Assembly (NCBI GenBank): GCA_965223425.1
Contig: OZ245003.1
Location: forward strand, 2,144,001 to 2,208,000
Origin: Nitrosopumilus sp.
GTDB taxonomy: Archaea > Thermoproteota > Nitrososphaeria > Nitrososphaerales > Nitrosopumilaceae
Reading direction: 5' to 3'
DNA length: 64,000 nt
Part shown: positions 1 through 64,000 of the stretch, in pieces
How the letters are laid out: each line of letters opens with the position of its first letter
Position numbering within the stretch: position 1 is the stretch's first letter
Translations under genes and position numbers: made by a program
Notes under the pieces: generated by a model
The model's database searches: none
The model's input: the letters and a program-made list of their open reading frames with translations, nothing else
What the model was told of the DNA's origin: nothing

Positions 1-62
1 ATAACAGATCTGGATTTGTGCTTAAATCCATGTGAACGACCATGAGGTTTCTTAGTTGCCAT
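1..62 (-). CDS. rpl21e: 50S ribosomal protein L21e, 5' part (runs off window)
   Basis: Manual translation from ATG 62: MATKKPHGRSHGFKHKSRSV, matching the L21e N-terminal SHG.R/K.K.R pattern. Confidence 0.75.
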   Translation of the reverse strand, partial: MATKKPHGRSHGFKHKSRSV

Positions 63-119
63 GTAGAGTGAAATCTTTGAGAGCCCTATTTTAACACTTA
101 GGACATTATTTTAGAAAAT

Positions 120-1178
120 TTAGCCTGCAATATCAGTTCTAAGTTGACCGCAAGCAGCTGAGATCTCAGTGCCTTTTTCGACACGAACAGTGCAGTTTAC
201 ACCAGCATTATACAAAATTCGCTCAAATTCAAGAACATGATCTTCTGAAGGTCGCTGAAAACCACCAGCAGTAGGATTGATTGGAATCAGATTCACATGA
301 GAACCATTTCCTTCTAAAAGTTTGGCCAATTCAGCTGCAATTTTAGGAGAGTCATTGATTCCCTTCATCAAAGCATACTCAAATGTCACACGACGCCCAG
401 TTTTTTGATAATAACGTCTTCCAGCTTCTATGATATCCTCAACTGAGTTTGGGCTAGCAGTAGGAACTAATTCTTTTCGTAATTCATTATTTGGCGCATG
501 AAGGGAAATAGCAAGACCGATCTGTAGATTCTCATCAGCTAGTTTATCAATTCCGGACGTAATACCAATTGTACTAACGGTAATGTGTCTTTGGCCAAGT
601 CCAAAACCTCTGTCATGTGTTAAAATTTTTACTGCTCGAATCGTTTCATCATAGTTTGCCATTGGTTCACCCATTCCCATAAAGACCAAGTTTGTTACAT
701 GTTCTCCTCGCTGTTGTAGAATCTCTGCAAAATGAATTACTTGAGATACAATGTGTTCTGCTTTGAGATTTGTCTCAAATCCCATCTGACCGGTTGCACA
801 AAAGACACATCCCATCGCACATCCAATTTGAGTTGAGACGCAGATTGTTGACCTTGGATGACCGCCAATCTTTTTTGGATCATATTGCATCAAAACAGTT
901 TCTACAGAAGATTCGTCATTTAACTGCAACAATAATTTGGTTGTATCACCATCTTCACTTACAACTCGATGCATTTCTTTGGCAGAACCTATCGTATACC
1001 CAGCTTCTATTAGCTTCTCTCTGAGTTTTTTTGGAAGTTGTGGTATATCATTGATGTTTTTTGGAAATTTGTAGTATAATGGAAGCAAAATTTGGTCTGC
1101 TCGATATCTAGGATAACCCATATCAATTACGAGTTGTTCCATCTCTTCTGGAAGTAGGCGATAAAGATCTGTCATCAT
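120..1178 (-). CDS. rlmN: RlmN-family radical SAM RNA methyltransferase
   Basis: CVSTQIGCAMGCVFC, FMGMGEP, ISLHAPN and C-terminal AACGQL motifs. Confidence 0.93.
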   Translation of the reverse strand: MMTDLYRLLPEEMEQLVIDMGYPRYRADQILLPLYYKFPKNINDIPQLPKKLREKLIEAGYTIGSAKEMHRVVSEDGDTTKLLLQLNDESSVETVLMQYDPKKIGGHPRSTICVSTQIGCAMGCVFCATGQMGFETNLKAEHIVSQVIHFAEILQQRGEHVTNLVFMGMGEPMANYDETIRAVKILTHDRGFGLGQRHITVSTIGITSGIDKLADENLQIGLAISLHAPNNELRKELVPTASPNSVEDIIEAGRRYYQKTGRRVTFEYALMKGINDSPKIAAELAKLLEGNGSHVNLIPINPTAGGFQRPSEDHVLEFERILYNAGVNCTVRVEKGTEISAACGQLRTDIAG

Positions 1179-1259
1179 GTATATTAACAGATTCTCAAAT
1201 TATATTATAATTTAATCACTAGCGTTAGAAATAAGAGAAATCAAAAGTAGGAGGAGAAG

Positions 1260-2456
1260 TTATTCTTCTATTGGTTCTGAATCATCTGATTCAGTATCTA
1301 CTGTAGACTCTACAGGCTTTACCTCAGCAGTTTCTGCAGGTGTCTCAACTTTTGGAGTTTCTGCAGGTGTCTCAACTTTTGGAGTTTCTGCAGGTGTCTC
1401 AACCTCAGGCGTTTCTGCAGGTGTCTCAACCTCAGGCTCTTTTGCCTTTTTGGTAGTTGCTTTTTTGGTAGTCTTTTTGGTCTTTTTCTCTGCGTCTTCA
1501 GGGTCTATTACACCTGCTTCGCCTAGAGCAAAGATTACCTCCTCTTCAGGATGATGAGGACTATCTACCATTCTAGCAATTCGTTTCTTTCCTGATTTCT
1601 TAAAGTAGATTCTGTATGTACTTGTATGTGCAACCACATTTCCACCGATTGGGCGTGTTGGATCTCCAAAGAAGACATCAGGGGATGCCATAACTTGGTT
1701 GGTTGCAATTGCAGCACAATTGTATGTTTCTGCAATTCTAGATAACAGATGAACGAAATGATTTAGTTTTTGTTGTCTGGTTGACAATGTTCCTCGTCCA
1801 AGATATTCAGAACGGAACAATCCAACTGCAGAGTCTACAACAATTAGTTTGATATTATTTTCTTCAATTATAGAACCGGCTTCTTCTAGAATCAATGTTT
1901 GATGTGCGCTATTATATGCACGAGCAACAATGATGTTATCTAGAACTTTTTCTGGATCCATTTCGTGTACTTGAGCAATGGATACTATTCTTTCAGGTCT
2001 GAAAGTATTTTCAGTGTCAATGTACAAAACATTACCTTCAAGACCACCTTCTTCTTTACTCTTTTGAACCATCACAGACATTGTATGAGCAAATTGTGTT
2101 TTACCACAACCAAATTCTCCATAAACTTCTGTCAAGGCTTGAGTTTCAACGCCACCATCAAATAGTGTATCAAGACAGTTTGTACCAGTTGTAATTTTAC
2201 CAATGCTTTGTCGGTGTTTGTAAATTTCACTTGCACTAACAAAGTCTTTGGCAAGCAATCCCCCTTCAACTAGATGTTGTCGGGCTTTATTGACAATTTT
2301 TTCAGCAGTATCTTTTTCCATTCCAGTTATGTCTGCAATTTCTACTGGACCCCTAACGATGAGATCCATGACGTTGTGGACACCTGCATCGGATAATTTT
2401 CTTGTAGTTACAGGACCTACGCCTTCTAAGCTATCTAATCTCAGGTCTTCTACCAT
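1260..2456 (-). CDS. radA: DNA repair and recombination protein RadA with low-complexity C-tail
   Basis: HhH N-domain, GEFGCGKT Walker A, YIDTENTFRPER, PIGGNVVAH. Confidence 0.97.
   Translation of the reverse strand: MVEDLRLDSLEGVGPVTTRKLSDAGVHNVMDLIVRGPVEIADITGMEKDTAEKIVNKARQHLVEGGLLAKDFVSASEIYKHRQSIGKITTGTNCLDTLFDGGVETQALTEVYGEFGCGKTQFAHTMSVMVQKSKEEGGLEGNVLYIDTENTFRPERIVSIAQVHEMDPEKVLDNIIVARAYNSAHQTLILEEAGSIIEENNIKLIVVDSAVGLFRSEYLGRGTLSTRQQKLNHFVHLLSRIAETYNCAAIATNQVMASPDVFFGDPTRPIGGNVVAHTSTYRIYFKKSGKKRIARMVDSPHHPEEEVIFALGEAGVIDPEDAEKKTKKTTKKATTKKAKEPEVETPAETPEVETPAETPKVETPAETPKVETPAETAEVKPVESTVDTESDDSEPIEE
1330..1437. repeat. 27-bp tandem repeat x4 in the radA tail (VETPAETPK/E)
   Basis: gtttctgcaggtgtctcaac(ttttgga/ctcaggc) repeated four times. 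Confidence 0.9.
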
Positions 2457-2487
2457 ACCGTATGGTACGGTACCAGTACTTTATAAA
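2451..2487 (-). promoter_or_regulatory. radA promoter: TATA box plus overlapping palindromes at the start codon
   Basis: TTTATAAA at 2480-2487, about 25 bp upstream of the ATG; IRs TACCATAC-c-GTATGGTA (2451-2467) and TACCGTA-tgg-TACGGTA (2456-2472). Confidence 0.6.
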
Positions 2488-2499
2488 AGTATTGTTTTA

Positions 2500-3325
2500 G
2501 GGGGTGCTGTCCAAATTGACTGATTTCGATCACATGTTTCGTGATTTTTGCGCAAAAACAGGCAAGACGGCGGTGCTGCCCATGCCAGAAGAATACCGGT
2601 GACACCGTCATCAGGTACTGCCTTGTCCCAAAGAATGGCAAGCAGGAGTACAGCTTACGCTGGGAAAGCCCTCTCCGCATTACGGCAGTCTTATGCGACC
2701 AGGTTGTAGCAGATGCACTTTAGGACAAGCTGCAGCCTTCTCATGGATGCCGTCCTTGCACGGGCGACTGCGCCGAACCTCTCCTTCATGACAGAAAACG
2801 TGTTCTCCACCAACTGCGCTGGCCGTAGGCCTTTGCAAACCCGCACGGGTCGTCCCTGTGCCAGCGAAGCATTTTTTCCATGGGGTTAAACCCCCTGGGA
2901 ACGGAGTTCTTCTTGGGACATATGACCGGCTCCCTTCCGCTGTCTGCAATGATACGGCAGTTCTTCCTTGAGAGGTATGCCGCATCCGGCAGGACGTGGC
3001 CGCCGGTGTCGCCGTGCGGGGGATCCTCCCGTACATGTCGCAGAACACCGGCGAGTCGTGCTTTCTGCCGCACGTCACCTCGCACGCAGATACCATGCCG
3101 TGCGGGGCCACCAGCACGTGCAGCTTGTCAAACTCGCGCCTTGAGACGAGTCCTTTCTTGGCCTCCTCCCAGTCCGCGTAATTCATGATGGAGAACCCAG
3201 ACGAGTCGCCTATGACGGTGCCGCGCGCGTCGTCTCCTGCCTGTGCCAGAAGCAGTCCTGCGAGCTGCTCGGTCCTGCTGACAGCGCTTTTGCCATGTTG
3301 TGCAGTGACGATTTCGTATGGGAGA
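2500..3325 (-). pseudogene. Truncated, frameshifted IS5-family transposase with one surviving end
   Basis: GC-rich; DSSGF, KLHVLV, HDSPVF, DAAYLS and YNL motifs split over frames; end GGGGTGCTGTCCAAATTGAC resembles the ends of element 41672-45806. Confidence 0.8.
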
Positions 3326-3351
3326 ACCCAGAATGCTAAAAATAATTTAAA

Positions 3352-3681
3352 TTAAAATGTGAAAACAAATTGTTTGCCTTTTTTTCCATGTTTTAGACAA
3401 GTGCCTTTTAATTTAGATGGGATTGAATCTAATTTTTTACATACTTTGCTGTTAAATTGCTCCCAACCAGTACCAGAAAATAATATCTCAGTAGGTAAAA
3501 CAGATACATTAGATACTTCATCATGATTTTCAAATTCGATTCTTAAACCCACATGAATTTCATGTTTATCAACTTCACATTTAGTTATAGTTTGTAATGC
3601 ACCTCTAGTAACAAGAGAATTTGTAATATTATCAAATCCAACACTTTTTAGTTGTGAACTAATATCTACCGCAAATTCCAT
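3352..3681 (-). CDS. Hypothetical protein (orphan, AT-rich cassette)
   Basis: 109-aa ORF co-oriented with the upstream ORF; no motif recognised. Confidence 0.55.
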   Translation of the reverse strand: MEFAVDISSQLKSVGFDNITNSLVTRGALQTITKCEVDKHEIHVGLRIEFENHDEVSNVSVLPTEILFSGTGWEQFNSKVCKKLDSIPSKLKGTCLKHGKKGKQFVFTF

Positions 3682-3700
3682 GATGTGTCAATACATTAAA

Positions 3701-4018
3701 TTATTTTTGAAAATAAGATTGTGCTAATCTTTGATACTCTTTTTTGAATCTGTATTTTACAGGAATTGTTACAGGTGCATCTAAAGTTTCAATGTTATCA
3801 GGAGCATCTAGATAATATTCTAAAATCTTAACATTGTTAGTAAGACGATGTAATGAGTGCATAACTTCTGATTCATCTTTTTTAGTTTTTTTTGCGATTT
3901 GCCCTAAATCAAATCCTTCATCTAGCTTCTTAATCAATAATTGACCAACTTTAGCACAAGCAGGTCCAGTCTCAGGATCATCAAAAGCAATCTTTAATCG
4001 TATTTGTTTAGAAATCAT
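3701..4018 (-). CDS. Hypothetical protein, possible HTH DNA-binding
   Basis: GGAGGT just upstream of ATG 4018; LGQIAKKTKKDESEVMHSLHRL resembles an HTH. Confidence 0.55.
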   Translation of the reverse strand: MISKQIRLKIAFDDPETGPACAKVGQLLIKKLDEGFDLGQIAKKTKKDESEVMHSLHRLTNNVKILEYYLDAPDNIETLDAPVTIPVKYRFKKEYQRLAQSYFQK

Positions 4019-4232
4019 AGTAACCTCCAAAGGGCAGACATTTAATAATTTTGTGATCATTGTAAAACATTTTAGACTGTATTATACGAACTTTGTACAT
4101 ATAAGATCTATGAAGCTAAATTACGGAAAAGTTGGGGTGTCAACGGATCGCTAGGCACAGCATACTTTATCTTGACACACCGTCTTGCAATAATTAGAAA
4201 ATCATTTGTATTTGCGAATTGAATTTGCCACG

Positions 4233-4376
4233 TCAAGAATTTTGTTTTTTAGCATCAGCTATAAAGGCTTTCACACTGTCATAACTTTTAGCTATTTCTA
4301 TTTCGCCTTTTTTCATTTGTTGTGCAGTTTCGAAGATTTGTTTCATTTTTGCTTCTTTACTGATAGTTTGACTCAT
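4233..4376 (-). CDS. 47-aa protein, possible antitoxin
   Basis: Manual ORF MSQTISKEAKMKQIFETAQQMKKGEIEIAKSYDSVKAFIADAKKQNS; TAAATAA about 25 bp upstream. Confidence 0.45.
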   Translation of the reverse strand: MSQTISKEAKMKQIFETAQQMKKGEIEIAKSYDSVKAFIADAKKQNS

Positions 4377-4420
4377 GTTGTAATATAACAAATTTGGTTA
4401 TTTAGGAATTACTACAAGAT

Positions 4421-4560
4421 CAGTCTTCCCAGAAGTACCAAGTTTTCCTCTGAACCATAACCAGTAACTCGTGATTCTACAGATTCTGGGTGCGTGTGAT
4501 TCTTTGTAGTAGAAAGTTTCTCCTCTTGGTAATCTCTACGAAGTACTTCTGGGAAGACTG
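4421..4560. mobile_element. MITE-A copy 1 (140 bp, ISH3-like ends)
   Basis: 18-bp TIR CAGTCTTCCCAGAAGTAC; 5-bp TSD AAGAT (4416-4420, 4561-4565); second copy at 52516-52655. Confidence 0.95.
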
Positions 4561-4864
4561 AAGATAGTAGTCAATACCTTAGCATCTTAATACGTGCCTG
4601 ATCTTATTTAAGCAAAAAAGTGCGGCACTGCTTAATCAATCAACCTACTTTTTACGCCTAAAATATCAATCGCAGGATTGGTAGAATCTGTTTTAGGGGT
4701 CTTTAGGTTTGAAAATCAAAAAATTACTTTCATAATGTTTTACAATGTTTCTGATGGATATGCATGTGAGGAATTTTTACTAGCATTCTGGATCAGCGTA
4801 ATCAATTGCTGTCTCCGTTGATTTCAATCCCATTCCCCGTATGATTGATTAATTGATTTGCGTG

Positions 4865-6547
4865 CTACTTTTTTGATATTTTGGCATTGTTAGGATCCAG
4901 ATTCTCCCAGACCACATCATAACCCATTTTGGATAACAAATCAGCATGGCATGAATCCGGAATTTTTTGAGATGTCAATATCTTACAGGCACCAATAAAC
5001 GTAGAAACTCCGTCAAGGTCACTATCTATGGAACTGATTTTCTCTTTTGAAATCAGATACGAGTTTACCGCAATAAAATTCTCGGGATAATCAGCAAGAA
5101 GAATCTTTAATGCAGCCTCTTCTGGGATAAGATGATCGTCTGCAACCTTCTTTATGGAAATCAGATCCATGTTGCCCTTATCCAATCTGATTTTGGTACC
5201 CTCAATCTTTTCTGCAGCAATTTCCACGTCAATTTTCTTTAGATGTTCCAAAATTGGTTTGATTGAAACATATTTGTTAAAAGTAAAGACCCTGTCTTTG
5301 GAAATTGTTTCTATTTGTGAGCATGCCAATTCGGAGTTTACCGCTACCAGCAAGTCTGCCTTTTGCCTGTTGCCGGCATCACCATCAAACAGCACCTTAA
5401 GCTTGGATGCCTTCCTTTCCAAGTATTCTTTTGTCCAAAAACCTACAATTTCCAGATACACTTTGCGTCCGAATCTTTCAAACAGAAAATCAGGAATCAT
5501 TGCCTTGCCGTCTGCAATCAACGGATCTGGCTCCCTGGAAATCCTCCATCCTGTCTTGTCAGTCTGATCAAAATATTGGCCGAATCGCTTTGCAAATGCT
5601 GCCTCCGTTGAGCTGTCATAAACATAATCATCATTTCTGATGCTTTTATCGTCTTGATATGTGGCATCTATCGTTGAGCGAAGAAACTCTTTGGTATCAT
5701 CATTTGATAACTCAAATGAGTAGATTTTTTGTCCACCATCTGTTTTTTTCACTATCGAGCCGCTGATCTTCCAGGTCGGCGTGCCTATAATTGACGGCAA
5801 TAGTTTGGCCATCGAAGTTCCATACCTGTCAGTCATTTTAAAGAGACTAAGCGGCCCCTCTAAAACACACTTTATCGAATCGTCGTTAGCGCCAGTATCG
5901 TCATCAGTACTGTCATCAGAACTATATTCTAAATTATACATCAATCCATATCGCTTGACATTACGCAAAACCTGTTTCCAGTACAGGCCGCCTCTTACAT
6001 AAAATTCCAATCTAGTGCATTTGAAAAGAAGTGTCTGTGTTAAGGAAAGGTTGTACCACAAAATCAGATCTTTAGGGCCAATTGTATCAAACTGTACAAG
6101 TACAAGGTTCTCATCTTTGTCATTCCACATTATGGTTTCAACATCGTCTGGGGAAATATGCATCTGTGCTGCAATTTGTTTGATAATATCCTGTCTTTGT
6201 GACGCAGACAAGGCCAGACCCTGTCTTGAGGATTCTTCAAACAGTTTCTGTCTTATGAATAAGGGAGTTGCAATCGAAGTTGATGAGTTTGATTGTCCAA
6301 AAACAGATCGCCTGTCTAGCAGTGCAAACAATCCACGTACCAATTTGTAGTCATATTCTGACTCGAGCGGTTTGATTTTTTGTAGCAAGTCCCCTTTACA
6401 CTGTTTGTTCTTTTGTGCATCTGCAAAGTATACAATGAGTTTGTTGGCAAGTTCGTAATCAGTTCCGTTGCCAAAGTCAGTGCTACAAAACAGCGGCATT
6501 ATCTTGCCACGGCTAGTCCTTGTACGCAAAAGTTCGGATGAAAGCAT
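4865..6547 (-). CDS. bax1: Bax1-like DUF790 endonuclease
   Basis: YNLSLTQTLLF, GPLSLF...RYG, REPDPL, IPDF, YLEIVGFWTKEYL; directly downstream of xpb. Confidence 0.9.
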   Translation of the reverse strand: MLSSELLRTRTSRGKIMPLFCSTDFGNGTDYELANKLIVYFADAQKNKQCKGDLLQKIKPLESEYDYKLVRGLFALLDRRSVFGQSNSSTSIATPLFIRQKLFEESSRQGLALSASQRQDIIKQIAAQMHISPDDVETIMWNDKDENLVLVQFDTIGPKDLILWYNLSLTQTLLFKCTRLEFYVRGGLYWKQVLRNVKRYGLMYNLEYSSDDSTDDDTGANDDSIKCVLEGPLSLFKMTDRYGTSMAKLLPSIIGTPTWKISGSIVKKTDGGQKIYSFELSNDDTKEFLRSTIDATYQDDKSIRNDDYVYDSSTEAAFAKRFGQYFDQTDKTGWRISREPDPLIADGKAMIPDFLFERFGRKVYLEIVGFWTKEYLERKASKLKVLFDGDAGNRQKADLLVAVNSELACSQIETISKDRVFTFNKYVSIKPILEHLKKIDVEIAAEKIEGTKIRLDKGNMDLISIKKVADDHLIPEEAALKILLADYPENFIAVNSYLISKEKISSIDSDLDGVSTFIGACKILTSQKIPDSCHADLLSKMGYDVVWENLDPNNAKISKK

Positions 6548-6598
6548 CAGCGCACAACCTCAAATATTTCTGGCATGTAGCTGGACGACATCTTTTGT

Positions 6599-8044
6599 TT
6601 ATTTCCCATATGATGACGGTGAATCTGTATCTGGTAGGGAACTTTTCTTCAGAGCAGTTATTCTTTTTGCACTGGTGCTTGTTTCTCGTGTGTGCCTTGA
6701 TACTAGTTCAATCAGTCTTGCCTTTCTGCCGTCTTTTTTTGGTCTTAGGACTCTTCCTAGTCTCTGTACTAGTTCTCGTCCGCTGCCTGTACCGCTTACA
6801 ATTATTCCCAATTCAGCATCAGGAACGTCTACCCCTTCATCTAAGACTCGCGAGGTAACGACGGCATTGTATTTGCCAGACTTGAATTTATCCAAAACAT
6901 CATGTCTTTCATCTTTTGGCGTTCTGTGGGTAATAAGCGGGATCAGGAATTTGTGGGATATATCATACACCATTTTGTTGTTTTGTGTAAAAATTATTGT
7001 CTTTGCTTTCTTGTTTTCTTGCAGTATTTTTTGCAGTTCGTCTATCTTGGATATGCTGTTTAATGCAATCTCGTTTGCCTTGTTTCTTGCAAGTAGTGCA
7101 TCTCTTGCAGTCCTGTTTCTGTTTGACATCATGATTAGCTGCCTTAGATTGTACATTGATGGAACCTTGAATCCTAACTGCCTGAGATTTGTCAGGAATT
7201 TCGTGTGATTAGCTGCATATTCTTTTTGTTCTTCTGGAGTTAGTGTGACCTGTATTCTATCAACTGTGTATTCTGCCAAGTGTTTTTGTGATGCAAGCTC
7301 ATCTGATCCAAGACGAAATACGATTCCGCCTGTAAGGTGCGGGATTAACTCATCTAGTCCATCCTCTCTTTCTATTGTCGCAGTTAAACCTAATCTGTAT
7401 GGTGCAATGAGTTGTTCTGCAATGGAACGGTATCCAGGGGCAGGAAGATGGTGTACTTCATCAAATATTACCAATTTGAACTGGTTTCCTATTGTTGCTG
7501 CTCTAATATACGCAGAATCATATGTTGCCACGGTGATTGCTTGTAGATTGTCTTCTCCACCGCCTAGTTTTCCAATTTGCATGTTTGGTGAGTTTTGATT
7601 GTTGATTGAGAGATGCTTGGAAACGTTGTTTGTCCATTGCTCCATCAAATCAATTGTGGGAACCACCACCAGCGTAGCTGCATTTACTTTTTGGATTGCC
7701 TTGATTCCTATTGCAGTTTTTCCAGCACCTGTAGGCAGAATGACACATCCCCTCATCGATGATTTTTCCCAATTTTGGATTGCCTGTTGCTGATAGTCTC
7801 GCAATTCCAAATCCCTTGTTTGGAATACTGGAGATGGTATGAAATCAGGTACATGATCAACAAAATCCAAGTCGCTTTTTGTCAAATATTCTATGATCTC
7901 TTGATAGCTCAGCCCATAAGACCTGAGAGATTTGGCCCTGTCATCGTATTTTGTATTTGGAATTCGGATTAACTTACTATCCTCAATACGGATGGTGCCT
8001 TTCTCAAAAAACAGTCTTGGGCTTGCAGAGGGGTTGGATGTCAA
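6599..8044 (-). CDS. xpb: XPB/Rad25-like SF2 helicase
   Basis: LRDYQ, LPTGAGKT, DEVHH, GLTATIERED, EGVDVP, QRLGR. Confidence 0.92.
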   Translation of the reverse strand: MTSNPSASPRLFFEKGTIRIEDSKLIRIPNTKYDDRAKSLRSYGLSYQEIIEYLTKSDLDFVDHVPDFIPSPVFQTRDLELRDYQQQAIQNWEKSSMRGCVILPTGAGKTAIGIKAIQKVNAATLVVVPTIDLMEQWTNNVSKHLSINNQNSPNMQIGKLGGGEDNLQAITVATYDSAYIRAATIGNQFKLVIFDEVHHLPAPGYRSIAEQLIAPYRLGLTATIEREDGLDELIPHLTGGIVFRLGSDELASQKHLAEYTVDRIQVTLTPEEQKEYAANHTKFLTNLRQLGFKVPSMYNLRQLIMMSNRNRTARDALLARNKANEIALNSISKIDELQKILQENKKAKTIIFTQNNKMVYDISHKFLIPLITHRTPKDERHDVLDKFKSGKYNAVVTSRVLDEGVDVPDAELGIIVSGTGSGRELVQRLGRVLRPKKDGRKARLIELVSRHTRETSTSAKRITALKKSSLPDTDSPSSYGK

Positions 8045-8200
8045 TCTGCTTCTTTTTGGTCGAGTTCATTATAATCATTTTTTGATCGTGAGATGTGGTA
8101 CACTGGTCAACGCTGAATCAGGCTTTGCAGCATTATTCCTTTCAAGCATTGTACCTCTTAGAAAATGATCATTTGGCGATAAAATTTTAACAGAAATTGA

Positions 8201-8383
8201 CTAGCGTCTCTTTCTTCTTTGGCCTGGTTTGTTTTGGCCAGGAAACCTTCCAAGAACAAATCTCTTTTTGAAATTGCTCTTGTTTCTAAGGCTAGAACTT
8301 GTACCTACAATTTTTCTTCCTTCTACCTTTGGAGTCTGTCCTCTTACTTTTCCTGCCTTAGTAATTGAACCGTGTGTTGCCAT
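8201..8383 (-). CDS. rps30e: 30S ribosomal protein S30e
   Basis: HGSITKAGKVRGQTPKV. Confidence 0.95.
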   Translation of the reverse strand: MATHGSITKAGKVRGQTPKVEGRKIVGTSSSLRNKSNFKKRFVLGRFPGQNKPGQRRKRR

Positions 8384-8427
8384 GATGATATAGGTGTAAA
8401 TAAGTGAATTTATGTATTTGTATGACC

Positions 8428-10161
8428 CTACCAGTACTTTGCCTTTACAGTCTCAATTACCTGTTCGTGTTCCTTGCTCTTTTTGCGTGCATATCTTTCC
8501 ATGGCACCAAGTGGAACGCCACCAAGAGATCTGGCGATCGCATTAAAGAAGTATCTTCGTGGGCCTTTTGAGCCTGTTCTAGTCATGAATTTTTGGATAC
8601 CATACTTGAAGTTGTGTTGCCATGTCTTGTAAAGAACACCTAGTTGAGCAGGTGTCATTTCACTTCCAATGTTGAAAAAGTCAGATTTTTCTAGCAATCC
8701 AATTGGAACAAATGTAAGTGCAGTAGCAGTGAACATTGACTCAGGTTGTTCACGTTCTAATTCGTTGATTAAGCGTATAGTTTCCCATGAATCTTCAGGA
8801 GTTTCATCGTTATCAAGACCCATGATTAGTGTGAATGCAGGAATCCAATAATTTTCGTTCAGTGCTTTTACACCCTCTTTTACAACCCAATGCCATTCAT
8901 CAGGAGAATAAGGTGCAAGTTTTCTGTCTGCATATTTACCAATTAATCTCAAACTTCCAGTCTCAAATCCGGCTTGCACGCCAATCATATTATCAGGACT
9001 GGCCCCGATGATTCTAGACAGATTTGGAAGAAGTTTTTCATCAGCTATTGCACCGGCCAGTGTTCCATGTGTAGGGTTTGTATGTTCTACGCCAGTTGAC
9101 ATGATTGCAGTAAACAATTCTTCAAGCGCTTCTCTGTTTGGTTCCATTCCTTTTGCAGTTCTTGGATCCATGCCATAAACGAAAATATCGTCACTGTGAA
9201 TCCATGCAGATTTTGAACCGCCTTTCTTCATGTTAACTTCAATTTCTTTTTTGACTTTTTCTGGCGGGTAATATCTCAATGATCTTAATGTAACGTCACA
9301 GAATTTGCATCCCCTACCACATCCACGCATTACCTCGACCATTCCATGCATGCTTGGTTCAACAATGTCAGGAATTTCTTCCAAATCAGGTCTATCCCAA
9401 AAATTTACAAATCTTCCATGGATTTTTTTGCCGTTTCTTTCAAATTCTTTAATGTTAACTTTAAAGTCGCTTCTCTTTCTAAAGGGATCCATGTTTTCAA
9501 AGTCGCCGTTAATTAAATAATTAAAGAATCTTCCAGCATGCCCATCAATCTCTGGAGCAATACCGCCAAGCTCTCCTTCCAGTATTGCATAGATTCCAAG
9601 TTCTTCTATTTTTTCAGGATCATAGTTGTACTGCCAGGTTCCAGATGCGCCAGAAATTACTTTTGCTTTACTTCCGGTCTTTGCTTTAGCAGCTTTAATT
9701 CTACTATGTAATTCAGTATTGTAAAATTCATCATAGGACATTTGCTTTCTGCCGTAAGTGAATGTCATAGTAACTGGGCCCATTCCAAGAGGATCCATTT
9801 CATAGGTTCCAACAACTTGTGTTTCAGGTCCGATGAATTGTTCTATATGATCAGGATGAGCAACGACAACATCCTGTCTACTGAATCCATCTCGTAACAG
9901 ACCAGCTTCTAATTTTCTCAAGCCGTATGGCGCATAATTTGCAACACCATTTGTGTGAGGAATATAATTACAAATAAAATCAAACAAAATCTTTGGAGTA
10001 ACCTGTTTGCCAAGAATCTTGTACAAAAAACTGCTTTTATTCCTATTAGGATCAATAGCTGGCGCACATCCAAAAAATGTAGCAAGAGACAATCCCCTGT
10101 ACGGAGACATCAAGGTACGATCAGCGGTCAGAACAATTTTTGGCATTCCCATATCCTTCAT
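8428..10161 (-). CDS. B12-binding radical SAM protein, probable GDGT ring synthase (Grs-like)
   Basis: RGCGRGCKFC motif; LTADRTLMS and APYGLRKLEA N-terminal motifs; Grs assignment from recall only. Confidence 0.65.
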   Translation of the reverse strand: MKDMGMPKIVLTADRTLMSPYRGLSLATFFGCAPAIDPNRNKSSFLYKILGKQVTPKILFDFICNYIPHTNGVANYAPYGLRKLEAGLLRDGFSRQDVVVAHPDHIEQFIGPETQVVGTYEMDPLGMGPVTMTFTYGRKQMSYDEFYNTELHSRIKAAKAKTGSKAKVISGASGTWQYNYDPEKIEELGIYAILEGELGGIAPEIDGHAGRFFNYLINGDFENMDPFRKRSDFKVNIKEFERNGKKIHGRFVNFWDRPDLEEIPDIVEPSMHGMVEVMRGCGRGCKFCDVTLRSLRYYPPEKVKKEIEVNMKKGGSKSAWIHSDDIFVYGMDPRTAKGMEPNREALEELFTAIMSTGVEHTNPTHGTLAGAIADEKLLPNLSRIIGASPDNMIGVQAGFETGSLRLIGKYADRKLAPYSPDEWHWVVKEGVKALNENYWIPAFTLIMGLDNDETPEDSWETIRLINELEREQPESMFTATALTFVPIGLLEKSDFFNIGSEMTPAQLGVLYKTWQHNFKYGIQKFMTRTGSKGPRRYFFNAIARSLGGVPLGAMERYARKKSKEHEQVIETVKAKYW

Positions 10162-10202
10162 GAAAATAATTTTTTAATTTATTTTAAACCTTGCTAGTAA
10201 GA

Positions 10203-11015
10203 CTAGTAGTTTTCTAAGATTCCAGCCTTGTTCCTGCGAGAATGGCCAAATTCCTTGTTTGAAGATAGATGCTGGCCGTCAAATACGGTTCCATCCCTAC
10301 AAACAAGATCCTCGCCCACACAGCAGCTGCCACAAATACCAACTCCACACTTCATCATTCGCTCAAGACTGGCTTGGACAAATATTCCCCTAGAATGAGC
10401 TGACTGGACCGTTTTGTACATCATAATTTCAGGTCCGCAGACGTATACTGCGTCAAAACTGGTTTCACTGACAAGCTTTTCGACTAAATCAGTCACAAAT
10501 CCTTTTTCGCCATAACTACCATCGTCAGTTGAAACAATTACCTTATGGGAACCGTTTTCCAGAAGGTTGTTACTCAAATCTTCAAAAAAGACCTCATCTT
10601 TTGATTTTGCGCCAATTAGAACAGTAACATCATCTGTAGGTTTTACAAAAGTAAGCAGTCGCATCATTGGAACAAGACCGGTTCCACCACCAACAAGCAA
10701 GAGTTTGCCTTCCCTGACATCAAAAGAATTGCCATATGGGCCCCGAATTCCAATTTGTTCTCCTGCCTTAATATTGAACAGTCCAGTTGAAGCAGGCCCA
10801 TGCTTTCTTACCGTAAAGGCAGCCTTTCCAGATTCATTTGAAATCATAACGCTCATTGGCAATTCGTTTATCCCAGGAATCCAAACCATTGCAAATTGTC
10901 CAGGAAGAACATTGGACATTATTTCATTTGAAAAGACCAAGGTTCGAACAGTAGGCGTTTCATCAATTACTTTTTCAATTGTAACAACTGTTGGATGGTT
11001 AGGATTTTTTTGCAA
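10203..11015 (-). CDS. pyrK: Dihydroorotate dehydrogenase electron transfer subunit
   Basis: GPYGNSF, GGGTG, MKCGVGICGSC. Confidence 0.93.
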   Translation of the reverse strand: MQKNPNHPTVVTIEKVIDETPTVRTLVFSNEIMSNVLPGQFAMVWIPGINELPMSVMISNESGKAAFTVRKHGPASTGLFNIKAGEQIGIRGPYGNSFDVREGKLLLVGGGTGLVPMMRLLTFVKPTDDVTVLIGAKSKDEVFFEDLSNNLLENGSHKVIVSTDDGSYGEKGFVTDLVEKLVSETSFDAVYVCGPEIMMYKTVQSAHSRGIFVQASLERMMKCGVGICGSCCVGEDLVCRDGTVFDGQHLSSNKEFGHSRRNKAGILENY

Positions 11016-11910
11016 GACCTATCATATCCTCTATTTTTGAAAAATTATTTCTTTTCATATATGAAATTATTCCATTGTTAATATCGTCAAACACCTCAAG
11101 CCAATTATCACCCACTGCACTACCAATTTGTACCGCAGATGCGCCTGCTAAGAAAAATTCAACTGCGTCTTCCCAAGTAGATATACCACCGCAACCAATT
11201 ATTGGAATGTCATGTTTAGAAGAGATCTCATAAACACATCTGAGTGCAATTGGTTTAATCGGAGTGCCAGACAATCCACCAAATTTGTTACTTAGAATTG
11301 GACGCTTTGTTTCAACATCGACTGCCATTGCTCGAACAGTGTTGATGGCAGTAATTGCATCAGTTCCAGAATCCATTGCTGCCCTTACAGTGTTCAGATA
11401 ATGAGTGGTGCCCAAACCGACTTTAGCAATTACTGGAACATCCGCGGAGTTTTTAACCGTAGATACAATTTTTTTTACCAATTCAGGATCATCGCCGACT
11501 TCTAAACCAACTTTAGCTACATGGGGACATGAAAGATTCAGCTCATACGCAGTTACTTTGCAATTTTCAAATTGTTTTATCATAAATTCAAAATCTTCAG
11601 GAGCTGAACCCACCAGACTCACTATAATTGGAACATCTTGGTTTGGTTGAATCATTTTGGCAAAATTTGGAGCGCCAGGATTCGATAACCCTACTGCATT
11701 GATCCAACCGTCACCCTTTACGCTAAAGATAGTTGGATTTGGATAACCCTCCCAAGGTTCCCTGCTAAGGGATTTTGTCACGACAGCCCCTGCTCCAGAG
11801 CGATATAGTCGATTAAAGACATCCAATGAAATTCCCAGTATTCCTGATGCCAGCATTACAGGTCTGTCTAAGTGAATTTGACCTATCGAAGTTGAAAGAC
11901 TGGATTCCAC
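10999..11910 (-). CDS. pyrD: Dihydroorotate dehydrogenase, catalytic subunit
   Basis: NAVGLSNPG, ELNLSCPH, GGLSG. Confidence 0.95.
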   Translation of the reverse strand: MESSLSTSIGQIHLDRPVMLASGILGISLDVFNRLYRSGAGAVVTKSLSREPWEGYPNPTIFSVKGDGWINAVGLSNPGAPNFAKMIQPNQDVPIIVSLVGSAPEDFEFMIKQFENCKVTAYELNLSCPHVAKVGLEVGDDPELVKKIVSTVKNSADVPVIAKVGLGTTHYLNTVRAAMDSGTDAITAINTVRAMAVDVETKRPILSNKFGGLSGTPIKPIALRCVYEISSKHDIPIIGCGGISTWEDAVEFFLAGASAVQIGSAVGDNWLEVFDDINNGIISYMKRNNFSKIEDMIGLAKKS

Positions 11911-11996
11911 TTTGATTAATGAATCTTAGTTTCGAATATAACAGTTGATTCATAATTCTGGTACCTTTTTTAAAGGTGATTTAGATTGAACTAGTC

Positions 11997-13250
11997 ATGT
12001 ATTCTGTAATTTTAACAGAATTGGGGATCTCAGTTTTCAATGATGAAAAACTTGAAAAAGCATTTTCTTTCTCAAATTATGTTAAAGAGTACCTTTTAGT
12101 AAAAAATAAAGAATCAAAACTAAATGAACTGATAAACTATCTGGCTTCAATCCAGATAGTGGTTTCTGTTAGTGATGAATCGCTATTGGCAATTTTGAAA
12201 AAAAATTCGATTGATTGTCAGCTCATGGAATCTAAAGAATTAGAAACAATACAAGCAACAAAGCCACAAATAATTGTTGATTCAGGTTTTGCCTCTAATC
12301 CACAAGACGCGTTAGGAAAACTAAGAGAGTTTGCTTTGGGACTATCATCCTCAAAAGTTACTGAGGCATCAGAAAGTCCAGATCTTCACATTATTCAAGC
12401 AATTAATTCACTAGATGAAATTGACAAGATAGCAAATGCACTGAGTTCAAGACTAAGGGAATGGTATGGTTTGCACTTTCCAGAATTGGATAATGTAATT
12501 GACAGTATCAATGGATATGCACAAATTGTATTAGCAGGAAAACGTGAATCGTTAACAAAACAAGTTTTTGAGGACGCAGGTTTTCCAGAATCAAAAGTTG
12601 AGATGCTGTCTTTAATCTCATCAAACAGCAGAGGCGGCGATATATCTGATGCTAACTTGGCAATAGTGCAATCAATTGCAAAACAAATTCTGGACTTTCA
12701 CGATTTACGTAAAAAACTTGAAGACCATGTCGAGTCTGAGATGGGAACGATTGCGCCCAATCTTTCAGCAATACTAGGAACTGCAGTAGGTGCAAGGGTT
12801 TTAGGAAGAGCTGGGAGTCTCAAAAGATTGGCATCGCTCCCTGCAAGTACAATACAGGTTTTAGGTGCTGAAAAAGCATTGTTTAGATCATTAAAGACTG
12901 GTTCTCAACCACCAAAACATGGATTGCTATTCCAGCACGCAATGGTCCATGCAGCACCAAGATGGCAAAGAGGAAAAATTGCACGTGCAATTGCTGCAAA
13001 AGCAGTCATTGCTGCAAGGGTGGATGTCTATGGAGAAGGATTAAACGAAACTTTACTTGAAAAACTCAACATCAGAGTAGGTGAAATAGGCAAGAAATAT
13101 GAAAATCCAACTGAAAAAGACATCAGGAAACCCCAATCATTCAAACGGGATGGTGGAAACTTCAGAGATAGAAGGAGGGAAGGTGGAAGATATAAAGAAA
13201 GATCAAACTCGAACAAAAATAAAAAGAGAAAAAAGTTTGGAAGAAGATAA
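11997..13250 (+). CDS. nop5: C/D box sRNP protein Nop5 (Nop56/58)
   Basis: REWYGLHFPEL, PASTIQVLGAEKALF. Confidence 0.95.
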   Translation: MYSVILTELGISVFNDEKLEKAFSFSNYVKEYLLVKNKESKLNELINYLASIQIVVSVSDESLLAILKKNSIDCQLMESKELETIQATKPQIIVDSGFASNPQDALGKLREFALGLSSSKVTEASESPDLHIIQAINSLDEIDKIANALSSRLREWYGLHFPELDNVIDSINGYAQIVLAGKRESLTKQVFEDAGFPESKVEMLSLISSNSRGGDISDANLAIVQSIAKQILDFHDLRKKLEDHVESEMGTIAPNLSAILGTAVGARVLGRAGSLKRLASLPASTIQVLGAEKALFRSLKTGSQPPKHGLLFQHAMVHAAPRWQRGKIARAIAAKAVIAARVDVYGEGLNETLLEKLNIRVGEIGKKYENPTEKDIRKPQSFKRDGGNFRDRRREGGRYKERSNSNKNKKRKKFGRR

Positions 13251-13911
13251 TCAATCGTTTTTTTGGATCAAATCAGAAGGACAGAAAAAACTAGCTACTG
13301 AAAATTTAGTTCCGGGAAACCAAGTGTACAAAGAAAAACTGATCAGCAAAAAAGGAATTGAATACAGGTTATGGGATCCATTTAGAAGTAAATTAGCAGC
13401 AGCCATAATGAATGAACTTGAAGAGTTTCCTTTTGAAAATAAAACCAAAGTTCTCTATCTAGGAGCATCAACGGGAACAACTGTAAGTCATATTTCAGAC
13501 ATTGTTGGTCCAAGTGGGATAGTTTTTGCAGTTGAACATGCAAGCAGAGTTGCAAGGGATTTTTTAGACAGAGTTGCACCATATAGATCAAACATTATTC
13601 CAATTATGCAAGATGCAAGAAAACCAACAGAGTACTTTTCTGTATTTGGAAAAGTTGACGTAGTTTATGTGGATATTGCACAGCCTGATCAAACAAAAAT
13701 TGCAATAAACAACTGCGAAATGTTTCTAAAAAAAGGAGGAATCTTCTTCCTAGTCATTAAGACAAGAAGTATTGATGTTACAAAATCTCCAAAAAAAATT
13801 ATTGAGAAAGAAATAGAAAAACTGAAAATAAATTTTGATGTTTTGCAGTCCATAGATTTACATCCATATGACAAAGATCATGCAATAGTAATTGCAAAAT
13901 ATAGAAATTAG
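13237..13911 (+). CDS. flpA: Fibrillarin rRNA/tRNA 2'-O-methyltransferase
   Basis: YRLWDPFRSKLAA, YLGASTGTT, DIAQPDQ; probable TTG start at 13237. Confidence 0.95.
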   Translation: MEEDNQSFFWIKSEGQKKLATENLVPGNQVYKEKLISKKGIEYRLWDPFRSKLAAAIMNELEEFPFENKTKVLYLGASTGTTVSHISDIVGPSGIVFAVEHASRVARDFLDRVAPYRSNIIPIMQDARKPTEYFSVFGKVDVVYVDIAQPDQTKIAINNCEMFLKKGGIFFLVIKTRSIDVTKSPKKIIEKEIEKLKINFDVLQSIDLHPYDKDHAIVIAKYRN

Positions 13912-14528
13912 CTATCATCCAAAATTCGCCGAATAGGCTTCCAGCTTTTACGCACAAAACTAGGCATAATATGGTTTGTCCTGTAATATTTTGTTACAAA
14001 TTTTACACTTGTCGAATCTGAAGGATATCCGCTTCCCAGATCATGGTTTTTTCGCAATTTTGCAATTGCTCTGTCCCGTGTGACTTTTGCAAGAACAGAC
14101 GCAGCTGAAACTATCACAAATCTACTATCTGCATGGTGATATGATTTAATTTTATGATTGTCAGATAGTTGTGAAATCTTTTTTCCAAATCTTTTAGGAT
14201 TAACATCACAAGAATCAACATATGATGTGTCTGAATTTAGTCTTGAAACAACTTTGGCCATATATTTTGCCTCCAAATCATTTAAACAGTGTTTTTTCAC
14301 ACTAGCATCAATGGATTTTGGGGAAATTTTTGCAATATGATAATCATCGGCAATTTTAATGATTTTTTTATAAAAATACTCACGTGATTTAGGAGAAAGT
14401 TGTTTTGAATCCTTGACTCCTAATGAAGAGAGTTTTCTTAAATTTTTTTTATCCAAGGAGATTCCGGCTATAACTAATGGCCCCAACATAGAACCACGTC
14501 CGGCATCATCAATTCCACAAATTTGCAC
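13908..14528 (-). CDS. rnhB: Ribonuclease HII
   Basis: GIDDAGRG, VKDSK, SAASVLAKV, GSGYPSD; probable GTG start. Confidence 0.95.
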   Translation of the reverse strand: MQICGIDDAGRGSMLGPLVIAGISLDKKNLRKLSSLGVKDSKQLSPKSREYFYKKIIKIADDYHIAKISPKSIDASVKKHCLNDLEAKYMAKVVSRLNSDTSYVDSCDVNPKRFGKKISQLSDNHKIKSYHHADSRFVIVSAASVLAKVTRDRAIAKLRKNHDLGSGYPSDSTSVKFVTKYYRTNHIMPSFVRKSWKPIRRILDDS

Positions 14529-14587
14529 GAATTTTGTCTTAAAGCACAAGTATTAAACCATTATACATTAAAAAAAATAGAAAATAA

Positions 14588-15736
14588 TTGGAAATTCCAA
14601 ATGATACATTTCAAGAAATTATAGAAGGTAAAACAAAATTACTTGTTCCAAAAAAATCAATCACTGAAAAAGTTCCACCAAAAAAACCCGCATTTTTTAA
14701 TCCAAAAGCAAAATTGAATAGAGATCTTTCAATAATTGCATATGCGGCATTTCTGAAAAATTTTCAAGGTCCAAAAATTTTCCTAGAAGGATTATCAGGA
14801 ATTGGTGCAAGGGGATTGCGAGTTGCAAATGAATTAAGAGTGGAAAACGTCGTAATCAATGATCTAAACCCGACTGCCTTAAAAATTGCAGAATATTCAG
14901 CAAGTCTGAATAATTTAAAGAACATTGAATTTTCTGAGAAGGAAGTTTGTAGATTTTTAAGTAATTATTCAAAAAAAGGGGAAAGAGGCTCAATTGTAGA
15001 CATAGATCCCTTTGGTTCTCCTGCAGCATTTTTTGATTGTGGGGTTAGAGCCACCATGCATGGAGGAATTTTTTCAACAGCAGCGACAGATCTTCAGGTG
15101 CTAAACGGACTATTCCAATCAGCATGTAAGAGAAAGTATGGCGGAATTCCTGTAAGGACAAAATATGGAAATGAGATTGCAATCAGGCTGATTCTTGGTT
15201 GTCTCAGAACGGTAACAGCAAGATTGGGGGTAAAAATAATTCCCTTATTTGTTGAAAGCAACATGCATTACTATAGAACATATATCAAAATTCAAAATAG
15301 GCCAGATCAGGAAGAAAATGTAGGATACATACTACACTGTAAAAACTGTGGGCATAGAAAAATTACATTAGAACAAGAACAAAATTGTGAACTATGCAAG
15401 TCAAAAATTAGTATTGCAGGGCCATTATGGATTGGAAAAATTTTTGACAGGGAATTTGTTCAAAATATGTTATTAGAAATTCCAAATTTAGAAATAGATA
15501 AAATTTATGAAAAAATACTTGACAAATGTCTAAAAGAATCAGAAATGCCTGGAACATATTTTACGCTAGATGAAATTGCATCAAAAATAAAATCATCTCC
15601 CCCCAAATTAGAGAATCTAATAACAAACTTACAAAAAAATAATTTTGTAGCAAGTGTTACGTCATTTAATCCGACAGGGTTTAGAACAAATGCAAAAATA
15701 AACGAGATGGAAGAAATATTTCAGACTAGCCAATAA
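14588..15736 (+). CDS. trm1: tRNA (guanine26-N2)-dimethyltransferase
   Basis: FFNP...NRD, DIDPFGSP, GPLWIG. Confidence 0.93.
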   Translation: MEIPNDTFQEIIEGKTKLLVPKKSITEKVPPKKPAFFNPKAKLNRDLSIIAYAAFLKNFQGPKIFLEGLSGIGARGLRVANELRVENVVINDLNPTALKIAEYSASLNNLKNIEFSEKEVCRFLSNYSKKGERGSIVDIDPFGSPAAFFDCGVRATMHGGIFSTAATDLQVLNGLFQSACKRKYGGIPVRTKYGNEIAIRLILGCLRTVTARLGVKIIPLFVESNMHYYRTYIKIQNRPDQEENVGYILHCKNCGHRKITLEQEQNCELCKSKISIAGPLWIGKIFDREFVQNMLLEIPNLEIDKIYEKILDKCLKESEMPGTYFTLDEIASKIKSSPPKLENLITNLQKNNFVASVTSFNPTGFRTNAKINEMEEIFQTSQ

Positions 15737-16319
15737 AACCTAGACAAACATAGTATAACTCACTACTTTGTTTTCTACTTGCTTTAGGTTTTGTAAGATT
15801 TATTCGAGAAAATTTTTTCTTGACATAGTCCTTAAACTCCATTGAATATTCTCCATCAAAGACTTTGAAGACAGCGTTTCCTTTGTGTGCTAAAACTTTG
15901 TCCATGATTTTTGTACAATCATAATTAAGAGAAATTTGTTTAGCATGGTCAACAGACCAATTTCCACTAACCTTAGGCGATAAATCACAAATTACGGCAT
16001 TTACTTTACGCTCAAAATAGGACATTATTTCATCAATCACGTGCTCATCCTCAATATTTTCTCTAAGAATGTAGGCTCCAGGAATCTCTTCAACATATGA
16101 CAAATCAATTCCCATAACTTTGCCTTGATTTCCAGCAAGTTTTACAGCCATCTGAGTCCAACCACCGGGAGCGCATCCTAAATCTATAACACTGAATCCC
16201 GGACCAATTATACGATAAGATTGGTTTAGTTCTTTTAGTTTGTATGCAGCCCTACTTCTATAACCTTGCTCATGAGCTAATTTTCTATAGTGATCTTTAC
16301 GAGCATCTAACAGTTTCAT
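15726..16319 (-). CDS. rlmE: 23S rRNA methyltransferase RlmE/FtsJ
   Basis: YRSRAAYKL, DLGCAPGGW, ASRKQSSE. Confidence 0.93.
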   Translation of the reverse strand: MKLLDARKDHYRKLAHEQGYRSRAAYKLKELNQSYRIIGPGFSVIDLGCAPGGWTQMAVKLAGNQGKVMGIDLSYVEEIPGAYILRENIEDEHVIDEIMSYFERKVNAVICDLSPKVSGNWSVDHAKQISLNYDCTKIMDKVLAHKGNAVFKVFDGEYSMEFKDYVKKKFSRINLTKPKASRKQSSELYYVCLGFIG

Positions 16320-17455
16320 TTTGAAGGTTTTTTCATTTCAGCAATCACCCAATCTTCAATAAATTGACAACTTCTTGGACTAATTTCGCCTTCAAGAGTA
16401 CATTTCTGTTCCACAGGGCAAACCAAGCAAGGAGCATTTTCAATTGATTGAGTACTGATTGGAGTCTTCTTTAAAATTAACTTATAAGTCCAACGGCCTT
16501 TTTCAAGAATCTTTTCTCTAGTAATCGTTCCCATTCTTTCTAATTTTAATGCTAAACGGGAACCATCACGACTTGTAAGTTTAAGTTTTTTCCACAATTC
16601 ACTCTGGAACATTCCATTTGATTCACGTTCTGCCAAAATATCACAGACTTTGTTAGTAAGTCTTTCCATGTCAACTTTTTCAATTTGAAAGTTTTCAATT
16701 TCTTCATCAGAAAGTTGTTCTTCTAATTCTTCTTCAAGTGTTTTTTCAGCCTCCTTTTTGGCTTCTTCTAACTCTTTTTTAGTTAATTTTTTTTCTTTGG
16801 GAGGTTTTGCTTCAGCTTTCTTTGCTTTCTTTGCAGGCTTTGCTTCAGCTTTCTTTGCTTTCTTTGCAGGCTTTGCTTCAGCTTTCTTTGCTTTCTTTGC
16901 AGGCTTTGCTTCAGCTTTCTTTGCAGGCTTTGCTTCAGCTTTCTTTGCAGGCTTTGCTTCAGCTTTCTTTGCAGGCTTTGCTTCAGCTTTCTTTGCAGGC
17001 TTTGCTTCAGCTTTCTTTGCAGGCTTTGCTTCAGCTTTCTTTGCAGGCTTTGCTTCAGCTTTCTTTGCAGGCTTTGCTTCAGCTTTCTTTGCAGGCTTTG
17101 CTTCAGCTTTCTTTGCAGGCTTTGCTTCAGCTTTCTTTGCAGGCTTTGCTTCAGCTTTCTTTGCAGGCTTTGCTTCAGCTTTCTTTGCAGGCTTTGCTTC
17201 AGCTTTCTTTGCAGGCTTTGCTTCAGCTTTCTTTGCTTTCTTTGGAGGTTTTGCTTCAGCTTTCTTTGCTTTCTTTGGAGGTTTTGCTTCAGCTTTCTTT
17301 GCAGGCTTTGCTTCAGCTTTCTTTGGAGGTTTTGCTTCAGCTTTCTTTGGAGGTTTGTCAGAAGAATCTAGAATCTTCTTTTTCTTTTTTAATTCAGCAA
17401 TTTGTGCTTTAATTTTTTCTGCCTCATCAATCAAAGAATCTCTTTTCTTGGCCAT
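16316..17455 (-). CDS. TFEbeta/RPC34-like wHTH Fe-S protein with long Lys/Ala/Pro N-terminal repeat
   Basis: wHTH (FQSELWKKL...LERMGTITREK) and PCLVCP..KC...SPRSC Cys cluster. Confidence 0.75.
   Translation of the reverse strand: MAKKRDSLIDEAEKIKAQIAELKKKKKILDSSDKPPKKAEAKPPKKAEAKPAKKAEAKPPKKAKKAEAKPPKKAKKAEAKPAKKAEAKPAKKAEAKPAKKAEAKPAKKAEAKPAKKAEAKPAKKAEAKPAKKAEAKPAKKAEAKPAKKAEAKPAKKAEAKPAKKAEAKPAKKAEAKPAKKAEAKPAKKAKKAEAKPAKKAKKAEAKPAKKAKKAEAKPPKEKKLTKKELEEAKKEAEKTLEEELEEQLSDEEIENFQIEKVDMERLTNKVCDILAERESNGMFQSELWKKLKLTSRDGSRLALKLERMGTITREKILEKGRWTYKLILKKTPISTQSIENAPCLVCPVEQKCTLEGEISPRSCQFIEDWVIAEMKKPSK
16800..17357. repeat. 24-bp/33-bp tandem array (about 20 units) encoding KKAEAKPA
   Basis: gcaggctttgcttcagctttcttt repeated near-perfectly. 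Confidence 0.97.
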
Positions 17456-17506
17456 TAGATTACCTCATGTTTTAAATTCAATTTCTTATTTTTCAATTAT
17501 CCATTC

Positions 17507-17971
17507 CTATTTAACAGTAAATATCTCGCTAATAGTGAATTTCTGAAGTTTTTTTGAGATCATATCTACAACTATCTTATAAGATCCAGGAGTATCAACT
17601 ACCTCAGAAAACTCACCTTCAACAGGAAGCAGTCTACTTTCCAACAGAAAGCATTGATTAAAGAAGCCATCTTGAGTGATTGCATCGTTTGTACCAACTG
17701 TGTAAATTGTGATATAAAGATCTCCACAATCAAATGAAGAATCATTGATTTTGACTTGAACTTCTACTGGTTCAGATGTGGAGTATTGTTTAGCCAAACC
17801 AATGAATTCAACTGATTCAGAATATGGCAAATCTCCGTCAGAAAAAGACGTTGGCCACATGTTTAATTCTCTATCGGGTTTCTGTAAAATGTCAGCCATT
17901 ACCGCTGAACCAAAAACAAGTGAAAAGATTACAGGTAAAACAAATACAACAAAAACTTTCTTAAATGCCAT
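17507..17971 (-). CDS. Hypothetical exported protein
   Basis: N-terminal hydrophobic signal or anchor. Confidence 0.7.
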   Translation of the reverse strand: MAFKKVFVVFVLPVIFSLVFGSAVMADILQKPDRELNMWPTSFSDGDLPYSESVEFIGLAKQYSTSEPVEVQVKINDSSFDCGDLYITIYTVGTNDAITQDGFFNQCFLLESRLLPVEGEFSEVVDTPGSYKIVVDMISKKLQKFTISEIFTVK

Positions 17972-18074
17972 TTTGTTTTAGATCTATAATTCCCTTATAT
18001 TTATTTAGCAAAATCAGAAAACTTGAGATCAATTTGACGAATGAGTTAAATCGTAGCCGACTAAATATCGCTAG

Positions 18075-20168
18075 ATGCGACTAAGGAAATTCAGAGTGAG
18101 TGCATATCGTTGCATTCATGATTCTGGAGAGATTACAGTTGGAGATTTAGCAGCTTTTGTTGGAAGGAACGAAAGTGGGAAAACCACTATTCTTCAAGCA
18201 TTGACTTTGTTGAATAAAGACGAACAAATTTCAGAATTAGATCTTTGTGATGAAATGAATGAGGAATTAAAAGATGAGATGAAATTAGCAGAGGGGGAGT
18301 TTGAATTCAACCAACATGAAATTAGTCTATTAAAAGAAAAATTTCCAAGTTTGCCAGAAATTAAAAAAATCAAATTATTTAGAACAAATCGAAAACCAAA
18401 AGTTCAATACGAATTTGAAGGCATAGAACTTGGTGAAGCAGAAGACAAAGGACTCAATTCGTGGGAAAATTTCTCAAAACAAATTCTTGGATTTTTAAAT
18501 ACACTGCCAAATCACATCAGAATACAAATTGATACAAAATTCTTTGAAGGATCAGGACCAAAGAATCAAGAAACATTTGATGGTGGAATGGCAGAATTTA
18601 GTAATCAATTTCATGTTATAGCAATACAAGAACCAAAAGTAATTGAAGAGTGGGAAAAAATCTATGAAAGTCCTGAAAACCAATTCTCAAATCTTCTAAG
18701 TGGTGAAAGTGAAAAAACTGCCTTGCAAAATTACATAGAATCCGAATTACATCCAAGATTTGTCTATTTTTCAGATTACAAAAAAATCTACGGCAACATA
18801 AATCTCAATGAATATCAAAGGGAAGAAAAAGGAGAAAGAAAAGATTCAATTGAACTCGTTGAGGAGTTTGACAAGGCAGAGACGGTAAGAAATCTCTTTT
18901 ATCTGGCTGAATTAGATATGAAGGAGTTAGAGGAGGTAAAAAAAAGTCCCTCAAAATGCATCAAACTTCTCAATGCCGCAAGTAACAGGTTAACAAGTAA
19001 ACTAAACCCAGCATGGAAAGGAGATCCAATTCATGTAGATTTAAGGTACAATCCAGGAAACATTATGAGTGTTGTAATCTCAGATGTTCATAAAGATGGA
19101 ACAATTACAAATACTGGATTATTAAATAGAAGGGCAGAAGGTTTCAAGTGGACATTTTCTTTTATTGTAAACTTTGCAGCAGAAACACAAAGAGCAGAAT
19201 TAAAAGAAGCAATATTACTTTTAGACGAGCCTGCCAGAAATCTTCACCCTACACAACAAATGGGAATTTCGGATTTGTTGAAAAATTTGGCGGGTTCTAA
19301 TCAAGTTTTGTATGCAACACATTCACCATTTATGATCTTTGATTATACTCCTGGCAATCTACTTGTTGTAGAGTTGGATAAAAGAAAACATCTCAGTAGA
19401 ATATTTTATGATTATTGGAATGCAGATGACAAAACATTGACACCAATTTTGTATGGATTATCCAGAGGTCAAGTTGAATCCATCGTAGATAGAGAAATAG
19501 GAACAAATTCCAGACCGATAATTATTGTAGAGACAATGTCTGATGCAATGTATCTCAATGCATTTGATAAATTCTTACAGGATCCTAACATCTCAATGAA
19601 TCCACTAAATGTTGTTGCCGCATATAACAAAAATTCAGTTTTACCATTAGCGATATTTTATAGAAATCATGGATACAAGACGTTTGTCTTATTAGATAAT
19701 TCTGAAGAATCAAAGCAGATTTCTGCCCAATTAGTATCAAATGAATTTTCATCAGTTCAAACTATCTTTTTTGAAAGAGAAGGAAAAAAGCTAGAATCAA
19801 TTGAGGATTACATTGTTCCTGATGATTATTTACATGTGGTAAATCAGACTTATGAAATAAAGTTAAGAGATGAAGGATTTTTGAATCTCACTTCTCAGGA
19901 TGTGGCCTCCAAGGAAAGTAAGGGAATCTTGAATAAATTAAGAAAAATATGGCAAGAACATAGAGACGATGACTGGGGAGAATTTGACAATGAAGAGATT
20001 ACCAGATACATATGTGAGAAAATTACACTTGAGGAGACTGGTTTCCTATCAGACAAAACAAAAGATCAATTCAGATCATTGTATAGATTAATTGCTGAAA
20101 GAATCAGACAATATCAAAATGTAGCTACAAAACCAGATTTAGATAAATTTCAAAAGGCCAAGGCTTAA
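18075..20168 (+). CDS. OLD-family-like ATPase with TOPRIM-like C-domain
   Basis: GRNESGKT, LLLDEP..LHP, ATHSPF, IIVE..SD, VLLDN, IEDY. Confidence 0.8.
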   Translation: MRLRKFRVSAYRCIHDSGEITVGDLAAFVGRNESGKTTILQALTLLNKDEQISELDLCDEMNEELKDEMKLAEGEFEFNQHEISLLKEKFPSLPEIKKIKLFRTNRKPKVQYEFEGIELGEAEDKGLNSWENFSKQILGFLNTLPNHIRIQIDTKFFEGSGPKNQETFDGGMAEFSNQFHVIAIQEPKVIEEWEKIYESPENQFSNLLSGESEKTALQNYIESELHPRFVYFSDYKKIYGNINLNEYQREEKGERKDSIELVEEFDKAETVRNLFYLAELDMKELEEVKKSPSKCIKLLNAASNRLTSKLNPAWKGDPIHVDLRYNPGNIMSVVISDVHKDGTITNTGLLNRRAEGFKWTFSFIVNFAAETQRAELKEAILLLDEPARNLHPTQQMGISDLLKNLAGSNQVLYATHSPFMIFDYTPGNLLVVELDKRKHLSRIFYDYWNADDKTLTPILYGLSRGQVESIVDREIGTNSRPIIIVETMSDAMYLNAFDKFLQDPNISMNPLNVVAAYNKNSVLPLAIFYRNHGYKTFVLLDNSEESKQISAQLVSNEFSSVQTIFFEREGKKLESIEDYIVPDDYLHVVNQTYEIKLRDEGFLNLTSQDVASKESKGILNKLRKIWQEHRDDDWGEFDNEEITRYICEKITLEETGFLSDKTKDQFRSLYRLIAERIRQYQNVATKPDLDKFQKAKA

Positions 20169-20247
20169 GATTTAAGAAGGTTTCTCATGAAAAATACTAA
20201 AATAAAAAATAGAAAAGTAGGAAAAATTCTTTAGGTTTAAGTGAGAG

Positions 20248-22416
20248 ATGAGAAGTCCGAATTATATGAACAAATCCTCGATGAGAGGAATTTTCCTTTC
20301 AACTACGTTGTTATTTTCAATAACACTTGCCACAATTCCAGCAATTGTGTATGCAGAAGAGATTAAGGTGACAAGTTTTGCACTTGAAGAAACAACAATT
20401 ATTGAAGTAACAAATGATTCAAATGAAGAAGTCAACACATTTAGAATTTGGCTTGGAAGTGGCTTTAGTTTTGAATCATTTAAAACAGAAAAAGATTGGA
20501 TGGGAGAAAAAACCCCACAAGGAGTTATAATTTTCACTACATCAGAAACAATAAACCCAGGGGAATCTGTAAAGTTTGGTGTTAAAACTGATAAAGAAAA
20601 ACCTGGAATTAATTGGAAGGCATTAGATAAAGAAGATAAACAAATGGATACAGGTAAAGTGTTACCAGAAGAACTATCAGATGTAATCCAAGACAATAAA
20701 CCCAAACCAGATCAAAATACAGGAAATACTGACAAAAGCATGTCTGCAGAATCATTCTTTAGAATAATTCCAGAAAAACCAAACGTGGGTTCGTCAATTA
20801 GAGTTACAGGAGATAATTTTGGCACATCACAAGAATTTGATTTTTATATTGATTCAAAAAAAATCGGTAGTTTTGAAACAGATGAAAATGGTCATTTTAT
20901 GACTACAATGAAAATTCCCGACGATCAAAAAGCAGATAGGGTGGATTTTAAAGTTAAAGACAAAGAAGGCGAAGAAAAAAAGATCAGTCTTAGAATAGTA
21001 GAAATAGAAAACAGAATTCCAGACTCAGATATTGTTAAACTTACAATTGAAGGAATTCCAGAGGTAGTACACAGAGGAGACGTTTTAGAGATTTTTGGAA
21101 CTGGACAACCCAACAGCGCAATTACTGTAGAAATAACTGCACCAAAAGGGGGAGTTATCAACGCAAGAACAGCAGAGATAGACTCTAAGGGGAATTGGAA
21201 ATTAGACAAGCCAATCATTGTAGTATTAGATGCCGCATTAGGAAAATACAGCGCAACGGTTACTGATGGAAGAGAAAATGTGTTAAAACATTGGACGGTA
21301 GAATCAGACAAAGTAATTATCATGGCTCCAACTAGTTTGAAATTTGAACCAGGTGAAACTATGAAATTTAACGGAACAGCATTACCAAACAAATCAATTG
21401 AATTGGCAATAGAAGATCCTCTTGGAAAAGAAATTTTTTCAGACATTGTTCAAACTGATAATTCTGGTTTTGTAGAGTTTGAATTCCCAACATCTCAAAG
21501 TACAACAGAAGGAACATACACATTAATTGCAACACAAGAAAAAGAAATAGAGTTCATATTTGCAGGACTGGGAGAGTTACCATCAATTCCAGTTAACTTG
21601 GAATTTGACAAGTTGAATTACGACAGTGGAGAAACAGCTGTAATTTCACTTACAGGAACAGGATCAGATGTTGTTAGCTTATTATTTGTAAATCCTGGCG
21701 ATAAACCGATAGGAGAAGCAATATCCATCACGTTACAACCAGATGGCAGGGGAACATATTCTCTTGATCTGACAGGATATTCGTCTGGAGTATATACAGC
21801 TGTAATTAGCAAAGGAAGTACACAAAACTCAGAATTCTTCGCAATAGGTTTGCGTACAGATTCAGACAACATTGACATCAACACTACGAAACTTGATTAT
21901 CTACCTGGTGATTCTGTTTTGATTTTAGGAAAAACCACCGATGAAAATGTTCTACTTACTGTTACCTTGATTAATCCTGAAGGAAAAGAGATTAGGATAA
22001 AAGAAACTTTCTCAGATGAAAATAAAAAGATATCAGAAGACACTTTTAGAATTCCAAGTGATGGAATTAGTGGAACATGGATAATTAACGCAAAAAGTGG
22101 AGCAATCTTTGATAATGTAGAAATTGAAGTTTTAGCAACGCTATCAGAGGGAATGCAAATAACAGTTGAAGAGGGAGCAAATATTCCAGGATCTGGACAA
22201 ATTATTACAATTAAAGTAATTGGGGCTAAACAAACGGTAGGCATTGAAATAACATCTGCAGATAATGAAATTATAGAAACTTTGTCATTTCCAGCATCAG
22301 CTCAAGGGGAAATTAATCTGCCATGGATAATTCCTAAAAACACAGAACCAGGAACTTATACAGTTAGAGCATCAGATGCATTTGATTCTGCAGAGACCAC
22401 GTACGAGTTACAATAA
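20248..22416 (+). CDS. Secreted multi-Ig-like-domain surface protein
   Basis: Signal peptide; repeated beta-rich GxY domains. Confidence 0.75.
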   Translation: MRSPNYMNKSSMRGIFLSTTLLFSITLATIPAIVYAEEIKVTSFALEETTIIEVTNDSNEEVNTFRIWLGSGFSFESFKTEKDWMGEKTPQGVIIFTTSETINPGESVKFGVKTDKEKPGINWKALDKEDKQMDTGKVLPEELSDVIQDNKPKPDQNTGNTDKSMSAESFFRIIPEKPNVGSSIRVTGDNFGTSQEFDFYIDSKKIGSFETDENGHFMTTMKIPDDQKADRVDFKVKDKEGEEKKISLRIVEIENRIPDSDIVKLTIEGIPEVVHRGDVLEIFGTGQPNSAITVEITAPKGGVINARTAEIDSKGNWKLDKPIIVVLDAALGKYSATVTDGRENVLKHWTVESDKVIIMAPTSLKFEPGETMKFNGTALPNKSIELAIEDPLGKEIFSDIVQTDNSGFVEFEFPTSQSTTEGTYTLIATQEKEIEFIFAGLGELPSIPVNLEFDKLNYDSGETAVISLTGTGSDVVSLLFVNPGDKPIGEAISITLQPDGRGTYSLDLTGYSSGVYTAVISKGSTQNSEFFAIGLRTDSDNIDINTTKLDYLPGDSVLILGKTTDENVLLTVTLINPEGKEIRIKETFSDENKKISEDTFRIPSDGISGTWIINAKSGAIFDNVEIEVLATLSEGMQITVEEGANIPGSGQIITIKVIGAKQTVGIEITSADNEIIETLSFPASAQGEINLPWIIPKNTEPGTYTVRASDAFDSAETTYELQ

Positions 22417-22455
22417 TTTTAAACAATTTTATTTTACCAAAAAACCCCAATTCAC

Positions 22456-22968
22456 ATGAATCTTCGAGAAAAAATTACAGAACATCCCAATTTTCCTAAA
22501 AAAGGTGTTTTATTTAGAGACTTTGGCCCAATTTTGAAAGATCCGGCATCCTTGTCTTTAATGGCAGAAGAATTTTCAAAACATTTTCATCCAAAAGATA
22601 TCGATTTGTTTGCTGGAATTGAGTCAAGGGGATTCATTCTTGCTTCTGTTCTAGCAGTGAAATACAACAAAGGCATGATAATGATTAGAAAAGCAGGGAA
22701 AGTGCCTGGAAAAACGGTAAAATTGTCATATACAACTGAATACGGAAAAGACACAATAGAAATTCAAAAAGATGTTATCAAAAAAGGACAAAGAATACTC
22801 ATTTGTGATGACTTGCTTGCAACAGGAGGTACGGCAAAGGCATCTGCAAGACTAATTGAAAAAATAGGAGGGAAAATTTCAGGCTTTGCATTCATTGTAG
22901 AACTAACAGATCTAAATGGAATGAAAGGAATAAGCAAGTATGACTGTAAATCACTGGTGAAATATTAG
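22456..22968 (+). CDS. apt: Adenine phosphoribosyltransferase
   Basis: [16 protein letters not shown]. Confidence 0.95.
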
Positions 22969-23759
22969 TGGAAAAAGATGTGGAAATTGGTATTTTTGGA
23001 GGAACGGGAATTTACGATTCAGGTTTGCTAGAAAGCGCACAAGAAATTGATATTGATACCCCTTATGGCAAACCATCAGACACCATAACAGTAGGAGTGT
23101 TCAAAGAAAGAAAAATTGCTTTTCTTCCAAGACATGGAAAAAAACACGCTATTCCACCGCATATGATTAATTTCAAGGCAAATATTTGGGCATTTAAAGA
23201 ACTGGGGGTCACAAGAATCATAGCACCATCTGCAGTTGGAAGCCTAAAAGAAGAGTTAGAACCCGGACATTTTGCATTACCATCACAATTCATAGACTTT
23301 ACTAAATCAAGAGAGGGCTCATTTTCAAAAAATGGAAGAGTCATTCATATTTCAGTGGCTGATCCCTTTTGTCCAGAGTTACAATCATCAATTCTTCAAG
23401 TTGCAGGCAGCCAAGGTTTGAGAATGCACAAAGACTGCACTTATGCCTGTATAGAGGGGCCGCGATTTTCAACTAAAGCAGAGTCAAAATTCTATAGAAC
23501 GACAGGTGCAGACATTATTGGAATGACGCTTGTTCCAGAATGCCAATTAGCAAGAGAGGCACAAATGTGCTATGCATCAATTTCAACAGTCACAGATTAT
23601 GATGTTTGGGCTGAAAAACCTGTTACAGCTAAAGAAGTTTTAGAAACGCTTTCAAAAAATGTAGAAAGAACAAAGAAGGTATTAACAGAGTTAATTGAGA
23701 AAATTCCTAAAACTAAAAGTTGTTCTTGTGCCAAGGCATTAGAGGAAGCAGAATTTTAA
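22968..23759 (+). CDS. mtnP: Methylthioadenosine phosphorylase
   Basis: GIFGGTG, PRHG, EGPRFST.AES, TDYD. Confidence 0.95.
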
Positions 23760-24040
23760 TCATCTACAAAAGATTCTTTTTTTAGCCCTTCTGGAAGGGT
23801 TAAATCTCCCTGAAGCAGATTTTTCTGAAGTAACATAATTACCTCTTTAACATCATATCCTAATTTTTCCAACTCTTTTTCAGTAGTTTTAGAGATTTTT
23901 GCACCAACATTTTGTCCGCCGATTCTTCCAAATGCAATCGCAGTAAAACGAAATTCATTATTATCGATTGTGAAACTGCCGGTAATTTTTGCAGCCATTT
24001 GGCTTCCATAAATATTATTAATGTGAACTTTGAGATCCAT
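23756..24040 (-). CDS. Hypothetical protein
   Basis: 94-aa ORF in tightly packed operon. Confidence 0.75.
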
Positions 24041-24048
24041 CTTAAAAA

Positions 24049-24447
24049 CTAAATTTCTACAGCCTTGTTAACGTTATCATCAATTAAAAAGCTCCAATGC
24101 TTTTCATCTTCAACCTTGAAATCCTTAACTGCAAGGGGAATCACCTGTTCATCTAAACATTCGTGTTTTATTTCACCGGTTTCTTTTATTTTGACTAATT
24201 TCCACTTGTATTTCCCTTGTTGTAATTTACACACTGTAACTGCCCATTTTGCATCAGGATCAATTTTTGGCATTCCTACTAAATCGGCTACTTCTTCAAT
24301 TCCGAGTTGTTTTTCTTCGCAGAATCGCTTCTTACAAATACCGCACCTCCATACATCAACAGAACCAATTGTTCTCCCATCTATGTTGATGTTTACTACC
24401 CCATAGTAGACTGGCTGATGTTTACAAGTTTCAGTGTCAATACTCAA
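24049..24447 (-). CDS. Hypothetical protein (CxxC)
   Basis: 132-aa ORF in operon. Confidence 0.75.
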   Translation of the reverse strand: MSIDTETCKHQPVYYGVVNINIDGRTIGSVDVWRCGICKKRFCEEKQLGIEEVADLVGMPKIDPDAKWAVTVCKLQQGKYKWKLVKIKETGEIKHECLDEQVIPLAVKDFKVEDEKHWSFLIDDNVNKAVEI

Positions 24448-24469
24448 TGGTGTTCACCAATCATCAACA

Positions 24470-24826
24470 TTATTTAGTTCTTGCATCATCATAGGGCTTT
24501 TCTAAAATCATCCCTATACTATCAACAGTTTTGTTTCGTTTGAATTCAATATTTTCACGCTCACACATTTTTCTGTACATGTTGACTGCTGTAAATCTTG
24601 GATGCATTGCCTCAAACTCGGTTTCAGAAATATCTATGAATGCGCCAAGAGTGACTAATTCTTTGGCTGTTTTTTGAACATCATTCAAGGAGATCTTTAA
24701 TTTCTCTGCAATTTCTGATAAAGCCATTTTTCCATAACATGTAACTAACAAATACATTTTAGCCTGAATAGGTTCTAACCTAATTTCAGAAACTAGATCA
24801 TTTTCAATTTTAGAGGCATCAGACAT
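24470..24826 (-). CDS. TrmB-like HTH protein
   Basis: QAKMYLLV..G.M..SEIAEKL...LV..G. Confidence 0.7.
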   Translation of the reverse strand: MSDASKIENDLVSEIRLEPIQAKMYLLVTCYGKMALSEIAEKLKISLNDVQKTAKELVTLGAFIDISETEFEAMHPRFTAVNMYRKMCERENIEFKRNKTVDSIGMILEKPYDDARTK

Positions 24827-25054
24827 TAGCTAAATTTTGAAAAATGGTAATAAAAACCAAATATACTTGCGGCAATCTGACTCAAAAATGTGTGCTTGAA
24901 ATTATCTTAAGATATACTGGTAGGGTATGACGCGCATGTCGGGACTGCCGTAATCCTGTTATTTCTTCTGGGCCTAATTGGATTCAATGGCCAATATTGA
25001 ATCAAAGTATTATTTGTTAAGTAACATTCTCCAAAGTTCAAAGATACTTTATAT

Positions 25055-25537
25055 TTGGTAAACATAGATTTTTACTGTTTGGCAAGTTATAAAGGAACGT
25101 ATTCAAATGAACAGTCATTAAATTTTGTAATACCAATTATTGTAATTCTATTTTTAGGAATAATCTACATCATGACACAGAGAGTAGATGCAGGTTTTGT
25201 GAGTTTTATCTTAATTGGCGCAGCTGCATTAACAATGTTTTACTGGGTTAGAATTCTAAAGAAAATGGCAAAGGACCATAAACCACTTTACACTAAAGCC
25301 AGAGAACAAGAAACAAAGAACTGGGTATATGATCTGATTAAAGGAGAGAAAGAATTCGTTTTCGTAGCAGAAGTACCAGGTCCTGAAGATAAAATAGCAG
25401 TCAGATTGGTAGATGGGATATTATACATACGTGGAACCGCAGGATTTTCAAAAGAAGTTCCAATTGAAGGTGCAAATGACATGCAAATATTTGACTTCAA
25501 ATACAGAAATGGTGTCTTGACACTTAGAATAAAATAG
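25055..25537 (+). CDS. Membrane-anchored Hsp20-like protein
   Basis: Two TM segments followed by VAEVPG...YRNGVL alpha-crystallin-like domain; start uncertain. Confidence 0.75.
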   Translation: MVNIDFYCLASYKGTYSNEQSLNFVIPIIVILFLGIIYIMTQRVDAGFVSFILIGAAALTMFYWVRILKKMAKDHKPLYTKAREQETKNWVYDLIKGEKEFVFVAEVPGPEDKIAVRLVDGILYIRGTAGFSKEVPIEGANDMQIFDFKYRNGVLTLRIK

Positions 25538-26644
25538 TCAGAGGCTTTTTGCCAGTTCTAATTTTTGTGGTAAATATTTGTCAGTGATGTTAGTAAGACC
25601 ATATTTTGAGAAAGCCTCCAATTCTGCTTTTCTTTTAATTCTCAAAAACACATCTAGCTCTTTTTTCCATATTCCTGACTCGTATCTTGGATCTTTTTGA
25701 AGATCATAGCATCTCTTAATATCAGATTCAGTCATAGGAATTGTCGGCAGCTTAAATTTTTCAATATCAGTAGCCCAAACTCCAACCCATTTTGCATCAG
25801 GAACAGTCAGTTCCCTTAAGTGAGCTGCATTGGCTGAACCAGATTTGATAACCATAGCGATGTGTTCTCCATACACATCACCATCAGTAAGTACGATAAC
25901 AGGCAATCCCATTTCATCATGAAGTCTCTTTAGCAGAGTTCTAGTGGAGCGAGGGGCTTGTCCTCCCGTATTGATGATTATAGATTTGAATTTTTTATCA
26001 ATTTGTTCTTCAACAAATCTTGTAAAAAGACCACCCTTTTCAATAGCAATTACAATTTCAGCACTAGTGTCAACAAGTTCTGCAGTAGTTAGACTAGGAC
26101 CAATAGAATACCCATCAGGATGGTTAGATAGATTCATTGATTTGCCTTCATATCCAGGAATGGTATATTCCACATTCAAATCACCAAAGATTGAGCTTCT
26201 CTCTTCAGGAAATATGTGAAAATCTTCTCTAGGTTTAGATGTGACAGCCTCTAAATCCACGATAATGTTATCGGATTCTGCTTGATCTTCAAATTCTATA
26301 GCAAATGCTTGTGATGAATAGTAGACATCTCTTAAGGTGGATGATTTTTTCTCTTGGGTTAATCTATTTGCAAAAAATGCCAACCACATTAATTGTGTAA
26401 AGGATCTTAGTTGGGAGGAATTTCTTGTGCTTCGTAAAGCAGAATTGCTGCCAAGGATGTATTGCCTAAGCTTTTTATCATAAACTATGTTACTTACAGA
26501 TCTACTAGGTATTGAAAACTTTGGAAACTGCCCACTATCTAAATCATCATATATTTTTGCTCCATGGCTCTTAAGCATCTCAAGAACACTTTTTTGTTTT
26601 TCTTTGGCTTTCTTGCTTAATTCTTTTGATTTATTGGTTTTCAA
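25538..26644 (-). CDS. top6A: DNA topoisomerase VI subunit A
   Basis: TLRDVYY, IEK, TDGDVYG, KAELEA; probable TTG start at 26644. Confidence 0.96.
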   Translation of the reverse strand: MKTNKSKELSKKAKEKQKSVLEMLKSHGAKIYDDLDSGQFPKFSIPSRSVSNIVYDKKLRQYILGSNSALRSTRNSSQLRSFTQLMWLAFFANRLTQEKKSSTLRDVYYSSQAFAIEFEDQAESDNIIVDLEAVTSKPREDFHIFPEERSSIFGDLNVEYTIPGYEGKSMNLSNHPDGYSIGPSLTTAELVDTSAEIVIAIEKGGLFTRFVEEQIDKKFKSIIINTGGQAPRSTRTLLKRLHDEMGLPVIVLTDGDVYGEHIAMVIKSGSANAAHLRELTVPDAKWVGVWATDIEKFKLPTIPMTESDIKRCYDLQKDPRYESGIWKKELDVFLRIKRKAELEAFSKYGLTNITDKYLPQKLELAKSL

Positions 26645-28505
26645 TTGGTTTTTCCTCCTCTGTGGGCTTTTGAGATTCAATTGTATTTTGTTCTTCCAAC
26701 ATCTTCTTGTAATTAGGCTCCTTTTTCTTATCAGCCAACTCTGTACAAAACGTGGCAATCATCGGAATATATTTTGCATAAAGATTAGCCCGCTTTTTTG
26801 CCATCTCAGCTTGTCCTCTTTTTGACATGTATGCTGCAAGTTTTCTTGATAAGAATTGTAATGCCAGTCTTAATTCTCGTTCTATTTCTTGTCGGTCGGC
26901 AACATTTTCTTTTCCGGCAGTTTTATACGGAATTCTAGTGGAACATATGTGCGACACAATAATGAATGGCGGATCACCTTTTATCTTGTATCTTCCCCAA
27001 TCAGTGTCATTTACAACTTTAAGAACAACGTCACTACCCTCATCATAGAGCAAGGGAATTCTATTGGCATATCTGTAAACATGCGGTCCGCCAGACTTTA
27101 TTTCACCACCATAGGCAATACCCATCTCAATTATGAATGGAAATCCGGAATAGGCAGAGGCAGGACGTTGAACTACAGCAGTAAAATCAGGATTAAAGAA
27201 TTTTTTAATGCCTTTCTCTAAAGGTGGTTCTCCTAATGGCGCAAGACAACTGGAGTCCGGTGCCATAAAATCATCAAATTTTTGGAGCGAGTCACTGAGA
27301 TTAACTAACTCCTGATTTGTCAAGGTGCCCATTCGTTTTTCAGGTTTGAACCCTGCAAATTCTGCAAATTTGACTGCAGTTGTAGGACCTACACGTTGAA
27401 ACCTCTTGGTCAAAAATGTAGTAAGAGGTTCTCCCTGAACAGTGTTAGTCAATTGTTTGTAATACTGACTTTCAGGATCCATATCAGCTGATTTGGATTG
27501 CGAGTCGCCAAAATCCCAGTAGAATAGTTTTTTGTTAGGTACATCAATGTCTTCGATTTTAATTTTGTTTAGTTTTTCAAAATCCATTTTTAGAAAAGAC
27601 ATCAGGGCAACAATTACCCGAACTTGACGTGAAAGATTTTTCCATTTTTTCCTTGCTTTTTCCATAATTACATTAAAACTAAGATTTTTCTTGGCCAATC
27701 CCAAATCCTTTCTAACTTTTTCAATCATAACATCATCAATATTTGGAATTTCAAATTGTGATTCAACTATCATTCTTCGTATTCGTTCAACATCAATACC
27801 ATGTGGATGAGGCCTAATTATTGTTGGAGGAGGGGGAATATTTTTTACAAACCTTGGATGATGAAATTTTTGTCCTTTAGGATCATCAAAAGTTATTGAC
27901 GCATAAGGGGTAATCAAAGAAGTTTCATATACATAATCTCGAATTTTGTTACCTGCTTTTGAATAATCACCTTCCAAACAAATACTTACAGAAAGACCTT
28001 TTTTTGAAATTTCTTTTGTGGTATGTTTTACAATTACAGGTTTATTTTTTTGAATATCAAGTAATACTTCAAACTGATCTTGGATTGCTCCGTCAGTAGA
28101 GCTTTTTACTGTGACAGGTTTGTTTGTTGTAATTTGACCATACAAAATTGCCATAGTTGCGCCAAGTCCAAACATGCCTCTAGCTTGTTTGAGGCCAAAT
28201 TTTGAACCATAAAGCACAGTTCCAAACGCAAGTGGGACATGTTTTGCATCCACACCAGGACCATTATCCTTAACTGTCAAGATATAGTGTTTGGGATCCG
28301 GTTTTTCAGGGTCAACGGCCTTGATTGTTAAATGAACGTCAGGGAGAATTCCCTTTTGATCACATGCGTCTAATGCATTTTCGACAAATTCTCTGACAGC
28401 AGTATAAAGAGAACGTGTAGGATTACTAAAACCTGCTAAATCACGATTACTGTAAAAGAATTCACTAGGGGATATTTGATTAAATTTTTCTTTTATAGAA
28501 GACAT
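26631..28505 (-). CDS. top6B: DNA topoisomerase VI subunit B
   Basis: EFVENALDA, DNGPG, YANRIPLLY. Confidence 0.96.
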   Translation of the reverse strand: MSSIKEKFNQISPSEFFYSNRDLAGFSNPTRSLYTAVREFVENALDACDQKGILPDVHLTIKAVDPEKPDPKHYILTVKDNGPGVDAKHVPLAFGTVLYGSKFGLKQARGMFGLGATMAILYGQITTNKPVTVKSSTDGAIQDQFEVLLDIQKNKPVIVKHTTKEISKKGLSVSICLEGDYSKAGNKIRDYVYETSLITPYASITFDDPKGQKFHHPRFVKNIPPPPTIIRPHPHGIDVERIRRMIVESQFEIPNIDDVMIEKVRKDLGLAKKNLSFNVIMEKARKKWKNLSRQVRVIVALMSFLKMDFEKLNKIKIEDIDVPNKKLFYWDFGDSQSKSADMDPESQYYKQLTNTVQGEPLTTFLTKRFQRVGPTTAVKFAEFAGFKPEKRMGTLTNQELVNLSDSLQKFDDFMAPDSSCLAPLGEPPLEKGIKKFFNPDFTAVVQRPASAYSGFPFIIEMGIAYGGEIKSGGPHVYRYANRIPLLYDEGSDVVLKVVNDTDWGRYKIKGDPPFIIVSHICSTRIPYKTAGKENVADRQEIERELRLALQFLSRKLAAYMSKRGQAEMAKKRANLYAKYIPMIATFCTELADKKKEPNYKKMLEEQNTIESQKPTEEEKPIENQ

Positions 28506-28506
28506 C

Positions 28507-29064
28507 TTAATCTTCCCACAATTTCATTTTTTCTTGTTTCTCTTTTCTATTTGCAGCTTCTAATTTACTATAAACTGCACCATGCATACTTCCATGTGAA
28601 ATAGACGATATTGCATCAACGGCTAACCGTAATTTACTTGCATCTCCAATAATTGAAACAGTTTTTCCATATACGGAGATATGGGTGCCACTTAGATTTT
28701 CCATGTTTTGTCTTGCTCTACCACCTTCTCCAATAATTCTCCCTTTTATCCTTTCAACATTTGCATTAGACTTTCCTGTAAATTCTCGAAGATCTATGAC
28801 GTGCAATGCATTTTCACTCTTTAGTAAAGTCATAGCATTTTCAGGTGAAAAACCTCTACCAATTGCTGTAACAATTTCCATGGCTTTGAATGGTTGAATC
28901 TTTTCAAGATCTCCATCAGATTTTATCAAGACTTCTCCTGTATCACCGTCGATATTCAAAGAAACATGACACAGCTTTTCAATTTTTAACTTGACATTAC
29001 CTGATTTTCCAATCAAAACTGCTATTCTATCATTTGGGATACGAATTTGTTTTTGAAAACTCAT
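28507..29064 (-). CDS. KH-domain ribosome biogenesis protein (Dim2/Pno1)
   Basis: LIGKSG, AIGRGFSPE, GRIIGEGG. Confidence 0.9.
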   Translation of the reverse strand: MSFQKQIRIPNDRIAVLIGKSGNVKLKIEKLCHVSLNIDGDTGEVLIKSDGDLEKIQPFKAMEIVTAIGRGFSPENAMTLLKSENALHVIDLREFTGKSNANVERIKGRIIGEGGRARQNMENLSGTHISVYGKTVSIIGDASKLRLAVDAISSISHGSMHGAVYSKLEAANRKEKQEKMKLWED

Positions 29065-29843
29065 TTCACAATTTCCTCAAATAAAATATCTGGATCTTCA
29101 ACAGAAACCCCTCTTTTATTGAAGAATTTGGTAATGTTATTAATATCTCTTTTAAGAAACTCTTGAGCATTAGGATGTCTTAGATCAATGGCAGAACCTA
29201 GATCAAAAACAACTAGACCATTTGATGTTTTAAAAATATTATATTCAGAATAATCTCCATGTACTAATTTTGCTTTATGATAGAGATCTTTGATAATTGA
29301 AATTGCTTGTTCATAATCATCGTCATTTACATCTGACTCCAACAGAGATTTTTCAGGAGAGCCTGCATGTCCTACAAATTCCATTGCAAGCACATTATTT
29401 GCGACATAAAGTGGGTTTGGAACAGGAATTCCAGCATTATGACACTGAGATAAGTTACGGAATTCCTTTTTTGCCCACAAATAGACTAAATTCTTTGTGC
29501 CTTTTTTCACATTTGAGAACCTAGGATCACCAAGAATGTAAGGTTCGCGTTTTTTAAAATTCGAAGTACTCACCAAATAAATTTTCAAAGCAACATCAAC
29601 ATCATGTTCATCAACACCCCAAAAAAGAACGGATTCTTTACCAGCGCTTACAGAACCGTTAACATATGCAATAATATGATCTTTAATCATTTTATAGAGA
29701 GTCATAACAGTAGGTTTATCCAATACTTCATTGACAACTTTACCTTTCTTGAAACCATCTTCCAAATGTTTTCGTTTAGATTTGGACGCTAATTTTTTAT
29801 CAATCTTAGATTCTAACTTTTTGCTAATTTCATCAGACATCAA
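29061..29843 (-). CDS. rio1: RIO1 serine kinase
   Basis: SAGKES, WAKKEFRNL, VHGDYSEYN. Confidence 0.9.
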   Translation of the reverse strand: MMSDEISKKLESKIDKKLASKSKRKHLEDGFKKGKVVNEVLDKPTVMTLYKMIKDHIIAYVNGSVSAGKESVLFWGVDEHDVDVALKIYLVSTSNFKKREPYILGDPRFSNVKKGTKNLVYLWAKKEFRNLSQCHNAGIPVPNPLYVANNVLAMEFVGHAGSPEKSLLESDVNDDDYEQAISIIKDLYHKAKLVHGDYSEYNIFKTSNGLVVFDLGSAIDLRHPNAQEFLKRDINNITKFFNKRGVSVEDPDILFEEIVK

Positions 29844-29907
29844 AGAATTTTACTCCTACTAGATAAAATGGATTTCTTTTATAATTCAAAATAGAAATCG
29901 AACCACT

Positions 29908-30207
29908 CTACATTTTAAAAACAATTAGAAAAGGAACGTTAGAAATTTTTTTAACTCCATTTTCAGAACCAATTCCAAGTTCTAAAGATAGTGAGATTGT
30001 TTCTTTTCCAACCATGTTAATAATTGAAGAATTTTTTAATAATGATTTTGCTTCTTCTTTTTCAACCAACCTTTCTCCATAATAGCTTTCACTGATATGC
30101 ATGTTTAATTCATCTTGAATAATATTTTTCCCTAGCAACTCAGCATCACAGATATTGAGCATTGTGTTTTGTTGACAATTAGAAACCCGTACTGAAAAAT
30201 GCATCAT
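29908..30207 (-). CDS. DUF424 protein
   Basis: ICDAELLGK, YYGE, INMVG; adjacent to aIF2beta. Confidence 0.8.
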   Translation of the reverse strand: MMHFSVRVSNCQQNTMLNICDAELLGKNIIQDELNMHISESYYGERLVEKEEAKSLLKNSSIINMVGKETISLSLELGIGSENGVKKISNVPFLIVFKM

Positions 30208-30638
30208 GCATATTTACCTTTCAGAGCAGATTTTGCACCACAAGCTTCACAAATTAAAAATGATATTCGATTTTCTTTGACAATTTTTGTGTCTGGACTT
30301 TTACATGTTGTACATTCTAGATAATCTTTTACATAAATTTGGAATAATCGTGTAAAGTCATCAGGAGCCCGTCTTCCAATAAACATTGCCTTATCACCTA
30401 GTCTTTCAGCAGGAACTGCAAACTCTTTTGATAAATATTGAAGAACTTTGTCTGGATCTCTTCGCAGAACCTTAGGGAATTCTGAAAAATTACGCAAGAA
30501 AGTCTTTTGTCCTTCCCACATTACATCTACAACGGGAAGCTCAAATCTAGTCGAGGATTCTTTTTTGGCATCGCCCAAATTATCCTGAATACGTTTGAGT
30601 AGGTTTTCATATTCGGCTTTGGTCATAAAAAATGACAC
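30204..30638 (-). CDS. Translation initiation factor aIF-2 beta
   Basis: RFELP, C..CKSPDT, CEACGA. Confidence 0.93.
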   Translation of the reverse strand: MSFFMTKAEYENLLKRIQDNLGDAKKESSTRFELPVVDVMWEGQKTFLRNFSEFPKVLRRDPDKVLQYLSKEFAVPAERLGDKAMFIGRRAPDDFTRLFQIYVKDYLECTTCKSPDTKIVKENRISFLICEACGAKSALKGKYA

Positions 30639-30695
30639 ATGTTAGACCCTATATGGGTTTTGAAAAAGAGAAATCATGTGGACTTTTTGTGTAGG

Positions 30696-30842
30696 TTATT
30701 CCATCTTTCCTATACGGAAAACGTTAGTTCCACATTTAGGACATGTGCCTTTTACGGCAGGACGTCCATTCTTTAGTTTAGTTTCTTTGGGATCTTTAAT
30801 GTCCCTTTTATCTCTGCATTTTACGCAATATGCTGTAACCAT
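30696..30842 (-). CDS. 48-aa zinc-ribbon protein (DUF5679-like), absent from the ORF track
   Basis: MVTAYCVKCRDKRDIKDPKETKLKNGRPAVKGTCPKCGTNVFRIGKME. Confidence 0.85.
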   Translation of the reverse strand: MVTAYCVKCRDKRDIKDPKETKLKNGRPAVKGTCPKCGTNVFRIGKME

Positions 30843-31090
30843 TCTAAATTTTGTCAAACTTGGTGGTATTTAGGAAGAGGCTGTGAAAATTATTTAACTA
30901 TAAACTAGATGTGCGTAAATTTTTTTAGGCGTCAAAAAGCAACAATTGTCAAAAATTTCTACTAATACAATTTTTTTTAAAAAAATGGAGTAAAAATTAT
31001 ACAAAAAGTGATTTTTTCTAATATTTATTTAACAAGCGACGATTTTTTGAAGATTATCAGTTATAAAGTCCTTAATTATTAAATTACAAA

Positions 31091-31591
31091 ATGGCATCAA
31101 AAAAAGGAATAATTGTAACTGCCACAATACTAGCTGCAATTACCGGTGCAAGTTTTTTGTTATGGGCAATTCCCGAAAATAATGAAACAACATTTGTTGT
31201 TTCAGATTATGAAAATTATCTTGATGGAGTAAAAAATATTCAAGAAGTTTTGCAAGAATCAATCAATATTGAATACCAAAATCTAATCAATGGCGAAATT
31301 TCTCCAGAAGAATATACCACTGTAACAGAGGTAACATCATCGCAAGTAACTGCGCAGATAAGTGAATTTGTAACATCAAAACCGCCTGAAGAATGGCAAG
31401 ATAGCTACATCAACTATATGGAAGCAATGAAAAAATTCAATTCTTATATTATAGAAACAAAAGTTTTGGCCTCTATGATTGAAAAAGGGAACACAGGGGA
31501 GGAAATGATGGAAACTGCACAAAAAATAGACGCACTAAAAATGGAATTTCTGGAGTATGTAAAAATTTCCGATGAATCAAGACCTAGCTAG
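31091..31591 (+). CDS. Hypothetical membrane-anchored protein
   Basis: N-terminal TM, helical body. Confidence 0.75.
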   Translation: MASKKGIIVTATILAAITGASFLLWAIPENNETTFVVSDYENYLDGVKNIQEVLQESINIEYQNLINGEISPEEYTTVTEVTSSQVTAQISEFVTSKPPEEWQDSYINYMEAMKKFNSYIIETKVLASMIEKGNTGEEMMETAQKIDALKMEFLEYVKISDESRPS

Positions 31592-31662
31592 CCTCAAAAC
31601 CGAATTTTACTAACTACAATCGTTGGAAATCATTAAAAAGCAATTTTACAATAAAGATCAGA

Positions 31663-32808
31663 ATGTCTCAGAGATCTGACAAGGTAGAAAAGGATGTCAA
31701 TGCATCTACAGCTAATAAATTACTTGTAATCTGTGTTGATAGGGATAATGATGTAGGAGAAAAAGCTGGCATTGTTACACCAGTAATTGGCAGAGATGCA
31801 TGTATTGAGGCTGCACAAAGACTAGCCCTAGAAGATCCAGAAGATGCAGATTCTAATTCAATTTTTTCAGCGATTAAAACATATGAAGATTTGATCAGTA
31901 AAGGCTACCAAGTTGAAGTGATAACTGTTGCAGGGGTTAAGGATAGGGGAGTTCAAGCTGATGAAAAGATTCTTGCTGAAACAAAAAAAGTTCTAGAAAA
32001 ATTTTCTGCAAATGGTGCTGTTATAGTTTCTGATGGAGAAGACGACGAAAGTGTTATTCCAGTAATTCAAAATGTTCTACCAGTTGTTTCTGTACAACGT
32101 GTTGTAATGAAAGTAAGCAGAAGTGTTGAATATTCATACGCAGTTTTTGGAAAATACCTAAAGATGATTGCCTATGATTCACGATACTCAAAATTCTTCT
32201 TAGGAGTTCCAGGAATGCTTTTGTTAATTGGCGGAATTGCAAGTGTGTTTGATTTAACCACAGAAATATTTGCAGTTCTTGTAAGTATTTTGGGCGGGGC
32301 ATTCATGATTAGAGCATTTGACGTTGATAGGGCATGGTCAAGTTGGTCAAAACCAACTCCGATGGGTTTTATCAGATTTTTTACTATGGTTGCAGGAGTA
32401 CTACTAATTCTTTCATCAATACCGGCTGGTGTTAGTACAGTTGATGTAAAATTAATTGAGGCTGATGTAGAAGTTATTGCAAAGATTACAGACAAAGTAA
32501 TTATTGGCCAATTTGTTGCAGGGGCATTACCAATTTTATGGATTGGAATGGGCGCCATATTTGCCGGAACACTGCTCAGTAATTGGATTGGAGGAGTTCC
32601 AAGACAGATAAGTGACATTTTAAGAATTATTGTTTTAATTGCGCTTTATCCTACCATATCTCAATTTACCAACATAATGATTTATGACGAAAGTTCATTT
32701 ACTCTAATTCCGCCGCTGTTAGGAGGATTAGCAGCAACTTTAATCTCAGCTACAATTCTCTTTAAAAAGTACAGAAAGCACAAAGATCAAGAGATGGTTT
32801 CAGATTAA
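31663..32808 (+). CDS. DUF373 membrane protein
   Basis: CVDRDND.G.K, DPEDADSN, SDGEDD. Confidence 0.85.
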   Translation: MSQRSDKVEKDVNASTANKLLVICVDRDNDVGEKAGIVTPVIGRDACIEAAQRLALEDPEDADSNSIFSAIKTYEDLISKGYQVEVITVAGVKDRGVQADEKILAETKKVLEKFSANGAVIVSDGEDDESVIPVIQNVLPVVSVQRVVMKVSRSVEYSYAVFGKYLKMIAYDSRYSKFFLGVPGMLLLIGGIASVFDLTTEIFAVLVSILGGAFMIRAFDVDRAWSSWSKPTPMGFIRFFTMVAGVLLILSSIPAGVSTVDVKLIEADVEVIAKITDKVIIGQFVAGALPILWIGMGAIFAGTLLSNWIGGVPRQISDILRIIVLIALYPTISQFTNIMIYDESSFTLIPPLLGGLAATLISATILFKKYRKHKDQEMVSD

Positions 32809-32909
32809 ATTTGTCTGAATTATCACAAAAATGAATTTCTGAAAACACTGATATCTGCAACGGGATATTAATCATCAAAAGGTGACAAGATATTAGCAAA
32901 ATAAAAGAA

Positions 32910-33683
32910 GTGGTTTTTCAATTATCAGGCCTCTACAGGATCTATGGAAAAAGACTTGAAAATGAGATTCAGAATGGAGATATCCCAAATCATGTCGCTC
33001 TGATTTTAGATGGGAATAGAAGATGGGCCAAAAGACACCTAACAATACCAAAAACAGGGCATTGGAAAGGGGCCGATGCAGTTGAAAACCTTCTTGATTG
33101 GTGTGAAGAATTTGATATTAAAATTGTCACATTGTATGCGCTTTCGGCAGAAAATTTGGACAGAAATGATGATGAATTAGAGCAACTCTATGAACTAATT
33201 CGTATGAGACTTGAAAAGTTGTATAATGATCCTAGAATTCATAGATGCAAAATGAGAGTAAAAGCTATTGGAAGAATTGAATTATTGCCAGACTCAATAA
33301 AGGAGATTTTAAAGCAACTAGACGATGTTACAAGAAATTATGACAGACATTTTCTAAACATAGCCTTAGCATATGGAGGACAATATGAGTTAGTAGATGC
33401 AGTAAAGAAGATTGGAGAAAAAATCAAAGATGGCTCTCTAAATGTTAATGATATTGACAAAAAAGAAATCGAATCGAATCTTTACACATCGCATTTACCA
33501 CAATCATCTCCAGACATGATTTTACGAACATCAGGGGAAAAAAGATTGAGTGGATTTCTAATGTGGCAAAGTGCATATAGTGAACTAGTCTTTATGGACA
33601 TATTTTGGCCCGAGTTTAGAAAAATAGATTTGATGAGGGCAATCAGAACTTTTCAAGAAAGAAAAAGAAGGCTAGGAAAATGA
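32910..33683 (+). CDS. uppS: cis-prenyltransferase (UppS family)
   Basis: ILDGNRRWA, RTSGEKRLSGF. Confidence 0.95.
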   Translation: MVFQLSGLYRIYGKRLENEIQNGDIPNHVALILDGNRRWAKRHLTIPKTGHWKGADAVENLLDWCEEFDIKIVTLYALSAENLDRNDDELEQLYELIRMRLEKLYNDPRIHRCKMRVKAIGRIELLPDSIKEILKQLDDVTRNYDRHFLNIALAYGGQYELVDAVKKIGEKIKDGSLNVNDIDKKEIESNLYTSHLPQSSPDMILRTSGEKRLSGFLMWQSAYSELVFMDIFWPEFRKIDLMRAIRTFQERKRRLGK

Positions 33684-34099
33684 TTGAAGAAACTTCAGCA
33701 GGTGTTGTATTATTTAGAAAGGAAGACTCAAAAACTTTATTCCTACTCTTGCATTACCCTTCTGGGCATTGGGATTTTGTAAAAGGGAAAATGGACAAAG
33801 GGGAATCAACACGTGAAACAGCAGTTAGAGAAACAAAGGAAGAAACTGGCATTGCAGACATTACATTTTTGGAAGATTTTGAAGAATGGATTAAATATGA
33901 TTTTCAATATCGGGGGGAATTGGTTCACAAAAAAGTAGTGTTTTTCTTAGCTGAAACAAAAACTAAAGAAGTGGCTATTTCACATGAACATCTTAATTAT
34001 ACATGGATGGATTATAACACATCAATGGGGAAAATTACATTTGATAATGCAAAAACTGTGTTAACAAAAGCGCAGATGCTACTTACCAAGGCTCTGTGA
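33680..34099 (+). CDS. NUDIX hydrolase (Ap4A hydrolase-like)
   Basis: KGKMDKGE...AVRETKEETG. Confidence 0.88.
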   Translation: MIEETSAGVVLFRKEDSKTLFLLLHYPSGHWDFVKGKMDKGESTRETAVRETKEETGIADITFLEDFEEWIKYDFQYRGELVHKKVVFFLAETKTKEVAISHEHLNYTWMDYNTSMGKITFDNAKTVLTKAQMLLTKAL

Positions 34100-34825
34100 T
34101 TGCAATTCTTTTACTACGCTAACAGGGTTTTTAGCATTTAGAATGGTTCTGCCAACAATCAGATAATTTGTTCCAGCCGAAATCACTTTATTTGCACTTC
34201 CGCCTTGGGTGCCAACGCCGGGGGAAAAAATGCTTAGTTTTTTTCCTGCTTTTTTAGAACAATATTGTATAATGTTTGGAAAAGTAGCTCCTACCACAAT
34301 TCCATCAACTTTTGAGGTCAGAGCCCAGTCCAGAAATAGTTGATACAGTTGTTGTTTTTTTCTCATTTTTACCTCCATATCATACGATAATTTAGCCTCA
34401 GGCGCGCTCATATGGCATAAAGCTATGACACCTTTCCCATTTTTATGGGCAGATTTTGCTAAATTTTTCAAACTGTCAAGTCCCATTATTGGATTTGCAA
34501 TAACTGCATCAAATCCTAAATTCCAAAGATTTTCAACAGTTGCTCTATTAGTATTTCCAATATCGTTAAGTTTGATGTCTGCAATAGTTTGTAAACCATA
34601 TCTATGAGCTGTCTTGTTGATTTTTAGAATCTCTTTACCACACAAAGGAAGAAGCAGATGAAAATTTAATTTAATTCCACAAAGAAAGGAATGCAGTTGT
34701 TTGATATTTTTGATAGTTTTTGCTTCTAAATTTTTAACAGAAGGATCATAATCATTAGCAAGAATTACGTTTCCATGCGTTTTTGATAGCTTTGCTAATC
34801 TAGTTTTGAAGGTGACCATAATCAA
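34079..34825 (-). CDS. pyrF: Orotidine 5'-phosphate decarboxylase
   Basis: DIKLNDIGNT, SPGVGTQGG, IVGR. Confidence 0.93.
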   Translation of the reverse strand: MIMVTFKTRLAKLSKTHGNVILANDYDPSVKNLEAKTIKNIKQLHSFLCGIKLNFHLLLPLCGKEILKINKTAHRYGLQTIADIKLNDIGNTNRATVENLWNLGFDAVIANPIMGLDSLKNLAKSAHKNGKGVIALCHMSAPEAKLSYDMEVKMRKKQQLYQLFLDWALTSKVDGIVVGATFPNIIQYCSKKAGKKLSIFSPGVGTQGGSANKVISAGTNYLIVGRTILNAKNPVSVVKELQSQSLGK

Positions 34826-35486
34826 CTAAAGGATGAGTGTCTTTTAATTTTATTATTTTGATGTAAGAATAACCGTGTTCGGAGGGATTTTCTACAAAAA
34901 GAGGTTCAGAACCATTAGTTGATGAGAATTTCATAAAGGGTTTTTTTGGATCGCTATTTAGCACTACATGGCAAAAATAAGAGGTTCCTTCTTCATTGAA
35001 GTTCATGAAAACTCCAATAAGCCATTTGTCATTGCGTGGGAACAAAAATAGTGGAAAAGGAACTTCATCAAAACCCCAAGTAAGTTTTGCAAGACTAGAC
35101 ATATCTTCTAACTCAATTGGCTGATATCTATCAAGGGTTCCATTACCAGGCCTCAAGGTTTTTGGAAGCGATTTGATTCTAACGATAGGTGAATAGAGCT
35201 TGCTTGTATCAGAAGTAGAATCAACAATTTCAGATTCTTCCTTTCCTCCTTTTAATCCATAACAAAGATAATGACCGTTATGTTCTAAAGGGGTATAGTA
35301 CACAATGGGTTTTTCCTTGAGAATGTCCATTTGTACTGATAAGATTTTTTGTCCATCATGATCATGTAAAAAAGATACACGTGGTACACGCTCAAGTGCA
35401 CAAACGAGCCTAGAGAACTCTAATGTTGAATTTACTTGAATGTAGCGCGGTAATTTATCACTAGAGGGATTTTTTAATTTGTCCAC
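34800..35486 (-). CDS. Hypothetical protein
   Basis: 228-aa ORF between purA and pyrF. Confidence 0.75.
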   Translation of the reverse strand: MDKLKNPSSDKLPRYIQVNSTLEFSRLVCALERVPRVSFLHDHDGQKILSVQMDILKEKPIVYYTPLEHNGHYLCYGLKGGKEESEIVDSTSDTSKLYSPIVRIKSLPKTLRPGNGTLDRYQPIELEDMSSLAKLTWGFDEVPFPLFLFPRNDKWLIGVFMNFNEEGTSYFCHVVLNSDPKKPFMKFSSTNGSEPLFVENPSEHGYSYIKIIKLKDTHPLVDYGHLQN

Positions 35487-35535
35487 AAAGATTTCTTGTA
35501 TAGTGTCAAATTAAACTTATCCAAAACTTTGGAGC

Positions 35536-36537
35536 CTAGCTTCTTTTATCAACAACATCATTGATATCCGGGCCAGTACCAATAATTGTCACAGGCGTGT
35601 TTAATTCATCTTCAACGCTTTTTATGAAGGATTTTGCATCATCAGTTAGTTCAGCAAAAGAAGTTTTGCCTGCACAGTCGGGAAAAAGAACATCTAATTT
35701 TGTTATAGAAATTTGTGTTGCGCCATTAAGCATGACTGCACGGCGTGCTAAATCAAAATCAAAGTCAGCCGCACGCCTCTGACGCCCAGTCACAGTACCA
35801 AATTCAGACCATCCTTTTTTTTCAGCCTCATCAAGTGAAAGCTCTTTCTCAAGAGGACCAGTTCCAACACGCGTAACATATGATTTGAAAACAACAATTA
35901 CCTCGTCAACCTTAGTAGGACCAAGACCAACATCGGCACATATTCCAGACGCAGTAACATCTTTTGAGGTCACAAATGGATAGGTTCCATGCCATAAAGA
36001 AAGAAAAGTACCTTGTGTACCTTCAACTAGAACATTCTCATTGGCAGAAAGTGCTGAATTTATCTCCTCTGGAACATCTTTGATAAGTGAAGATAGCGAA
36101 TCAATATCTTTTGCCAATTTTAAAACTCTCATAGCTCTATCTGCATTGGCAGGCCCTGTACCAGAACCGGTGCTTCCAATTTTTTCTTTTAATTCACCTT
36201 TAGAATCTCGTATCAGATGGGTTTCTTCAATAACACCGCAGTGTTTATCAATAAATGAACGTCCCGATGCGTTAAAATCTTGAATTTCTTTTTTTAGGAC
36301 ATCAGGGTTAATAACTACTCCAGGGCCAATCATTACTTTGGCATTCTTGTTAAGAAATCCACTGGGAAGCATTCGAACTTTGTAAGTTTTATCACCGTCT
36401 CTAATTGTATGACCTGCATTTGGACCGGCTCCACCACGTACAATAATTTTTGGATTGTCTTTGATTGCCAAATAGGAGATGATTTTTCCTTTACCTTCAT
36501 CTCCAAAAAATCCGCCAACAACCACAGTAGATGTCAT
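35536..36537 (-). CDS. purA: Adenylosuccinate synthetase
   Basis: GDEGKGK, PNAGHT, GTYPFVTS, GTVTGR. Confidence 0.96.
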   Translation of the reverse strand: MTSTVVVGGFFGDEGKGKIISYLAIKDNPKIIVRGGAGPNAGHTIRDGDKTYKVRMLPSGFLNKNAKVMIGPGVVINPDVLKKEIQDFNASGRSFIDKHCGVIEETHLIRDSKGELKEKIGSTGSGTGPANADRAMRVLKLAKDIDSLSSLIKDVPEEINSALSANENVLVEGTQGTFLSLWHGTYPFVTSKDVTASGICADVGLGPTKVDEVIVVFKSYVTRVGTGPLEKELSLDEAEKKGWSEFGTVTGRQRRAADFDFDLARRAVMLNGATQISITKLDVLFPDCAGKTSFAELTDDAKSFIKSVEDELNTPVTIIGTGPDINDVVDKRS

Positions 36538-36613
36538 GCTGTTGAGATTTTATTTCGTTTATTTAAGCTAAAGTGTTTGTATATGATTTTTATCCAACAG
36601 TAATTCTTTTAGA

Positions 36614-37078
36614 TTGATGGTTGAAGAAAATTTTGCTGGAAATATCATAATTAGTTTGGCCAGCCTTCCAGATTTTCTTAGAAATCCTATTTTGAAAAAA
36701 AGAATGGTAGAATTTTTTTCAATGTCTGAATCTGAAAGAGATGAGGTCATTAACAATGCATTGGAAGCAGGGCCAACTGTTCCGTTTCCCAACTTTTCCA
36801 AATTGTTTAAAACGTGGCTTAAAATTTTAACAACTCTTTCAGAAGATCAAAGGGAAGGACTGTTTTTAGCATATATTAATAAGGTGTCACAATCCCCACA
36901 AAAATTAATTACCTTCAATCTAGATGGAATTCTTGAAATCTTTTTAACATTAGAGGAAAATGAGAAAGAAATTCTTGCCACCACAATTAAAAAAATCATC
37001 CATAATCTTGATGAAGAGAGAAAAAGGAAGATTATGTTAGTTATACCAAATAACGCCAAACAACACTTGAAATTTTAG
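36614..37078 (+). CDS. Hypothetical protein
   Basis: 154-aa ORF with host-like composition. Confidence 0.75.
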   Translation: MMVEENFAGNIIISLASLPDFLRNPILKKRMVEFFSMSESERDEVINNALEAGPTVPFPNFSKLFKTWLKILTTLSEDQREGLFLAYINKVSQSPQKLITFNLDGILEIFLTLEENEKEILATTIKKIIHNLDEERKRKIMLVIPNNAKQHLKF

Positions 37079-37359
37079 GCATCAGCAGGTGGTTCGTCAG
37101 GCTTTCTATTATCCTCATTTGTATAATCAATTATTTCTCCTTCAGGAGACATTACACCAACGAAGATTTTTTCATGTTTTTTCAATAATTTTCTATGATC
37201 AGGCATGGACATGTCAAGTTTCATTTCGTTCATCACCATCACTTGGTATTCTTTCCATTCAGCCCAGCATTTGTTGCAAGTGGGATATTTTTCAGCAACA
37301 ACACCAAGTGCTTCATCATCAGGAATAGCATTCTTACATTTTGTGCAAGTACGACTCAT
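37075..37359 (-). CDS. Fe(II)-trafficking/Fe-S protection protein (YggX-like)
   Basis: CWAEWKEYQVMVMNEMKLDM resembles YggX W..W...Q.M.INE; ATG at 37359. Confidence 0.7.
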   Translation of the reverse strand: MSRTCTKCKNAIPDDEALGVVAEKYPTCNKCWAEWKEYQVMVMNEMKLDMSMPDHRKLLKKHEKIFVGVMSPEGEIIDYTNEDNRKPDEPPADA

Positions 37360-37436
37360 AGAAACTAGCAATAAGAAACTCCTTTTATCTTTTTTTGAAG
37401 ACAAAGTAATAATAATTATCAGGAACAGAATTCTAT

Positions 37437-37646
37437 ATGAAGATAAAATGCCCAAAATGCAAGGAAGATGCAGAATTGACAATGGATTTCTCTTTAGTAA
37501 AATGCAGTTCTTGTGATTTGGAAATGAGTTATGGGGAATATGTAAAATTTGTGGCGCACAATGAATCCAAATATTCAGATATTCTCGGAGACTATGCGGG
37601 CAGCACAGAAGGCCAATCTTCAGGCTCATTGGATGAATGGGATTAA
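37437..37646 (+). CDS. Small zinc-ribbon protein
   Basis: CPKC...CSSC. Confidence 0.7.
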   Translation: MKIKCPKCKEDAELTMDFSLVKCSSCDLEMSYGEYVKFVAHNESKYSDILGDYAGSTEGQSSGSLDEWD

Positions 37647-38189
37647 CAACATAGTCAAATAAAAAGTGATGTGATTATATACAAATTCAGCATTATTTTG
37701 TTTTATCTTGTACAAAAAGTAGTTCACCCCTTCTCCGAGTATGCAAGGTCGATAAAGAGCAGGCGCACCGACCTTACTGTCACTGGAAACAAGGGTGTGT
37801 GGGTCTGGAAGAAAAGGCTAGGAAGATACACAAGCCTGGAGCATCCAGACACAGTAGATGAAAATGTACTCTTGACTCGCCCGGGATCCAAGTTTTAGAC
37901 CAACTGTGAAAACAATTCGGACAGAAAAAGCAATTGATCAGTGCCCCTGTCATTCCTTATGCTTTACCAAAAAGATCAACTGGGACACCGTCTTGATACG
38001 GCAGGCAAGGCATTTAAAATGTTGCCTGACATTGTAGACGCGGTAGGCCTCAGCTTCTCTGGGAGACACAACGCGCTATACGGCATGGAGGATTTTATAC
38101 GGGCAGTCATATCGATGTGCAAGTCAGGCTCGTATGCCTCCGGCATCACACAGATGCTCTCAGTACGCCACGCCGCGAGCCGCATACCG

Positions 38190-39320
38190 TAGTGACTAGG
38201 ATAAATAACCGCTCATCCTTGTTATCCTGACCTCACGTCTATACAGCATTGTCCATATGGATTCCTTCATCACCTTTGTGCTTTCATACATCACGTTTGC
38301 AGTGGCCCTTCTTAACAGCCTCCACTGCCCCTCCGTGGTATTCAGCTCCGGGGTGTACACGGGCAAGTAAACAAGGACTATGTCGCCGTCATACGAGTCG
38401 ACAAAATCATTGACCATCTTTGACTTGTGGTATGATGCGTTATCAAGAAAGACGATGATCTTGCCGTGCTTGAGATGCAGGTGTCCGAGCATGTCCACAA
38501 AGCTGTAGCTGTTGGCCTTGGCATAGAACCTGCAGTCAAAGCCGCCGTCGTACAGCGCCCCAAACGAGTAGAACCTTTTGCGCGACAGGCTGACTGGAGT
38601 GGTGACGGGCCTGCCCTTGAGGTACCACCCGTTCTTGGTATTCCACCCAATGATAAAGGAGGCCTCATCAACTGTAATCACCGTATGGTCTGGATGGCTC
38701 CGGATTATCTCCCCTGCTTTTTTTTTAAACTCTTTTTTCTCTGATTCTGAGGCTGACTTGGGTGCTTTGGACGCGGCTTTCTGCACGAAAAGCCCATCCT
38801 GTGCAGTATGTCATATATGCTGACAGTGGCATACTGCACGCCGAACTTTTTTCTGATGTGTACGGCCAGCAGCGGTGCCGTCCACACTCCGGACTCGAAC
38901 CCGCAACTGCGCGGGCCTGCCAGCAGGTCTGCGCGCAGCTGTTCTATCTGTTCCGGATCGAGCTTGTTTGGCGCGCCTTTGTTTTTGATGTCGTACCTGC
39001 CGCAGGTGCCAAGCTGTGCGGCGCGCACAAGCCAGTCCCGTACTGTAGAGTATGACCTGTTGAGGGCCCTGCATATCTGGCGTATGGACATGCCCTCCTT
39101 GCGCATGGCATATGCCAGCAGCCTTGCTGCGGCCCTGGGATCTGTCTCCTTTTTTTGCATGCTGCGCAGGCGCGCACTGGAGACGCCGGACAGGAACCTT
39201 CTGTCTGCCGGTATTGCAGAATTGTTGTATTTCATGCGGATTCTGCCATACACTGGGATCTAGATCTTGTGGTTGAATAATGTTGTCTGTTTTGTGAGCG
39301 ATTGTTAATCCAATTCACTA
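38190..39320 (-). mobile_element. IS630-family element
   Basis: Imperfect TIR TAGTGACTAGGATAAATA / TAGTGAATTGGATTAACA; flanked by CG on both sides. Confidence 0.9.
38196..39253 (-). CDS. IS630 transposase in two overlapping frames (HTH and DDE)
   Basis: HTH ORF 38705-39253; DDE ORF 38196-38786 with VDEA, LDNASYH, YTPELNTTE. Confidence 0.88.
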
Positions 39321-40437
39321 CGTCATCGGTGTGGGTTCTGGGGAAGATAAGGGACGCATGTTCTGACAGGCACATCATGGAGAAGAGGTGCCGGGAGATG
39401 GTGCGCAAGACCGTACTGTGCGCAACACAGGCAGGCCTCCTGCGCAGAACCCCGCATGTCATGGCAATTGACACGCACAACATACCGCGGTACGACAGGA
39501 GCTCCGATACCAGAGAAAAACAGCTGGTGCGCTCAAAACACAGGAATGGAACCACCAGGTTTGAGGGATACGCCACGATGCAGTGCGTGGACAGGCCCAA
39601 CCTTGATGTGGCATGCAGGCCCCTCAAAAAGGGGTACAAACCTGCCTGTATCGTGCGTGATCTGCTGCAGGACTGCGCCGATGTGGGGGTTCGGTGCAAA
39701 CTGCTGCTGCTGCTTGACCGCGGATTCTTTTCAAGCGATGTCACAAGGGAGATCCGGCAGGCAGATCACAGATTCATCATGCCGGCATCAAAAACTTTTG
39801 CAATAAAAAGGGCAATACTGGATCACCACGACGGCAAGAGGGATGCAGTCTCCACGCACACGCTTATGACACGCAAGCACAAGCAGGGCCAGTCGTTTCG
39901 GCTGGTCATTGTGGCAAAAAAGAAGGGAGATAGGGGGGGGATGGGATTCGGAGAACACACCGGACAGATATTTGGCGTATGCCACCAACCTTGACTGCCG
40001 TAACCCGCTCTTTGAGACAGAAGGAATTCCAGAGGAGTACAAAAAGAGGCGGGGCATAGAAACGGGGTACCGGGACGCAGAGAGATCAAGGCCCAAAACC
40101 ACCAGCCAGAACGCAGTCATCAGAATATTTCTGTTCTTTATGGCACTTGTAATGTATAATTTGTGGGTAATATCGGCTGCAAGATCCAGGAGATGCAATG
40201 GAGGGCGGCGTGATGTTGCCGTTATTCCTCTGCTGATAATGTTCGAGCTGATGGAAAAATTTTCTGCTGATGTGATTCCTGGCAGGGGGATTTGGCCAGA
40301 ACAGCCGTCTGCCGGCTAGTACATTTTCATCTACTGATGAAATACACGATAATCAAAGCCACTTTTCACATTTTTAACAACATAGTAAAATCATTCATCA
40401 GATTAAAATAATTAGTTTAACAAGTTTCTAAACATCA

Positions 40438-41082
40438 TTGGAATTTTTATTAGAAAATATACTTAATCTGATAGGATTTTTGGTAGGACTTGCAATAGGA
40501 ATAATGTCAATTGTTGGATTTCGAAATACTGGCAGTCCTACATTATTTAGACTAACAATTGCATTTTTTTCAATCAGTTTAGGATTTTTTGTTATATGGG
40601 CAGGATATATGGCAGAAGATTTTGTTTTAAAGTCAGGAAACATAGAGAGGTGGGTTCAAACTTTAGGAATCGGAATTCAAACAGTCGGATATTTTTTCAT
40701 TGCATTCTCACACAGCATAAAATCATTTTTTCCAAAATCAAGATATTTTAGATCAATTGGAATTTTTCCATTATTCCTAGTGTCCTCTGTTCAGTTAGAA
40801 CATATCTTTAGATCAGTTTCATTTGTTTTGTTAACGTATGGTGCTATTGAGACAATGTTATCTTATTTTGAAAATAAAAACAGAGGTGCAATTTCAGTAG
40901 CTTTTGGATTAGGACTGTTAGCATTTGGGGAATTTTTAGGATGGTACTCATTTTTATTTCCAGAATCAATCCTCTATTCTGCATCAATGACAATCAAAAT
41001 TGGGGGATTGATTGCATTATTCATTCCTGTAAGCAAAGTGCCACTAACTAAGATAAAATTTGATGAAGATGGATTAGAATAA
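40438..41082 (+). CDS. Multi-pass membrane protein
   Basis: About 7 hydrophobic segments. Confidence 0.8.
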   Translation: MEFLLENILNLIGFLVGLAIGIMSIVGFRNTGSPTLFRLTIAFFSISLGFFVIWAGYMAEDFVLKSGNIERWVQTLGIGIQTVGYFFIAFSHSIKSFFPKSRYFRSIGIFPLFLVSSVQLEHIFRSVSFVLLTYGAIETMLSYFENKNRGAISVAFGLGLLAFGEFLGWYSFLFPESILYSASMTIKIGGLIALFIPVSKVPLTKIKFDEDGLE

Positions 41083-41203
41083 TTTCAACGTAGGCTCAAA
41101 ATTTAGAGTGGGTAAAAAGTTGTCAATTTCTTTTATCTTTTTAGTATATTGGAAAATATCACTGCCCTATCATAGAAATTAGAAGAATAACCAAATAGAG
41201 AAA

Positions 41204-41491
41204 ATGGCAGAATATAGAACTCATATGAAAATTATTGGCGACATTCTAGCAACAACTCGAGACGATCTACAAGATGCAGATGGGGCATCAGTTACTTATC
41301 TAATCAGAAAGGCAAACATTTCTCATTCCAGAATTTCGAGAATTTTGAAAACACTAGTGTCACAAGGACTATTAGAACAAGTAGACACTCAAGGTTCAAA
41401 CAAATACAGAATTAGTCAATCGGGTAGAGAATTTCTTCAGGCATATTATACATTTACAAATTTTGCAGATAACTTTGGACTAAGTATCTAG
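41204..41491 (+). CDS. Winged-helix DNA-binding protein
   Basis: YRT.MKIIGDIL...LIRKANISHSR...GREFL; paralogue of 59876-60157. Confidence 0.85.
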   Translation: MAEYRTHMKIIGDILATTRDDLQDADGASVTYLIRKANISHSRISRILKTLVSQGLLEQVDTQGSNKYRISQSGREFLQAYYTFTNFADNFGLSI

Positions 41492-41568
41492 TCATCAGTT
41501 TCTTCAAATTCATCATCAAAATCATCTTCAAAATCTCTATTTTCATAATCAGAAGATGATTCAAACAT
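41488..41568 (-). CDS. 26-aa acidic micro-protein
   Basis: MFESSSDYENRDFEDDFDDEFEETDD; TTTAATAA about 25 bp upstream. Confidence 0.5.
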   Translation of the reverse strand: MFESSSDYENRDFEDDFDDEFEETDD

Positions 41569-41726
41569 GCTTTACAAATGAAAATTCATCATTATTAAAA
41601 ACTTGTTCAAAAGTAAAGTATGAGGTCACCTCCCCTACACTATCTTTGAGACATCATCTGCCAGTGGTTTCGGGGTTGTCGCCAAATTCACATCAAGCTG
41701 CCACCACCTGAATATTTCGCCTTGCG

Positions 41727-43406
41727 GTAACAATTCGGATTTCTGGAGTGAATTTTGGGGTGCCGAAAGAGATAAAGATCACGGCTAGAACACACATGTG
41801 ATGCCGGCGGAGTTTGATCCTACCCGCGTAGACTGGGACAACCAAGACACAAACTATCTCTTTAAGCATTTCAAATCAGTGTTTGATCAGGAGAGAAGAG
41901 AGAGAAAGTCGTTGGAAGAAAAAGTCAAGCAGCAAAATGATACAATCAAGCAGCAAAATGACACAATCAGGCAGCTGGAAGAAGAGAACAGGCAGCTAAG
42001 GACAGGATCCGCAACCCAAAAGCCGGCCAGGAAGGCAAGAAGCTACAATGTGAGAAAATTCAAGGAATATCCGCGGCCAAAAAGCGACAAAAATACCGGG
42101 ATGCGCGGCAGGGAACAGAAGACTGACATCCCAGTCACAGATCACAGGGACGCAGACATTTCATATTGTCCCGGATGCGGTCTCAGACTTGCAGACAGCA
42201 GTACCGATTACGACCGTGACATAACAGACATACAGGACGGCAGGGCGCGCCGCATCAGATGGAGCGTGGCGCGCCGCTACTGCAGGAACTGTAAAACGTC
42301 ACACTCCGCACGCATACCCGGCACCCTGTCCGGCTCTCAGTATGGAATCACGATAATCTCCCAGGTAGTGCTGATGCGTTGCATGGGCATACCGTTTGAA
42401 AGGATAACTGACCTATTTGACATGATATACGGGATACAAATCCCGGGTTCAACGCTGGTCTCCATGTGCGAAAAGGCGGCATGCCAGATGAGGCCCGTCT
42501 ACGACGGACTGCTTGCAGGGATGATTCACAGGGCTCGCGCCATATACGGGGACGAGACCGGATGGTTTCTCAACGGACTGCATTACTGGGTATGGGTTCT
42601 AGTCTCCACGCACGGCGTGATATACCACATATCATCGACGCGCAGCAAGCAGGTGGCAGAGGCACTGGCAGGTGAGTTTGACGGAATTGTAATATCGGAC
42701 TCGTATCTGGCATGGAGTGGAGTAGGCCTGCTACACCAAAAGTGCCTGCTGCACTATTTCAGGGACATGTACAAGACCCTGGAGGAGAGCTGCAGTAACG
42801 AGTTTGCCACATTCTTCAAGAGACTGCACGGCATACTCAAGGATGCCATAGACGCACGGGAAAAGTACGACAGTAATGCGGTTCCAGCAGACGTCACACA
42901 AAGGCTGCAGGACAGGATAGACGCGCTGGCACGGCAGTCATACGACGATGCGGACTGCCGGAGGTACGCAAAAAGGCTCAAAAGGGAGGGGGATCAGCTG
43001 CTGACGTTTCTAGAGCACGGCGTGGAATACCACAACAACAAAAGCGAGAGGGCCCTGAGGATGTTTGCCACCATGCGCAAGGTCAGCTACGGCAGCAGAT
43101 CCGAGAAGGGCATGTACATCACAGAGACGCTGGCAAGCATATACGCCACATGCAGGATGCGCGGTGCAAACCCGTACAGTTTTATCCTGGAATGCCTTGA
43201 CGGCCGCAGAACCGACGGGATTCCCATGGCTTGTCCGGACAAAGCTGCGGCAGTAAAGTGTGTCTGTGCCTAAAACGCCGCAACATCGCGCACACATGTA
43301 TGGGGCTGAGCGGCGTTTTTGCCGATTTTGAACTGTCACTATATAACGGGGCGTGATTTGTCTGTCAAAATAAATCCCCCACAACTCCACAAATCCGAAT
43401 AGTTAC
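41727..43406 (+). mobile_element. IS66-family IS (single-ORF, ISBst12-like)
   Basis: TIR GTAAC(A/T)ATTCGGATTT(C/G)TGGAGT; 8-bp TSD GCCTTGCG (41719-41726, 43407-43414). Confidence 0.95.
41798..43273 (+). CDS. IS66 transposase
   Basis: Coiled coil, CPGCG/CRNC zinc finger, GDETGW, ISDSY, QKCLLH, NNKSERALR. Confidence 0.95.
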   Translation: MMPAEFDPTRVDWDNQDTNYLFKHFKSVFDQERRERKSLEEKVKQQNDTIKQQNDTIRQLEEENRQLRTGSATQKPARKARSYNVRKFKEYPRPKSDKNTGMRGREQKTDIPVTDHRDADISYCPGCGLRLADSSTDYDRDITDIQDGRARRIRWSVARRYCRNCKTSHSARIPGTLSGSQYGITIISQVVLMRCMGIPFERITDLFDMIYGIQIPGSTLVSMCEKAACQMRPVYDGLLAGMIHRARAIYGDETGWFLNGLHYWVWVLVSTHGVIYHISSTRSKQVAEALAGEFDGIVISDSYLAWSGVGLLHQKCLLHYFRDMYKTLEESCSNEFATFFKRLHGILKDAIDAREKYDSNAVPADVTQRLQDRIDALARQSYDDADCRRYAKRLKREGDQLLTFLEHGVEYHNNKSERALRMFATMRKVSYGSRSEKGMYITETLASIYATCRMRGANPYSFILECLDGRRTDGIPMACPDKAAAVKCVCA

Positions 43407-44233
43407 GCCTTGCGGCGCACTCTAGACGGTTTAGCACCTCAAGGTTCCATCCTATTGTCTTGCACAGTCCAAACCGCCTTCTTGTGGATGTCTTTCTGAA
43501 CCTGCACAGCAGCCGGTGGCCCTCTGTCTCCTCTGCTCCAAATATTCCCTCTATCATGCCTCGTTTTTTGTAGATCTCCCCGTCAAACAGCCCTGCGGCC
43601 TTTTTCCTGAACTTTTTTGTTCTGTTCACGGCATTGCCCCTCTGCTTTATGTTCGGGGTCATGCCGGCACCAAAGACAAGCCTGCAGTTCCTATCAGAAT
43701 CATACCCCCTGTCTGCGTTGAACCTGCCTGCAAAGGCAATGCCTGTCTTTTTGATCTTCTTTAGCAGCGAGGCAAAGACTGTAGTGTCTGCCATCCTGTT
43801 GGATGTGATGCGGCAGGAGAGTATGACCTGCAGGCCCAGTACCGAGGCCACGTGCCATTTCAGGTATTTCTTTTGACGCTTTGCCTCCGGTTTGTGCCTG
43901 TTTCTGGCCTTTTTTTGCACCCTTTCATACCTGTCAGTGGCAACGCCGCTGCTGTCTGATGCCAGCGTGAGATCAGAGGCATCAAATCCTGCAAGGCACG
44001 ATGCTGCCGTGACGGCAATCATGTCCTCAAGCCACGCAACAGGAATCTTTTGCATGAACCTGGCAATGGTGCTGTGATCCGGCAGGGGTTCGTTCCACGG
44101 CATCCTCAGCAGGGCTGCAAGATTCTCCATGTCCCTGAATGTAAAGTCAAGGCACACCGTGAGTATGCAGAGAAATGCAAGCTTGTTTTTGTCATGTACC
44201 GGTTTGCGCCCCGCACCAGACCTTCTGGCATGT

Positions 44234-45602
44234 CAGTAGTTCCCAGATGTAGATTTACCGCAACCGCAACTGGCATCGGTTCTACTTGCCTCGATCATTG
44301 ACAAACAACTCGTTTCTGCTTGTAATGTACACGATAAACAACGCCATGGTGAGTTTTTTTCCCGCAGAAGACACTCTTCCATGCCTCTTTCCCGCATCAA
44401 GGCAGAACCTGGCAATCCTCCACAGGTTGTACAGCAGCAGCGGCAGGTAAAACATCAGCAGCCTCACAGACAGGGAGTTGCTGCATGTCCTGCCCATGAT
44501 CTCCTTTATGACGCGAAACCCCGTCTCGATGCCCCATCTCTTGCGGTACTGCTCCGGTATGATGCCTGTCATGGCTCTGGCGCTCCTGATGGGAATGTTT
44601 GTTGCAAACGCAATGTATTGCTCCTCCCCCTCCTCTTCCCCCTCCTTTTTCTTCTTCTTCTTCCTGTCTCTTTTGACAATTACAAGGTTGTAGGTCACAG
44701 TTACGCCGTCTTTGTTGGTCATTGACTGCTGCGATACCTGGCTTGCCTTTCCGTCCTTGTACATCTTGACTATCCTCTTGATCTTGGAGTTCATGATGAC
44801 AGGCATGATGTAGCGGCACCCGCCCTTTCCTGCCTCTGTCATGCAGTCAACGTTGTAAAAGGCGCGGTCGTACAGGAACACAGTCTTTGAGTGTGCGCCC
44901 CCTCTGAGGATTTTCGTGCGTGTTTTGGCTATAAAATCGGCCAGTTTTTCCTTTGCCGGCAGCAGCTGCGATTCCAGGACAATCTGCGAGGAGTCCCTGC
45001 CGACTCCGTGCACTGCGACATACGAGAGAAACGTGGATGTTCCTGCCCTTGGACGCGACTTTCTTGTATGCTCCTGCAGCTGCTCCCCATGGTATGGTAT
45101 GTCCGTAACGTCTATTGCAATGGCGTCGATGTCCTGCAGCATTCCTGCACGGCAGGCGTGCCGCACCGTGCGTGCTAATGTCTTTGCACACCAGGCCTGC
45201 ACGTCTGCCGGTTTGACGCCACGGACTGCAGACATGACCAGGTCTGCATCAGGCGTACGTGCACCCGTGTCTTGAAGCCTGTTGTGCCGTACGAGGGATT
45301 CTACAAACGTGTTTCTCTCAGACGCCTTGATTAGCACGTCCAGTATGTCATTGCATCCGTATACGGCGTTGTGCCTCTCAGACATTGGCATGCCAAGCTT
45401 TTGAAACGACGAGCGCAAGATTTTAAACCGGTTTGATGTTATATTGTACTGGCGTGCGATCAGTTCGTCATGTAATTCGACTTTCATGACATATTGCACG
45501 CCGTAGCCTAATCTGGATCTTTGCATTGCAGTTATGCGGTAACGCACCGGCATCTGGGCATAAACCTACATCTGGGCACAAATCTACATCTGGGAACTAC
45601 TG
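44234..45602 (-). mobile_element. ISH3-family IS, apparently intact
   Basis: 23-bp TIR CAGTAGTTCCCAGATGTAGATTT; 4-bp TSD ATGT (44230-44233, 45603-45606). Confidence 0.95.
44282..45553 (-). CDS. ISH3-family transposase
   Basis: IAIDVTDIPYHG, YDRAFY, YRKRWGIETGFR, YNLW; start uncertain. Confidence 0.9.
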   Translation of the reverse strand: MPVRYRITAMQRSRLGYGVQYVMKVELHDELIARQYNITSNRFKILRSSFQKLGMPMSERHNAVYGCNDILDVLIKASERNTFVESLVRHNRLQDTGARTPDADLVMSAVRGVKPADVQAWCAKTLARTVRHACRAGMLQDIDAIAIDVTDIPYHGEQLQEHTRKSRPRAGTSTFLSYVAVHGVGRDSSQIVLESQLLPAKEKLADFIAKTRTKILRGGAHSKTVFLYDRAFYNVDCMTEAGKGGCRYIMPVIMNSKIKRIVKMYKDGKASQVSQQSMTNKDGVTVTYNLVIVKRDRKKKKKKEGEEEGEEQYIAFATNIPIRSARAMTGIIPEQYRKRWGIETGFRVIKEIMGRTCSNSLSVRLLMFYLPLLLYNLWRIARFCLDAGKRHGRVSSAGKKLTMALFIVYITSRNELFVNDRGK

Positions 45603-45954
45603 ATGTACGGGACACGGATTTTTCACAATCAAAGAAACTATATGGGACGTGAGAAAATCCAGTTCTTGGGTGTGGGCATCGTGATAGTACTTCCAGTACT
45701 GATCACGTCTCTTATGACAATTCATTAGAGAACTCACATCCTCCCTGATCAATATGCGTGAAAAATCACAAAATTAGATCATTTGGTCGAATTTGGCGAC
45801 AACCCCAGTGGTTTCTATGATTATCTGAACTTACTGAAATTTGCTACAGATGCCACCGTTTCAGCCTGCCTGTGCCAAAAAGATGATCAGATTCACGGCG
45901 GGCAGGTCTTTCCTGCCTGTTGTCTGCGCCGTGCACGCCAGCATTGCCGGACGG

Positions 45955-48900
45955 CTATTGCGTCTGGTATATGTCGCCGTACTCCGCATCGCGCAGCTGC
46001 TCCATGAGCGCCGTGTGCCCTGCCATCTTTGCGGCAAACGCGTCGCACAGCCTGTTGTTGACGTCAGTGCAGGCAGTGCCGGTGCTGTGTGCGGGGCCCT
46101 CAAGGTAGTGCCACGTGCCGTACGAGTTTTTCGTCCAGGTGTAACCTAACTGGTCAGTCCACACGTCATTTATCTTGTCTGTCCGCACCAGCTCGTGGGT
46201 TATGATATCAGACTGGGAGGAGTACTTTGTCTGTAGCAGGATGACCATTGGCGGGTTAAGCGACTCCCCTGATATTGCCAGCCCGTCGTTCATGTAGTGG
46301 TTTGTGACGCGGCGCTTGGAGTCCACTGCCTGGATCATGAATGGCTCGTCGTATGTCTGCTCCAGGAACAGGACGCCAGATATCAGGACGGAGATGCAGT
46401 CGTAGTCGTTGTTGCTGTTGTTGTTGTTCTCCTCTCCTTTTGTGGCCGTCGTCGCTGCTGCTCCCGGCTTGACATCGGACATGCACGCCGCAGAATCAAC
46501 AGAGGCTGTGATGCCTGACGCGTCTATTACGGAGCTTGTGCTTCCGCGGCGGACATCATGCGATATTCCTGCCACCTCGTAGGTGGAGTCTGTGGTGTAG
46601 TTGCGTCCCAGATGGACGGTTATGGAGGCCTCTGCGTCAGAGAACGGGGATCCCACTGAGGGCACGCCAAAGCCTACTGCCACCCTGTCAAGGCCCTTTT
46701 CTGCGTATGCCTTTAGCGCAAAGTCGTGCGTGGAGCCGGTCCGTATCTCTGCGCGCTGATAGTCGACGTGGTATGCCAGCACGTCGTGGCACGACCCGTC
46801 CATGGAGTAGCCGCAGGAGACCAGCTTCTGGTTGGTGCTCCAAGAGTTTCCAAAGGTTGGGCGGGTCTTGTGCTCGTTGTCGTCATCGCTGGTGGTGTCA
46901 GGCGCAGAAAGGTTCAGGACAACCCGGAGGTATACGGTGTTGTTGTCTGAGTCAGTACACGAGTATAGGATGGACTGACTGTCTTCTGTGGTTGGATCAT
47001 ACAGGTTCTCATTCTCACTCACGGGCGTAATGTCGCCGTCCTCCGGGTCAGAGCACGTCACGCCCAGATCGGCAAGATCAAAGCCGGTATCGCGGTCCAG
47101 CGTGATGCTGTCAGGCCCGCTTGAGTCGGGGTTTACCGTATACGAGATGACGGGAGGCTCGTTGGGTGGAGGTGGCGTGGTGCCGTCCGGTGGCTGGTTT
47201 GTGTCAGTTATGGTCATGTTGTGCTGTGCAGAGCCTGTGGCGCCGTAGTCGTCAGTTACCTTCAGCGTGATGAGCAGAGAAGTGTCTTCTGCGACCTGGG
47301 GCGCCGTAAATGATGCAGTTTCCTGGTTGCCGCCGGTGATGGTTACTGCCGGGTTGCCGGCAGTCCAGTTGTATGATTGTATGGTGCCGTCAGTGTCAGC
47401 AGAGCCGGTCCCGTCAAGGGTTACCTGCGTTCCCTCTGCTGCCCGGGAAGGCGCGCTGATTGACGCAGTGGGGGGAACGTTGCCGTCCGGTGGTGGTGGT
47501 GGTGGCATTATCGCAGGTTCCGTAACAGTTACGGTCCTGGTTACCGGATCCGGGCTGTTGTACCCGTCTGAGCAGGCATACACCACATCGTACTGGCCTG
47601 CTGCATCCGTGTTCACCGCATCAAGGCCGCTGACTGTGACGGTAATGGGACGGCCAGAGTCAGTGCAGGTTGCCCCGTCATCTGTGTATGTGTCGCCCAC
47701 TGTCAGCGATACGGATGACAAGCCGTTAAGGGAAAGCACGGGTGTCACGGTATCCTCCACATGGACTGCTCTGGTCACGTTTTGCGCGGCAAGCCCGTGT
47801 TGGTCTGTACACGAGTAGGTGTACAAGTACGGAGCTAACGGGATCGTGTCTGTATCCACATTGGAGGAGTTGGTAAGCGTCACGTCATCGCCGTCAGGAT
47901 CGGCGCAGGCTGCCCCGGCATCTGTATACGTGACGTACCTTTCTGCAGTTGCAGGATCCTCGCCGTTTAGGGTGATTGTTGGGGGCCGGTTTACGTCATT
48001 TATGGTCATGGTGTGGTTTGCAGAGCCGGTAGCGCCGTCATCATCAGTTACCACCAGCTTGATGGCCAGCGTGGTGTCCTCTGTGACCGGGGGTGCCGTA
48101 AATGATGCTTCTGCCTTGTCAGCATCAGTTATTGTGATGGACGTGTTGTTGGCAGTCCACGCGTAGAGTGATATGGTGCCGTCATTATCTGTCGAGCCGG
48201 TTCCGTTAAGTGATACCGTTGCTCCCTCTGCTGCCCGGACAGGCGCGCTGATTCTCGCAGTCGGTGGGACGTTGACGTCCGGTAGCGTTGGCGTGACTGT
48301 TGAGGGCTGGTTTATTTCTGTGATCTGTAGGTCAACGGCCTCTGCTATCTTGTTGCCAGAAGCGTCGGCGACTGCGCCATGCCCTATGTCAAGCTGCGGC
48401 GGCGCGGGCGAGAGCTCCGAGTATGCCGTCTTTTGCGCGGAGTCTAGGGTGGCCGTGACGGTTTTACCCACGGTGGATCTTGTGGTTATATCAGAGAATG
48501 TTATGCCCGCCGTGTCTGAGCCTGTTGCGCGGATGTGGATCTTCGTGTAGTTAGTCTCAGTTGCAACCAGTTCCTCGCTGAATGTCATCGTTATGACGCC
48601 CGAGTCTTTGTTGTACGTGGCCGAAGAGAACAGAAGCGCCGCACTGTCAGACGTTGCATTGATGCTGTAGGACGGGCCTATGTTGTACTCGCTCACACGG
48701 TCGCGCAGACTGTCCATCATGAACATCTTGGTGCCGTCAGGCGAGAAGGCGATGTCTTCCGGCACGTTGTCCTGGTTTCGGACCCGGGTGGACTTGTCGC
48801 TGTAGGAGGCAGTGGTGATATCAAAGGCTGTGGAGAGCGCGTACTGGCGCACGGCGCCGAACTCATCGCCCAGCATGAACATCTTGGTGCCGTCAGGCGA

Positions 48901-51900
48901 GAAGGCGATGTTTGCCGGCAGATTGTCCTGGTCTCTGACCACTAAGAACTTGCTGCTGTAGGAGGCGGTGCTGATATCAAAGGCTGTGGAGAGCGCGTAC
49001 TGGCGCACGGCGTCGTGCTCAGTGCCCAGCATGAACATCTTGGTGCCGTCAGGCGAGAAGGCGATGCCTATCGGATCGTTGTCCTGGTCTTTGACCACTA
49101 AGAACTTGCTGCTGTAGGAGCCGGTGCTGACATCAAAGGGTGTGGAGAGCGCGTACTGGCGCACGGCGTCGTGCTGAGTGCCCATCATGAACATCTTGGT
49201 GCCGTCAGGCGAGAAGGCGATGCCTATCTGCGCGTTGTCCTGGCCTTCGACCACTAAGAACTTGCTGCTGTAGGAGGCGGTGCTGACATCAAAGGGTGTG
49301 GAGAGCGCGTACTGGCGCACGGCGCCGTGCTGAGTGCCCATCATGAACATCTTGGTGCCGTCAGGCGAGAAGGCGATGCCTATCGGCTTGTTGTCCTGTG
49401 ACGCGATGAAGGATCTCAAGAACGATGTGCCGTTGGTCAGGTCAAAGGGCTCCGTTATGAAGTTACCTGACCTGTCAGATATCGCGGTGGCGGCTATCTC
49501 TAGGTGCGGGCTGTTCATCGCGATGACTGCCTGTTTGTCTGCTTCTGCCAGCCTGAGGGTAATTGAGCTGGCGGTGACCCCGACAACGGAGTCGCCGGAC
49601 AGGGCCACGACACCCGTGGTGGATCCGGGCTCCCTTATGTATAACTTGAATTTGTTTAGGCTGGAGGAGTCAATGCTCTCGTTGAAGGTGAGGGTCAGTT
49701 GGCCGGTGTCCTTGTCTAGTCCTGCCGAGACCAACCTAGGCCTCATGGAATCCGTAACAGTTACAGTCTGGGTTACCGGATCCGCGCTGTTGTACCCGTC
49801 TGAGCAAGTATACACCACATTGTACTTGGCGGCAACAGCCGTGTTCACCGTATCGCCACTGACTGTGTGAACAATGGTATACTGAAGGCGAGTAAAGAAG
49901 GTGGAAGGTTCACCCAGACCGTCGAGAACGGGACGGCCCGAGTCAACGCATCTTGCCCCTTCCGGGTACGTGTCGCCCACTGCCACTGATACGGATGCCG
50001 AACCGTGAAGGGTAATCACAGGTTTTATGGTATCCACCACAGAGACTGATCTGACCACGTCTTGCGCGGCAAGCCCGTGTTGGTCCGTACACGAGTAGGT
50101 GTACGAGTATGGAGTGCCTGGGATTGTGTCCGTGTCCACAGTGGAGGTGCTGGTAAGCGTTGTATCATCGCCGTGAGGATCGGTGCAGACTGCCCCGGCA
50201 TCTTCATACTCGAAGTACCTTTCTGCCGTTGCAGGGTTGGTGCCGATCAGGGTGATTGTCGGGGGCCGGTTTTCTGTAGCCAAGATGCTGACTATCTGGA
50301 CGCCGTCGTCAACGTTTGCAGCTACCAGGGCGTAGGTGCTGGAGCCCATCTTTACCGTGGTGATGCCCAGTGCGCCGTCAAGCACGTCAAATCTCTCAGT
50401 TTTCCCGTCGACTGTGACGGTTTCCCCGTCAGTAATGGAGGCAGTCGGGAAGGGGGTTGTGGGATTGGTAATGTCGATTATCTGGACGCCGTCGTCAGCG
50501 TTTGCAGTTACCAGGGCGTAGGTGCTGTTGCCTATCTTTACCGTGGTGATGCCCCGTGCGCCGTTAAGCTCGTCAAATCTCTCAGTTTCCCCGTCAGTAA
50601 TGGAGGCAGTCGGGAAGGGGGTTGCGGGATTGGTAATGTCGATTATCTGGACGCCGTTGTCATCTTTTGCTGCAACCAGGGCGTAGGTACTGGAGTCTAT
50701 CTCTACCGTGGTAATGTCCCATGCGCCGTCAAGCTCGTCAAATGTCTTGTTTGTACCGCCGACTGGGACGGTTTCCCCGTCAGTAATGGAGGCAGTCGGG
50801 AAGGGGGTTGCGGGATTGGTAATGTTGATTATCTGGACGCCGTCGTCAGCGTTTGCAGCTACCAGGGCGTAGGTGCTGTTGCCTATCTTTACCGTGGTGA
50901 TGCCCAGTGCGCCGTCAAGCACGTCAAATGTCTTGTTTGTACCGCCGACTGGGACGGTTTTCCCGTCAGTAATGGAGGCAGTCGGGAAGGGGGTTGCGGG
51001 ATTGGTAATGTCGATTATCTGGACGCCGTCGTCAGCGTTTGCTGCAACCAGGGCGTAGGTACTGGAGTCTATCTCTACTGTGGTAATGTCCCATGCGCCG
51101 TCAAGCACGTCAAATGTCTTGTTTGTACCGCCGACTGGGACGGTTTCCCCGTCAGTAATGGAGGCAGTCGGGAAGGGGGTTGTGGGATTGGTAATGTCGA
51201 TTATCTGGACGCCGTCGTCACGGAATGATGAGACCAGGGCGTAGGTACTGGAGTCTATCTCTACCGTGGTGATGCCCCGTGCGCCGTCAAGCTCGTCAAA
51301 TGTCTTGTTTGTACCGCCGACTGGGACGGTTTCCCCGTCAGTAATGGAGGCAGTCGGGAAGGGGGTTGCGGGATTGGTAATGTCGATTATCTGGACGCCG
51401 TCGTCAGCGTTTGCTGCAACCAGGGCGTAGGTACTGGAGTCTATCTCTACCGTGGTGATGCCCCGTGCGCCGTCAAGCTCGTCAAATGTCTTGTTTGTAC
51501 CGCCGACTGGGACGGTTTCCCCGTCAGTAATGGAGGTGATCGGAGCAACGTCGAGGTACTGTAGTGGTTTTACGTCAGTTATGGTGATGTTTTCTACCTG
51601 AAATACAGGTGAGATGCCGTAAAACGGATGCGTGTCACTTTTTAGATCCTGTATAGGACTGGTGAGCGGGCCATTATCAGCATTGTTTGGAAGTCCAGCT
51701 CGCACCATGTCAGCGCCAAGGGGTGCGGTGCCGTGTTTTGTCCCATCTGCATTAGAACCAGTAAACACGGCTGATGTAGCATCAGAACCAAACAGGAATA
51801 CGTTTCCGTTCTCGTCCCGCGCGGATCTCTCCTCATTCCATGATCCGTCGTAAAAGTCCTGATAGTTGTCTGCCACCTTTGCGCCGCCTAGCCAGTAGAT

Positions 51901-52281
51901 TGGGGGGCCCTTGTCTGTACTGTTATAGGTGGTACCGGTGTGGTCGCGCGCACTGACTGCACCTGTACTGCCCACCACCTTGAATGACGAGCTGTGTTCT
52001 TGGATGTCTGTATGGCCTGCCGCTACGAGGCCTTGGATGTACGTGTCATATACTGTAATGTCAGTAGGTACGGCGTTGTGTTTAGTTGATGTCGCGATAA
52101 GCAGCCTGAACTGGTCCCCCTCACCAAGGCCCGAGGGTATCAGGCCCCAGTCTGTCGGAACAGACGTTGCATCCGTCGCAGCATCTGCAAGGGGGATGCA
52201 AAGTGGAATCAAAAGAACAAGTGCCGCTATTGCTACTGCTGTCGTTGTTGCAGGCAACGGCGGTTTTATCAATCGTTGCAA
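45955..52281 (-). CDS. 2108-aa secreted modular surface protein: lectin-like N-domain, LVIVD-like propeller, DUF5011-like Ig domains, second propeller, 2 PKD-like domains, C-terminal domain
   Basis: Signal peptide; AGGAGA before TTG; repeats GVQIIDITNP x7, IAFSPDGTKMF x5, PTITL.G...Y.C.D, DG.I..Y.W. Confidence 0.9.
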   Translation of the reverse strand: MQRLIKPPLPATTTAVAIAALVLLIPLCIPLADAATDATSVPTDWGLIPSGLGEGDQFRLLIATSTKHNAVPTDITVYDTYIQGLVAAGHTDIQEHSSSFKVVGSTGAVSARDHTGTTYNSTDKGPPIYWLGGAKVADNYQDFYDGSWNEERSARDENGNVFLFGSDATSAVFTGSNADGTKHGTAPLGADMVRAGLPNNADNGPLTSPIQDLKSDTHPFYGISPVFQVENITITDVKPLQYLDVAPITSITDGETVPVGGTNKTFDELDGARGITTVEIDSSTYALVAANADDGVQIIDITNPATPFPTASITDGETVPVGGTNKTFDELDGARGITTVEIDSSTYALVSSFRDDGVQIIDITNPTTPFPTASITDGETVPVGGTNKTFDVLDGAWDITTVEIDSSTYALVAANADDGVQIIDITNPATPFPTASITDGKTVPVGGTNKTFDVLDGALGITTVKIGNSTYALVAANADDGVQIINITNPATPFPTASITDGETVPVGGTNKTFDELDGAWDITTVEIDSSTYALVAAKDDNGVQIIDITNPATPFPTASITDGETERFDELNGARGITTVKIGNSTYALVTANADDGVQIIDITNPTTPFPTASITDGETVTVDGKTERFDVLDGALGITTVKMGSSTYALVAANVDDGVQIVSILATENRPPTITLIGTNPATAERYFEYEDAGAVCTDPHGDDTTLTSTSTVDTDTIPGTPYSYTYSCTDQHGLAAQDVVRSVSVVDTIKPVITLHGSASVSVAVGDTYPEGARCVDSGRPVLDGLGEPSTFFTRLQYTIVHTVSGDTVNTAVAAKYNVVYTCSDGYNSADPVTQTVTVTDSMRPRLVSAGLDKDTGQLTLTFNESIDSSSLNKFKLYIREPGSTTGVVALSGDSVVGVTASSITLRLAEADKQAVIAMNSPHLEIAATAISDRSGNFITEPFDLTNGTSFLRSFIASQDNKPIGIAFSPDGTKMFMMGTQHGAVRQYALSTPFDVSTASYSSKFLVVEGQDNAQIGIAFSPDGTKMFMMGTQHDAVRQYALSTPFDVSTGSYSSKFLVVKDQDNDPIGIAFSPDGTKMFMLGTEHDAVRQYALSTAFDISTASYSSKFLVVRDQDNLPANIAFSPDGTKMFMLGDEFGAVRQYALSTAFDITTASYSDKSTRVRNQDNVPEDIAFSPDGTKMFMMDSLRDRVSEYNIGPSYSINATSDSAALLFSSATYNKDSGVITMTFSEELVATETNYTKIHIRATGSDTAGITFSDITTRSTVGKTVTATLDSAQKTAYSELSPAPPQLDIGHGAVADASGNKIAEAVDLQITEINQPSTVTPTLPDVNVPPTARISAPVRAAEGATVSLNGTGSTDNDGTISLYAWTANNTSITITDADKAEASFTAPPVTEDTTLAIKLVVTDDDGATGSANHTMTINDVNRPPTITLNGEDPATAERYVTYTDAGAACADPDGDDVTLTNSSNVDTDTIPLAPYLYTYSCTDQHGLAAQNVTRAVHVEDTVTPVLSLNGLSSVSLTVGDTYTDDGATCTDSGRPITVTVSGLDAVNTDAAGQYDVVYACSDGYNSPDPVTRTVTVTEPAIMPPPPPPDGNVPPTASISAPSRAAEGTQVTLDGTGSADTDGTIQSYNWTAGNPAVTITGGNQETASFTAPQVAEDTSLLITLKVTDDYGATGSAQHNMTITDTNQPPDGTTPPPPNEPPVISYTVNPDSSGPDSITLDRDTGFDLADLGVTCSDPEDGDITPVSENENLYDPTTEDSQSILYSCTDSDNNTVYLRVVLNLSAPDTTSDDDNEHKTRPTFGNSWSTNQKLVSCGYSMDGSCHDVLAYHVDYQRAEIRTGSTHDFALKAYAEKGLDRVAVGFGVPSVGSPFSDAEASITVHLGRNYTTDSTYEVAGISHDVRRGSTSSVIDASGITASVDSAACMSDVKPGAAATTATKGEENNNNSNNDYDCISVLISGVLFLEQTYDEPFMIQAVDSKRRVTNHYMNDGLAISGESLNPPMVILLQTKYSSQSDIITHELVRTDKINDVWTDQLGYTWTKNSYGTWHYLEGPAHSTGTACTDVNNRLCDAFAAKMAGHTALMEQLRDAEYGDIYQTQ
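48690..49395. repeat. 156-bp (52-aa) tandem repeat x5
   Basis: gaacatcttggtgccgtcaggcgagaaggcgatg recurs every 156 bp. Confidence 0.95.
50290..51540. repeat. 186-bp (62-aa) tandem repeat x7, one unit shortened
   Basis: cccgtcagtaatggagg recurs at about 186-bp spacing. Confidence 0.95.
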
Positions 52282-52343
52282 CTGTCAGACTCTCCTGTCC
52301 TCTCCTTCTCCCAATACCATTACTGCTGCTAATCCTTCCTCCA

Positions 52344-52358
52344 CCCCCCCCCCCCCCC
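52344..52358. repeat. C15 homopolymer upstream of the surface-protein gene
   Basis: 15 consecutive C, 63-77 bp upstream of the start codon. Confidence 0.9.
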
Positions 52359-52515
52359 GATGTCAGGCAACATTGTGGCAGGGAAGGCAAGATTACTGCA
52401 GGAATGACAGAGGCGCAATACGGCTAGCGACGGCTTCTTGAAAGCAGATAACTGAAAGGTGTGACTCAACAACTTGATGCTTTTGTTTTGATATTTATGT
52501 ATTTTTTTCAGATTC

Positions 52516-52655
52516 CAGTCTTCCCAGAAGTACTTCGTAGAGATTACCAAGAGGAGAAACTTTCTACTACAAAGAATCACACGCACCCAGAATCTGTAGA
52601 ATCACGGATTACTGGTTATAGTTCAGAGGAAAACTTGGTACTTCTGGGAAGACTG
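52516..52655. mobile_element. MITE-A copy 2, inverted relative to copy 1
   Basis: 140 bp, same 18-bp TIR, about 3 substitutions versus 4421-4560; flanks GATTC/AACCC differ. Confidence 0.95.
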
Positions 52656-52660
52656 AACCC

Positions 52661-52756
52661 CAGTTAAGCGAAATGCCTCAAATCTGAGATCAGATCAGCG
52701 GTTTGGTTCTGCACATGAGAGTGGTTTCCTTAATCAGGGTACATTTCGCTTAGCTG
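52661..52756. mobile_element. MITE-B (96 bp)
   Basis: 14/15-bp TIR CAGTTAAGCGAAATG / CATTTCGCTTAGCTG; no TSD. Confidence 0.75.
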
Positions 52757-52765
52757 ACTTGCAGC

Positions 52766-52856
52766 GTATGAGGTCACCTGTTCCCCTATCCAAGCACGAG
52801 TTTGTATCATCAGAAACATTTCCACGCCTGACTTCAGGGGGCAGGTGACCTCATAC
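52766..52856. mobile_element. MITE-C (91 bp), forming the right end of the cargo transposon
   Basis: Perfect 15-bp TIR GTATGAGGTCACCTG. Confidence 0.88.
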
Positions 52857-52893
52857 AAAGTAAATGGTAATAAAACAAAAAAGAATAGAATAT

Positions 52894-53493
52894 GTGTTGA
52901 AAGTAAGTTGTAACGAAAAAGGAATTGAAAAAGCATTTCAAATTATTGATCAGGGGGGAATTGCAGTTTTTCCAACAGATACGGTGTATGGAATAGGATG
53001 TAACCCATACAACAAAGATTCAATAAAAAAAATTTACGAAATTAAATCCAGAGATATATCAAAACCATTACCAGTTTTAGCATATTCAAAAGAGGTTGCA
53101 GAACAAATTGTCTTTTTTGATGAATTTTCTAAAAAAATTGTAGAAAAATTTTGGCCTGGATCATTGACAATTATTTTGAAACTAAAAGATCAAAATTTAA
53201 AAGAATCATTAAATTTAATTGATAAAATTGCTATAAGAGTTCCCAACCATGACTGTACATTAGAATTATTGAAAAAGTGTAATTTTCTGGTAGGTACTAG
53301 TGCAAATATTTCAGGACAGCCACCATTTACAGATCCTGATGAGTGTTCGAATAATCTTCAAAAATATGATATTCTGGTAGATGGTGGCATAATCGAAAGT
53401 AAAACAGAATCAACAATAATTGAAATAGAAAATGACGAAATCAAAATCATTCGAGAAGGTTCATTGAGTAGAGAAGAAATCTTAGAAAAATGA
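52894..53493 (+). CDS. sua5: Threonylcarbamoyl-AMP synthase (Sua5/TsaC)
   Basis: FPTDTVYG, K.R...KP, WPGSLT, TSANISG; start GTG/TTG at 52894/52897. Confidence 0.93.
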   Translation: MLKVSCNEKGIEKAFQIIDQGGIAVFPTDTVYGIGCNPYNKDSIKKIYEIKSRDISKPLPVLAYSKEVAEQIVFFDEFSKKIVEKFWPGSLTIILKLKDQNLKESLNLIDKIAIRVPNHDCTLELLKKCNFLVGTSANISGQPPFTDPDECSNNLQKYDILVDGGIIESKTESTIIEIENDEIKIIREGSLSREEILEK

Positions 53494-54011
53494 ATTTAAT
53501 CATCACTTGTGCCAGACATCTTGAACCTGAAACTGAAGAAGAAATAAAAGCAATTCTAGAAAAATTTGGAGATTCTGATGCAATAATTTCAATTACAAAA
53601 ATGTCGGGGATTTTAACTGCTGAAACAAAGCTTGAGCCAATAAAAGTTGTAAGAGAAATTAAAGAGACGCTACTTGATGAACCCTGGAGTATTAGATACT
53701 GTCTAAGAATAATACCAATTCAAAAAATCATTGAAACAAAAGTTGAAGGGATAGAAAAAGCCGTTATGGACATATCCAAACAAATTTCAGACAAAGAGAC
53801 ATACCGAATATCCATAGAAAAAAGAAATTCAGACTTGTCTAGTCAAGAAATTATTTCAAAAATAGCAAATAAATTAAAAAATAAAGTATCACTTGAATTT
53901 CCTGACAAGATTATCTTAATTGAAATATTAGGCAATAAAACAGGGGTTTCAATATTAAAAAAATCAGATGTGCTAAGTGTTGAAAAGACTAAACGAAGTA
54001 TCTCAGAGTAA
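53490..54011 (+). CDS. THUMP-domain protein
   Basis: TYRISIEKR...KVSLEFPD..ILIEI. Confidence 0.88.
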   Translation: MNLIITCARHLEPETEEEIKAILEKFGDSDAIISITKMSGILTAETKLEPIKVVREIKETLLDEPWSIRYCLRIIPIQKIIETKVEGIEKAVMDISKQISDKETYRISIEKRNSDLSSQEIISKIANKLKNKVSLEFPDKIILIEILGNKTGVSILKKSDVLSVEKTKRSISE

Positions 54012-54776
54012 AATTGTAGCTTTTTCTATCAAAATATCTTCCAATGGATGGTTTGAATAAATTGAATCAAGTTGTTTTTTTCTAATTTTAAAATATTTTT
54101 TAAGAAACAAATCATTATTTTTTGAGAATAAATTTACAGATTTAGGTAACAATTCCTCGTATAATGAATTTAGTGATTTTTTGTTTCCAACTGCAACTAA
54201 AATAAAATTAGTTTTTGGTTTAATTCCAGCATTTTTTATTGCATCAGAAATTTGCTGTGTTAATGCAAAACGCATCAAAATGTCAGTTTCAAGCTTGTTA
54301 GAAAGTAAAACCTGGTTTTTTTCGGATTCTAATGATAATGATAGGATTTTTTTTAAATGATAGTTATTTAAGATAAAATTACTCGATATTGCCTGAAGTT
54401 TGATTTTTGGGTATTTTTTTCTTAAATCATCAAGAAATTTTATATCGATTGTTTTTTGGCCTGTAATCTCAAGTGCTTGGATTTGTTTTTTCAGTACCTG
54501 CATAGTCAGTTTTTTAGCAGACCCGCCATGAATTACAGGAATAATACTTACTAGATCATTGTTTTTTATCTTAGTGGACTTTCCTTCCATAGCAGAAGAA
54601 TCTACTCCATTGATTGCAATCAATAGGTTTTCTACATCCAGTTTAGGAGTATCGACGGGTTTTATTTTTAATAATAAATCAAACAGATCTTGAATTGATA
54701 TATCAGACTGGTCAATTTCTAATTGTTCTGTTGAAAAAGATTTTTTTGCACCGCCAACGAGTTTTACAGTAATCAT
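54003..54776 (-). CDS. cgi121: MoaD/ThiS-like Ubl fused to KEOPS subunit Cgi121
   Basis: IIPVIHGG Ubl end, then LSNKLETDILMRF...QISDAIK..G. Confidence 0.85.
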   Translation of the reverse strand: MITVKLVGGAKKSFSTEQLEIDQSDISIQDLFDLLLKIKPVDTPKLDVENLLIAINGVDSSAMEGKSTKIKNNDLVSIIPVIHGGSAKKLTMQVLKKQIQALEITGQKTIDIKFLDDLRKKYPKIKLQAISSNFILNNYHLKKILSLSLESEKNQVLLSNKLETDILMRFALTQQISDAIKNAGIKPKTNFILVAVGNKKSLNSLYEELLPKSVNLFSKNNDLFLKKYFKIRKKQLDSIYSNHPLEDILIEKATILL

Positions 54777-54817
54777 GATAATCTAATTTAAGAGTTAGAA
54801 AATTAATATTTTACCAA

Positions 54818-55420
54818 TTATTCAGTTTTTTCTTCTGTAGCTTCGGTTGCTTTGTCTTCAGTGGTTTCTACAACTTCGGCAGTAGTTTCTTCAGAAGGGG
54901 TGACAGATTCAGGAGTTTCTACAACTTCGGCAGTAGTTTCTTCAGAAGGGGTGACAGATTCAGGAGTTTCTACAACTTCGGCAGTAGTTTCTTCAGAAGG
55001 TGTGACAGATTCGGTGGTATCTACAACTTCGGCAGTAGTTTCTTCAGAAGGTGTGACAGATTCGGTGGTATCTACAACTTCGGCAGTAGTTTCTTCAGAA
55101 GGTGTGACAGATTCGGTGGTATCTACAACTTCGGCAGTAGTTTCTTCAGAAGGTGTGACAGATTCGGCGGCATCTACTTGAACTTCTTGTTCCGCTAATT
55201 CCTCAGATTGTAGTGATTCTATTTGTGCCTGTTTAGCTTTTTCATCACGAACTTCTTTTTTGATAAATTTAGTGATATATCCTGCCACCTCATTTTTTAG
55301 ACCTTTAGAACGTATGATAGAAATTTGATCCAAGACTTTTTTGTTATCGGCAAAATCTTCACCAAATTTAGACTTGTGTACATCTAGAACCTCATATGAG
55401 AGACGTTTTATTCTATCCAC
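54818..55420 (-). CDS. rps17e: 30S ribosomal protein S17e with acidic repeat tail
   Basis: F..DF..NKK...SKGLKNEVAGYIT. Confidence 0.9.
   Translation of the reverse strand: MDRIKRLSYEVLDVHKSKFGEDFADNKKVLDQISIIRSKGLKNEVAGYITKFIKKEVRDEKAKQAQIESLQSEELAEQEVQVDAAESVTPSEETTAEVVDTTESVTPSEETTAEVVDTTESVTPSEETTAEVVDTTESVTPSEETTAEVVETPESVTPSEETTAEVVETPESVTPSEETTAEVVETTEDKATEATEEKTE
54866..55165. repeat. 60-bp tandem repeat x5 in the S17e tail
   Basis: ESVTPSEETTAEVV(D/E)T(T/P) units, near-identical DNA. Confidence 0.93.
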
Positions 55421-55452
55421 TGTTCGCTTAAAGAATGGGGGGTATTTTATAC

Positions 55453-56208
55453 CTATATTCCAAGAAATGAATTCGAATTATTTTCTAATAGTACTCCCAT
55501 TTCATCAAATGTTTTTCCTAGAATTTTTGAAGCACTAAAAACCACACTAGGGATAAAGCTGATTTGTCCAGATTTCATTTCAAAGCATCTAGAAAATCTA
55601 ACAGGTCCATCAGTCTCTACAAGAATTTTTGACTCGTCTGTTTTGGATAACAAGACTTGCTTATCATTTGCATAAACCATTACAGGTCCATATGATACAA
55701 AAAATCCCATGTCCATGGCTTTTTGAAGTTGTTTTTTACTACCATCAAACCAATGAAGTAAAGCATGTTTAGTATTATACGAAGTCATTATTTGAAAAAC
55801 ATCGTCAACACTTTTTCTTGAATGAATAGATACTGGTTTGTCAAATTTTTCAGCTAGTGACAATAATGTTTCAAATACACGGATTTGTGTTTTAGAATCT
55901 TCATCAGTATTAACAAAGGTTGGATCCAATCCTATTTCTCCTATTCCAGAAAGATTTTGGCGATTCTCTTCAATCATAACTGTCATTTGCTCAAGGTTGT
56001 CACTTGCACATTCAGGATGAATACCAATAAATGGTAAAATTAGATCACTTTGTTTTGCCAGTTTTAAAGTTTGTAAAGAATTTTCATTATCCATTGAAAC
56101 ACAACATGCTTTAATTTTCAGATACTCCATTCCTTGTAAGATAAATTTCATATCAGAGGAATATGCAGGATCAGACAAGTGTATATGGGAATCAAAAAAC
56201 CACGTCAT
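55453..56208 (-). CDS. tatD: TatD-family DNase
   Basis: DSHIHL, GIHP, GEIGLD, IHSR, ETDGP. Confidence 0.92.
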   Translation of the reverse strand: MTWFFDSHIHLSDPAYSSDMKFILQGMEYLKIKACCVSMDNENSLQTLKLAKQSDLILPFIGIHPECASDNLEQMTVMIEENRQNLSGIGEIGLDPTFVNTDEDSKTQIRVFETLLSLAEKFDKPVSIHSRKSVDDVFQIMTSYNTKHALLHWFDGSKKQLQKAMDMGFFVSYGPVMVYANDKQVLLSKTDESKILVETDGPVRFSRCFEMKSGQISFIPSVVFSASKILGKTFDEMGVLLENNSNSFLGI

Positions 56209-56289
56209 TTCTTTATCAATTCTTGAAATAGTCTGTATAAATCGATCCCTTAGTGATATTTTTTCACTCATTATCTTTTTTCGGGAAAA

Positions 56290-56526
56290 ATGAAAATGAA
56301 ATTCATGAAGTCATCAGAATTAGGATTATCTGCAATGTACAGAATTTTGAAAAAAGCAGGGGCTGAGAGAGTGAGCGACGAATCAGCAGATGAATTAAGA
56401 AGAGTTATTGAGGAACTTGCAAATAGCATTGCTAAAAGTGCAGTAGATATGACATCTCATGCAGGTAGAAAAACTGTAAAAGGAGAAGATGTAAAGTTGG
56501 CATCAAAACCATTTAACAAATTCTAA
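56290..56526 (+). CDS. Archaeal histone
   Basis: RILKKAGAERVS...HAGRKTVK.ED; start may be 56305. Confidence 0.93.
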   Translation: MKMKFMKSSELGLSAMYRILKKAGAERVSDESADELRRVIEELANSIAKSAVDMTSHAGRKTVKGEDVKLASKPFNKF

Positions 56527-56565
56527 TCTAAAGGGTTTAATTATTCACTTTGCGTTTTTCAGAAC

Positions 56566-56637
56566 GGTACTCTGGCAGAACGGTTATGCGTGGGCCTGCA
56601 AAGCCTATACAAGGGGGTTCGACTCCCTCGGGTACCT
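56566..56637 (+). tRNA. tRNA-Cys(GCA)
   Basis: Acceptor GGTACTC/GGGTACC; anticodon arm TGGGC-CTGCAAA-GCCTA; GGTTCGACTCC. Confidence 0.95.
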
Positions 56638-57011
56638 TACTCAACAATAACTTGTCCTTGCATCCAAGGATGAAGGGTACAAAAATAATCAAAAATTCCT
56701 GCTTCATCAAAAGTCAGAGTATAGGATTCAAACGGATCCAAAAATCCGCTATCAAAAAGTTCAGTAGGTGAATCATAAAAACCAGAAGTCACACTATGAA
56801 AAGCTGAGTCTTCATTAGTCCATGTTACCTGTTTTCCTTTTTCAACAACAATTTTTGACGGAACATAACATCTATCTTCTTCTTCACATCCTGGACGAGA
56901 AACTTTTGTGGGCATGACAATATCACTTTGAATAATTAAATCTAGCTCCTCAATATTTTCTTCCTCAGAACTATTTGAAAATGCTAACCCAATAACCACT
57001 AAAATCGTCAA
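56637..57011 (-). CDS. Plastocyanin-like blue copper protein
   Basis: N.DSAFHSV, YFCTLHPWM; true start probably further upstream. Confidence 0.9.
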   Translation of the reverse strand: MTILVVIGLAFSNSSEEENIEELDLIIQSDIVMPTKVSRPGCEEEDRCYVPSKIVVEKGKQVTWTNEDSAFHSVTSGFYDSPTELFDSGFLDPFESYTLTFDEAGIFDYFCTLHPWMQGQVIVE

Positions 57012-57122
57012 TGTAGTTACGCCTATTCCAATTATTTTTTTAAACAGATCACATCACATCCAAAACTGAGTTATTACATAATTACCAAATTCTCTAAATA
57101 TATAACATATTAGAAAAATAAA

Positions 57123-58874
57123 TTGTCACAAAATGGAAATGGATTATTAGAGTACATACCAGGTTCACACGCATTATTAGTACAAAAAAATTCTAGTCTT
57201 CCTCTAGAAGGATTTGCAGAAAATATTCGAGGAAGCATTAAAGAATATTCTGAAAATGCTAAAAATGAAGTTGAAAAAGGAAATAATTTTCTTCAATGGG
57301 TATTAACTAGAGTTTTTGAGGCCACAGAAGATGATGCAGCAGATGCAATAGTTGATGGTGCAAACGATCTTGGAATTGATGCATATCTTCCAGTAGATTT
57401 TTCAGAGAATACAATTAGATTATTCCAGTCAAAATATGCTACATCACATTCACTAGAAGCAATTGCTAAATTCAAGGAAGATGCAAAAAGATTACTTACA
57501 AAAGATGTTACAAAAATGAGACCAGAGTTGGCCCAACTTGTAACAAAAATTAAAGAAAAAAATCTTAAGATAAAATGCTGTTATGTTACAGATCAGAAAG
57601 TAGAATATCAGGATGAATTGGTTGAAGTCATAGATGGCGAAAAAATAATTCAAAGATTATGGGACAGAATTAAAAAACCTGCAGCAGGTAAAAAATCATC
57701 AATCAAACTAGAGAGAATGCTTAAACATGAAAATACCATACTAGGGATTTTGAAATTACGTGAACTAACTGAATTTGTAAGTAAGAACAGGGATTACGTT
57801 TTTGAATCAAATATCAGACAATGGATGCAATTCAAAACAACAGTCAACAAAGGATTACGTGAGACGCTTCAGGGAAATCCAGGTAAATTCTTCTATTATA
57901 ACAATGGAATTACGATTGTTGTTAGTGATTTTGAAGAATTAGGAGAGAATTTGATTGAATTATGTGCTCCACAAATTGTTAACGGTGCACAAACATCGAA
58001 TTCCATTCTTGATCATTCAAAGAGAACAAAAAACATGGAGGGCTCTATGACAGTTACAATAATCAAAGCAGACGGCGAGCAAGAGCAAAATAACATCACA
58101 AAGTATAGGAATTCTCAAAATTCAGTAAGAGGAAAAGATCTGGTTTCATTAATGGATTTTCATAAATCAATCAAATCACAGTTAAAAAATTGTGGCTATT
58201 TTTATGAAATTCAGGCAGGATCTTTTGACACTAAAACAAAATCAAAACAATGCGAATACGAAGGGGATGCAACATACAACAGTTATCTTCCAGATAACCA
58301 CAAAAAAGTTATCGTTGCTAAAGACGCAATACAATCTTTAGTTGCAGGAATCGAACAAAGGCCAACTGAGGCATATAGTTCACCAGCTCAGTTTCTTCCA
58401 AGAGGAAGTAAATATGATGATATTTTCAATGACAATCTAAAAGATGATTATAGAATCTTGCTATACCCGTATCTTGTTAAGGAATTTGCCAAAAAATCAT
58501 TAAAGTATGGAAAACAAGGCGGTCATAAAACAAAAAGATATGCAACATTATTTTTTGTAGCAGTTTATTTTAGAATATTACACAAAAAAATTCTTGAATC
58601 AAAGGGGGATTTCAAGAGAGATATAAGAAAAATAGAACCCATCTTTCGCAGCTTCAAACTCAATTCCAGAATTTTAAAACTCACAGACGTAATAGTAACA
58701 AAATTTCTTGAAGATACAGTAGTTGATGATGAAATTGAATTAGCAAATACTAAACATAATTTCTTTTCTCAACATGTTTGGAATGATATGATGCTTCGCG
58801 TAATTGATAAGAAAGTCAGACAGGAAGAAGAAGAGATTCTAGCACTGAAAAAACTAACAAGTAATTTATTTTAA
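57123..58874 (+). CDS. AIPR-family protein
   Basis: DGANDLGID..FQSKY nuclease-like N-domain; NIR, FFYYNNGIT, QIVNGAQT, NSQN. Confidence 0.9.
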   Translation: MSQNGNGLLEYIPGSHALLVQKNSSLPLEGFAENIRGSIKEYSENAKNEVEKGNNFLQWVLTRVFEATEDDAADAIVDGANDLGIDAYLPVDFSENTIRLFQSKYATSHSLEAIAKFKEDAKRLLTKDVTKMRPELAQLVTKIKEKNLKIKCCYVTDQKVEYQDELVEVIDGEKIIQRLWDRIKKPAAGKKSSIKLERMLKHENTILGILKLRELTEFVSKNRDYVFESNIRQWMQFKTTVNKGLRETLQGNPGKFFYYNNGITIVVSDFEELGENLIELCAPQIVNGAQTSNSILDHSKRTKNMEGSMTVTIIKADGEQEQNNITKYRNSQNSVRGKDLVSLMDFHKSIKSQLKNCGYFYEIQAGSFDTKTKSKQCEYEGDATYNSYLPDNHKKVIVAKDAIQSLVAGIEQRPTEAYSSPAQFLPRGSKYDDIFNDNLKDDYRILLYPYLVKEFAKKSLKYGKQGGHKTKRYATLFFVAVYFRILHKKILESKGDFKRDIRKIEPIFRSFKLNSRILKLTDVIVTKFLEDTVVDDEIELANTKHNFFSQHVWNDMMLRVIDKKVRQEEEEILALKKLTSNLF

Positions 58875-58980
58875 ATTCAAAAGGTAGTAGCCCAACCAAG
58901 TAAAAATCTTGCAGGAGGTTTACATTGGTCAGACTGCCTACCTAAATTCAATGCAAGCAAGGCATATTTAACATAATTTT

Positions 58981-59205
58981 TTGGATATGATTTGTTCCAG
59001 AATGTTTTTTATATTGATTAAAAAGAGCAGAGATACCTTGAAGGTAAAAGAGAAATGTGCAGTTTGTAGTGAAAAAATTGGGCTTCGTTATAATCCGATG
59101 GAGAAATGGGGGATAGAAGGCCCAATATGTGGAAAATGCTATTCAAGAAAAGTCAGCGAGCATTATCCAGGAGAGCACGTAAGAGTAAACAAACATTTGG
59201 ACTAG
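58981..59205 (+). CDS. Small zinc-finger protein
   Basis: CAVC...CGKCY; start probably about 59038. Confidence 0.7.
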   Translation: MDMICSRMFFILIKKSRDTLKVKEKCAVCSEKIGLRYNPMEKWGIEGPICGKCYSRKVSEHYPGEHVRVNKHLD

Positions 59206-59792
59206 TTTTGTTTTAATTTAGAATATTGATTAACATTAAGACAGTTCCATGCAAGCGGATCATCTTTTACGTCTTTTTCCTCTAAAAATTTAATATCAGT
59301 AATTGTTTTTTTTCTTTTCAGCAAGTTTACCTGAAAACTAGTAAATTTTTTACAGTCACATTTGTTGTAGAGACACATATCACAATCTCCCTCATCATGG
59401 TCTACAGCCTCATGACCACAATTACATATAGCATTTTTTTTAACCTCATCAAGTGATTTTTTTGTATATACTCCTAGTCTAAGATACGCTTCTCCGCCGT
59501 GACCTTTCTTGAATCGTTCATAGTTTTCAGATTTTTGTAATACTTTGAAAAAAGATAGATTGGTGTCAGGTCTTTGGGAATCAGAACCCATGACAAACCA
59601 GTACTTGTCACCAGTCTCTACAAATCGAATTTTTATTGATGGATCCAACCACCAATGAATAGTATCATGCCAAAGATATGCAGATTCCTTTCTGTCTGTA
59701 ATTAACGGGACAACGTTCATTCTAAGGTCATAGTATCTGTATGCAACGCCCAAAAAGTCATCAAACCATGGTATTGATGATTGAGCAGACAT
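59202..59792 (-). CDS. Hypothetical protein with Cys/His cluster
   Basis: CNCGH...H...C..C....C.C. Confidence 0.75.
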   Translation of the reverse strand: MSAQSSIPWFDDFLGVAYRYYDLRMNVVPLITDRKESAYLWHDTIHWWLDPSIKIRFVETGDKYWFVMGSDSQRPDTNLSFFKVLQKSENYERFKKGHGGEAYLRLGVYTKKSLDEVKKNAICNCGHEAVDHDEGDCDMCLYNKCDCKKFTSFQVNLLKRKKTITDIKFLEEKDVKDDPLAWNCLNVNQYSKLKQN

Positions 59793-59875
59793 TACTGAAA
59801 AATCAGACCAGAGCTTATTTATCTGATCTGAATTAATGGTAATACCCTTATATCTGAGTTTTAGAGTGAGTACGT

Positions 59876-60157
59876 ATGGTTTCGTATAGAACTAGCATGC
59901 AGATTGTTGCAGACTTGCTAACTGTCACTGAACAGTCTGGACAAGAAGGAATCAAAACAACATCTCTTCTAACAAAGGCAAATTTATCACATTCAAGATT
60001 ATCAAAATTCCTAGAAAATTTAACCGGTGCGGGCCTCATTAACAAAATTGAGTTTGACGGTAAGAACACCTTTGTAATTACTGCAAAAGGTAGACAGTAC
60101 TTGGATTCTTATATAAAATTTGCAGGCATTGTAGAGTCATTTGGATTAGAACTTTAG
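59876..60157 (+). CDS. Winged-helix DNA-binding protein
   Basis: YRTSMQIVADLL...KANLSHSRL...IT.KG. Confidence 0.85.
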   Translation: MVSYRTSMQIVADLLTVTEQSGQEGIKTTSLLTKANLSHSRLSKFLENLTGAGLINKIEFDGKNTFVITAKGRQYLDSYIKFAGIVESFGLEL

Positions 60158-60160
60158 AAA

Positions 60161-60373
60161 CTATTTTTTAGATCTTCTTCGAGCATTGGCTTTTTGCCGT
60201 TCCTTTCTTTCTTTGTAAGAGCTGTAAACAACAATAATTGCTATTCCTCCGATTGACCCATAAAATAATTCAAGCCTTGGTTGCTCTCGAAAGTCCCCCG
60301 TGGCCACATCTACAAATGCTATCGGTATACCTACAACCATAAAAATTAAGATTACAGTAAGATATTTGTCCAC
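60161..60373 (-). CDS. Small membrane protein
   Basis: 2 TM segments, basic tail. Confidence 0.7.
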   Translation of the reverse strand: MDKYLTVILIFMVVGIPIAFVDVATGDFREQPRLELFYGSIGGIAIIVVYSSYKERKERQKANARRRSKK

Positions 60374-60434
60374 AAACTAGGTGATTTACAAAACCATATA
60401 TCTTTTTGACTTTTATGAACTATAGTAAAAAATT

Positions 60435-60620
60435 ATGGCAAAAATGCTTGAAATATTAGGACTGGGTTTTGTGGCAGTAATGTTTTTAGGTTTTGTGGGA
60501 TTTCTACAACCAACAGTTGAACCAGGATTATCGCCATTATTTTGGGGATGTGCAGGTGCCACTTTAATGATAATAGTGTATAGAAAAATGAAAAGAAAAC
60601 AAGAAGCAAAAGAAAACTAG
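60435..60620 (+). CDS. Small membrane protein
   Basis: 2 TM segments, basic tail. Confidence 0.7.
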   Translation: MAKMLEILGLGFVAVMFLGFVGFLQPTVEPGLSPLFWGCAGATLMIIVYRKMKRKQEAKEN

Positions 60621-60706
60621 TACTTTAGAATGCACTGCCATATGATCAAACGTAATTCAATCGACAGATCTATAAGGGAGAATTCTACGTAAAGTATGAG
60701 GGGAGT

Positions 60707-60796
60707 ATGACGGGACAAACTAAACAATGGTGGAAAGGTTTAGGGAAGGAATTGGAAACAGATATTGAAACCTTCGATGAATTAAACTCTCAATAA
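60707..60796 (+). CDS. 29-aa micro-protein
   Basis: MTGQTKQWWKGLGKELETDIETFDELNSQ, preceded by GAGGGGAG. Confidence 0.4.
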   Translation: MTGQTKQWWKGLGKELETDIETFDELNSQ

Positions 60797-60830
60797 TTTC
60801 CCAGATAATTTTGAAAATTTTACAGGATAA

Positions 60831-60904
60831 AGCCTCGGACGGGATCTGAACCCGTGACCTAACGCTTACGAGGCGTTCGCTCTACCAGGCTGAGCTACCA
60901 AGGC
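60831..60904 (-). tRNA. tRNA-Thr(CGT)
   Basis: GCCTTGGTAGCTCAGCCTGGTAGAGC...AACGC-CTCGTAA-GCGTT...GGTTCAGATCC. Confidence 0.95.
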
Positions 60905-60956
60905 ACGTTTGGATAAATCCATCAGAGTTAATAAAAAGCCTTTCCGAGTGGATTAA

Positions 60957-62255
60957 TTGAAGAAGACAATTTCTGGAATTAGGGGAATATTTGGAGAGGA
61001 TCTGAATCTAAAAGATGTGCTAGAGTTTTGTAATAATTTTTCATCTTTAATTAAATCACAAAAATGTGTTATTGGAAAAGACACCAGACCTTCAGGTTCT
61101 ATGATGAAAGACGTTGCTAGTGCTGCATTGATGAAAAATGGAATTGATGTGTTTAATTTGGGGACAGCGCCAACTCCTGTGGTTTTCAGAGATGCAAGAA
61201 AGTATGGTGCAGGAATTGTAATTTCTTCGTCTCACAATCCAATTAATTGGAATGGGATGAAATTCATTATTGAAGGTAGAGGAATAAATGAAGAAGAGTT
61301 ACCACAAATTGTCGAGCATCAAGAAATTTTAAAATCAAAAATTGGAGTCGAACACGACATATCATCATCATACATTGATGATGCAGAAAAGATCATAGGA
61401 AATGTCGAAAATCAGCCAGAAATAGCAGTAGATATTGGAGGAGGTGCTGCTAAAGGCTTTGCACCGGACTTGTTGAAAAAAATAGGATGCAGGGTTGATG
61501 TTCTAAATGAAGAACTATCAGGGTGTTCAAGAGGACCTGATCCTACATCTGATGAGCTGTCTGAATTGATCCTAGCATCTAACAAAAAAGAAATTGGGTT
61601 TGCATTTGACTTGGATGGAGATCGCTTAGTGGTGGTCAGAAAAGGAAAGAAACAGACTCCAGATGTGACACTAGGGCTGGGTGTTGCGAAATCTTTGGAG
61701 TTAGGTTACAAGAAATTTGTTCTAAGTATCGATACAAGTGTATCAGTTGAAAAATTCATCTTGGAAAAAGGCGGCACTGTTCAAAGATCAAAAGTGGGGG
61801 AAGCAAATGTGATGGATCTCATGCTAAAAAACGATGCTCAAGCAGGCGGAGAAGGAAGCAGTGCAGGTTTTATTTTGCCAGAATTTAATTATTGTAGAGA
61901 GGGAATTCTTACTAGCGGTTTGATAGCTTCCATGTTGGGAAGCTCAAAATTTGATGAAATTCTGGATTATATGGAAAGTTACTGTCAAATAAGGGGGAAA
62001 GCCGAAGTTGATTCAACTTTTCATGATAAGGTAATACAAGAAGTCAGTTCTAAGATTTCAAAACAATATTCAGAAGTAATCACACTAGATGGAATCAAAG
62101 GAATTATTGATGAGAACAGCTGGGTTTTGATTAGAAAATCAAACACTGAGGACAGCATAAGAGTTTCAGCAGAATCAAATAACGAAGAAAAATGTAAAAA
62201 AAATGTGAGGGAGGCATTAGAATTAGTGAAACAAAGCTATGACAAAGTTAGATGA
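60957..62255 (+). CDS. Phosphomannomutase/phosphoglucomutase family
   Basis: SGIRG, DTRPSG, SSHNP, FDLDGDR, RKSNTE. Confidence 0.92.
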   Translation: MKKTISGIRGIFGEDLNLKDVLEFCNNFSSLIKSQKCVIGKDTRPSGSMMKDVASAALMKNGIDVFNLGTAPTPVVFRDARKYGAGIVISSSHNPINWNGMKFIIEGRGINEEELPQIVEHQEILKSKIGVEHDISSSYIDDAEKIIGNVENQPEIAVDIGGGAAKGFAPDLLKKIGCRVDVLNEELSGCSRGPDPTSDELSELILASNKKEIGFAFDLDGDRLVVVRKGKKQTPDVTLGLGVAKSLELGYKKFVLSIDTSVSVEKFILEKGGTVQRSKVGEANVMDLMLKNDAQAGGEGSSAGFILPEFNYCREGILTSGLIASMLGSSKFDEILDYMESYCQIRGKAEVDSTFHDKVIQEVSSKISKQYSEVITLDGIKGIIDENSWVLIRKSNTEDSIRVSAESNNEEKCKKNVREALELVKQSYDKVR

Positions 62256-63189
62256 ATCTTCAATAATCAAAATTTTTCAGAACAAGTTAGGAAACAAGAA
62301 ATTTGTTTCTGAAGATGTAGAAATTTTCAATTTGGGCAAGACCAAAATTGTAGCTAAAACAGATACGCTAGTAGAAAGTACTGATATTCCATCTAAAATG
62401 AAGTTGGCAGATGCTGCAAGAAAAAGTGTTGTTGCATGTGTAAGTGATTTTGCTGCAAAAGGAATCAAACCTCAATATGGAATCATTTCTGTGAATCTGC
62501 CAAAAACAATCTCACACTCACAAATTAATGAGATTACAGGAGGTTTTAGAAAAGCGTGTGATGAATATGGCATCTCAATACTAGGCGGCGATACTAATTC
62601 AGGCAGAGAGATTGTTTTCAATGTATGTGTTTTTGGAAAAACTGACAAAATAGTCAGTAGAAAAGGGGCCAAAATCAAGGATTTGATATTTGTAACAGGG
62701 CCATTTGGCTATACTGCTGCAGGATTGAATATGCTTCTTGGTAAAAAGAATGGAAAAGGTAATTTTGTTAAAAAATCAATCAGATCAGTAACAAAACCCG
62801 AACCAAAACTCAATTTTGGAATAAAAAATAAAAAATATTTTTCATCATCAATGGATTCTAGTGATGGGTTATCTACTACTTTAAATGAAATGTCAAAGCA
62901 GAGTAAAAAAAAATTCATAATTAACAATACTCCTTCAATGAAAGATCTACAAGAATATGCCAAATCTCGCAAATTTAATTTAAACAAGTTAGTTTTTCAT
63001 GGAGGAGAAGAATATGAGATTGTGTTTACGATATCACCAAAATATAGGCAAATAATTAAAAAAAATGCCAAATTGCTTAAAATACCAATTATTGAGATTG
63101 GATATGTTACATCGGGAAGAGGGGTTTTTGTACAAGAGAAAAACAGCCAGATTCGTTTGAAGGGCCTGGGATGGAAGCATTTTAGGTGA
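62239..63189 (+). CDS. thiL: Thiamine-monophosphate kinase
   Basis: SDFAAKG, GGDTN, MDSSDGL, GGEEYE, GWKHF. Confidence 0.93.
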   Translation: MTKLDESSIIKIFQNKLGNKKFVSEDVEIFNLGKTKIVAKTDTLVESTDIPSKMKLADAARKSVVACVSDFAAKGIKPQYGIISVNLPKTISHSQINEITGGFRKACDEYGISILGGDTNSGREIVFNVCVFGKTDKIVSRKGAKIKDLIFVTGPFGYTAAGLNMLLGKKNGKGNFVKKSIRSVTKPEPKLNFGIKNKKYFSSSMDSSDGLSTTLNEMSKQSKKKFIINNTPSMKDLQEYAKSRKFNLNKLVFHGGEEYEIVFTISPKYRQIIKKNAKLLKIPIIEIGYVTSGRGVFVQEKNSQIRLKGLGWKHFR

Positions 63190-63510
63190 CTATTCGCCAT
63201 AAGAGAAATCTCTATCCACATTATTTGCAATATTGATTATAGAATCAGCTGGAAGTATTGCAACACATTCATTCATCCATTTCTCATCCAGATACAACAT
63301 TCGTTTCATGTCATCTTCAGGTAGTTCATCAGGATTTGATTCTGGATAAGTTGCATGAATTTTGTATCCCTCATTGGCAATCAGCTGGCATTTTTCTTCC
63401 AATGGAGCCAAAACCAAATCATTGATCGGTAGTTGAAGCTGAAAGGCCAAAGAGCCAAGCAAGGCAGCAGCAACCCCAATTCCAATAGCCAACAAAAGAA
63501 TCGATGCCAT
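63190..63510 (-). CDS. Hypothetical membrane-anchored protein
   Basis: N-terminal TM. Confidence 0.7.
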   Translation of the reverse strand: MASILLLAIGIGVAAALLGSLAFQLQLPINDLVLAPLEEKCQLIANEGYKIHATYPESNPDELPEDDMKRMLYLDEKWMNECVAILPADSIINIANNVDRDFSYGE

Positions 63511-63626
63511 TAGAAAATCCAGTTTAACAAAGTATATGAATAATCACTAATTTTGTGCCAAGTAAATAAATTAAGACGGGGCTAGAAAATCAATGTTTTT
63601 TAAACCCTTTAAGATGTGAGTAGTCA

Positions 63627-64000
63627 TTGTCAGAAACTGAAATCAAAGTTGAGGAAGCGCCAGTTGAGCAAGTAAAATCTGAGGCCGAAGCGCCAGTTGA
63701 GCAAGTAAAATCTGAGGCCGAAGCGCCAGTTGAGCAAGTAAAATCTGAGGCCGAAGCTGAAACAAAATCTCAACCAGAGGTAAAAAAGGAAGGTCCTGAA
63801 AAATGGGGAATCGTCCATATTTACAGCAGTTACAATAATACAATTATTCACATGACTGATCTTACCGGCGGAGAAACTGTTGCCATCAGTTCTGGGGGAA
63901 TACATGTCAATGCTGACAGATACGAATCATCACCATTTGCTGCAATGAAAGCTGCAAATGCAGTAGTCGAATCTGCAAAAACAAAAGGATTCACTGGATT
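63627..64000 (+). CDS. rps11: 30S ribosomal protein S11, partial, with N-terminal repeat extension
   Basis: TTG 63627; [26 protein letters not shown]...ESSPFAAM. Confidence 0.93.
63654..63752. repeat. 33-bp perfect tandem repeat x3 ([11 protein letters not shown])
   Basis: gaagcgccagttgagcaagtaaaatctgaggcc x3. Confidence 0.95.

Follow-up and report, generated by a model that had tools for sequence, protein, structure and literature searches.

Classical composite transposons, such as Tn5 and Tn10, consist of two full flanking IS copies, with a transposase encoded in cis by one copy or both, and the intervening DNA is moved by the outermost ends of the two flanking elements. Other units travel on IS-type ends, and Bacillus cereus MIC231 is reportedly one of these mobile insertion cassettes. 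The qnrS2 cassette of Aeromonas IncU plasmids is a further mobile insertion cassette (MIC, or MICE; PMC5444012). Composite non-autonomous transposons called TIME-COMP are formed in Pseudomonas by two MITEs derived from Tn3 elements, and their transposition has been shown experimentally with trap plasmids (PMC4133298). Here we describe a locus of Nitrosopumilus sp. which shares features with all these systems. The window analysed is a stretch of 64,000 nucleotides of contig OZ245003.1; coordinates refer to it, unless preceded by C1.

Results

Ends, target duplication and empty site

A scan of the window located the 14-bp sequence GTATGAGGTCACCT at 41618-41631 and 52766-52779 on the plus strand, and at 52843-52856 on the minus strand, with no further match even at up to 2 mismatches. 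Exact copies are restricted genome-wide (2 contigs, 2,637,967 bp) to these three sites. The outer inverted pair (41618 / 52856) forms identical 14-bp TIRs, the arms of which pair over 18 nt with one mismatch, and delimits an element of 11,239 bp (41618-52856). The 8-bp target-site duplication AAAGTAAA abuts the outer TIR on the left (41610-41617), and is found again on the right (52857-52864), where it directly precedes a conserved A/T-rich box upstream of sua5. Pair, distance and abutting duplication are as described in the sequence-only reading of this DNA. GC content is about 0.52-0.59 within the element, and 0.28-0.33 in the flanks. The TIR is short, whether counted as 14 nt, or as 18 with one mismatch.

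The left end (41618-41671, plus strand) consists of the 14-bp TIR GTATGAGGTCACCT and 40 bp of unique subterminal sequence, and resumes past a nested block at 45816-45863 (plus strand), up to the start of paralogue homology (about 45864). No other copy of the left-end sequence was found in a search of the whole genome; beyond the TIR, it bears a weak likeness to the left ends of the IS of a congener, G149. Having a single TIR, and no inner one, it is best described as a solo IS66-type end, not as a MITE. The right end is a complete MITE of 91 bp, as had been recognized earlier. This MITE (MITE-C, 52766-52856) has GTATGAGGTCACCT as TIR on both sides, with the outer one terminating the whole element on the right. 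G149 has a homologous MITE of 93 bp (74% identity, E 1.1e-5). The inner flank of MITE-C is CTTGCAGC, which differs from AAAGTAAA, and MITE-C therefore did not insert here alone.

The element resides between the genes for a winged-helix regulator (wHTH; 41204-41491, plus strand; PF14947 4e-11) and for a sua5/yrdC family protein (52864-53493, plus strand; PF01300 2e-53), which may actually start about 10 codons further downstream, at an in-frame GTG or TTG. The two genes are adjacent in all the 19 relatives' loci, in each of which orf214, wHTH, sua5 and orf173 are contiguous, with a spacer of 90-170 bp; with the element and one repeat taken out, the spacer of the window shrinks to 125 bp. A single AAAGTAAA is present at the homologous spot in 10 of the 19 loci, as read by eye, including that of the closest relative, G007, and in a scripted check 9 of the 11 loci anchored correctly were exact. 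The empty site anticipated for the wHTH-sua5 interval of relatives is thus there to be seen. Given the TIR pair with exact AAAGTAAA repeats, and the empty site of the relatives, the 11,239 bp therefore entered in one transposition.

Transposases associated with the ends

In G149, the exact 14-bp ends bound an IS of 1,636 bp, flanked by the 8-bp duplication ATCTCAAG, which encodes a transposase of 512 aa (PF03050 4e-38; NF033517 200.8 bits, which passes the NCBIfam IS66 cut-off of 180). The same genome hosts 137 copies of the ends with 2 mismatches or fewer, where a reversed control gives 16, and many MITEs of about 93 bp. Because an IS with identical 14-bp ends encodes an IS66 transposase, the outer ends of the window element can be assigned to the IS66 family, as ends and 8-bp duplication had already suggested. 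In the Nitrosopumilus genome under study, an IS at C1:1529633-1531158 has ends GTATGAATTCACCT and GTATGAGTTCACCT, which match at 13 of 14 bases, and an 8-bp duplication; its transposase (476 aa; PF03050 1e-27; NF033517 154 bits, under the cut-off of 180) is 36% identical to the G149 enzyme. IS copies with ends of this type thus encode IS66-type DDE transposases. An 80-bp MITE, with an 8-bp duplication, is found at C1:2012427-2012506.

The 1.6-kb IS of G149 and the 1.5-kb IS of this genome have one non-nested long ORF each, coding for the 512-aa and the 476-aa protein; in the former, two other ORFs of at least 150 aa sit inside the 512-aa ORF, in another frame or on the opposite strand. Classical IS66 members carry the accessory genes tnpA and tnpB (ISfinder), whereas both are absent from the ORFs listed for the IS copies of the two genomes. 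One long ORF per copy would fit the single-ORF IS66 subgroup, which we take to be the ISBst12-like grouping of ISfinder.

A transposase with exactly matching ends was not found in this genome, the 476-aa protein being the nearest, and the element may consequently have moved in an ancestor, or be immobile now. Candidates for mobilization in trans, we infer, are the 476-aa enzyme (13/14 end bases) and the 512-aa enzyme of G149 (14/14). The supposition that more copies of the ends, and a cognate transposase, lie elsewhere held for the IS and MITEs of G149, and failed for this genome, where no other exact end, and only the 36%-identical enzyme, turned up.

Nested insertions

An IS5-like element of 4,135 bp (41672-45806, minus strand) is delimited by perfect TIRs of 18 bp (GGGGTTGTCGCCAAATTC) and flanked by a duplication of 9 bp, AGTGGTTTC, at 41663-41671 and 45807-45815. 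It retains a transposase remnant (43339-44157, minus strand; PF01609 4e-9; NCBIfam IS5 model 2e-21, under the cut-off), and is to be regarded, as at first reading, as an insertion in its own right, lying 54 bp inside the left tip of the element. Two IS reside inside it. One, of the IS66 family (41727-43406, plus strand; TIR GTAACAATTCGGATTTCTGGAGT, 8-bp duplication GCCTTGCG; PF03050 7e-34), encodes a transposase of 491 aa (41798-43273), found full length at five more genomic places at a protein identity of at least 99.6%. Its TIRs (GTAACAATTCGG...) differ from the outer ends, and its transposase is 23% identical to that of the G149 IS, so that it does not qualify as cognate to the outer ends; the lack of relationship had been correctly perceived. 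The other is ISH3-like (44234-45602, minus strand; 23-bp perfect TIR CAGTAGTTCCCAGATGTAGATTT, 4-bp duplication ATGT), with a transposase of 423 aa (44282-45553; PF01609 6e-12; NCBIfam ISH3 model 1.8e-39, under the cut-off). The order of the nested insertions is inferred, and the IS5-like block may or may not have been aboard when the element moved.

All the transposase genes inside the element reside in nested IS, each of which has TIRs and a duplication of its own. Removal of the nested block and of one duplication copy leaves 7,095 bp, close to the 7.1 kb estimated earlier, and an ORF of 2,108 aa as the sole long gene. In place of a transposase matching its own ends, the element carries a passenger gene.

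Cargo and related giant genes

The passenger gene (45955-52281, minus strand) encodes a giant secreted or surface protein of 2,108 aa, with a TTG start, a signal-like N-terminus, and repeats of the Ig-like, PKD and beta-propeller types. The genome has 12 such giant, GC-rich paralogues, this gene included. Since GC content is 0.53-0.57 in all of them, the AT-to-GC switch at both ends, real as a change in composition, is no sign of a foreign origin. The 3' 2.1 kb of the cargo are 96% identical to C1:1344077-1346213, the upstream 600 bp 91% identical to C1:535292-535886, and homology to paralogues stops just short of the end sequences on both sides, at 45864 and at 52756. By sequence comparison, the cargo is not foreign, and derives from the resident 12-member family. 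Identity to a paralogue reaches 99.5% over its last 646 bp, and is 75-96% over the remainder.

A tract of 15 G on the coding strand (52344-52358, minus strand) is located 63-77 nt upstream of the TTG start, and tracts of 11-16 G are found upstream of all 12 paralogues. MITE-A (52516-52655; 140 bp, 18-bp perfect TIRs CAGTCTTCCCAGAAGTAC) has many copies elsewhere in the genome. MITE-B (52661-52756; 96 bp, TIR CAGYTAAGCGAAATG) belongs to an ISH3-type family making 5-bp duplications, and homology to paralogues ends at its outer end. TIR-B is present on just one side of the cargo, which is not enclosed by a 5-bp duplication.

Two more transposase-less insertions of giant genes have been identified. 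The one at C1:535292-547957 has a complete MITE-B at each end and the duplication TTTAA; of the 15 relatives' loci fetched, 14 cover both flanks, and all 14 lack the insertion, and have a single TTTAA instead. The one at C1:728928-739403, with TIR-B at both ends and the repeat TTGGTT, is absent from 15 of 15 relatives' loci. For both insertions, the empty sites of the relatives are precise. Both are bounded by MITE-B, the same element found inside the right end of the window element. At 9 of the 11 other giant-gene places, a search around the paralogues revealed no TIR plus duplication signature. The idea that MITE ends capture surface-protein genes applies to the right end of the window element, and to these two insertions, where the MITEs are of the other, ISH3-kind family; it does not apply to the solo left end.

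Discussion

The stretch 41618-52856 is probably a non-autonomous composite transposon, moved in one event by an IS66-family transposase acting in trans. According to this model, a gene for a giant surface protein, together with the sequence upstream of it, drawn from the resident 12-member family, would have come to be bounded by a solo IS66-family end and by a 91-bp IS66-derived MITE. An IS66-family DDE transposase, plausibly supplied in trans, would have acted on the outermost pair of inverted ends, and carried all the intervening DNA, in a single event, into the A/T-rich box of the wHTH-sua5 interval, duplicating the 8 bp AAAGTAAA. One MITE of the ISH3-type pair would have been retained just inside the new right end, and the cassette appears to have swapped its mobilizing ends. 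The IS5-like element, carrying the IS66 and the ISH3-like IS, represents a separate insertion.

Alternatively, a small IS66-type element, an IS or a derivative, may have first inserted at AAAGTAAA and later lost its transposase gene, the giant gene having entered it afterwards through another insertion, or through recombination between paralogues, in which case the TIRs never moved the gene. That members of the family recombine or convert is apparent from the last 646 bp of the cargo; a single MITE-B, the kind bounding other family members, sits just inside the right end, and the left end resembles that of an IS more than a MITE. Such a course of events is nevertheless unlikely. A second insertion does not agree with a cargo having TIR-B on one side, and no flanking 5-bp duplication; a complete MITE, inner TIR included, forms the right terminus, so that a pre-existing element would need three ends; ORF and Pfam surveys revealed no trace of a matching transposase gene between the ends.

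Much less credit is due to the view that inverted and direct repeats occur here by chance, and that the GC-rich block came by some other route, for example a site-specific integrase, or homologous recombination. The flanking repeat is indeed A/T-rich within an A/T-rich spacer, and most GC-rich giant genes reside at places where TIRs and duplications were not detected. However, GTATGAGGTCACCT matches averaged 0.13 in shuffled sequences, and 0 of 100 shuffles reached three; the repeats abut the TIRs exactly, and their 8 bp are the duplication length made by IS with these ends. Moreover, a genome-wide search for an 11-nt TIR plus an 8-bp repeat picked out the outer pair together with genuine copies of IS and MITEs, and no integrase or tRNA target emerged when the region was surveyed for ORFs and Pfam domains. 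A misjoining of a GC-rich contig into the AT-rich chromosome, suggested by the abrupt change in composition and by the many multi-copy IS of the region, is barely conceivable, since it would not yield a TIR pair and an 8-bp duplication collapsing to the sequence of relatives, and contigs from two runs, X1 and X2, span the junctions on either side, and one from X4 that on the left, with 0 differences (three study labels, one of which may be the source data of the assembly).

Movement of the composite transposon as a unit rests on a single insertion, because only one copy exists: exact scans of genome and metagenome contigs yielded no second copy of the cargo/MITE-C junction, or of the MITE-C outer end, and neither empty-site reads nor circles or excision products were seen in the junction search of run contigs, or in contig scans. 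More speculatively, the 12 giant genes might form a mobile contingency-gene system, in which cassettes with poly-G tracts are mounted on miniature IS ends, and can be moved by matching resident transposases. The window cassette would then illustrate how ends are replaced, and the family stays mobile as IS families turn over, while transposition and slipped-strand switching diversify the cell surface. This scenario is possible, but tentative.

The locus is a clean, datable case of a gene moved by borrowed transposon ends in an ammonia-oxidizing archaeon, a group in which the biology of mobile elements is little described, and insertion, duplication and empty site are all visible in the same case. 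Together with the two other MITE-bounded insertions, it provides a concrete mechanism for the growth of the giant GC-rich gene family to 12 copies, and a hitch-hiking transposon seems to have helped to spread a family of surface-protein genes. The genome measures 2.64 Mb, about 0.7 Mb more than that of G007, the closest relative searched. The poly-G tracts upstream of every family member hint that some archaeal surface proteins could be phase-variable.

The mechanism is not new, and in our comparison matches that of bacterial mobile insertion cassettes and MITE-composite transposons. Tn5 and Tn10 likewise move by the outermost ends of their two flanking elements; those transposons have full IS copies and a transposase in cis, which the window element lacks. 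Ends beginning with GTA, an 8-bp duplication, and a PF03050 / NF033517-type transposase in IS copies sharing the ends are in common with single-ORF IS66 members; lacking a matching transposase, the window element is not itself an IS. In TIME-COMP elements, as outlined in PMC4133298, miniature non-autonomous elements flank genomic DNA, and mobilize the stretch as a unit, encoding no transposase. The same architecture is found at C1:535292-547957 and C1:728928-739403, whereas just one side of the window element has a MITE, the other having a single TIR, and movement of the element is deduced from one insertion; TIME-COMP are bacterial, belong to the Tn3 family, have 38-bp IRs and 5-6-bp duplications, and their transposition has been demonstrated. 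A literature search judged by titles and abstract openings indicated no archaeal mobile insertion cassette. In the cassettes outlined in PMC5444012, as in the window element, IS-type inverted repeats at both ends bracket one or more non-transposase genes, no transposase of their own is present, a target duplication is formed on insertion, and movement is thought to be ensured in trans by a related IS. From these cassettes the window element, which has a duplication of IS-type length and an empty site in relatives, is set apart by its IS66-family ends, the archaeal host, the 6.3-kb giant surface gene, and the unlike origin of its two ends, a solo IS end and a complete MITE.

Organization of the element

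The element spans 11,239 bp (window 41618-52856) and starts with the 14-bp terminal inverted repeat (TIR) GTATGAGGTCACCT, followed by unique subterminal sequence (41618-41671, resuming at 45816-45863). This left end is interrupted by a nested IS5-like element (41672-45806) marked by perfect 18-bp TIRs and by the 9-bp duplication AGTGGTTTC, which in turn hosts two further ISs. One (41727-43406) belongs to the IS66 family, has the TIR GTAACAATTCGG... and the 8-bp duplication GCCTTGCG, and encodes a 491-aa transposase (PF03050, 7e-34); the other (44234-45602) is ISH3-like, is flanked by the 4-bp duplication ATGT and encodes a 423-aa transposase. Excising the nested block together with a single AGTGGTTTC copy leaves 7,095 bp, in which the sole long gene is a giant one on the minus strand (45955-52281; 2,108 aa, TTG start). 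The protein has a hydrophobic signal-like N-terminus and Ig-like, PKD and beta-propeller repeats, and lacks a C-terminal membrane anchor. The region upstream of this cargo gene carries a 15-nt poly-G tract (52344-52358) and two miniature elements, MITE-A (52516-52655) and MITE-B (52661-52756). A 9-bp spacer separates MITE-B from the 91-bp MITE-C (52766-52856), the outer TIR of which is the right end of the element. The sequence-only reading had MITEs at both ends: the right end is indeed a complete 91-bp MITE, but the left end consists of the TIR and unique sequence, with no MITE.

Within the window GTATGAGGTCACCT is found at 41618 (+), 52766 (+) and 52843-52856 (-), and no fourth match appears even when 2 mismatches are allowed. 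Shuffling yields 0.13 matches on average, and three were reached in 0 of 100 shuffles. The 8-bp repeat AAAGTAAA abuts the outer TIR pair on both outer sides, and the GC content is 0.52-0.59 in the element vs ~0.30 in the flanks. TIRs, duplication and GC switch are all confirmed, and the structure first read from the sequence, down to the TIR positions, the flanking AAAGTAAA copies, the nested block and the single remaining gene, is accurate. Outside the three sites, no exact GTATGAGGTCACCT occurs in the genome assembly (2,637,967 bp, 2 contigs), of which the window covers C1:2144001-2208000. A genome-wide search for 11-nt inverted ends bordered by identical 8-bp flanks returned 208 pairs, most of which are artefacts due to palindromic 8-mers within inverted IS copies; among pairs with a non-palindromic flank, that of the element is found beside ordinary IS and MITE copies.

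The empty site and the insertion event

A search for Sua5 in 41 genomes led to the homologous loci of 19 relatives (L009-L027). The genes orf214, wHTH, sua5 and orf173 are contiguous in all of them, and the wHTH-sua5 spacer measures 90-170 bp; without the element and one repeat, the spacer of the window would measure 125 bp. Exactly one AAAGTAAA lies at the homologous place in 10 of the 19 loci, as read by eye (a script placed its anchor correctly in 11 loci, and 9 of these are exact). The ten include the closest relative, G007, which reads ...TTATTCAAAAAGTAAATGATAATTAAAC... at the insertion place. The remaining loci feature variants of AAAGTAAA differing by 1-3 nt, apart from one with a shorter spacer. 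The empty site anticipated in the wHTH-sua5 interval of related genomes has thus been found.

The element landed in a conserved A/T-rich box immediately in front of sua5, ~50 bp upstream of where a 26-codon acidic ORF begins. This very acidic ORF (41488-41568, minus strand) resides between the wHTH gene and sua5, and is conserved in most of the relatives' spacers. The box is a putative promoter element, and the region resembles a divergent promoter region; the 8-bp duplication leaves the box whole on the side facing sua5.

Both junctions are bridged, with 0 differences, by contigs from the public sequencing runs X1 and X2, and the left junction also by a contig from run X4; one of these runs may be the source of the assembly. 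Neither a joint of 41617 to 52857 nor an end-to-end joint is among the 15 joints listed, out of 30, from the assembled contigs of four runs, contigs being a type of data in which rare variants are dropped. MITE-C cannot have inserted alone, because its inner flank is CTTGCAGC. The similarity between the cargo and its paralogues runs out at 45864 and at 52756, immediately inward of the end sequences. The element is very probably a non-autonomous, IS66-ended composite transposon that carried the giant gene along in a single move. The main rival, according to which the giant gene entered at a later time a small element already in existence, is improbable.

IS66-type ends and the possible source of the transposase

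The ends of the element are IS66-family ends. In the same chromosome (C1), a 1,526-bp IS (C1:1529633-1531158) terminates with GTATGAATTCACCT and GTATGAGTTCACCT, is flanked by the 8-bp duplication CAATCATC and codes for a 476-aa transposase (PF03050, 1e-27); ends of this kind also mark a MITE of 80 bp (C1:2012427-2012506), which is flanked by the 8-bp duplication AATAAATT. Among 151 genomes of the genus, 6 contain exact GTATGAGGTCACCT, counting the one under study, as do 7 of 401 sampled from the order. One congener, G149, hosts 22 exact copies, and 137 at up to 2 mismatches vs 16 for the reversed control. Copies of a 1.63-kb IS with exact GTATGAGGTCACCT ends reside in G149; the one at G149:C1:1962661-1964296 carries the 8-bp duplication ATCTCAAG and a gene for a 512-aa transposase that matches PF03050 (4e-38) and, with 200.8 bits, passes the threshold of 180 set for the NCBIfam IS66 model. 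Many ~93-bp MITEs are found in G149 as well, and MITE-C is 74% identical to one of them (E 1.1e-5). Past the TIR, the left end of the element bears a weak likeness to IS left ends.

The IS66 transposase nested 180 bp inside the left TIR is not the owner of that TIR, having TIRs and a duplication of its own and sitting within the IS5-like element. As the sequence-only reading held, it is not cognate to the outer ends: the TIRs are different, and the enzyme is 23% identical to that of G149. The closest resident relative of the latter is the 476-aa protein (36% identity), in the IS of which 13 of 14 end bases match; the other copies of this 1,526-bp IS are frameshifted or interrupted. An exactly cognate transposase is absent from the assembly (99.99% complete by marker genes). 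We infer that either the 13/14-matching IS relative would act on the ends of the element, or the move would date from a time when the cognate IS was present. No second copy came to light elsewhere in the genome_contigs and metagenome_contigs collections, where exact searches with the 38-nt MITE-B/MITE-C junction and the 30-nt outer end of MITE-C gave 0 matches.

The giant gene family

The chromosome contains 12 giant paralogues of 1,484 to 7,841 codons, the cargo gene among them. All 12 have a GC content of 0.53-0.57 at whatever location, and flanks of ~0.32-0.52, mostly 0.35-0.46. The switch in composition therefore comes with the gene family, and taking it as a mark of foreign origin is not warranted. 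The 3' 2.1 kb of the cargo are closest to the paralogue at C1:1344077-1346213 (96% identity, 99.5% over the last 646 bp), and the upstream 600 bp are 91% identical to C1:535292-535886. A search of 150 other genomes of the genus revealed no full-length orthologue and no near-identical DNA; the best matches cover at most ~450 aa of repeat domains at 66-73% identity. Tracts of 11-16 G precede all 12 family genes, ~60-75 nt before the start, and make up 9 of the 13 runs of at least 12 G or C found in the chromosome. Such tracts may mediate phase variation of the family genes by slipped-strand events.

The genome is ~0.7 Mb larger than that of G007. The main GC peak of the chromosome is at 0.35-0.40, and ~17% of the 2-kb windows reach at least 0.475. 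Many IS66-family copies of several subgroups and several MITE families are present. A second GC-rich block (0.50-0.59) at window 38000-40300 consists of IS material, a DDE_3 (IS630-like) transposase ORF (38196-38786) included.

Insertions bounded by MITE-B

Two more giant-gene insertions devoid of a transposase reside in the chromosome. One (C1:535292-547957; L075, L076, L079) measures 12,666 bp; each end is formed by a complete MITE-B, the 5-bp duplication TTTAA lies outside both, and the single gene within has ~3,900 codons. Among 15 loci from relatives, 14 show a precise empty site, where the two flanking genes adjoin across a 74-76-bp spacer with one TTTAA at the homologous place; the 15th locus is truncated and does not cover both flanks. 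The other (C1:728928-739403; L097, L098, L099) measures 10,476 bp, begins and ends with the MITE-B TIR and is bordered on either side by the direct repeat TTGGTT; its sole gene is a giant one of 3,219 codons. Its neighbors, the NAD kinase and rhodanese genes, are adjacent in 15/15 relatives' loci, and the spacer between them is 85-91 bp long in 13. An unrelated MITE of ~84 bp, with the TIR CCGTAGTGTCTTTG, adjoins this insertion. The right ends of the two insertions, MITE-B included, are ~90% identical, and MITE-B is therefore part of the repeated unit.

MITE-B makes 5-bp duplications: an exact 5-bp repeat flanks 5 of the 15 complete copies listed, which include the two ends of C1:535292-547957 and the one inside the window's element. 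A ~1.25-kb element with MITE-B ends (C1:972440-973687, C1:2375021-2376268 and three more copies; locus L077) has split ORFs with weak matches to NCBIfam ISH3 transposases (1e-11 and 1.6e-5, far below cut-off) and no Pfam match; it probably represents a decayed autonomous counterpart of MITE-B. One of its copies abuts the upstream side of the giant paralogue at 973918-985692. In the window's element, one MITE-B persists just inward of the IS66-type right end, plausibly the trace of a change in the mobilizing ends. Around the other 9 paralogues, a search seeded with exact 11-nt matches, by which degenerate ends are missed, revealed no convincing combination of TIRs and duplication within 6 kb.

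Smaller or different units have been noticed as well. A 9.1-kb segment (C1:1892824-1901882; L115) has 20-nt inverted ends, GGTTCTGTGAAG... (18/20 match), and the 8-bp repeat GGAGTTCT. It contains genes for an Ig/HYR/cadherin-like protein of 907 aa and for a protein of 1,056 aa that includes a TrwB-like ATPase domain, besides two ORFs for which Pfam gave no match, and may be another IS-ended cargo element. At C1:792900-794483 (L096), a MITE-B copy on each side of ~1.4 kb with a 298-aa ORF, and TCTAA on both sides, look like a small MITE-B composite.

Relation to known systems

Mobile insertion cassettes consist of IS-type inverted repeats around passenger genes, without a transposase, and an Aeromonas plasmid case has a nested MITE (PMC5444012). 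In Pseudomonas, Tn3-derived TIMEs are MITEs shown experimentally to flank and mobilize genomic DNA as composite non-autonomous transposons (PMC4133298). The mechanism proposed for the window's element is the same and is not new. The sequence-only reading is largely right, but it overstates the novelty, takes both ends for MITEs and reads too much into the GC switch. In a term search of a recent survey of archaeal ISs, MITEs appear in passing, and passenger genes and composite elements go unmentioned (PMC13343696); no archaeal mobile insertion cassette is apparent in the titles and abstract openings of the searched papers that name both mobile insertion cassettes and archaea. The case gains interest because three elements show the arrangement, with two types of ends, and because of the poly-G tracts upstream of all 12 family genes, which suggest a phase variation amenable to testing. 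Unlike the mobile insertion cassettes and TIMEs described, the elements reported here have IS66 ends (in the window) or ISH3-like ends (the two others) and reside in an archaeal host, and the window's element combines two ends of unlike origin with a giant gene as cargo.
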